Below, piece after piece: positions 1-31,952 of a DNA stretch of 31,952 nucleotides. The notes beneath the pieces are model-generated. The model worked only from the letters and a program-made list of their open reading frames with translations. It was not told where the DNA came from and searched no databases. The stretch spans positions 1-31,952 of the IMG/VR virus record IMGVR_UViG_3300020045_003285. One strand, given 5' to 3'. Within the stretch, counting starts at the first letter, position 1, and each line of letters opens with the position of its first letter. The position numbers and the translations under genes were made by a program. The DNA comes from a virus (Duplodnaviria > Caudoviricetes).

Positions 1-176
1 TTATCACCAATTGCGTATTTGTCTAAAATACTACATTTGTCTTGAACAAAATCAATAGGTATTTTCTGTTTGTATTGTTCGTCAGTTTCAACTACTAATA
101 ATCTTTTTTTGAAAGTTCCTGAACTTCCTACTACTTCTTCATTACCTATTATAATAATTTTACCTTGTATTTCCAT
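1..176 (-). CDS. DUF3127-family protein (putative ssDNA-binding OB-fold), runs off the left edge
   Basis: Not in ORF track. Hand-translated from ATG at 176: MEIQGKIIIIGNEEVVGSSGTFKKRLLVVETDEQYKQKIPIDFVQDKCSILDKYAIGD..., matching the Bacteroidota DUF3127 pattern (MEIQGKI...FxKRExVxxTxEQYPQxIxxxFxQDK). Lies directly after the exonuclease. Confidence 0.8.
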   Translation of the reverse strand, partial: MEIQGKIIIIGNEEVVGSSGTFKKRLLVVETDEQYKQKIPIDFVQDKCSILDKYAIGD

Positions 177-179
177 AAT

Positions 180-797
180 TTAAAATTGTTGATTATTTGT
201 TAAATATGCTACGTATTCATCACGTAGTTTTGTTGCTTCAATTATTCTTTTTTTAATTAATTCTATTCTACATTCATCACGTTCAACTATTATTTCGTGC
301 CACATTTCCTTACCTTTAAAAATAATATAATTAAAGAAGTGACAACGTTTTGAGTTAGTACATAACATTTGCATTTGCATTTGGTCGATGTAATCTTTAT
401 CAATAGCATCGTAACCTTTAGCAACCAATTTAAAAAACTTTGTTGAACGTGGACATTTTATTTCTAAAATAGCATCGTTACCTACTAATCCGTCAGGACT
501 TGCACCAGCACTATCTCCTAAAACAAAAAATGAAGTTTCTTGAACATCTAAAAAATCATATTCTTTTAATTCTTTAAATTTACGAAAAGCGATTGGTTCT
601 AATTCAGTGCCTCTACGCATATCAAAACTTTCAAAACTTTCATCTTCATCAACACCATAAACCAACTCGCAAGCTTTTTCAAATGCGTAATTTTCGCCAG
701 TTAAATTCAATCCTTTAACTCCTAAAAGTTCGCTAATACGTGAGGCTGTAAATCTTCCCTCACGTATTGCAAACCATTCTTTACTGCGCTGGTTCAT
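180..797 (-). CDS. YqaJ / lambda-exonuclease family recombination nuclease
   Basis: QRSKEWFAIREGRFTAS, MRRGTELEP, GASPDGLV, LEIKCP and YIDQMQMQM match the lambda Exo/YqaJ motifs. Confidence 0.93.
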   Translation of the reverse strand: MNQRSKEWFAIREGRFTASRISELLGVKGLNLTGENYAFEKACELVYGVDEDESFESFDMRRGTELEPIAFRKFKELKEYDFLDVQETSFFVLGDSAGASPDGLVGNDAILEIKCPRSTKFFKLVAKGYDAIDKDYIDQMQMQMLCTNSKRCHFFNYIIFKGKEMWHEIIVERDECRIELIKKRIIEATKLRDEYVAYLTNNQQF

Positions 798-1284
798 AAG
801 CTAAATATTTATTATAAACTTCGTCTGTTAAAGTGTATATTTTTTCTATTTGTTCACGAGTTACATTTGCTTTTTTTGCTTTTTCAAAATTAGCTTCTGT
901 AAATTCTAACTTTGATTTTTCTTGCAATCTTGGCTGAATAGGTCTTATTCTTACACCTTGCGTAGTAACTCCTTTCATTTGTACATTTTCGTCAACATAC
1001 AATTCAACTAATACATTTTTCCAATCTTGAACAAAAGAACTGCCAGTAAAAGTTTTAATTTGCTTTGAGTTTGTTGCGTTTAAAACCATTGGTTTAATTG
1101 GTTCTACAAAATAAGCTATATTTGCATCAATTTTTTTACCAGCAACTTTAGCTTGCTTTTCTTGTTTAACGTGCTTTATTGTAAAAATTAAAGGTTTACC
1201 TTGTTCAATAAAATCTTCTAAATCTGCACTACCTAAATGGTCTGATTTAAAAACGTTTCTGTAATGGTCTTTTTTTGTTTCCAT
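781..1284 (-). CDS. Conserved phage protein beside the exonuclease; possible ssDNA-binding/annealing partner
   Basis: 167 aa with KPMVLNATN...DW motifs; overlaps the exonuclease start. Function inferred from position only. Confidence 0.5.
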   Translation of the reverse strand: METKKDHYRNVFKSDHLGSADLEDFIEQGKPLIFTIKHVKQEKQAKVAGKKIDANIAYFVEPIKPMVLNATNSKQIKTFTGSSFVQDWKNVLVELYVDENVQMKGVTTQGVRIRPIQPRLQEKSKLEFTEANFEKAKKANVTREQIEKIYTLTDEVYNKYLAYEPAQ

Positions 1285-1307
1285 AAGTTTTATTTTTGTT
1301 TAAAGTT

Positions 1308-1398
1308 AAAGCCACCAAAAACAGACTAAGTAGTGAGGGTCTGCAATTGATGGCTCGGATGTTTTGTTATCGCTCACTACTTCGATATGGTAAAATTA
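1308..1398 (-). ncRNA. Structured 5' leader A (two hairpins with complementary loops)
   Basis: Hairpin 1 UAUCG-[AAGUAGUGAG]-CGAUA (1387-1368). Hairpin 2 AGCCAUCAA..CAGAC-[CCUCACUACUUA]-GUCUG..UUGGUGGCU-UU (1355-1308). Loops are 10-bp complementary; the G-U pair forms only on the minus strand. Confidence 0.6.
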
Positions 1399-1399
1399 G

Positions 1400-1660
1400 T
1401 TATAATTGTATTACTTCGTTTAGTTTATTTTCATAGTATTCTAAACTTAATTTCATACTACTTATTTTTTGACTAATTAAATATTTTAAATAATAAATAG
1501 CATCCTCTTTTGTTTCAAAACTTTTAGAGTATTTAGTATCTAACATTTCTCTATTTGTTTCAGAAGTCCAAAAATAAGTATCGGTTTTTCTAATATATTC
1601 AACTTCTATAATGCCACATTCCATATTCGTAGCAACTTGGTATATTTTTTTTGTTTCCAT
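1400..1660 (-). CDS. Hypothetical phage protein (86 aa)
   Basis: ORF track; has its own promoter and leader upstream. Confidence 0.7.
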   Translation of the reverse strand: METKKIYQVATNMECGIIEVEYIRKTDTYFWTSETNREMLDTKYSKSFETKEDAIYYLKYLISQKISSMKLSLEYYENKLNEVIQL

Positions 1661-1667
1661 AGTATAA

Positions 1668-1770
1668 AAATAAACCTCGAGTAAAAACTTAATCGGTCAG
1701 AATTAAGCATTAAACGAGGCGTTATTAATTTTTTCTAATACTCTGACCAGTATTTTGTTAAGCAAAGATA
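1668..1770 (-). ncRNA. Promoter TATCTTTG (1770-1763) plus structured 5' leader B
   Basis: Hairpin 1 AAUACU-[GGUCAG]-AGUAUU (1754-1737). Hairpin 2 GCCUCG..CUUAAU-[UCUGACCG]-AUUAAG..CGAGGU followed by a U-rich tract (1720-1666). Loops are complementary (GGUCAG/CUGACC). Confidence 0.6.
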
Positions 1771-1799
1771 ATTATAATTTAATTTAGAAACAAACTAAA

Positions 1800-2444
1800 T
1801 TAGAATAGCTTCTGTTGTGATACGTGGTTTTTTACTCTTTCAACTCCTTTTCTATAGTATTCCTCATCTAATTCTGCACCAACCAATTCAAATCCGTAAT
1901 CATGGCACGCAATTGCAATTGACATTGAGCCTAAATGAGTGTCGAGTATTTTGTCGTTTGGTTTTGCGTATTTGTCAAGTAACCATTTGTATAGTTTTTG
2001 TGGTTTTTGTGTTGGGTGTATTCGTTCTCTATTCACTTCTGTACTTCCTAAATGTTTTTTATATATCCTTAAAGTTCCAGTTTCAAAACTTGTCCATGCC
2101 ATTTCGCCATCAGCAAAGTGTGTTGTTCCGTTTACCTTGTCCCAAATTATCGGTGCAACACATTTGCCTAAATAATCTAAAAAGTAATTTCCACCCCACA
2201 CTATTTGATTTTTAGATACTCTTTTTAATTCGGCAAAGTAAATTTCATCAGGCATTTTATCCCACAATTTTCTTTTACTTCCTTCTTTCGCAGACTGCCT
2301 ATTTCTGTTATTTCCTTTGTCGTGCCATCCGTTTAGTCCATAAGGAGGATCAACAATTGCTAAATCGAAATAATTATCAGGATATTTCGCCATAAGTTCC
2401 ATATTATCGCAATTGTATAATTCTATTTTATCGGTTATTTTCAT
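1800..2444 (-). CDS. Orphan N6-adenine/N4-cytosine DNA methyltransferase (beta-class motif order)
   Basis: DLAIVDPPY (motif IV) near the N-terminus, HPTQKP, and ILDTHLGSMS (motif I) near the C-terminus; no cognate endonuclease adjacent. Confidence 0.92.
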   Translation of the reverse strand: MKITDKIELYNCDNMELMAKYPDNYFDLAIVDPPYGLNGWHDKGNNRNRQSAKEGSKRKLWDKMPDEIYFAELKRVSKNQIVWGGNYFLDYLGKCVAPIIWDKVNGTTHFADGEMAWTSFETGTLRIYKKHLGSTEVNRERIHPTQKPQKLYKWLLDKYAKPNDKILDTHLGSMSIAIACHDYGFELVGAELDEEYYRKGVERVKNHVSQQKLF

Positions 2445-2662
2445 AAGTTCATTTTACTTTGATAAATATTAAATTGTTCTTTTTGGAATATTACCATTTT
2501 ATTTTTAAATGGAATATCGTAGTTGATTTCGTTTTCCTCTGCTTCGGTTAAGTAACAATCTCCTTTATAGAAAAAAGGTATTATACTATGTTTTTTAATA
2601 CGCATTAGCAACGTTCTTGAAGCTATGCAGTACTTGTGACTTATATCGGTTATTGACATCAT
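2441..2662 (-). CDS. Small putative HTH DNA-binding protein
   Basis: N-terminal SITDISHKYCIASRTLLMRIKK resembles a MerR/excisionase-like HTH; coupled to the methyltransferase start. Confidence 0.45.
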   Translation of the reverse strand: MMSITDISHKYCIASRTLLMRIKKHSIIPFFYKGDCYLTEAEENEINYDIPFKNKMVIFQKEQFNIYQSKMNL

Positions 2663-2667
2663 AACCC

Positions 2668-2868
2668 TTAATTATTACTTACAACCTCACTAAATTTAAC
2701 CTCAATCCCTTTCGCTAACTCTAACGAGTGTTGTTCAAACTCTTCTTGCATTTTAGCTAAGAACTCTTTATGTTTTAAAAGTTCACGCTCTAAAGCCTCA
2801 ATTCTTAACGCTTGGAATTTTTCTAAATCCGTTTGAGGCGTTCTGTCTATTGTATATAATTCTGACAT
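2668..2868 (-). CDS. Hypothetical coiled-coil protein
   Basis: ORF track; FQALRIEALERELLKHKE heptads; tight packing. Confidence 0.65.
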   Translation of the reverse strand: MSELYTIDRTPQTDLEKFQALRIEALERELLKHKEFLAKMQEEFEQHSLELAKGIEVKFSEVVSNN

Positions 2869-2872
2869 AGTT

Positions 2873-3214
2873 TTAATTATTTTGTTCTAAATTAGATTTT
2901 CCTTGTAAATTAGTCCCAAACATTTTATTTGCAATGTCTACTTTATCTTGTGGAACACCTCTTAATTTGAGTTGTAAATTAGAAATTGTTAATTGCATTT
3001 CTCTTTCTCTTTTTATTGCATTATTAATTACCTCGTTTAATCCATTAATTCTAAACTCGGCGTGTTCATAATTTTGCCTTAATAGACTTATGCTTTTTAA
3101 TATAGTCCATTTATGAAAAAATATTGGTACTCTTTTGTAGTAAAACCAAAATACAATATGATTTAATTTTAATAATAATTTATTTAACATAATTTTTTGT
3201 TTACTTGTTTCCAT
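2873..3214 (-). CDS. Hypothetical protein
   Basis: ORF track; tight packing. Confidence 0.65.
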   Translation of the reverse strand: METSKQKIMLNKLLLKLNHIVFWFYYKRVPIFFHKWTILKSISLLRQNYEHAEFRINGLNEVINNAIKREREMQLTISNLQLKLRGVPQDKVDIANKMFGTNLQGKSNLEQNN

Positions 3215-3217
3215 TTC

Positions 3218-3694
3218 CTAAAATTTATAAGTTAATTTAATTCCCCCGTTAAATTGATACTCAGCATTTGCACCGCTAAACTCAAAATCTTCTCGCCAAT
3301 CGTAAGTAGCACGTAAACCGATATACACGTTATTAGTTATTTTTTTGTCAAATCCGCCCTCAAAACCGAATAACGGATATGTAGCGCCTCTGTGAATATA
3401 TCCTAAACGTATTCCGCTGTAAAACACCCAGTCTTGGTAATAGCCTTTATCTAATAAAATACCTAATCCTAAAGCCGTATCTACGTAATTAATCGATGGC
3501 AATATTTGAACGCTTGGTTTTATGTATAACCAATGTACTGAGTACTGAAATTCGAATGTAGCGTTTAAAGATTTTTCTTTGATACTTGAATTTGGTTCGA
3601 TTGTAACGGAAATTGTTGTGTATTCCGTATCTCCGAAATCTAATTGTTGCGCATTAACTTGTAATGCGAAAAGTAGTAATAATAGTTTTTTCAT
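3218..3694 (-). CDS. Putative outer-membrane beta-barrel protein
   Basis: Sec signal MKKLLLLLFALQVNA|Q, amphipathic strands (FYSGIRLGYI, VYIGLRATYD), C-terminal GGIKLTYKF beta-signal. Confidence 0.75.
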   Translation of the reverse strand: MKKLLLLLFALQVNAQQLDFGDTEYTTISVTIEPNSSIKEKSLNATFEFQYSVHWLYIKPSVQILPSINYVDTALGLGILLDKGYYQDWVFYSGIRLGYIHRGATYPLFGFEGGFDKKITNNVYIGLRATYDWREDFEFSGANAEYQFNGGIKLTYKF

Positions 3695-4119
3695 AGTCCA
3701 AATTTTTTAATTATGTTTTCGTTTACTTCGAGGTTGTGCGTAATAATATCCTCGATTGTCCATTTTGATTTTTTTAAAATTCTTAAATAAATACAAGAAT
3801 TAGGCAAGTCAACAAAATAAAAGTTTCCTTTATCTCTTATTTTACACCCTTTAAAAACAACTTTGTCTAATGCTGTTTCGTATTCTTGAATGTCACAAGA
3901 ATTGTCATCAAATGGATGCGTTAAAACAATCCACTTACCATCTTTTTCAATAGCTGGAACAAAATGCGATAGGTTTAAGGGTTGGGTTATGAAGTTTGTG
4001 TAGTTTTCAATATCTATTAATTTATTATAAGCATATTCTCTATAATCTAATTTATCTCTATATTTTGTATTTTCGATTATTTTCTTATTATACTCCGACA
4101 ATTTAGGTAATGTTTTCAT
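3691..4119 (-). CDS. Hypothetical phage protein
   Basis: ORF track; its stop overlaps the start of the next gene. Confidence 0.7.
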   Translation of the reverse strand: MKTLPKLSEYNKKIIENTKYRDKLDYREYAYNKLIDIENYTNFITQPLNLSHFVPAIEKDGKWIVLTHPFDDNSCDIQEYETALDKVVFKGCKIRDKGNFYFVDLPNSCIYLRILKKSKWTIEDIITHNLEVNENIIKKFGL

Positions 4120-4157
4120 AATATCTATTTTAAGTTAATTGTTTTGTTTGGTGGTGG

Positions 4158-4475
4158 TTAAAGTTGATTGTAAATTTCATTAGCTTTTTCTATTGCTTTT
4201 TCAACGGCTTCATTTCGGGTTTTATAATTATCTTCAAAACCACAAATTAAATATGTTTTAAATTCTCCAAAAGATTTGTCGTTATAATTTTTTATTTCAT
4301 TATAATACCCTTTAAATCCGTGTTGCGGTAATATTATAATTCCAACACTATCGAACCAATGAATTATTAATGCTAAATTTGCGTAATTCATACTTTCATC
4401 AGAAAAAATACCATTATCGTCATTTTCACACCATTTTAAAAAATCTTCTTTTGCTTTTCCGTTTAGTAATTCCAT
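4158..4475 (-). CDS. Hypothetical phage protein (paralog of the partial gene at the right edge)
   Basis: C-terminus KTRNEAVEKAIEKANEIYN. Confidence 0.75.
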   Translation of the reverse strand: MELLNGKAKEDFLKWCENDDNGIFSDESMNYANLALIIHWFDSVGIIILPQHGFKGYYNEIKNYNDKSFGEFKTYLICGFEDNYKTRNEAVEKAIEKANEIYNQL

Positions 4476-4481
4476 CCCTCT

Positions 4482-4652
4482 CTAATTTAAGTTTTCATTA
4501 TAAATTGGATTTTCCAATCTTATTTGTTCTTTATCTTGATTGAATTTATCAATTAAGTTTTGCGGAATCGGTTGGTCTAATCTTATTAAATCCATATAGA
4601 AATTATTCATTTTAATTTCTTGTTCCGTTTTTGGTACGATGGTGTTTTTCAT
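4482..4652 (-). CDS. Hypothetical protein, 56 aa (not in track)
   Basis: MKNTIVPKTEQEIKMNNFYMDLIRLDQPIPQNLIDKFNQDKEQIRLENPIYNENLN; ATGA overlap with the upstream gene. Confidence 0.6.
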   Translation of the reverse strand: MKNTIVPKTEQEIKMNNFYMDLIRLDQPIPQNLIDKFNQDKEQIRLENPIYNENLN

Positions 4653-4918
4653 GGTTCGTTACTTATTAGTATTGCACTTTTCAAATTGCTAATTCCATTT
4701 TCTGGATTTAAAAACATATTGTAATTAAAATAAACGTTGTTTTTAGTTTGTAAAATTATTTCGTTGGTACGTTCTTTATTTTCTACAATCTCATAACTTC
4801 CAAATCTTTTTTGTTTATTACCGAAATACATATCTCTTTTCCATTCTACAACGACTAAATCGCCCTTTTTTAAACTTTGAAAATCTTGTAATTTTGTTAA
4901 TGGTCTGCTACTTATCAT
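4649..4918 (-). CDS. Hypothetical protein
   Basis: ORF track; LKKGDLVVVEW suggests an SH3-like barrel start. Confidence 0.65.
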   Translation of the reverse strand: MISSRPLTKLQDFQSLKKGDLVVVEWKRDMYFGNKQKRFGSYEIVENKERTNEIILQTKNNVYFNYNMFLNPENGISNLKSAILISNEP

Positions 4919-4968
4919 AACCTTTTACTTTAAATTGTTTAACATTGTTTCGATTGTTTTGGCGCACT

Positions 4969-5112
4969 TTAAAGATTTTTAATGCGCTCGTTTATTTCTT
5001 GCTTTAGTACTTTTGCCATTCCTAAAGGAACTATTTTTCTAACGTGTAAAATTTCAGTTTCTACATTTGGAAACTTTGGTTTTGCTCCTGCGTTACGTTC
5101 GTTTTTTTTCAT
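4969..5112 (-). CDS. Small basic putative DNA-binding protein, copy 1 (47 aa, not in track)
   Basis: MKKNERNAGAKPKFPNVETEILHVRKIVPLGMAKVLKQEINERIKNL; first 14 aa identical to the protein at 7844-8035; ATGA-coupled. Confidence 0.7.
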   Translation of the reverse strand: MKKNERNAGAKPKFPNVETEILHVRKIVPLGMAKVLKQEINERIKNL

Positions 5113-5336
5113 AATTCAATTATATATTTTTTACCTTGTTTATGTACTATAAAATTAAAATCATAGTGTAGTTTCTCCATTAATCTAAAACAACTTTTAT
5201 TGTTTTGCAATAATATTAATATTTTGTTTTCTTTTTTAATAACCTCAACTTTTAAACCTAAATTTTCAATAATTAAAAACTCTATTTCATTTTTATTTAA
5301 TTCAAGTAAATTGATTGTTATTTTCTGGATTTTCAT
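5109..5336 (-). CDS. Hypothetical protein
   Basis: ORF track; coupled at both ends. Confidence 0.6.
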   Translation of the reverse strand: MKIQKITINLLELNKNEIEFLIIENLGLKVEVIKKENKILILLQNNKSCFRLMEKLHYDFNFIVHKQGKKYIIEL

Positions 5337-5416
5337 GGTTTAAATTTATAGCCTATTAAACACCCAATTAAAGCCCCTAGTAAACAAGCTAATAATGTTG
5401 ATTCATATATATTCAT
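5333..5416 (-). CDS. 27-aa single-pass membrane microprotein (not in track)
   Basis: MNIYESTLLACLLGALIGCLIGYKFKP; ATGA overlaps at both ends fill the gap exactly. Confidence 0.6.
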   Translation of the reverse strand: MNIYESTLLACLLGALIGCLIGYKFKP

Positions 5417-5601
5417 AATTTACCTTTTTTATATTTATCTACAAAATAATTAAAATCAATATCAAATTGAAAAAATATAAATGCAAATAATATGTAATTA
5501 GTTGATGAATAATCTGAATTTCTAAATTTCATTTGAAATGAAATAAATATACATTCAATAGGATTCCAAATATGAAAGTTAAATAGTTTTTGTTTTTCCA
5601 T
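5413..5601 (-). CDS. Hypothetical hydrophobic protein
   Basis: ORF track. Confidence 0.55.
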   Translation of the reverse strand: MEKQKLFNFHIWNPIECIFISFQMKFRNSDYSSTNYILFAFIFFQFDIDFNYFVDKYKKGKL

Positions 5602-5735
5602 TATTCTTTATTTAAAAATATTTCTATTTGTTCTGCTAAATCGTAATCTTCATTTAATAACGCTTCATTTTGTATTTTTATTAAAGAGTTAAACTGCTCT
5701 TTACTGTCTGTTTTTGTTTCTAACCAATTATCCAT
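5601..5735 (-). CDS. 44-aa protein with a UVR-like motif (not in track)
   Basis: MDNWLETKTDSKEQFNSLIKIQNEALLNEDYDLAEQIEIFLNKE; TAATG coupling to the next gene. Confidence 0.55.
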   Translation of the reverse strand: MDNWLETKTDSKEQFNSLIKIQNEALLNEDYDLAEQIEIFLNKE

Positions 5736-5866
5736 AACTTCTATTTTTTATCCATAAATTAATATTAAACTCAGTAAAAACGTGTATACAATTATCCATA
5801 AATCTATACACATTCTCCATAAATATATAGAAAACCTTAGTTCTCTATACATATTTCTACATAAAC
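5728..5866. repeat. Cluster of imperfect direct repeats TT(A/C)T(C/A)CATAA
   Basis: TTATCCATAA at 5728, 5748 and 5792; TTCTCCATAA at 5813; TTCTACATAA at 5855; three of these are preceded by TATACA. Confidence 0.6.
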
Positions 5867-6019
5867 TCTATGATTTGATAAAGTTGTTATTAAAGCATAA
5901 TTTTCAACTCCCCATTTACCATTGTATTTTTCAAAAGTTTCTAAAGATTGAACTGCTATTAATTCTCCTTTTGATAATGCACCTTGTTGTTTTGCTGAGT
6001 AAATTTTAAATGTTTTCAT
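5837..6019 (-). CDS. Hypothetical protein (first gene after the duplicated leader)
   Basis: ORF track; ATG directly follows the conserved leader. Confidence 0.7.
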   Translation of the reverse strand: MKTFKIYSAKQQGALSKGELIAVQSLETFEKYNGKWGVENYALITTLSNHRVYVEICIEN

Positions 6020-6128
6020 AATATTTTGTTTTAGTGTTTCGCTTTATTGCTGAGTACAAATATACAACCATATTTCTAATAAACAAACATTTTATTAATT
6101 ATTTGTATTATTTAAAATAATTCCAAAT
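6017..6128 (-). promoter_or_regulatory. Duplicated promoter/leader cassette, copy 1
   Basis: TATATTTG at 6064-6057; 35 bp identical to 8347-8381; palindrome ATTTAAAATAATTCCAAAT at 6110-6128. Confidence 0.75.
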
Positions 6129-6152
6129 AAAAAACCGTAATTAAACGGCTTT
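6129..6152 (-). terminator. Intrinsic terminator
   Basis: Minus strand AAAGCCGT-TTAATT-ACGGTTTTTT at the end of the 252-aa gene. Confidence 0.6.
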
Positions 6153-6899
6153 GATTTTAATGTTAAACTTAGATTCTGCTTCGGGGATTGTGTAGGTGGG
6201 TATCGTTTCAGCCCATTGACCATTATGAAATATTACATCACCATTAAAATATAATGTGTTTTTAATAAAAACATATTCTTTATTTGTCTCGATTCCGTAG
6301 CAACCACTTATTAACTTATAATTACCGACTTCGTACCCTCTCTTAATCGCCTCTTTTACCAAAGCTTCTTCTACTTCTTTTTCGGTGGATGGTATAAAAT
6401 AATTACTAAGAACTCGACTGCTTCTTAAACAAGATTCAGACCAATTGCCACTCATTCCAAAACCATAAGATTTTATTCCGTTTTCTCTATTTAAAATATC
6501 CTCAATATAAAGAAATGATTTGCTATTAAACCTTGAATCTTTATACCAACCCCCCACTTCCAACTCCGTTTCAAAACACTCTTTAAAAGTATCTTTCCAG
6601 TATTGAGGTTTATCGTGTCCATAAACAATCTCTTTTGCTGTGAGTTGGTAAAGTGGTTCTTTGTAAGATATGATTTCAGCGTACGTATTTGTTTGCTCAT
6701 CATAAAGAATAAAATCTCCATTATCGCAATCTATATAATAACCATTAGCATCAGAATCACTATCTGAATAGTAATAAATTAATTTGTCATCAATAGACTC
6801 AATATTTCCATTATAAATTCCTATATTTCCTTTTACCTCTTTAGCATTTTTAAAATACTCTTTTACATCTTGTAATGTTGGCTTATCCATAATATTCAT
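6141..6899 (-). CDS. Hypothetical phage protein (252 aa)
   Basis: ORF track; a weak internal repeat (TNTYAEIISY / NGQWAETIPTY) suggests a modular build. Confidence 0.75.
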   Translation of the reverse strand: MNIMDKPTLQDVKEYFKNAKEVKGNIGIYNGNIESIDDKLIYYYSDSDSDANGYYIDCDNGDFILYDEQTNTYAEIISYKEPLYQLTAKEIVYGHDKPQYWKDTFKECFETELEVGGWYKDSRFNSKSFLYIEDILNRENGIKSYGFGMSGNWSESCLRSSRVLSNYFIPSTEKEVEEALVKEAIKRGYEVGNYKLISGCYGIETNKEYVFIKNTLYFNGDVIFHNGQWAETIPTYTIPEAESKFNIKIKAV

Positions 6900-7134
6900 T
6901 TTTAAATTTGTTTAATAATTCTTTTGTTGTTAGTTCGGTTTCGTTTTTAACTACTTGGTTAAAATAATATTCCGCAAATTTGCACGTAAATTTATCAGAG
7001 TTTGTGTTACCAAATATTACTATCATAAATAACCCAATAAATAATAAAGTAAACCATTCCGAGCCGTAAGCAATTCCGAGTAATATCCCTAAAGCGGATA
7101 AAATCATTCCGATTAAAAATAGTGTTGGTTTCAT
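6883..7134 (-). CDS. Two-TM membrane protein (probable start MKPTLF)
   Basis: Two hydrophobic segments LFLIGMILSALGILLGIAY and WFTLLFIGLFMIVIFG; the start at 7134 avoids overlap with the upstream gene. Confidence 0.65.
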   Translation of the reverse strand: MKPTLFLIGMILSALGILLGIAYGSEWFTLLFIGLFMIVIFGNTNSDKFTCKFAEYYFNQVVKNETELTTKELLNKFKNEYYG

Positions 7135-7138
7135 ATGT

Positions 7139-7588
7139 TTAATTTTTTTCATGTATATTACCAATAACTTCAACCCATTCTAAAAAAGTTTCAGCAGATG
7201 AAATACTCCAAATTTTCCAAGAATCTTCTTGTTCATTATATTGATAAGCAAAAGCGCTCTTATAAAAAATTACTTTTGATTTAATAATAAAATCAATATC
7301 CTCAGGTTTTTTACCACATTTACTACAAAAATCATCTAAAGCAGATATTTCATTTTCACATCCACTAGATTTGCACCAAGACTTTTTTTCGCAAAAATTA
7401 ACAATATCATTTTCGTAAATTTCTTTTTTATTTTTATCTATAGAGCCAGTAAATTGACATCTTGTAAATGGATTTATTTCTACAACTTCTATTGCTGTTT
7501 GAATAAAATGTTTATCCCCAATGTTGTAGTAATTTCCAAAATACCATTTATTATCATATCCTAATCCTTTAAATTTTATTTCTCTCAT
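7139..7588 (-). CDS. YopX-family protein with an inserted Cys4 motif
   Basis: MREIKFKG...CQFTGSIDKNKKEIYENDIV...EVIGNIHE is the YopX signature. Confidence 0.88.
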   Translation of the reverse strand: MREIKFKGLGYDNKWYFGNYYNIGDKHFIQTAIEVVEINPFTRCQFTGSIDKNKKEIYENDIVNFCEKKSWCKSSGCENEISALDDFCSKCGKKPEDIDFIIKSKVIFYKSAFAYQYNEQEDSWKIWSISSAETFLEWVEVIGNIHEKN

Positions 7589-7637
7589 CTTAACACATTT
7601 AAAATTTTTGTAAATCTACTTTTCACAATTCCGTTTG

Positions 7638-7841
7638 TTATAATTTCTCGCTTATTAAATTGGTTAGTGTTTCAATAACCCATTCTTGCAAATGGTTTAA
7701 TATCGTATGTCCGTTAATTGATACGTTTAAGATTGTAACCGTACCTTTATAACCAGTGCTTTCATCGGCTTCGGTTATTTCGCAATAACATTCGTATCTA
7801 ATGCCCTCGTAATTGATTTCGTAAGTTTCGTTTTTAAACAT
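7638..7841 (-). CDS. Hypothetical protein
   Basis: ORF track. Confidence 0.65.
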   Translation of the reverse strand: MFKNETYEINYEGIRYECYCEITEADESTGYKGTVTILNVSINGHTILNHLQEWVIETLTNLISEKL

Positions 7842-7843
7842 CT

Positions 7844-8035
7844 TTATTTATTTTTTAGATTTTCCGCTACACATTTGTCGAGTGCTTGTGTTTGCAATTG
7901 GTTGATAAATTCGTTTACTTGTTCTTTTGTAAGTTCATAGTCTTTTAAAGGAACTACTCTTTCAATTCTGAGTTTTTTAGTAGGTAGCGTTCCAAATTTT
8001 GGTTTTGCTCCAGCGTTACGTTCGTTTTTTTTCAT
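7844..8035 (-). CDS. Small basic putative DNA-binding protein, copy 2
   Basis: Probable start MKKNERNAGAKPKF at 8035, by analogy with the paralog at 4969-5112. Confidence 0.7.
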   Translation of the reverse strand: MKKNERNAGAKPKFGTLPTKKLRIERVVPLKDYELTKEQVNEFINQLQTQALDKCVAENLKNK

Positions 8036-8052
8036 TTCATTAATTTTGTAAA

Positions 8053-8349
8053 TTACCAACTTACTTCAATTAAATATTCTCCCTCTTCAATAAAACCATC
8101 TTCAAAAAGTACTTGAAAGATTTGATGAACAGAATGATTATTATAATCTCCGTTTCTTATTTCTTCTGCTTCATTACTGAAAAACATTGCTTTATTTGGT
8201 ACCTCAAAATCATAATTTGAATAATTATTAGCTTCATGTTGTGCTACAAATTCTAAATTACCTTCATATTTTGATTCAACAAATCTATCAAAATCATTAC
8301 AATCAATAGTGAATATTGTTTTACTTTTAAATGCTTTTTTAAATTCCAT
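8053..8349 (-). CDS. Acidic hypothetical protein (first gene after the duplicated leader)
   Basis: ORF track; D/E-rich. Confidence 0.75.
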   Translation of the reverse strand: MEFKKAFKSKTIFTIDCNDFDRFVESKYEGNLEFVAQHEANNYSNYDFEVPNKAMFFSNEAEEIRNGDYNNHSVHQIFQVLFEDGFIEEGEYLIEVSW

Positions 8350-8467
8350 AATATTTTGTTTTAGTGTTTCGCTTTATTGCTTATACAAATATACAACCCT
8401 TTTTTAATTACACAACGTTTTAATTAATTATTTTGCGTTTTAATTGTTATTTATATTAATTCTAAAT
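8347..8467 (-). promoter_or_regulatory. Duplicated promoter/leader cassette, copy 2
   Basis: TATATTTG at 8393-8386; palindrome ATTTATATTAATTCTAAAT at 8449-8467. Confidence 0.75.
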
Positions 8468-8476
8468 AACGAGCAT

Positions 8477-8507
8477 AAAAAAAGCGATACATTTCTGCAC
8501 CGCTTTT
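8477..8507 (-). terminator. Intrinsic terminator ending the late/lysis operon
   Basis: Minus strand AAAAGCGGTGC-AGAAAT-GTATCGCTTTTTTT, with G-U pairs. Confidence 0.75.
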
Positions 8508-8530
8508 CTCCTATCAACCAAACCAATAAA

Positions 8531-9034
8531 TTATGAAAGTGTAAATCTATGAAAATATTTACGATAAATAAAATAAATAGGTATAATTAATAAAAACCAA
8601 AGTAGCCACCAATACGAACTTTTACGCTCTGTTTGTTTTATCTTATTATCAATCTTTGTTTCTGCCTTTGTATTAGCTTTTTTAACTACGTTGTTTTGAA
8701 TAACTTCTTTTTTCTCTATAACTATATTATTTTTCTTTTTTAACGTCTTAAATCGAACATTTTTATAAACTTTTCCATCTATAACAATTTCTTTTGTGTT
8801 GTCGATTGGTTCTATTATTTGCTCTGATGTATCGGTGTAATCAATTACTTTTACATTTGTTTCAATTGTTTCCTTTTCAGTAATAGTTTCCGATGTTTCA
8901 ATTTTCTGAACTTCTTTTACTTTTTCAGTATTAGTTTTCCTTGTTCCGCAACTACAAGTAAATGCAAGTATCAGAATTAAAATAACGGCATACCATCCTA
9001 TTCTTATGTATTGGTTAATTTGGTGTAACTGCAT
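8531..9034 (-). CDS. Putative unimolecular spanin (lipoprotein with a C-terminal TM)
   Basis: Hydrophobic signal ending LAFTC27SC29G, T/K/E/V-rich body, C-terminal WWLLWFLLIIPIYFIY-RKYFHR; last gene of the lysis region. Confidence 0.65.
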   Translation of the reverse strand: MQLHQINQYIRIGWYAVILILILAFTCSCGTRKTNTEKVKEVQKIETSETITEKETIETNVKVIDYTDTSEQIIEPIDNTKEIVIDGKVYKNVRFKTLKKKNNIVIEKKEVIQNNVVKKANTKAETKIDNKIKQTERKSSYWWLLWFLLIIPIYFIYRKYFHRFTLS

Positions 9035-9239
9035 CTGAATAGTTTTTAACTGATTGGTCTGTTAAAACATTATCTCTACTTGATAATTGAATTGCTCTTA
9101 AATTTAAAGGAACTCTTTTGCAAAAATAACCATTGTTTAAATTATCTGTATTGTTTAAATCTCTATAAGATATCCAAGCAAAACTACCCTCATTTGTTGT
9201 TTGAATATTAAATACCTCAATGTTTTCTAAATTTTCCAT
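9015..9239 (-). CDS. Hypothetical protein inserted in the lysis cassette (moron-like)
   Basis: ORF track; has its own promoter (TACTTTTG 9322-9315) and structured leader. Confidence 0.65.
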   Translation of the reverse strand: MENLENIEVFNIQTTNEGSFAWISYRDLNNTDNLNNGYFCKRVPLNLRAIQLSSRDNVLTDQSVKNYSDAVTPN

Positions 9240-9256
9240 AATATATTGTTTTAAAA

Positions 9257-9322
9257 ATTAAAGCCAACCCTCGCTACAAAGATTGACTTTTAATATTGTT
9301 AGTGTAGCGAAATACAAAAGTA
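9257..9322 (-). ncRNA. Promoter plus structured 5' leader C
   Basis: 5' segment UCGCUACA (9310-9303) is complementary to loop UGUAGCGA (9278-9271) of hairpin AAAGUCAAUC/GGUUGGCUUU, whose two G-U pairs form on the minus strand. Confidence 0.55.
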
Positions 9323-9339
9323 GTGAATTTATTTTAAAT

Positions 9340-9366
9340 AAAAAAACCACCTCGTTAGAAGTGGTT
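9340..9366 (-). terminator. Intrinsic terminator downstream of the lysozyme
   Basis: Minus strand AACCACTTC-TAAC-GAGGTGGTT-TTTTT. Confidence 0.75.
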
Positions 9367-9450
9367 GTGTTTTGGAAACTTAATAATTACAGCTTGCCGA
9401 CCATTTAAATATAAGTTTGACACATTTACTTTTCAAAGTAACAACTAATT

Positions 9451-9903
9451 CTATTTAGAAACAAAATAAATTGCACTTTCTTTTTCTCTACGATTAACTA
9501 ATCCTTGTACTTTTTTACCACCAGCTTTTACCCATTTTAAGAACTCGTTTTTAATCGTTACATCATTTGGGTTGTTATTTACTTTTTTAAGCAATGTAGA
9601 GGTTGCAAATGCGCCAGTTCCTACATTATAAGCAAAAGAAACTAAAGCGTTAAATTGATTTTGGCTTAATTCACTTGTTACCATTTCATCAACTCTACTT
9701 GCAAACTTATCCGCAATAGTTTTAAATATTTCAAAGGCGTATTCTTTTGTGATTGGCTCGTCTAATAAAGTCACTCTTTTACCATTTGGATAATAAGTAT
9801 TTCCGTAACCTATAGTTGGTATTTTTGCGCTACATAGATAAGGTTTTAATTTTAAACCCTCAAACTCGCAAATTAGTGTATATCCGTTTTCGTTTAGTTT
9901 CAT
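9451..9903 (-). CDS. Endolysin, GH24 phage lysozyme
   Basis: E15-x8-C24-x5-T30 triad (EGLKLKPYLCSAKIPTIGYG), QNQFNALVSFAYNVG, GLVNRREKE. Confidence 0.95.
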   Translation of the reverse strand: MKLNENGYTLICEFEGLKLKPYLCSAKIPTIGYGNTYYPNGKRVTLLDEPITKEYAFEIFKTIADKFASRVDEMVTSELSQNQFNALVSFAYNVGTGAFATSTLLKKVNNNPNDVTIKNEFLKWVKAGGKKVQGLVNRREKESAIYFVSK

Positions 9904-10217
9904 TTTATTGATAGTTTAATAATTAATCCTACTACAATCGCAATAACCGCGCTTATAACAACACCCATTAACTTAAAATATAATTTATGGTCATTTATTA
10001 CGTCATCGTGAACTTCTTGTTTTTGCTCAATAGATTGAACTTTATTTACCAATCCAATATTTCCGTTTACATCCGAACCAACTAATGCGTTTTTAATTTC
10101 GGTTAATAATCTTGTATTGGTGTCATTTACTTGTTTCTGTAAATCTTGATGGTGTCTAATGCGTCCGATTTCGCCTTTTATCTCGATTATATCTTTTTGC
10201 TCTTGCGTGGTTGCCAT
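9900..10217 (-). CDS. Coiled-coil protein with a C-terminal TM (holin/antiholin-like)
   Basis: C-terminal LMGVVISAVIAIVVGLII; ATGA-coupled to the endolysin. Confidence 0.55.
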   Translation of the reverse strand: MATTQEQKDIIEIKGEIGRIRHHQDLQKQVNDTNTRLLTEIKNALVGSDVNGNIGLVNKVQSIEQKQEVHDDVINDHKLYFKLMGVVISAVIAIVVGLIIKLSIK

Positions 10218-10220
10218 AAA

Positions 10221-10484
10221 TTACTCTTTGTCTTTATCGTTTAATAATGTTTTTAATTCGGCTTTTTTTGCGTAGGCATTAATACCAACCATAACAGAAA
10301 TAAACATCAATAGACTATTAAATACTTGAATAGCATAAACGTTAACCGTTTTTAGTTCAAGTAACCTATCGGAAACCACAATAAACAAACCTATTGCCAT
10401 TGTTATTGGAAACGTAACCGAAACCAATACTCTTTTCATTGAGTACTTACCGCGTATTTTTAATGTGTCGTCTATAAATTTCAT
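10221..10484 (-). CDS. Putative holin (2 TM, charged C-tail)
   Basis: Two hydrophobic helices and a KKAELK...DKDKE tail; lies in the lysis cassette. Confidence 0.55.
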   Translation of the reverse strand: MKFIDDTLKIRGKYSMKRVLVSVTFPITMAIGLFIVVSDRLLELKTVNVYAIQVFNSLLMFISVMVGINAYAKKAELKTLLNDKDKE

Positions 10485-10846
10485 CTATTTATTTTTCTAT
10501 CAATTAATAAAACCAACGGCATAAATATAATAATTAAATTCCACATCATAAACGTTTGATAGTTACATTCTAAATAAAAATTCAATAACTTAAACGCTAA
10601 ATAGAAAAAACTAAAAGCAAAACAATGTTTTTGAAACAATGTTAACTTATTTAATTTATTCCAAAACGCATAATAAATAATCGTTATAAACATCGCAATA
10701 TAAAAAGGTGTATCGATTAAATCAATAACATTATACCTTTCAGTTGTATAACCCATAAAAGTAATTCTTTCGCTATACCAATCAGTACGCAAAATCATTA
10801 ACAATATAAAGTTATAAATCAAAAGGTATAATGCTATGTTTTTCAT
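10481..10846 (-). CDS. Polytopic membrane protein (about 4 TM)
   Basis: Four hydrophobic segments. Confidence 0.6.
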   Translation of the reverse strand: MKNIALYLLIYNFILLMILRTDWYSERITFMGYTTERYNVIDLIDTPFYIAMFITIIYYAFWNKLNKLTLFQKHCFAFSFFYLAFKLLNFYLECNYQTFMMWNLIIIFMPLVLLIDRKINR

Positions 10847-10986
10847 TATGGTTTCTTTTTAGGGGGCAAAGGTGCGCCTATCTTTTCGCCGTTCTCATCA
10901 ATTGCGTAAATATCGCCAATAGTATAGCCTTGTAATCTAAGTGCTATATCAAATTCCTCAATCATTCTCTCTAATTCTGCTGTCAT
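10846..10986 (-). CDS. 46-aa hypothetical protein (not in track)
   Basis: MTAELERMIEEFDIALRLQGYTIGDIYAIDENGEKIGAPLPPKKKP; TAATG coupling. Confidence 0.55.
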   Translation of the reverse strand: MTAELERMIEEFDIALRLQGYTIGDIYAIDENGEKIGAPLPPKKKP

Positions 10987-11004
10987 ATTTAAAATTTTAA
11001 TTTG

Positions 11005-12294
11005 TTAATCTTCTATAAAAACTTTTATCCTTTGTATCGCATATCCACAAACTATTGCAGATGCAGAATTATTTCTTTGCGTATGTATCGTTAGTGTTGA
11101 AGGGTTACAGCTTATCAATCCTGTTGCTGTAGCGCTAGTTGTTAAATTTTTAATATCATAAGTTGTATCATTAGAACCTGAAAGTCTATAAAATTTAATC
11201 AAATATTCGTTAGTTTGACTTTTAGGAAAAGATGCTCCTAAGTCAATTTTAGTATTCAATCCAGTTGTAAAATTTTTATAATAAATACAACAATTTGTAT
11301 CTGTATTATCACTACCCATTCCAATAAAAGAACCAGTATATGTTGATGGGTTATTCCCCCCCAATGTTCCGGTTTCCGCTAATCCGTAAAAATATTTTAC
11401 ATCTGATATTGCAGATGCATCCTCATTTTTAACTCTTATTTCAAAATAATATCCTTTGTTTTGAGATATCCTATTAAAGGAACTCTCACGAATAGATGTT
11501 GTCGAGTTTGCTGTAGATGCACTAACTATTTTTCTGTATAAAATTGGAGAAATAACCAATAAAGATTGGGTTCCTGAAAAACTTAAAACGTTAGTCCCTA
11601 TGCTTAAAAACCCATTTGCTTCTTGATAAATTAAATGAATTGGGAATAAATCTGAATAAGAAGTACCACCACCACCACTAATTGTTAAATCTCCCGAGCC
11701 TAATATGCTATTTCCGTTTATTGTTTTAATGTTCGTACCGCTTACTAAAATATTTTGATAAAATGTATCTGCCTTACCTTTAATGTAATTCCAAACATTT
11801 AACCAAGTTACTTTTTTAGCTTTGTTAGAATCTGCACTATCAACTAAATCTGTTGAATCGGCATCTACTAAAGTTGTTTTTGCATTTAATCCATTGGCAA
11901 AAGCTCCGAAATTATTTTCGGTTAAAGTTGCTTGTTTTGCGTCTAAAGCAGTTTGCAAATCGGTTTGAGCAGATAATGTGCCAGTAATTGAACCCCAAGA
12001 AGTAGCACCACTTGGGTCACTTGTAACCAAAGCATTATAGCCTAACTCAATTAATCTAGCTCTTATTTCAGCATTAGTAGTAAATGTTTCAGGAGTTCCA
12101 CCAGTACCATTTTTAATAATAACATCAGTTGCTAGTACTTCTTTTCTTGGAAAAGGCGCACCATTACGCATTTGTAAAATTAAAGTATTTGCAGTATTAT
12201 TAAAAACTATTTCCCAATTTGAGAAATTCATTTCCTTAAACCAGTCAAAATGAGTAAAGTTTTTATCTGAAACCTTTGTTATTGTGAAATTCAT
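11005..12294 (-). CDS. Tail fibre / receptor-binding protein
   Basis: WGSITGTLSAQTDLQTALDAKQ and LVSGTNIKTINGNSILGSGDL fibre motifs, GGGG hinge, beta-rich C-terminal head; last tail gene. Confidence 0.7.
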   Translation of the reverse strand: MNFTITKVSDKNFTHFDWFKEMNFSNWEIVFNNTANTLILQMRNGAPFPRKEVLATDVIIKNGTGGTPETFTTNAEIRARLIELGYNALVTSDPSGATSWGSITGTLSAQTDLQTALDAKQATLTENNFGAFANGLNAKTTLVDADSTDLVDSADSNKAKKVTWLNVWNYIKGKADTFYQNILVSGTNIKTINGNSILGSGDLTISGGGGTSYSDLFPIHLIYQEANGFLSIGTNVLSFSGTQSLLVISPILYRKIVSASTANSTTSIRESSFNRISQNKGYYFEIRVKNEDASAISDVKYFYGLAETGTLGGNNPSTYTGSFIGMGSDNTDTNCCIYYKNFTTGLNTKIDLGASFPKSQTNEYLIKFYRLSGSNDTTYDIKNLTTSATATGLISCNPSTLTIHTQRNNSASAIVCGYAIQRIKVFIED

Positions 12295-12295
12295 T

Positions 12296-13369
12296 TTATT
12301 GGTTTTTAGATTTTCTACTTATTTTTATGTTTCTTCTACCTATTGTAACAGTACCAGTATCTACTCTTGCGTATAAAGTACCACCATTTGTCAAAAATGT
12401 AGATAAAGTAAAATAGTCTAATGGCATACTTTGGTCGTATGGAGCTGTTCCAATTGCTTGAATCCAACCAGTAAACGCTTTATTTGTTCCAGCAACACCG
12501 CCACTAATATCAATTATAAATTCTATTGCAGTTGGTGAGCCAGTTCGTGCCGTAATTGTACAATCAAAACGCCCATCAAAGTCATCGCCTATTGAAATAG
12601 GAGTTATTTTATTTGCAGTAAATAAACTTGCAATTCCTCTTATTTCACGTGGCAAATATAGTTCTGTAGTTGAAGCGCCTAATTTATCAATTGTGATTTG
12701 CGTGTAAGAAGTTCCTATAGATATAGTTGGTGTTGCTAAACTATCAGCATAATATGCCCAACCTACAATGTCCTCTTGTGGTAAAATTAACGGATATGAG
12801 TAAGGCGTTGGTATGTTTAATTTCCTGTTATCTAATTCGCACTTAAATCCGCTAAAATATAACTTAATTGGTGTTACTCCGCTTCCTGGATAATCTCCAA
12901 AAACTTTAATAGCAAAACTAATTGTTTTGTTTTCAATCACATTAAAAGAGCAATTAAAAGATACAAACTCGTTTAATTCAAATTCGTTAAAATAAAATTC
13001 ATTTTCAAAACTAAACTCAGGATTTCCGTCAATAAATACATCAACGCCAATGCTACTAATTTGGTCAGTATCAAAACTACCATCTTCATTCATTATCTTA
13101 AAACTAAAAAAATATTTACCAGCTTTTTTTGTAACACAATTTAAAGCATCCCCAAAGCTAAAAACTTCATTTAATCCAGTCCCCGGATTGTATGTAGTAA
13201 ACAAATAAGCGCTTTTACTATCTTTAGCAAAAGCATTGTTATCAACAATAGTTAATGAACCATTTCCTGAGTAAGAAATAGTAGGGCTATCAATAAATAA
13301 TGATTTTTTACTTATTAAGTTTTCAGAAAATTCATTCTGATAGATATTTGATTTTATTAAGTCAGCCAT
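12296..13369 (-). CDS. Tail/baseplate structural protein, possible carbohydrate-binding domains
   Basis: Position in the tail module; beta-rich two-part sequence. Confidence 0.5.
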   Translation of the reverse strand: MADLIKSNIYQNEFSENLISKKSLFIDSPTISYSGNGSLTIVDNNAFAKDSKSAYLFTTYNPGTGLNEVFSFGDALNCVTKKAGKYFFSFKIMNEDGSFDTDQISSIGVDVFIDGNPEFSFENEFYFNEFELNEFVSFNCSFNVIENKTISFAIKVFGDYPGSGVTPIKLYFSGFKCELDNRKLNIPTPYSYPLILPQEDIVGWAYYADSLATPTISIGTSYTQITIDKLGASTTELYLPREIRGIASLFTANKITPISIGDDFDGRFDCTITARTGSPTAIEFIIDISGGVAGTNKAFTGWIQAIGTAPYDQSMPLDYFTLSTFLTNGGTLYARVDTGTVTIGRRNIKISRKSKNQ

Positions 13370-13818
13370 TATTCTGTAAAGTATTTAAAGTTAATATTAA
13401 TTGTTTCGCCATTAGCTATCGGACTAATAACAGTTAAAACCCCATCTACTAAATTGAATTTAATTGGTCTATTGTCAGAATCAGAAAAACCATAAACTTT
13501 AGTAAAATCATAAGGTATATAATCCGCACCTACTATTGTAAGAATTGTTGATATTGAAATTGACGAACCAGTATTGTTTTTAATCCTACCATACATCGTA
13601 ACTTCACTACCTGACTTTCTAATATTCAAAGTGTATTCTTTAGTCGATGAACTTTCTTGCGTTATAGTATTGCTCGATTGTGTTTCTGTTGTTATTGTTG
13701 GGTATAATTCGTTTATCAAAGAACTACTAACCTCTCTATCTTTTATAGGTAGTCTTTTTGGACTTGTAATATCCCCCCATCTAGCCGTTATATAGGCTAA
13801 TATATCTGTTTTATTCAT
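13369..13818 (-). CDS. Putative minor tail protein
   Basis: Position; coupled stop/start. Confidence 0.5.
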   Translation of the reverse strand: MNKTDILAYITARWGDITSPKRLPIKDREVSSSLINELYPTITTETQSSNTITQESSSTKEYTLNIRKSGSEVTMYGRIKNNTGSSISISTILTIVGADYIPYDFTKVYGFSDSDNRPIKFNLVDGVLTVISPIANGETININFKYFTE

Positions 13819-13825
13819 ATCTTTT

Positions 13826-14953
13826 TTATGTTAAATAATAATTTTCATCGTAATATGTTTCATCGTAATACCCATCCCCTATTGTAAAAGTCCATTCGTT
13901 GATAGCGTATCCATTAAATATTTCGCCATTAGAAAAAACAATACCGCTTGGAACTACTATTGAATAATTTCCATTAGTAAAAGTGTAGAAACTATAGTCT
14001 AAATACAAAATATTATCTATTACGCTTGTTGTTGCCTCAGTTACTGAAACGCCATCTTTGTATAACTCAATACTTGCGCCACCTATAAAACTTATATTCT
14101 TATTAAATGTCAAAGAAAATAGACCATCAGTTGAACTTAAAACACTTTGATGTACTGGGTTTCTTTCAATAACTTGTAAAGGCTCATAAATTTGAAACTG
14201 CCAATCGTATTTTGTATTTTGTGGGTTAACTATAAATTCCGCTTTTAGTAAATTACTATCAACTATCCTTTCCTCAGTTTTTAAATCTGATATAACCGCT
14301 CCAATACCATTTAAATAAACATTATCAGAATTTATTAAAATAGGTAATCTATCGTTAATAAAATAATCTAAACTATCAATTAAATACTTTCGTAAATAAG
14401 TTGTTATTTGTTTGTAATTAACTCGAGTTCCAAAAGATGTTGTATATTGTTTTGAACTAAGTTCGTTTTGCGGTGTTTGGTCGAAACAATTTACTAAACG
14501 AACACTTCTTTTATACTCGTCGCTAATATCCCAATAATCAACCCTTGTAGAAATATCACTATTGAAATTTGTTATTAAGAATGAGTTTGAATAATAAATA
14601 TTACCATTTACTAAATCGGTTAATTTAAGATGCAAAGGCTTAGCCCAAAAATCTTGGTTTACCATTCCGAACTCAAACGATATTTGTTTTATACCATTTG
14701 CATCTTCAAAACCATCAAAATAAAAATTACTAGTAACATCTAATTTTACATTTCCGCAACCATCAATTAACCCTGCAGAATATCCACCAACAAAAACAAT
14801 ATCTACATCGCTATTAGAAGTTTGTAAAAACGTTTCATCAGTTCTTAACTGAATAAACCCTTGATACCTTAACTTTGAAATAGGAGGGTTTTCATTTAGT
14901 ATTGCATCAGCAAAATTTGAGTATAGCTTTATAAAAGAAAAATCTCTATTCAT
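13826..14953 (-). CDS. Tail-tip protein with a C-terminal Ig-like domain
   Basis: LTFNKNI...GASIELYK...YSIVVPSGIV...WTFT resembles a Big_5/SbsA-type Ig fold. Confidence 0.6.
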   Translation of the reverse strand: MNRDFSFIKLYSNFADAILNENPPISKLRYQGFIQLRTDETFLQTSNSDVDIVFVGGYSAGLIDGCGNVKLDVTSNFYFDGFEDANGIKQISFEFGMVNQDFWAKPLHLKLTDLVNGNIYYSNSFLITNFNSDISTRVDYWDISDEYKRSVRLVNCFDQTPQNELSSKQYTTSFGTRVNYKQITTYLRKYLIDSLDYFINDRLPILINSDNVYLNGIGAVISDLKTEERIVDSNLLKAEFIVNPQNTKYDWQFQIYEPLQVIERNPVHQSVLSSTDGLFSLTFNKNISFIGGASIELYKDGVSVTEATTSVIDNILYLDYSFYTFTNGNYSIVVPSGIVFSNGEIFNGYAINEWTFTIGDGYYDETYYDENYYLT

Positions 14954-17594
14954 TGAGTAAAAGTAATGCGTTAGTTAATTCATTTTTTGTTTCATAAGTA
15001 ACGCCGTTCAAAACTACAAAATTAAATGCATATTTTGTTGATAAAGGCCTACTTTTTTCATCAAAAAGTTGTATAAAATCATTTTCGAATTTCCACCAAT
15101 CTTCAACACCGCTTAAATTATAAGGCGCATCGTTAACAAATAAGTTCCCAATAGTGCCGTCAATAGTTAAAAACTCAGTACTATATTGCTCTTCGCCTCT
15201 TAATTCTAATTCGTTACTAATCCACGTATGTTCTAATTTTTGAGCGTATAAACGAATAACTTTGCCGTTGTAATCATAACATCTAATAAATCCTTTTGTT
15301 GTCTTATATGCCTCTAAATAGTTGTTTATATCTTCAAAAGTAGCGTATAAATTAAGGCTATGTATTGTTGCATTTACTATTGGTATTGGTAAATCACTAT
15401 ATAATATCGGTGCATTTTCAATTAACGGCTCTGTTTCGCTTGTTAATTGTGTTTTTAATAATCCATTATTTTTAAAATATGCGTTTACAATATCTTTTTT
15501 GGCATACATCAAACAAGTAGCGAAATAGCTATAAAAGTATTTCATATTTCTTTTTATTGTATAGGCTAAATTTGGCATTTTATTAGCATTACTCAATCCA
15601 TCTATTAAAGAAAAACCTTGATTTGTTCTAGTTTGATATGGAACGTTAGTATAAAAGTACTTAACCACTATAAAAGCATCACCATCAAAGTCAGGTACAA
15701 AACCAATAGGAAGTAACGTAATTAATGACTGAGTTAGAGCGGAAACCATATAAGTACCTACATTCTCACCACTAACTATCTCAAAAGTACTACCCTCTTC
15801 AACTCCAATAGTTAGCCAATTAATAACCACATCGGTACCGCTTGTTTGTCCATCGCTATCAATATTTAATAATTCTACTCTACCCTCAAAAACACGCATT
15901 AATAATCTACTTCCAAAAGTTCCAAAAGAACTAGGAGCTAATTCCGTATAGTTTTCGATATAAATTTTATCGTCTTGACTTGTAGATGTATTTGGTTGAG
16001 TTATTTTTAAATTAATCATTTGTTGCGTAGCGAATGGGTCACGCACAAAGTCATTTTTAATCTCTTTGAAATTCTCTACTTGTTCATTTAAAAAACGCCA
16101 TTCGGTATCAGTATGAAAAGATTGTGAAGTTTCTAAAGATGTACGCTCTTGCTCAAATGTTTTATAAGAATAACGAAATTTATTAATCATATTTCTATCG
16201 TTATACTCTTGTGATGCCTCAACATCAGGTAACATTTGTAATACTGCTATTTCTTGATTCTCATAAAAATCATTTTGATGACCGATATAAATTTTTTCAT
16301 CGCTTATTTCATAATCACAATTAACCTCTTCTATGCTTCCGAATACATCTTTAGGAATTGCGTTAAACTCTGTTGTTTTTTGCAAAACCATGTCGCTGGT
16401 GAAAACTACATTTTTATAATGCGTTCCGTTAACATCGAATAAATTTGCATCAACTGGTAAGTTACCAGTAAATTTAGATGTTTGCTTAATTAAATCAATC
16501 CATCTTGACGCTTTTATAACTTGGTCAATTGCTGTTGAAATAGCCTTTATTTGTGTATCTTGTTTATTAAATATAAATTGTGTTCTATTGCCCTCGTCTA
16601 AATGTTCAATATCCCACTGCAAATACCAAAATAAAGTCAAAACCTGACCTCTTCCAATAAAAGGTATTGTAAAATTTATTTCATCGTCAACACTAACTAT
16701 TTGATTAACCGTTCCAAATACTGATTTTGTGTAAACTTCAATACCCTCTGGAAAATCTTCATAAGGCTCTTCATAAATACAATACGTCAATATCATTGCT
16801 ACTTCACTCTCAGCACTTCCACCAGTTATCCTATAATCGATTTTAATATCATTAGTTAATTTTATCTGTACCTCTGATAAATCATTTAAAGCTCTTAAAT
16901 GTTTAAAATCTCTTTTTGCGTTTTCGTAATTATTAGTAAAATCACTTAACCAAACTAATGAATTTTGAACACCTGACTCAATTAATTGTTGTGCAAAATT
17001 TACGTTTATTCTTGAACCAGCTGGAGTTGTTCTTGCATTAGGCATTTTCCATAAACTTGTTTGAGCCAATGGAGTTGCTCGTTTAAGATAATTAAACGTA
17101 GGCATCGGTGTAATTGTATTCTCTTTAGCGTCTTTGTTTGAAAAAGCGTTAAATTTGTCGTCTATTCTACGCTTAACATCGGCTACAATATCATTTTGGA
17201 TTAGTTTACAGCTAAAATAAGTATATCCATCAGTTAAACCTTTTTCCGTAAAGTCTAACATTCCATTGCTGAAAAATACACCATCTTTTTCTAAAATATA
17301 TTCTACTTTAGATTCAAATCCAAACTTTTTATTAATGTATAATAACCATCGCAAACCATATTCTAAACGGTTTGATGTATCGCCTTGCGGATTAATAGCA
17401 AACGGCTCAACCACTTCAATAGAATATGCATCAACAAACTCTAATTTACTAATAGCTCCGAATTGATAATCACGTCCGTATCTTTTTGGTTCTTGTTCTA
17501 ATACAAAAGTAGCACCATCGAAACCAATAGGCTCAGATATTTGATAAAGGTTTTCGTTCCCTAACGAAATAAATTTTAAATAGTGTTTAAACAT
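14946..17594 (-). CDS. Large tail-tip/hub protein (882 aa)
   Basis: Immediately downstream of the tape measure gene. Confidence 0.6.
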   Translation of the reverse strand: MFKHYLKFISLGNENLYQISEPIGFDGATFVLEQEPKRYGRDYQFGAISKLEFVDAYSIEVVEPFAINPQGDTSNRLEYGLRWLLYINKKFGFESKVEYILEKDGVFFSNGMLDFTEKGLTDGYTYFSCKLIQNDIVADVKRRIDDKFNAFSNKDAKENTITPMPTFNYLKRATPLAQTSLWKMPNARTTPAGSRINVNFAQQLIESGVQNSLVWLSDFTNNYENAKRDFKHLRALNDLSEVQIKLTNDIKIDYRITGGSAESEVAMILTYCIYEEPYEDFPEGIEVYTKSVFGTVNQIVSVDDEINFTIPFIGRGQVLTLFWYLQWDIEHLDEGNRTQFIFNKQDTQIKAISTAIDQVIKASRWIDLIKQTSKFTGNLPVDANLFDVNGTHYKNVVFTSDMVLQKTTEFNAIPKDVFGSIEEVNCDYEISDEKIYIGHQNDFYENQEIAVLQMLPDVEASQEYNDRNMINKFRYSYKTFEQERTSLETSQSFHTDTEWRFLNEQVENFKEIKNDFVRDPFATQQMINLKITQPNTSTSQDDKIYIENYTELAPSSFGTFGSRLLMRVFEGRVELLNIDSDGQTSGTDVVINWLTIGVEEGSTFEIVSGENVGTYMVSALTQSLITLLPIGFVPDFDGDAFIVVKYFYTNVPYQTRTNQGFSLIDGLSNANKMPNLAYTIKRNMKYFYSYFATCLMYAKKDIVNAYFKNNGLLKTQLTSETEPLIENAPILYSDLPIPIVNATIHSLNLYATFEDINNYLEAYKTTKGFIRCYDYNGKVIRLYAQKLEHTWISNELELRGEEQYSTEFLTIDGTIGNLFVNDAPYNLSGVEDWWKFENDFIQLFDEKSRPLSTKYAFNFVVLNGVTYETKNELTNALLLLNE

Positions 17595-17599
17595 AATTA

Positions 17600-20284
17600 T
17601 TATACTCCTAACCCTTTAAATGATGTTCTACGATTTGTTATTACTTTTGATGTGTGACCGTTTTTTATTCTCTTATTAAATCCGTTTTCATCTATACTTA
17701 ATTGAAACGTTTCCTTACTATTAATAGCATTTACAACTGGTGTTAAATCGGTTGTATTGCCTTGAACGTTTACTATTGGTGAACTAATTCCGTTATTGCT
17801 TAATATATTATTCAAATCTGAATTAAACATTAAGAAATCCATTGTTTTATCGTTGTTTAGTACTTTGTCGCCTTTGTTTAAATAAGTATATTGTGCGCCT
17901 TTATCCGATCCAGTGTTTTTAATGTTTCCGTATTTATCTGTAATAATTTCACGCCCTTTTTCTTGCGTTAAAGCCCAACCCTCAGGAGCGTTGTCTGTAC
18001 CTTTCCAAAATTCAGGAATTTGTCTACTTGCAACTACTCCAGCTTGAACTGCTCCAATAACCCCAATCGCAATAGATAAAGGCACGTTCGGAGGTGTTGA
18101 TGCTAATGCGCTAACAATACCTTGCGCTGTATTAACAGCAATATTAAATAATGCAATTTGTTTTTGCGCTTGAAATTCTCTACGTCTAATTTCCCTTTGC
18201 CTTTGTTCAGCTTGCGCTTCTATTTCTGCTCTTGCGCTTGCGCTTTCTCCAGCAAACAACAAAGCTATATTTTTTTGTTTTTCAAGATTTGCGTATTCGT
18301 TTTCGAAGTTTGAGTTTGATGCTTCACTAATAAAATTAAAGGCTTCTTGCGCACTTTCAGCAATAGCATTAAAAGTTACTGCGAAATTTTCACCAAATCC
18401 GTAAATCTCATCATTAAGAATTTTAAATAAATTACCAAAACCAGCTTCACTAAGCGCGCCTTCTGAAAATGTACGTAAATAATCGTTTAATTTCTTTTGT
18501 CCCTCATCAAATCCTTTATTAACTGCCTTACCAGCTATTTCGGCAATACGCAAAGCCTCAGCATATAATTGTGCTTTTCTTGCTAACTCATCATACATTT
18601 TAGCCATTTTACCTGCCTTTTCAAGCATAGATTCATCAGTCTTTTCGTTTTCTTTTTTAGTACCGAAAAGTTGCTCGTATAATTGCTTTTGAATTTCTAA
18701 TAAGCTATTCATTAAGTCATACGCTGGGTTTAATCTGTCAATAGTTTCAAGTTGTGATTCTAAAGCGGAAATATTAGCTTTAAATGCTACCTCTGAGTTA
18801 GTCATTGATTTTTGCGTTTCCTCAGCGCTTTTCTTTTGCTCATCACCAACCTCACGCACAGCACTTAAATATGGTGAATATTGATTGTATAAATTAAATA
18901 TACTTGCAATTTGCTCTTCAATAGATTTCTTTTCTCTATTAGCATTTGCTAAAGATAAGTTAGAAATTAATTGTTTATCTTTTAAAAGTTTAGCATTACT
19001 AACGCCAATTTTTTGACCTAACTTAATCTCATCGTTAGTTAATGCATTACTTTTGGTTTGTATAGTGTTTATTTTAAGTAAAGCACCAGTTAATTCATTA
19101 TATTTTTCTGTTAACTTACCTTGTAACGCAATAGCAATACCACGTTTCATTAAAGCCTCGTTTAGTTTTTCTTCGGCCTCCGCTGTTTTCCCTGATAATA
19201 TTTGTTCTGTTGTTAAATGGCCTAAATAGTCAGGGTAACGCTCTTTTAATTCTTTGATAGCGTCTAATCTATCACGCATTTTTATATTTACGTTACTTGC
19301 ATTAGCTAATAGTATTTGAGAGCGTGAAATCTCTTCGCTACCAGCTTGTTTCATTGTATCAATATAATCTTGTTCCGCTTTGTTTTTTTCTTCAATAGCT
19401 TTTTTAGCCTCTTCATCTGCTTTAGCTTTTGCCTTAGTGTCAAAAATAGCATCTACAATTTCATCACCAAATACCGTTAATAAAGTAACTCCAATGCTTA
19501 AAGCAGTTCCCCAACTTAAAACAGAAGATGTTAATTTTTGAAATAATGATGGCGTTGCCTCACCATTGGCACGTAATAACTTAATTTCTGCGTTTGCTTG
19601 CTGTATAGCATCAAAGAATATAGGTAAGTTGTTAGAAATAGCCATAAACCCAGTCTGAACGCTATTTGCGAACGCTGGCATTTCTCGAGTTAATTGGTTA
19701 ATACTATTTGATAAAGGATTAAAAGCACTACCATAATTACCAACATTACGTTGGTATTTACCCATCGTTGCATCTACTGCCTTTAAAGTACCATCGTATT
19801 TTTGTATTTTACCTTGTAGAAACTCATATCTTTGAGCCTCTTTTGCCGTTAAATTAATTCCTAATTCTTTTCTTACTGCAAGTGCTTTATATTCGTTTGA
19901 TAATTGGTTTAATTTTGATTGAACTCTATTGTAAATGTTTTCAGATGCAATTAACTTAGCGTTTTCTCTATCAATAGCCTTTTCATTTCTTGTTCTTGCA
20001 GTAGCTAAACTAATTTCAGATTTTTCTAATGCATTATTACTAATCTTAGTTCGGTTTTGTGTTTGTGCTAAACGTTCAAGTTTAATTTGCAAATCAGCTA
20101 TTAATTTTTCTTGTTTTGCATACTCAACAGATAAACTTTTTATTGAATTATCTGCACCACTCGGAGTGCCTATCTTCTTTGAGTTTAAAGTAGATACGTT
20201 TTTAATCATTGTAGTAAGTTCTACATTAGCTTTTTGTAAATCTGCTAATGCGGATGGACTGAGTACGTCTAAGAAATCTGCCAT
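17600..20284 (-). CDS. Tail tape measure protein
   Basis: 894 aa, helical and A/K/E-rich; GKYQRNVGNY, AISNNLPIF and hydrophobic segments typical of Bacteroidota phage TMPs. Confidence 0.88.
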   Translation of the reverse strand: MADFLDVLSPSALADLQKANVELTTMIKNVSTLNSKKIGTPSGADNSIKSLSVEYAKQEKLIADLQIKLERLAQTQNRTKISNNALEKSEISLATARTRNEKAIDRENAKLIASENIYNRVQSKLNQLSNEYKALAVRKELGINLTAKEAQRYEFLQGKIQKYDGTLKAVDATMGKYQRNVGNYGSAFNPLSNSINQLTREMPAFANSVQTGFMAISNNLPIFFDAIQQANAEIKLLRANGEATPSLFQKLTSSVLSWGTALSIGVTLLTVFGDEIVDAIFDTKAKAKADEEAKKAIEEKNKAEQDYIDTMKQAGSEEISRSQILLANASNVNIKMRDRLDAIKELKERYPDYLGHLTTEQILSGKTAEAEEKLNEALMKRGIAIALQGKLTEKYNELTGALLKINTIQTKSNALTNDEIKLGQKIGVSNAKLLKDKQLISNLSLANANREKKSIEEQIASIFNLYNQYSPYLSAVREVGDEQKKSAEETQKSMTNSEVAFKANISALESQLETIDRLNPAYDLMNSLLEIQKQLYEQLFGTKKENEKTDESMLEKAGKMAKMYDELARKAQLYAEALRIAEIAGKAVNKGFDEGQKKLNDYLRTFSEGALSEAGFGNLFKILNDEIYGFGENFAVTFNAIAESAQEAFNFISEASNSNFENEYANLEKQKNIALLFAGESASARAEIEAQAEQRQREIRRREFQAQKQIALFNIAVNTAQGIVSALASTPPNVPLSIAIGVIGAVQAGVVASRQIPEFWKGTDNAPEGWALTQEKGREIITDKYGNIKNTGSDKGAQYTYLNKGDKVLNNDKTMDFLMFNSDLNNILSNNGISSPIVNVQGNTTDLTPVVNAINSKETFQLSIDENGFNKRIKNGHTSKVITNRRTSFKGLGV

Positions 20285-20910
20285 TACTTTTTATTTTGTT
20301 TCTGTTGTTCAACAACCTTATTCACATTTTTACCGTAAGCTATATATTTATCTAACATAATACCATCATTAATATTACGATTTAAAACGTTTTCCATTGC
20401 TACTATATTCTCTTCATAATCAAATGCCTTTTGTTTGCTATTGCTTATCATTGATTTGTAATTCATTTCCAACATAGCTAAATCATTCTCTAAATATCCT
20501 ATTTCAGTAGTTAAAACACGCTCTACTTCGTTTATAAACGGTTGCTCTTTATCGATTGTAATATTATAACCTATTTGTAACGCTTCAATAAAATCATTAC
20601 GCATTGATATTTTTAATTCTCTTAATTCTTCACTATCGCTAATTGTTTCTTGATTTACATATTGATTATGTAAGTTTAATTTTAATGTAGCTATTTTATA
20701 TTTTTGGTCTGCAATCTGTTCGGTTAGTTCTAAATATTGTTTTGCCTCAGCATTATCAGATTTAATAAAAAACTCATCGTAGATAGAAATAAATATTTGC
20801 TCCAAACCTTGTTCGCTTGGTTTAGGTTTTAGTTTTTGAAAGTCTTTAGTTTCTAATATGTGAAAAAAAACTTTTGCGGGAATGGTATCGACTGAATTAT
20901 ACTTTGGCAT
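20284..20910 (-). CDS. Putative tail assembly chaperone
   Basis: Directly upstream of, and coupled to, the TMP; helical. Confidence 0.45.
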   Translation of the reverse strand: MPKYNSVDTIPAKVFFHILETKDFQKLKPKPSEQGLEQIFISIYDEFFIKSDNAEAKQYLELTEQIADQKYKIATLKLNLHNQYVNQETISDSEELRELKISMRNDFIEALQIGYNITIDKEQPFINEVERVLTTEIGYLENDLAMLEMNYKSMISNSKQKAFDYEENIVAMENVLNRNINDGIMLDKYIAYGKNVNKVVEQQKQNKK

Positions 20911-21211
20911 CTTTCAATATTAAATCTCCGTTTTTAATCATTTCAATTAAGCTAATTAATACATAGGTTGGATGATTATTTACTTTAAATGGCATATTAC
21001 AATTTTTAATACAAAAAGGTAATTTATTATTTATTAAGTAAGTGTTCAATTGCTCAATTTCCGTATTTAAAGAATATAATTTATCAACTACCCTAACTAC
21101 ATCAATTTCCTTTATTAATTTTTGCTTTTCAATAATTTCATTTAAAAAATGATTGGCTTTTTCTAAATCTTGTAATGCTTTTTTACTTAATACATTTTCT
21201 ATTGATTCCAT
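20897..21211 (-). CDS. Hypothetical protein
   Basis: ORF track. Confidence 0.6.
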   Translation of the reverse strand: MESIENVLSKKALQDLEKANHFLNEIIEKQKLIKEIDVVRVVDKLYSLNTEIEQLNTYLINNKLPFCIKNCNMPFKVNNHPTYVLISLIEMIKNGDLILKDAKV

Positions 21212-21213
21212 AA

Positions 21214-21669
21214 CTATCCTATTTTGGCATATTGTTTTATTGAACTTCTTAATCTCGGTGCTAATATTTCCTTTTGGTATTTCTCAAATACTCTTTGATT
21301 TAAACCGAAAATATCATCCCCATACATTTCCTTTAATATATTCCTTTTCTTGTCTGTATTGCCAAATCTGTAACGCCCTCCGCTTGGTTTAACTAAAAAC
21401 ATAGCATTTACAAACGCACCAGTTACAATTAAATCGACATTACCACCAGCACTCGGATTTAAACGACTTTTAAAGATTGAATAGTTTCTACTTCGATAAT
21501 CCGCAAATGTACCATTACCGAAAATATCACCATCTTTAAAGTCCTGTTCCTTTAGGCTTTTTATTGTTTCCTCGTCTTTTAGCACTAGTTCCGCTACTAA
21601 CTTTTGTATCGTTGGTAACGTTAATTTGTTCAATCGGTTCTTGTACTCTTTCGCGCTTATTATCCCCAT
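21214..21669 (-). CDS. Putative neck/tail-completion protein
   Basis: VDLIVTGAF...YGDDIFGL motif of virion-morphogenesis proteins; position in the tail module. Confidence 0.55.
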   Translation of the reverse strand: MGIISAKEYKNRLNKLTLPTIQKLVAELVLKDEETIKSLKEQDFKDGDIFGNGTFADYRSRNYSIFKSRLNPSAGGNVDLIVTGAFVNAMFLVKPSGGRYRFGNTDKKRNILKEMYGDDIFGLNQRVFEKYQKEILAPRLRSSIKQYAKIG

Positions 21670-21850
21670 TTTGACCGCAATTTAAACATTCTTTATTATC
21701 GTTATTTTTAATATTAGACAAAAACTCATCTATAATATTATCGTTTTGTTGTTTGGTACGTTTCTTAATCCAAGATACTTGCTCCATAATAGGCAAATTA
21801 ATAAAAGCATCTGCATCCTCTCCAAATAAATGTTTTCCGAATATTTCCAT
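21536..21850 (-). CDS. Hypothetical protein (overlaps the next gene by 134 nt)
   Basis: ORF track; CxxC (CLNC) precedes a low-complexity overlapped tail. Confidence 0.6.
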   Translation of the reverse strand: MEIFGKHLFGEDADAFINLPIMEQVSWIKKRTKQQNDNIIDEFLSNIKNNDNKECLNCGQNGDNKRERVQEPIEQINVTNDTKVSSGTSAKRRGNNKKPKGTGL

Positions 21851-21862
21851 AGTGTTATAAAT

Positions 21863-21916
21863 AAAAAGAACACCGCTAAATTAATAGGGTGTTCTCATTC
21901 GTGATACGCAAATATA
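21863..21916 (-). promoter_or_regulatory. Promoter TATATTTG (21916-21909) followed by a terminator-like hairpin
   Basis: AGAACACC-CTATTAATTTAGC-GGTGTTCT-TTTT lies between the promoter and the ATG. Confidence 0.55.
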
Positions 21917-21935
21917 GTGAATTGTTTTTAATTTA

Positions 21936-22124
21936 TTACAATTTTAATAGTTTTTCATACCAATGTTTTTTTCTATATATTATAGATACATCTTGACCAC
22001 CAAAATGTGCTTTGTATTGCTTCACTTCAATGATTTTAAAACCTTTATTTTCAATTTCATTTAACTTTTCTTCTGACCTTAACAATATAGCAGAAGTTGT
22101 AAACCATTTATTAGACATAATCAT
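21936..22124 (-). CDS. Small moron-like protein
   Basis: Has its own promoter (22151-22144) directly after the major-tail terminator. Confidence 0.6.
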   Translation of the reverse strand: MIMSNKWFTTSAILLRSEEKLNEIENKGFKIIEVKQYKAHFGGQDVSIIYRKKHWYEKLLKL

Positions 22125-22154
22125 TTAATTTTAAGTTAGTAAGCAAATATAAAC

Positions 22155-22184
22155 AAAAAACCCTCACTATTTCAGTAAGGGTTT
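22155..22184 (-). terminator. Intrinsic terminator after the major tail gene
   Basis: AAACCCTTACT-GAAAT-AGTGAGGGTTTTTT. Confidence 0.8.
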
Positions 22185-22207
22185 AATTTAAAATAATTCT
22201 AAATAAC

Positions 22208-23134
22208 TTATGCTACTGGATTAAACTCTCCAGTTGTACCCTCGTAATACTTTTGACCGATTTTTGCAACTGCTACAGAATTAACTGCATCATACAATGT
22301 TACTTGCAAATCATCTGCTAAAATAAAAGCAGTTGTAGGCTCAAAGCTATACTCTTTTGTAATTGGGTCGTAAGTAGTAGATAAAGCCGTAATAGTATCA
22401 ACAACACTATTAATTGTAAATCTTAAACTTCCAGTTACAACACCTCCTAAAGTACTTGCTCCATTCATAGCGAAAGTAGGTTTGAAGTAGATTTTTTGCT
22501 CTGATACATCAGCTCTACCTACCATATCAATGTCTGTAATAGGGAACAACGCATTAGCATCGAATCCTAAAGTACTTCTGTCTAATACGCCAGTATAAAG
22601 ATTATATTGGTCTGCATTGATAATTTGCCAAGTCGTTACCGAATTACCTGAAACAGCACCGTCTGTGTGAAAGTAAGTTCCAGTATTAATTTTTCCAGTA
22701 GTATAACCACTAAAAATATTTCCGTTTAACGCTCCTGAGATAGAACCATCTTCGAAAACTAATAAAGTACTATAAGCACCGAATGAGTTCATTGAATATA
22801 ATGCTCTTGCATAAGCCCAACCTTTAACATTCTTTTGAGCAAACATTGGCAATCCGTTACGAACTACATTCATAATACCACCTTGAAACTCTTCCTCTGT
22901 AGCCTCAGGTGTATTATTTAAAACCTCTACATTTCCAAGTACTGGTATAAAAGTACCATCTTGAATGAAGCCGTTAGCCTCCGCTAAAGTAAAAGCATCG
23001 GTTGACAAGTCAAGTTGCCACGCTGGGTCAACCGCTATAAAACCAACTACTCTACCGTTTTGTAAAATGCAATCAGGGACACCTAAATTTTTACGTGTTA
23101 TGTTGCAATCTTTTTGATTTATTAAAACTGCCAT
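22208..23134 (-). CDS. Major tail (tube) protein
   Basis: 308 aa, G/T/A-rich, N-terminal C...NLG...C, followed by a terminator; position after head-tail genes. Confidence 0.75.
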   Translation of the reverse strand: MAVLINQKDCNITRKNLGVPDCILQNGRVVGFIAVDPAWQLDLSTDAFTLAEANGFIQDGTFIPVLGNVEVLNNTPEATEEEFQGGIMNVVRNGLPMFAQKNVKGWAYARALYSMNSFGAYSTLLVFEDGSISGALNGNIFSGYTTGKINTGTYFHTDGAVSGNSVTTWQIINADQYNLYTGVLDRSTLGFDANALFPITDIDMVGRADVSEQKIYFKPTFAMNGASTLGGVVTGSLRFTINSVVDTITALSTTYDPITKEYSFEPTTAFILADDLQVTLYDAVNSVAVAKIGQKYYEGTTGEFNPVA

Positions 23135-23149
23135 TTGTGTTTTTGTTTT

Positions 23150-23656
23150 TTAATTAAAAATATCTTCTTTTATACAAGTGGAAACTCCACTAAATGTAAT
23201 CTCAGCGTTTAAAACTATTGCGTTACAAATAAACTGTAAATTCTCATCTTCTGAACGCATTGAGTATTTTTTTACTCTACGTGTTCTAAAAGTAGTATCA
23301 TCGTATCTACTTATTCCGCTTAGCCTTAATGCTATTAGTAAATTGTCTAAAATCGGTTGTAAAATCAATTTGTAATCGTAAGCGTGTTGATAAGGATTGA
23401 ACTCATAAGGCGCTTGGCTTTCGTGTATTATCACTATTTGTGCATTCCTTGTTACACTAGGCTCACGCTCATTATTTGTATCTTCATCTTCAACTAACCA
23501 AATCAAAGGAAAACTAACACGCCCTTTTAAAGCTAAATATTCGCTTAAAATAGCCTCTGTTCCCCAACCGAAGTTAATCGGTGCCGTTTGGTCACCAACT
23601 ACTACATTTGGTAAAATCTCAACTACTCTCGCTAACTCATCCTCAAAAACTATCAT
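23150..23656 (-). CDS. Putative tail terminator / head-tail joining protein
   Basis: FPLIWL motif; directly before the major tail gene. Confidence 0.5.
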   Translation of the reverse strand: MIVFEDELARVVEILPNVVVGDQTAPINFGWGTEAILSEYLALKGRVSFPLIWLVEDEDTNNEREPSVTRNAQIVIIHESQAPYEFNPYQHAYDYKLILQPILDNLLIALRLSGISRYDDTTFRTRRVKKYSMRSEDENLQFICNAIVLNAEITFSGVSTCIKEDIFN

Positions 23657-24294
23657 ATTCCAAATGTATTTTTAACTTCTGATTCATAATAAACTCTAAA
23701 ATTTTCTATATTAAAGTCTGTGAAATCATCTGCTTTATCCATTAAGTATTGATACAAAGAAACCTCTACATCATCGCCTTGACCGAACCAATCTATAAAA
23801 TTATCATAAATAATAGGCTCAATTAAATAGCCTTTTTGATATTGTTCTATAAACTTTTGACTTGCCGTTGCTATTTTGTAAGCTGGTGTTATTAAGTTTG
23901 ATTTTTCAGCGTCAGTTTTTACAACTCCAACTCCTGATAATTGTTCGTTTCGTTCAGTAACAAACTCTTCAAATATTTTGTAAGCGATTAGACTATAATC
24001 ATACTCTAAACCGTTCCAAATTTTATTATCGTATTCATCACCTTGAACTAACTTTTTATAAGAAGCGTATAGCGGATTTTCAATGTCCGCTAACGCTAAT
24101 TGTAATGTATTATAAGTCTGTAGACCTAAAGCATTAACCAAAATTGACTTTTCAATTCTCACACACAAATTAGTCAAATAACTTTCGCTATTCGGTGTTG
24201 CTAAAGCTGGATTTGCTACAATAACCGCAACTGATTGCGGAATGTTTAGCTCATTAGCTTTTTGAAAATATGTTTTGTCAATTATATTTGGCAT
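23653..24294 (-). CDS. Putative head-tail adaptor
   Basis: Follows the capsid; IIDKTYF start, LG..Y motif and NTFGI end. Confidence 0.55.
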   Translation of the reverse strand: MPNIIDKTYFQKANELNIPQSVAVIVANPALATPNSESYLTNLCVRIEKSILVNALGLQTYNTLQLALADIENPLYASYKKLVQGDEYDNKIWNGLEYDYSLIAYKIFEEFVTERNEQLSGVGVVKTDAEKSNLITPAYKIATASQKFIEQYQKGYLIEPIIYDNFIDWFGQGDDVEVSLYQYLMDKADDFTDFNIENFRVYYESEVKNTFGI

Positions 24295-24419
24295 TATTTC
24301 TCTGTTTTTTGTTCTTTAACTTTTTTCTTATCTACGTATAAATGAGCATCTTCTTTCGCTACTCTTGTAGTTTTACCATTGTAGGTAACTTCTACCGTTG
24401 TATCTTGATAATGTCCCAT
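24294..24419 (-). CDS. 41-aa protein after the capsid gene (not in track)
   Basis: MGHYQDTTVEVTYNGKTTRVAKEDAHLYVDKKKVKEQKTEK; fills the gap exactly, TAATG coupling. Confidence 0.6.
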   Translation of the reverse strand: MGHYQDTTVEVTYNGKTTRVAKEDAHLYVDKKKVKEQKTEK

Positions 24420-24421
24420 TT

Positions 24422-25609
24422 TTACGCTTGTGTTAATGCAGTAATAGCATCAGAGAAGTCACCATAAACGAACGCTCCGTAGTGATTAGATTTTACTCTT
24501 TGTACTAATCTCGCCTCAGCCAATATAGTTACTAAGTTTTTAGTGAAATCATCATTTTCGTAACCTACATTAATAGTCAATCCTTCTTTGAATCTTACGC
24601 CTGATTTCGTAAAATCTCCTACTAAGAATTTATCAATAGTAACACCAGTGTTAGCAACCACTCTAATACCCGCTACATTTGTTCCATCTTGTGATGCAAA
24701 AGGAGGTAAAATATAGTGACCGTCTGTACCTTTTGACAACTCCATTGAAGTTACATCTGTTGGATGCATTACGATATACGTAGGTTCAAATAAGTTAACA
24801 CGAACTTGATTGATTGCAGTTCTCAATACATCCCATTTGTTAGGAGTTGGAATTGATAAAGCAAAAGCACCAGCAGACCACGCAGTAGCATTTGTAGTAA
24901 TACCAGTTAAGTTAACCGTTAAACCAGTACCGTTCAATAATTGGTCATCAATTTTTAAGTTGATTAACTCAGTCAATTCTTGGTCAATTTCAGAACGTAA
25001 CAATTGAACATCGTCTAACATTTCTTTTGTAACTTTTATGTAAGCAGTTACTTTTTTAACGTTAGCACTTGCAACTACTAAATCAAAATCAGCCTGAGAT
25101 TTAATAGCACCCTCAGCAGTCATCGCGGAACCACCCTCAGCATTTTTCTGCTCTACCCATTCCCAAACGTTAGACATAATTGTACCAACATTAACCAATT
25201 CTAAAATAAAAGGGTTACGTCTTACAATTCTAGTAATTCCTTGCTCTCTTTCAGCTTGTGGGATTTGACCAGTTGTGTTAGTTGACAATGCCATTGTACC
25301 AACTGCTTTAAGTGTAATTTGTACACTAGCACCTGATTTTTCTTTCATTGCTTTTAACTCTTCTGATTTCTCTGTCAAAAGTGTACCAATACTTTCAGGA
25401 ACATTATTAACCGTTCCTTTTGTTTCAAGGTCTAATACTTGTAAAGCTAACTCTTCTACATTTGCTTTTAGTTTAGCTACTTCTTCTCCTTTTGTTTCTA
25501 AATCTTTAACCGCCGATAATACTTTGATTAATTCAGCTTTAGAAACCGTGTCGTTTTTCATTGCGTCAATTTTATCTCCTAACGCTTTGATAATTTCTTC
25601 TTGTGTCAT
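24422..25609 (-). CDS. HK97-fold major capsid protein with an N-terminal scaffold (delta) domain
   Basis: Coiled-coil first ~100 aa; AEGAIK, KVTKEMLDD, DDQLLNGTG, VMHPTD, LVGDF, DDFTKNLVTILAEAR. Confidence 0.95.
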   Translation of the reverse strand: MTQEEIIKALGDKIDAMKNDTVSKAELIKVLSAVKDLETKGEEVAKLKANVEELALQVLDLETKGTVNNVPESIGTLLTEKSEELKAMKEKSGASVQITLKAVGTMALSTNTTGQIPQAEREQGITRIVRRNPFILELVNVGTIMSNVWEWVEQKNAEGGSAMTAEGAIKSQADFDLVVASANVKKVTAYIKVTKEMLDDVQLLRSEIDQELTELINLKIDDQLLNGTGLTVNLTGITTNATAWSAGAFALSIPTPNKWDVLRTAINQVRVNLFEPTYIVMHPTDVTSMELSKGTDGHYILPPFASQDGTNVAGIRVVANTGVTIDKFLVGDFTKSGVRFKEGLTINVGYENDDFTKNLVTILAEARLVQRVKSNHYGAFVYGDFSDAITALTQA

Positions 25610-25615
25610 TTTTAC

Positions 25616-26449
25616 TTAAAATTTGTTTAATAATTCTTTTAAATTCTCCGTGAAAAGAAGTGATTTCTCGGCTTCTTCATTTTCAAGTGATTTCTCGGCT
25701 TGTTTATTGTTACTTACTTGTCCAGTAGCAGAATTGCTACCAAAGACAACTAAACTTGATTCTCTTACGTTTTTAGCTTCTTTTATTGCAAAGAAGTAAT
25801 AGATATAGTCAAACTCATTTTTGTTTGCTATAAGCGGATAATATTTGTCGTAATTAGCTTTAGCTGTTGCATCATCAGGGTCGTTACTATCCATACATAA
25901 ATCGAATGTTACGTATTGCATCCTAACACTTGCTTCAATCTCATCGCCACTATCTAACCATTCTTTAACTAATTGATGTTTAACTTGTGATTTAGGCATT
26001 TTATAAATCAATGCTTGTGTATCGCCATCGTATGTTTTGCCTAATAAAGCGAACGGAACTTTAGCTACAAACATTTCAATATGTTCTTTTCTAACTATAA
26101 CCTTATCAACTTCTAATTCGTGGTCAATTACTAAATAGTTTTTACCTTGTTGCTCAGCTATTGATTTATTCCAAAGGTTATCTAAGTGCAAATCATCGTG
26201 ACTATCTAATATTTTAGTTGAGTTAACAGCAATGTAATAATAGTTATCATCTATTTTAATAGCTTTGTTTTGGTCTTGAAACTTCAATAAATCTAAAGAT
26301 TTACAAGTAACCGAAACACCTTTATCACAAGATTTTTGAATCTGTGACTTTTTAGCATCAATGATAAAATCAAGATTATCTTTCAAATCCTTAAACAACT
26401 CTTCTTTTGAGCTGTATGTTTTATCAGGAAAATAGTGTGACTTTATCAT
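25616..26449 (-). CDS. Prohead protease-like protein
   Basis: Between portal and capsid; DSHDDLH, LVIDH, EASV and ESSLVVFGSN resemble HK97-type protease motifs. Confidence 0.7.
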   Translation of the reverse strand: MIKSHYFPDKTYSSKEELFKDLKDNLDFIIDAKKSQIQKSCDKGVSVTCKSLDLLKFQDQNKAIKIDDNYYYIAVNSTKILDSHDDLHLDNLWNKSIAEQQGKNYLVIDHELEVDKVIVRKEHIEMFVAKVPFALLGKTYDGDTQALIYKMPKSQVKHQLVKEWLDSGDEIEASVRMQYVTFDLCMDSNDPDDATAKANYDKYYPLIANKNEFDYIYYFFAIKEAKNVRESSLVVFGSNSATGQVSNNKQAEKSLENEEAEKSLLFTENLKELLNKF

Positions 26450-26553
26450 TTCTTTACTTCTTTATCTTTGTTCTTATTCCTTTTTTCTAACTTCTTTAAA
26501 GCCTCTTTTTTAAGAAGTTCATCAATTTCTTTTTTAGTTAATTTAGTACTCAT
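26446..26553 (-). CDS. 35-aa Lys-rich protein (not in track)
   Basis: MSTKLTKKEIDELLKKEALKKLEKRNKNKDKEVKK; ATGA-coupled at both ends. Confidence 0.55.
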   Translation of the reverse strand: MSTKLTKKEIDELLKKEALKKLEKRNKNKDKEVKK

Positions 26554-26729
26554 GGGTTATTTTTTTTATATAATTGAGTAAATAAAATATTTTGTATTGC
26601 GTGAATATGAAATCTAATATCATTCGTATCATCAGGGTGTTTTTCTTCCTTAGGAATTTCTAAATACTTATTCCATAAATCAGCAGATATTTTTAAAACA
26701 TCATCTTGAATATTTTTATCTATACTCAT
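26550..26729 (-). CDS. 59-aa hypothetical protein (not in track)
   Basis: MSIDKNIQDDVLKISADLWNKYLEIPKEEKHPDDTNDIRFHIHAIQNILFTQLYKKNNP; coupled to the portal stop. Confidence 0.6.
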   Translation of the reverse strand: MSIDKNIQDDVLKISADLWNKYLEIPKEEKHPDDTNDIRFHIHAIQNILFTQLYKKNNP

Positions 26730-27937
26730 AGCTTTAATTTTAATTTAAAAGCATCGCTCATTTGTTTTGCCTCTTGTGATGTTATTGTTTGATTCTCAAT
26801 ACCTAATTTAATAGCAGTTTGCATTTCCGTAAATGATTTAATCTTTTCATTCATTACAGACTGCATAACTGGTAAATGGTCATAACTAGCAACCAATCTT
26901 TCGCCTCTTTCAAATAATCCCCATTGTTGAGATAACGAGTTCATATTGTTATCAGCACTTGTTTGAATTGAGTTTTGAATCCAACTAATAAAACCTTGAT
27001 TTTGATTTTCAAATGTTGAATCTTTAGCAAAATAATTAAGTACATTTTTATTCATTTCGTAAGCCAATAATAACTTATTAGCATCATCAGCGAATTGCTC
27101 ATCTAAATACAACTTCTTAAAATCACTTACTAAATGCTTTACATCAACATTAGCATTTGACAATATCAAAGAATTAGCTTCTATTTTACCCTCAATAGTT
27201 TTTCTATCTGTATCTTGTATTTGAGCCTCGTTACCAGTTGATTTATTCAAACCAATATACTTCTGTGACATCTTAAGGTTTTTGTTCTTAGAATAAAGAT
27301 TTTGTTCTATATTCTCAACTACCTTAGTATTTCCTTTTAATCTACTTGGACTTGTAAAAAATGAATTATTAGTTAATCCATTTGACAAATCGTATAAAGG
27401 TGTTAACGTGTTTAGCTTTAAATCGTACTCTTTTTTATCTAAAGTATATTTAATAACACGTTCCCCAAATGCTTTTTTGTCTTTATCAGTTACAATAAAT
27501 TTATCTATTTTATGAGCGTTGTTAAATTCAATTTCACTTGGAACTAAATTATAAATCGCTTTAGGTACATCGTTTGTAAATGGTTTAATTTCGTAAACGA
27601 AATTTGTACCAACCGCCGATAAAAAGAACATTTGTTGGAACAACCAATCCTCTCTACTTTGAAAATAGTTAGGCGTGTTTAATAGATTAATGTATGGACT
27701 ATTTTCTATTTCAACACCTTTAGCGTTTACGTGCTTAATTTGCATTTGAGAGTAAATGCGTGAACGTAACAAACCAATAGTTAACAACACTGGATTGTTT
27801 AACATTAACTCTAAATACTTATCAGAATTAGTAAACCCACTATTATCATCTAAAAATGAATATGTAAACTGACCAGCTCGGTTCCGCTCTACACGGAAAA
27901 GCTCTCTACCAAATAAACGTATTGATTTTGTTACCAT
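26726..27937 (-). CDS. Portal protein
   Basis: 403 aa between terminase and protease; LLNTPNYFQS, GTNFVY, STFENQ, SYDHLPVMQ are HK97-like portal features. Confidence 0.85.
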   Translation of the reverse strand: MVTKSIRLFGRELFRVERNRAGQFTYSFLDDNSGFTNSDKYLELMLNNPVLLTIGLLRSRIYSQMQIKHVNAKGVEIENSPYINLLNTPNYFQSREDWLFQQMFFLSAVGTNFVYEIKPFTNDVPKAIYNLVPSEIEFNNAHKIDKFIVTDKDKKAFGERVIKYTLDKKEYDLKLNTLTPLYDLSNGLTNNSFFTSPSRLKGNTKVVENIEQNLYSKNKNLKMSQKYIGLNKSTGNEAQIQDTDRKTIEGKIEANSLILSNANVDVKHLVSDFKKLYLDEQFADDANKLLLAYEMNKNVLNYFAKDSTFENQNQGFISWIQNSIQTSADNNMNSLSQQWGLFERGERLVASYDHLPVMQSVMNEKIKSFTEMQTAIKLGIENQTITSQEAKQMSDAFKLKLKL

Positions 27938-27943
27938 ATAAAC

Positions 27944-28078
27944 GTAAAAAAGTCCTACCTAAAATTAATTAAGTAAGACTTTCGTATTAAATTAGTGTTG
28001 TCGTTCATCCTAAAAAGAACTATGCATCTTCACATAGTTAGGCAAATATATAAAATATTATTTATAATTAGTATAAAT
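27944..28078 (-). promoter_or_regulatory. Portal leader: palindrome, promoter, hairpin, terminator-like hairpin
   Basis: Palindrome 28060-28078; TATATTTG 28050-28043; AACTATG-TGAAGATG-CATAGTT 28039-28018; AAAGTCTTAC-loop-GTAGGACTTT-TTT 27982-27946. Confidence 0.55.
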
Positions 28079-28410
28079 TAATAATTATTTTCAAAATCTT
28101 GATTTATAATATTTATTATTGTGTCAAAATCTGACTTTTCAATAAACTCATGAGATACTTTTAAAGTGCTTACTTGTTTTATATTATTTACTATTCTTTC
28201 TTTTCTTATTAAAAACAAAAGATTATGACTTGGTTTTCCGTTTTCGTCACATTCAAAAATATAAGTCTTATATTTATTTGGTATCTCATAAATTTTTAAA
28301 TCATAACAAAAAGAATCATTGATTGTTTTGTCAGTTTCTATTAAAGATAGTTTTTTAAATATCTCTTTACTGATTTTGCTATATTCTAAAGGTGCTTTTA
28401 ATTCATTCAT
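28078..28410 (-). CDS. Hypothetical protein (moron-like, own promoter at 28440-28433)
   Basis: ORF track; inserted between terminase and portal. Confidence 0.65.
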   Translation of the reverse strand: MNELKAPLEYSKISKEIFKKLSLIETDKTINDSFCYDLKIYEIPNKYKTYIFECDENGKPSHNLLFLIRKERIVNNIKQVSTLKVSHEFIEKSDFDTIINIINQDFENNY

Positions 28411-28445
28411 AATTTTATTTATTTAAGTTAAACAAATATAGTTAA

Positions 28446-28658
28446 TTATTTATTAATAAATGTAAATATACCTTTTGGTTTAGGCTCTATCTCAGGTAAT
28501 GAAAAAAAGTTTTCAATTTCTTTATCAATACTATCATTGATTGATTTTCTTATTTCATTAATGATATTCTCTTTGTAATTTTCATCATTAATACAAACCA
28601 TAGCAAACACGCCTTTTTTATATTCTATTTCTTTGTATATTTTTTCTGATTCTTTCAT
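28446..28658 (-). CDS. Hypothetical protein
   Basis: ORF track. Confidence 0.6.
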   Translation of the reverse strand: MKESEKIYKEIEYKKGVFAMVCINDENYKENIINEIRKSINDSIDKEIENFFSLPEIEPKPKGIFTFINK

Positions 28659-28672
28659 AATTATTGTTTTTA

Positions 28673-30001
28673 CTAAATAGATAATCTTCTTGTTTTAACA
28701 TACCAACTAACCCCCATTCTACAACAATCTAATGCGTGGTCGTTTTGGTTATCTTCTGGAACATCCATTTGTATACCTTGATACATTTTCCAGCTATAAT
28801 TTTCATATTCATTCTCTAGGTCTGTACTACAATCTGTATAAATAATATTACATTTTTGTATTGTTTCAATACCAGCATTAATACTTCCGTGACCTTTTTC
28901 TGCAAATATAATATTATAACCGCTATTCTTTAGTTTTGTACCCTCTGACTTGTTTAATTCGTTACCGCTATCGCAAACATTCTCTTTACTTTTTATTGTG
29001 TTAAGATTTTCAAATTCAGTTGATAATGTACCAGCCATTTGATTCATTGGCTTGTATAATCTTTGATGAAAGAAAAATGTTTTATCACCATCAAATTTAA
29101 ACTCTAAGTTAGCAGTTGGAGCCGATAAACCAAAATCGGTAGCGTAGTAACTTTGGTATGGTAAATCGTAAAACTCTTTTTCTTTTATTGTTTTCCATCC
29201 TTTAAATATACGATTTGGCTTTTCAGCTTTCATTCCTTTAGCATAAACTAAATGTAAATAATCATTTGCAGTTCCTTGTTCCTCGTTAAACAAAGCTCTT
29301 ATTAATTCTTTTATTTGTTTATCAGTAAAATTTAATTTATTTTCTTTTAAATCATAACTATAAACTTCTGATTGTTGTATTAAGTTGTTTTCTACTATTT
29401 CACAATATTTAACTGATAAATGTGATTCAATTTTCTTTTTTTGTTCAAAAGGAACAAAAGGATTATCTTTATATGTTGAGTGTATTACTATTGCGTTTTC
29501 TCTTTTTCCTAATTCATCTATAAAATGTTTTAATTTCGGATTCCAATCAATAATAACATAATCAATAGTACGCATATCTATTTGATTAAAAGCATCTTCT
29601 CCGAACTTGTAAGGCTCATTTAAGTGAGATACATTACCTTGAAAACCATGTACTCTATTTTCTTCGTCACCACCCATAAATTCTATAGTACTACCATTAG
29701 GGAAAGTATAAATAGATTCTGTTTTATTGAAATTAACATTTTCGTAATTTGGGAAAGTGGGAACTGCTTTTTTTAAATCAGCTAATATTGTCATTTTACA
29801 ATCAGCTTTTGTTTCTCTCCAAATAGAAACCCTTGTATTTGGTTTGGTAAGACATATTAGCCAATGAGTTTGTAATATAGAATAAGTTTTGCTTGAACGA
29901 GAACTTCCAGTATGAATTATATATTTATACTTTCTTGTTCCGTTTTCATTTTTAGCATTTATTGCATTCCAAGTTTTTTCAAAAACTATAGTCCCTTGCA
30001 T
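28673..30001 (-). CDS. terL: Terminase large subunit (PBSX/SPP1-like)
   Basis: Walker A GSSRSSKT, LNEP Walker B, IIDWNP, HSTYKDNPF, nuclease TDFG...CDS...NDHALDCCR. Confidence 0.92.
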   Translation of the reverse strand: MQGTIVFEKTWNAINAKNENGTRKYKYIIHTGSSRSSKTYSILQTHWLICLTKPNTRVSIWRETKADCKMTILADLKKAVPTFPNYENVNFNKTESIYTFPNGSTIEFMGGDEENRVHGFQGNVSHLNEPYKFGEDAFNQIDMRTIDYVIIDWNPKLKHFIDELGKRENAIVIHSTYKDNPFVPFEQKKKIESHLSVKYCEIVENNLIQQSEVYSYDLKENKLNFTDKQIKELIRALFNEEQGTANDYLHLVYAKGMKAEKPNRIFKGWKTIKEKEFYDLPYQSYYATDFGLSAPTANLEFKFDGDKTFFFHQRLYKPMNQMAGTLSTEFENLNTIKSKENVCDSGNELNKSEGTKLKNSGYNIIFAEKGHGSINAGIETIQKCNIIYTDCSTDLENEYENYSWKMYQGIQMDVPEDNQNDHALDCCRMGVSWYVKTRRLSI

Positions 30002-30453
30002 TAATCCTCTAATGGTTTTGTTATTTCTACTTGAATAGTAGTTGGATTTTGTTGTATTTCTTTGCCTTTAGTTGTTAAATCAACATTATCGGTTAATCCG
30101 TTTAAACGTTGTGTTATGCTTGGGTTGTAAATTCCAACCATCCCACCGCTTATTTGGTCTTCTTGAATATTTCGTTTAATGCGTGAACAGATACGGATAA
30201 AATCTGAGTATCTACCATCTTTATTCTCGAAATAGTCAGTTACATCTGTTATAACTTCTTGGTCATCTAAATAGTTTTGAAACCCTATAAAAGAAAGTGG
30301 TTTTTCTTTTTCCCTATGTACTTGGTCTGCATCTTTACCCACCCAATCTTTTACAATTATTGGTGATTTCTTAACTAACTCTTTATAATCTAAAAAGTGA
30401 TTCCAAAGTATTTCAGGTGATTCTATATTTTTAGGTCTTCCTAGCTTTGCCAT
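30001..30453 (-). CDS. terS: Terminase small subunit (P22 gp3-like)
   Basis: GRPKNIESPEILW...GIYNPSITQRLNGL...VDLTTKG; coupled to terL. Confidence 0.85.
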   Translation of the reverse strand: MAKLGRPKNIESPEILWNHFLDYKELVKKSPIIVKDWVGKDADQVHREKEKPLSFIGFQNYLDDQEVITDVTDYFENKDGRYSDFIRICSRIKRNIQEDQISGGMVGIYNPSITQRLNGLTDNVDLTTKGKEIQQNPTTIQVEITKPLED

Positions 30454-30526
30454 AATACCACAAACTTACAAATTTATTTTTAATTCTTGGTTGGTTAATG
30501 CGAAAAACTTTTCAGGTATCGCTTTT

Positions 30527-31078
30527 CTAATCTTTTGTTCTAATTCGTTTAGCATTGGTTAGGGGGTTTAAAATTAAATCCATTTCTTCTATTAATTTAG
30601 TGTATTGTCCTTTATTTTTCGATAATGGTAATAAATACTCAATAAAATGTTCTTGTTCTTTTTGATAGACTTTCAACATTCGTGATTTTGTTTCGCTTGA
30701 ATATTTAATATTCGCAAGTCTATCACATAATTTTACAAATGTTGCCCAAGTTGTTCTTCTGATTCCGTCATAGTATTTATTCCCAGCACGTTCACTTCTA
30801 TTTTTGCCTTTGTCATTTGTGACAGCATAAACAATTTCAGCAACATTTTCTCCAAATTCTTTTTTAATATCATTATAAGTTAATCGGCAATCTTCAATAG
30901 TATCGTGTAACCAACAAGCAGATAAGACTTCATGTTGGCATTGGTCAGGAATAATATCAATATATTTTCTAGCAATATTTACAACCATTGTCAAATGAAT
31001 TGAGTAAGGTTTATTGTCGTAAGTGTGGTTTGTTGAAGCGTGAGCTTCAATTGCAAAAATCATTGCTTTTGTTTCCAT
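30527..31078 (-). CDS. RelA/SpoT-type HD-domain hydrolase (small alarmone hydrolase/Mesh1-like)
   Basis: FAIEAH, PYSIHL, WLHDTIED, EFGENVAEIVYAVT, VKLCDRLAN; no synthetase domain. Confidence 0.88.
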   Translation of the reverse strand: METKAMIFAIEAHASTNHTYDNKPYSIHLTMVVNIARKYIDIIPDQCQHEVLSACWLHDTIEDCRLTYNDIKKEFGENVAEIVYAVTNDKGKNRSERAGNKYYDGIRRTTWATFVKLCDRLANIKYSSETKSRMLKVYQKEQEHFIEYLLPLSKNKGQYTKLIEEMDLILNPLTNAKRIRTKD

Positions 31079-31086
31079 CTCTCTAT

Positions 31087-31341
31087 CTATTTTATTTGGT
31101 TATTGTATTTAGTGTTGTAGTAGGTTTCGAATGATTCAACTCTATCGTATCCGTGCATATCATCATAAGTTACGTTTTCATTTCCAGCTTCCCAAAACTC
31201 TTCGTTAACTTGTTTTTCTTTTGGTAGTAGTTGTTTAGCTTTTTCAATAATTCTTGCCTTATTACTTATATTGATATTTGGATTTGTTTTAACCCATTCT
31301 ATCAACTCCTGCATCGGTGTAAGTTCTTTATTCTTTTCCAT
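31087..31341 (-). CDS. Hypothetical phage protein
   Basis: ORF track. Confidence 0.7.
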   Translation of the reverse strand: MEKNKELTPMQELIEWVKTNPNINISNKARIIEKAKQLLPKEKQVNEEFWEAGNENVTYDDMHGYDRVESFETYYNTKYNNQIK

Positions 31342-31528
31342 AAATATTTTGTTTAAAGTATTGTAATTTTTCTTCTAATGACATTTCATTAGGTAATTCA
31401 TATTTAGCGACATTGCACCATTTGAAGAACCTCACAGTAAAGTCATCGGTTATTTGTTCGCATTCGTCAAAATGACTACTTGGTGAATACGGAAATGCTT
31501 TTTTAAACTTCTCTCTTAATTTATTCAT
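31328..31528 (-). CDS. Hypothetical phage protein
   Basis: ORF track. Confidence 0.7.
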   Translation of the reverse strand: MNKLREKFKKAFPYSPSSHFDECEQITDDFTVRFFKWCNVAKYELPNEMSLEEKLQYFKQNIYGKE

Positions 31529-31533
31529 TTTGT

Positions 31534-31698
31534 TTAGGGTTTAGAGTTGTTAAAATAAAAATCGTACTCATCTTCGGTAATAATTTTTCCTTGTAAAGCA
31601 TATTTAAAATGCAATGGTTTTAATTCAAACTTGCTTTTAGTAAATCCACAACCAACATTATAAACAAATACTTTTTCTAATATTTCTGATAATTTCAT
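31534..31698 (-). CDS. 54-aa hypothetical protein (not in track)
   Basis: MKLSEILEKVFVYNVGCGFTKSKFELKPLHFKYALQGKIITEDEYDFYFNNSKP. Confidence 0.5.
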   Translation of the reverse strand: MKLSEILEKVFVYNVGCGFTKSKFELKPLHFKYALQGKIITEDEYDFYFNNSKP

Positions 31699-31793
31699 AA
31701 TTTAAATTCGTTTTTCAATTTAGTTAAATACTCATCCATTTTTTTTACTAACTCAGGTCTGAAACGCCTTTGATATAAAATGTTTCCTTTGGG

Positions 31794-31952
31794 TTAGTTT
31801 TGATTGTTATAAATTTCTACAGCCTTTTCAGTGGCTTTTTCTGTTGCTTCTTGGCGAGTTTTTTCTTTTCCGCCAAAACCTAATTTTTCGCTCAATACAG
31901 AATATGAAAATCCGTTTATTAATTCCAATTTGCTAATACTGACGAAGATTTT
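31794..31952 (-). CDS. 3' end of a gene paralogous to 4158-4475
   Basis: ...KTRQEATEKATEKAVEIYNNQN*. Confidence 0.65.
   Translation of the reverse strand, partial: KIFVSISKLELINGFSYSVLSEKLGFGGKEKTRQEATEKATEKAVEIYNNQN

Follow-up and report, generated by a model that had tools for sequence, protein, structure and literature searches.

The put RNA of phage HK022 is a promoter-proximal transcript with two hairpins, whose stems are adjacent, form no known kissing contact, and exert their effect on the polymerase when it reaches distant terminators. Counter-transcript attenuators of the pT181 type employ a convergent promoter that produces an antisense RNA over the leader. The guanidine-IV (mepA motif) and Gd4v riboswitches consist of a 5′ hairpin joined by a variable linker to an intrinsic terminator, the loops of both being paired; they sit directly ahead of a gene. 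In guanidine-IV, this loop-loop pairing is described as blocking formation of the full terminator (10.1101/2020.10.21.349134; PMC11611296). Among mobile-element leaders, P4 CI and Gifsy-1 IsrK are described as phage RNAs with internal complementary words that terminate prematurely ahead of replication-type genes (PMC4825925), and the zipper-type attenuator of pLS20 as a 456-nt leader in which the stem and loop of the terminator are bound by a sequence upstream through a long helix, the antiterminator being the default state (PMC13401043).

The window analysed here, the whole 31,952-nt stretch of DNA held as IMG/VR record IMGVR_UViG_3300020045_003285, derives from a Flavobacterium-type phage and contains three leaders (A, B and C), all on the minus strand, one ahead of each of three genes; no tRNA was found in the window. 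For expression, at least 20 runs matched, all with small shares; contigs of four of them, compared over the stretch with A and B, cover neither leader and speak neither for nor against transcription. An earlier note had reported three leaders with complementary loops at this locus, and all were located, with 10, 6–7 and 8 pairs, respectively. Their shared order is a −7 box, a 5′ word (X), an A-rich linker, a U-tailed hairpin (P2) whose loop bears the word complementary to X, and an ATG. X comprises 6–10 nt near the predicted transcript start, its exact complement lies at the tip of the predicted terminator hairpin, and the full element is <100 nt. The −7 box is described as spanning −12 to −5 relative to +1 (PMC9723704); with +1 set from the position of this box, X or its hairpin (P1) begins at about +1 in the collected leaders.

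Leader A is preceded by a degenerate −7 box (1391–1398, minus strand; TAATTTTA) with one mismatch to TAnnTTTG and no −33 TTG, giving a predicted +1 at 1386; at locus L492, the same leader has a perfect −7 box in identical register. P1 of A (1368–1387, minus strand; 5 bp) presents X in a 10-nt loop (1373–1382), the terminator-like P2 (1309–1356, minus strand; 16 bp) holds the 10-nt complement in its loop (1328–1337), and a U-rich tail occupies 1302–1308 (minus strand). Behind A lies a 167-aa gene (781–1284, minus strand; PHROG 21613, of unknown function), coupled to a neighbouring gene for a YqaJ-type recombination exonuclease (180–797, minus strand; PF09588, E = 3.5e-21); since it occupies the usual position of Erf/RecT-type annealing genes, we infer that it encodes an annealing protein. 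The promoter of B (1763–1794, minus strand) has a −33 TTTG (1791–1794), a 20-nt spacer and a −7 box (1763–1770), with a predicted +1 at 1758. P1 of B (1737–1754, minus strand; 6 bp) carries X at 1743–1748, P2 (1674–1721, minus strand) its complement at 1695–1700 followed by a U-rich tail (1666–1673), and the kiss reaches 7 bp when one flanking pair is counted. In leader C, the −7 box (9315–9322, minus strand) predicts +1 at 9310, where an 8-nt, single-stranded X begins (9303–9310, minus strand); P2 (9260–9290, minus strand; 11 bp) holds the complement at 9271–9278, with a U-rich tail at about 9250–9259. The genes behind B (1400–1660, minus strand; 86 aa) and C (9015–9239, minus strand; 74 aa) have no family match. 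The −7 promoter previously proposed for every leader is degenerate at A, and the proposed 5′ hairpin or segment is a hairpin in A and B, C having an unstructured X alone. Folding on the minus strand is far better than on the plus strand for A (z-scores −3.8 versus −1.0) and B (−3.0 versus −0.9), whereas for C the two are close (−3.5 versus −3.3), so that the strand-based argument of the earlier note is strong in A and B but weak if C is taken alone.

By topology, the closest precedent is guanidine-IV, which the earlier note had missed in favour of put, P1 C4 and P4 CI; the leaders are not members of that class, as they have no invariant nucleotide and lie ahead of different genes. Key positions in guanidine-IV are reported to be >97% conserved (10.1101/2020.10.21.349134), a level that the phage leaders come nowhere near: across 36 codes (the words used by X and its complement), no invariant base was found in or beside the kiss helix, no loop code is fixed, and P1 is missing from 10 of 56 representatives, C included. 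Guanidine-IV and Gd4v are associated with MATE/SugE exporters, GNAT proteins or transaminases, whereas Pfam assigned 40 proteins associated with the phage leaders (38 directly behind an element) to replication, recombination, nuclease or methylase functions, or to no function; among them are replication initiators, helicases, primases, Erf, HNH and GIY-YIG nucleases, and methylases. The carriers also differ, being Flavobacterium-type and Cellulophaga phages. Unlike in put, a U tail follows the second hairpin, and a linker of 9–34 nt in the representatives separates it from the first; unlike the pLS20 leader as described (PMC13401043), the contact is confined to a 6–10-bp loop helix.

Approximately 200 elements were gathered, always 6–31 nt from the ATG, and a −33 TTG with a spacer of 18–20 nt accompanies 47 of their 163 promoters. 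The carriers include four cultured phages (Flavobacterium phages snork6-1 and tooticki6-1, and Cellulophaga phages phi19:1 and phi10:1), so the leaders can be tested now; PMC7077304 describes two of the carriers as virulent isolates. The cultured phages lillamy9-1, HNL05, BV57P3 and RAP44 gave no convincing element (one weak match was rejected), and a blastn query of the cultured phages with a B-type leader returned nothing useful. Searching bacterial genomes produced 31 pattern matches, two of which passed the descriptor; in the seed's genus, one code matched 2 of 401 genomes, one being the seed and the other known by the matched string alone. The family is apparently uncatalogued, in keeping with the earlier note: neither the window, nor two stretches of it, nor any of 18 related loci came near a gathering score in Rfam 15, and no description was found in a literature search whose scope excluded subscription papers and large motif-survey supplements, which could contain one.

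The kissing-loop leader is a real RNA design, because related phages keep the loop pairing with dozens of different words. A descriptor scan of the window exceeded chance, with five matches: A, B and C, plus two 6-bp plus-strand matches without a promoter; the minus strand, block-shuffled 12 times, yielded seven matches in total, none with a promoter box and none with at least 8 pairs. (Matches from an early pattern scan without the full promoter box were mostly chance.) In a code-blind search, in which both loops were left unspecified, 33 of 35 matches showed 7/7 Watson-Crick loop pairing with seven codes, and near-identical scaffolds bore different codes. Alignment A3 (23 rows, picked from elements already found) has both sides changed at 5 of 7 kiss pairs, equalled by none of 500 shuffles. 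On B's own scaffold, a compensatory change spans two pairs; the relatives of C (n = 3) show covarying stems and one code change. The terminator hairpin is more stable on the sense strand in 49 of 56 representatives, and the coding strand holds 68 of 69 gene-anchored matches. The element was present in 54 of 82 promoter-terminator-ORF leaders, versus a mean of 3.3 (maximum 8) with the 5′ segment shuffled, these leaders coming from 45 records, most of them selected as element carriers. Code-blind covariation, kiss-pair counts and sense-strand terminator stability together bear out the selection at the RNA level postulated before and, so far as sequence can indicate, favour the cis-acting attenuator then proposed.

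We consider it somewhat probable (roughly 0.55) that the leaders are ligand-free co-transcriptional attenuators in which kissing and terminator closure compete in time, and so set the dose of read-through; they likely set the share of transcription passing into DNA replication, recombination and nuclease genes. The order of elements in the sequence, from −7 box and X at or near +1 through linker and U-tailed hairpin to ATG, and a pairing kept while its letters change, would fit such a mechanism. X is predicted to pair as the loop exits the polymerase, 10–20 nt before the 3′ arm of the terminator is free, and by analogy with guanidine-IV the inter-loop tether would pit the kiss against a fully closed terminator. 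Without a conserved pocket, the outcome would then depend on folding kinetics and elongation rate. A strong host-type promoter would in this way deliver a dose of the replication, recombination and nuclease genes that is fixed or tuned slowly, with the terminated 60–95-nt RNA left over as a by-product. Nested equilibrium folding of the growing transcript, run without pseudoknots, kinetics or a control and with a result that partly follows from the geometry searched for, finds, for A, B and C and for 50 of 56 representatives, an X:loop helix that dominates a length window and has gone once the transcript is complete (54 of 56 lose it by then). In a crude rod model, the linker contour is longer than P1, kiss and P2 set end to end in a straight line in 37 of 46 representatives and is too short in nine, so the two states, kiss and closed terminator, do not clearly exclude one another. 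There is no increase of linker length with P2 length (rho −0.33, weakly negative), and kiss energy is uncorrelated with terminator energy (rho −0.11). Since a weak promoter would be a simpler route to a fixed dose, some input to the attenuator has perhaps been missed. If attenuation of this kind is correct, a mechanism in which a loop kisses the terminator, linked until now to a metabolite-sensing riboswitch, would be in wide use among Bacteroidota phages with no conserved pocket, transcription control in this phylum being poorly mapped. It may explain how small phages of single polarity, and the selfish nucleases they carry, keep expression in check when promoters are strong and host-type, and the dozens of natural codes would be a stock of parts from which to build tunable or orthogonal attenuators for Bacteroidota.

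The best-surviving alternative, though an unlikely one, is that the leaders act in trans: the free terminator loop of a terminated leader would capture X on new transcripts, block the cis kiss and enforce termination. The protein-free barcode feedback that this implies, in which the terminated RNA represses only transcripts bearing its own 6–10-nt code, is similarly doubtful; each code would form a closed circuit of its own for feedback or timing, so that one minimal fold would provide lytic Bacteroidota phages with a set of independent RNA timers, or possibly with an exclusion signal between co-infecting phages. IsrK and P4 CI, described as terminated leaders acting in trans on their own locus (PMC4825925), offer a precedent, and the different codes on near-identical scaffolds are suggestive, as is record G025, where two copies of one scaffold have codes that a single compensatory pair distinguishes. 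With elements ahead of similar genes merged beforehand within each contig group, and one false contig merge left out, none of 54 within-contig element pairs cross-pairs over 6 nt, against 5.5 expected under free permutation (P = 0.002), but holding the recombination-locus code apart reduces the expectation to 1.1 (P = 0.31); although no code repeats within a contig, this is thus not significant once locus is controlled for, and the functional orthogonality proposed in the earlier note stays conjectural. Faster change in kiss pairs than in stems is confined to ≥90% scaffold identity (12/322 versus 11/989, P = 0.005, with non-independent edges) and is absent at 80% or 70%, so that diversifying selection on codes does not appear robust. 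Against the purely cis reading, the code GGUCAG persists across scaffolds <75% identical, which is more than a helix acting in cis would call for, though sampling favoured this code. The features of P1 C4 and P4 CI do not recur: a third complementary site within 500 nt downstream occurs in 1 and 1 of 120 (1.1 and 0.8 expected), no processed antisense unit was found, and a tyrosine integrase (PF00589, the one integrase family covered) was found in none of 29 records. An opposite-strand −7 box is no more frequent near the leaders than far from them (10 versus 11 of 149), which argues against a counter-promoter and also sets them apart from pT181-type attenuators.

It is improbable that a protein or small ligand, from phage or host, stabilises or breaks the kiss, turning the leader into a genuine ON/OFF switch of the guanidine-IV or Gd4v kind. 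The topology is identical to that of guanidine-IV, and helix ends are biased, with a GU start or AC end (either orientation) in 42 of 70 codes versus 9.4 in letter shuffles, a bias that can also stem from descent or kissing geometry; however, no position approaches guanidine-IV conservation, the helices are perfect Watson-Crick, and the downstream genes are tied to no single metabolite. That the short RNA is itself the product, the kiss compacting or protecting the released transcript or joining copies while ordinary terminator leak reaches the genes, is about as improbable. Loop sizes do suit closed-stem kissing (6–7 bp, 0–2 unpaired 5′ bases) and most linkers permit a full intramolecular kiss, but no common sequence could address a target, the element keeps its short distance to the ATG, and, from helix geometry, P1-less forms and helices of 8–10 bp in 8–12-nt loops would be hard to close. 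Inverted repeats arising by chance or at the DNA level, with no RNA role, are an extremely remote explanation: the plus-strand fold of C is nearly as good, but the window scan with its shuffles, the A3 kiss-pair counts, the shuffled-leader comparison and the coding-strand placement contradict it, and code-blind covariation refutes it unless that search was biased.

Transcription of A may also come from the promoter of B. An ordinary terminator hairpin (9345–9366, minus strand) 3′ of the endolysin gene probably shields the promoter of C from late transcription.

The kissing-loop leaders form a real family, and the decisive test was a code-blind search in which promoter and stem letters were fixed and both 8-nt loops left unspecified: 33 of 35 matches showed seven Watson-Crick loop pairs out of seven, spread over seven codes (the letters of the 5' word, X), while the other two had no terminator by inspection. 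Within the window, the earlier note's description of the minus-strand leaders A, B and C was confirmed: X, a linker, and a U-tailed hairpin (hairpin 2) with the complement of X in its loop (1309-1356 in A, 1674-1721 in B, 9260-9290 in C). A descriptor comprising X and its complement in such a loop recovered all three, plus two plus-strand matches lacking a promoter; no promoter-linked match occurred in 12 block shuffles of the minus strand.

With the Bacteroidota -7 box at -12 to -5, as PMC9723704 places it, predicted transcription starts fall at 1386 (A), 1758 (B) and 9310 (C). The first is the foot of hairpin 1 of A (1368-1387), and hairpin 1 of B (1737-1754) begins four bases past its start. 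C has no 5' hairpin, its X starting at the predicted +1. B has TTTG at -33 (20 nt spacing); A has one mismatch in its -7 box and no -33 element. Since leader A recurs letter for letter in a related locus (L492) with a perfect box upstream and a different gene downstream, comparison indicates that it moves as a cassette, and in the window it may depend on read-through from B. The genes behind A (1284, -) and B (1660, -) both start METKK, and the closest relative of B (in L653) lies immediately upstream of a homolog of A's gene, which suggests that the 86-aa gene and leader A recombined in at this shared start. The promoter region of C (9318-9327, -) matches nine of ten letters of A's terminator-loop word, as expected by chance at this window size.

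In 41 loci (425 kb) found via the two proteins behind A, the descriptor gave 15 promoter-linked matches, against none in each of three shuffles. A pattern with B's code fixed matched 118 stretches, yielding 81 distinct promoter-linked elements, and in gene-anchored sampling of 240 loci, 68 of the 69 distinct elements recovered lay on the coding strand; C has three relatives. The total collected is 197 elements in 149 contig groups, with 70 distinct X strings, some of them extensions of one core. Two pairs of the code have changed within B's scaffold, and among 23 chosen rows, preselected for pairing, both sides change at five of seven kiss pairs. Codes occur in both orientations: A's 5' loop word sits in a terminator loop at G001:C1 7625 (+), with 14 nt of context in common with A, and several further codes have flipped counterparts. 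In some elements (G002, G004, G008, L170, L211, L216) the linker contains an additional A/U-rich hairpin, which holds the single-stranded length to 12-18 nt.

The closest precedent by analogy is guanidine-IV, in which pairing between the P1 loop and the terminator loop is incompatible with the full terminator, since stem closure shortens the linker (bioRxiv 2020.10.21.349134, PMC11611296, PMC10907184 and PMC9788692). The topology is alike, whereas that family's sequence features and gene context are absent from our leaders; the pLS20 zipper attenuator (PMC13401043) is a looser analog. When growing transcripts were folded without pseudoknots, the helix between X and the loop dominated at about 60-76 nt (A), 68-86 nt (B) and 42-52 nt (C), counted from the box end, before the terminator took over; 50 of 56 representatives had such a length window, which is compatible with a race between kiss and terminator but is not proof of one. 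In contrast to guanidine-IV, no invariant base was found in or beside the kiss helix. GU at the start or AC at the end, in either orientation, occurs in 42 of 70 codes (shuffles 9.4, maximum 19). Because the helix lacks an invariant base and the folding fits a race, the leader is likely a ligand-free attenuator dosing transcription: the kiss would form first in the growing transcript and then yield to the terminator, the race setting the dose. Geometry speaks against this reading: in a crude model, the linker suffices for kiss and closed terminator together in 37 of 46 cases.

It is unlikely that the terminated leader RNA captures X on nascent transcripts in trans; under that model, the codes of one genome would be expected to shun one another and to change quickly. 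IsrK and P4 CI, leader RNAs acting on their own locus (PMC4825925), offer precedent, and one record (G025) has the same scaffold twice, with codes differing by one compensatory pair. After one false merge was dropped and elements before similar genes were merged, none of 54 within-contig pairs cross-paired over 6 nt, against 5.5 expected freely (P 0.002); holding the recombination-locus code apart, however, lowers the expectation to 1.1 (P 0.31). The kiss shows a faster rate of change only when the closest pairs, which are not independent, are compared, and neither a third complementary site beyond expectation nor a counter-promoter excess was found.

The attenuator-like leaders precede genes for DUF6291 initiator-like proteins, helicases, primase-polymerases, Erf, NUMOD4-HNH and GIY-YIG nucleases, methylases and many proteins of unknown function. 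Four of eight cultured phage records scanned carry one, upstream of a NUMOD4 endonuclease in snork6-1 and tooticki6-1 and of the primase/helicase block in phi19:1 and phi10:1 (first 50 kb scanned). In a comparison of two collected records (L672 12880-13458 against L674), leader and endonuclease stand together in snork6-1/tooticki6-1, and since lillamy9-1 has another gene there and no element, the two travel together. A search of one code found almost no matches on bacterial chromosomes, and a tyrosine integrase was found in 0 of 29 records. The earlier judgment that this is not a named family holds: there is no Rfam match, and our literature search found no published description, although supplements or subscription papers could contain one, so the family is uncatalogued as far as searched.

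Genes lie on the minus strand across the window, an entire virus record of 31,952 nt, with PHROG matches to terminase, portal, major head, tape measure, endolysin, DNA methylase and YqaJ-type exonuclease. The large terminase shares 67% identity with its counterparts in cultured Flavobacterium phages (e.g. snork6-1, tooticki6-1), from which we infer a Flavobacterium-like host. Upstream of the portal gene, a different leader (27938-28050, -) comprises a promoter and two hairpins joined by a conserved linker: the first has a conserved, UGAAGAUG-like loop, the second is U-tailed, and there is no loop-loop complementarity. This leader recurs before a gene of ~400 aa in G001, G004, G019 and G034. 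It is possibly a protein-bound late antitermination site, with a likeness to lambda boxB. Two near-identical promoter and short-leader cassettes (8350-8400 and 6020-6070, -), with TTG immediately upstream of the -7 box and ~45 nt in common through to the ATG, are probably early promoters.
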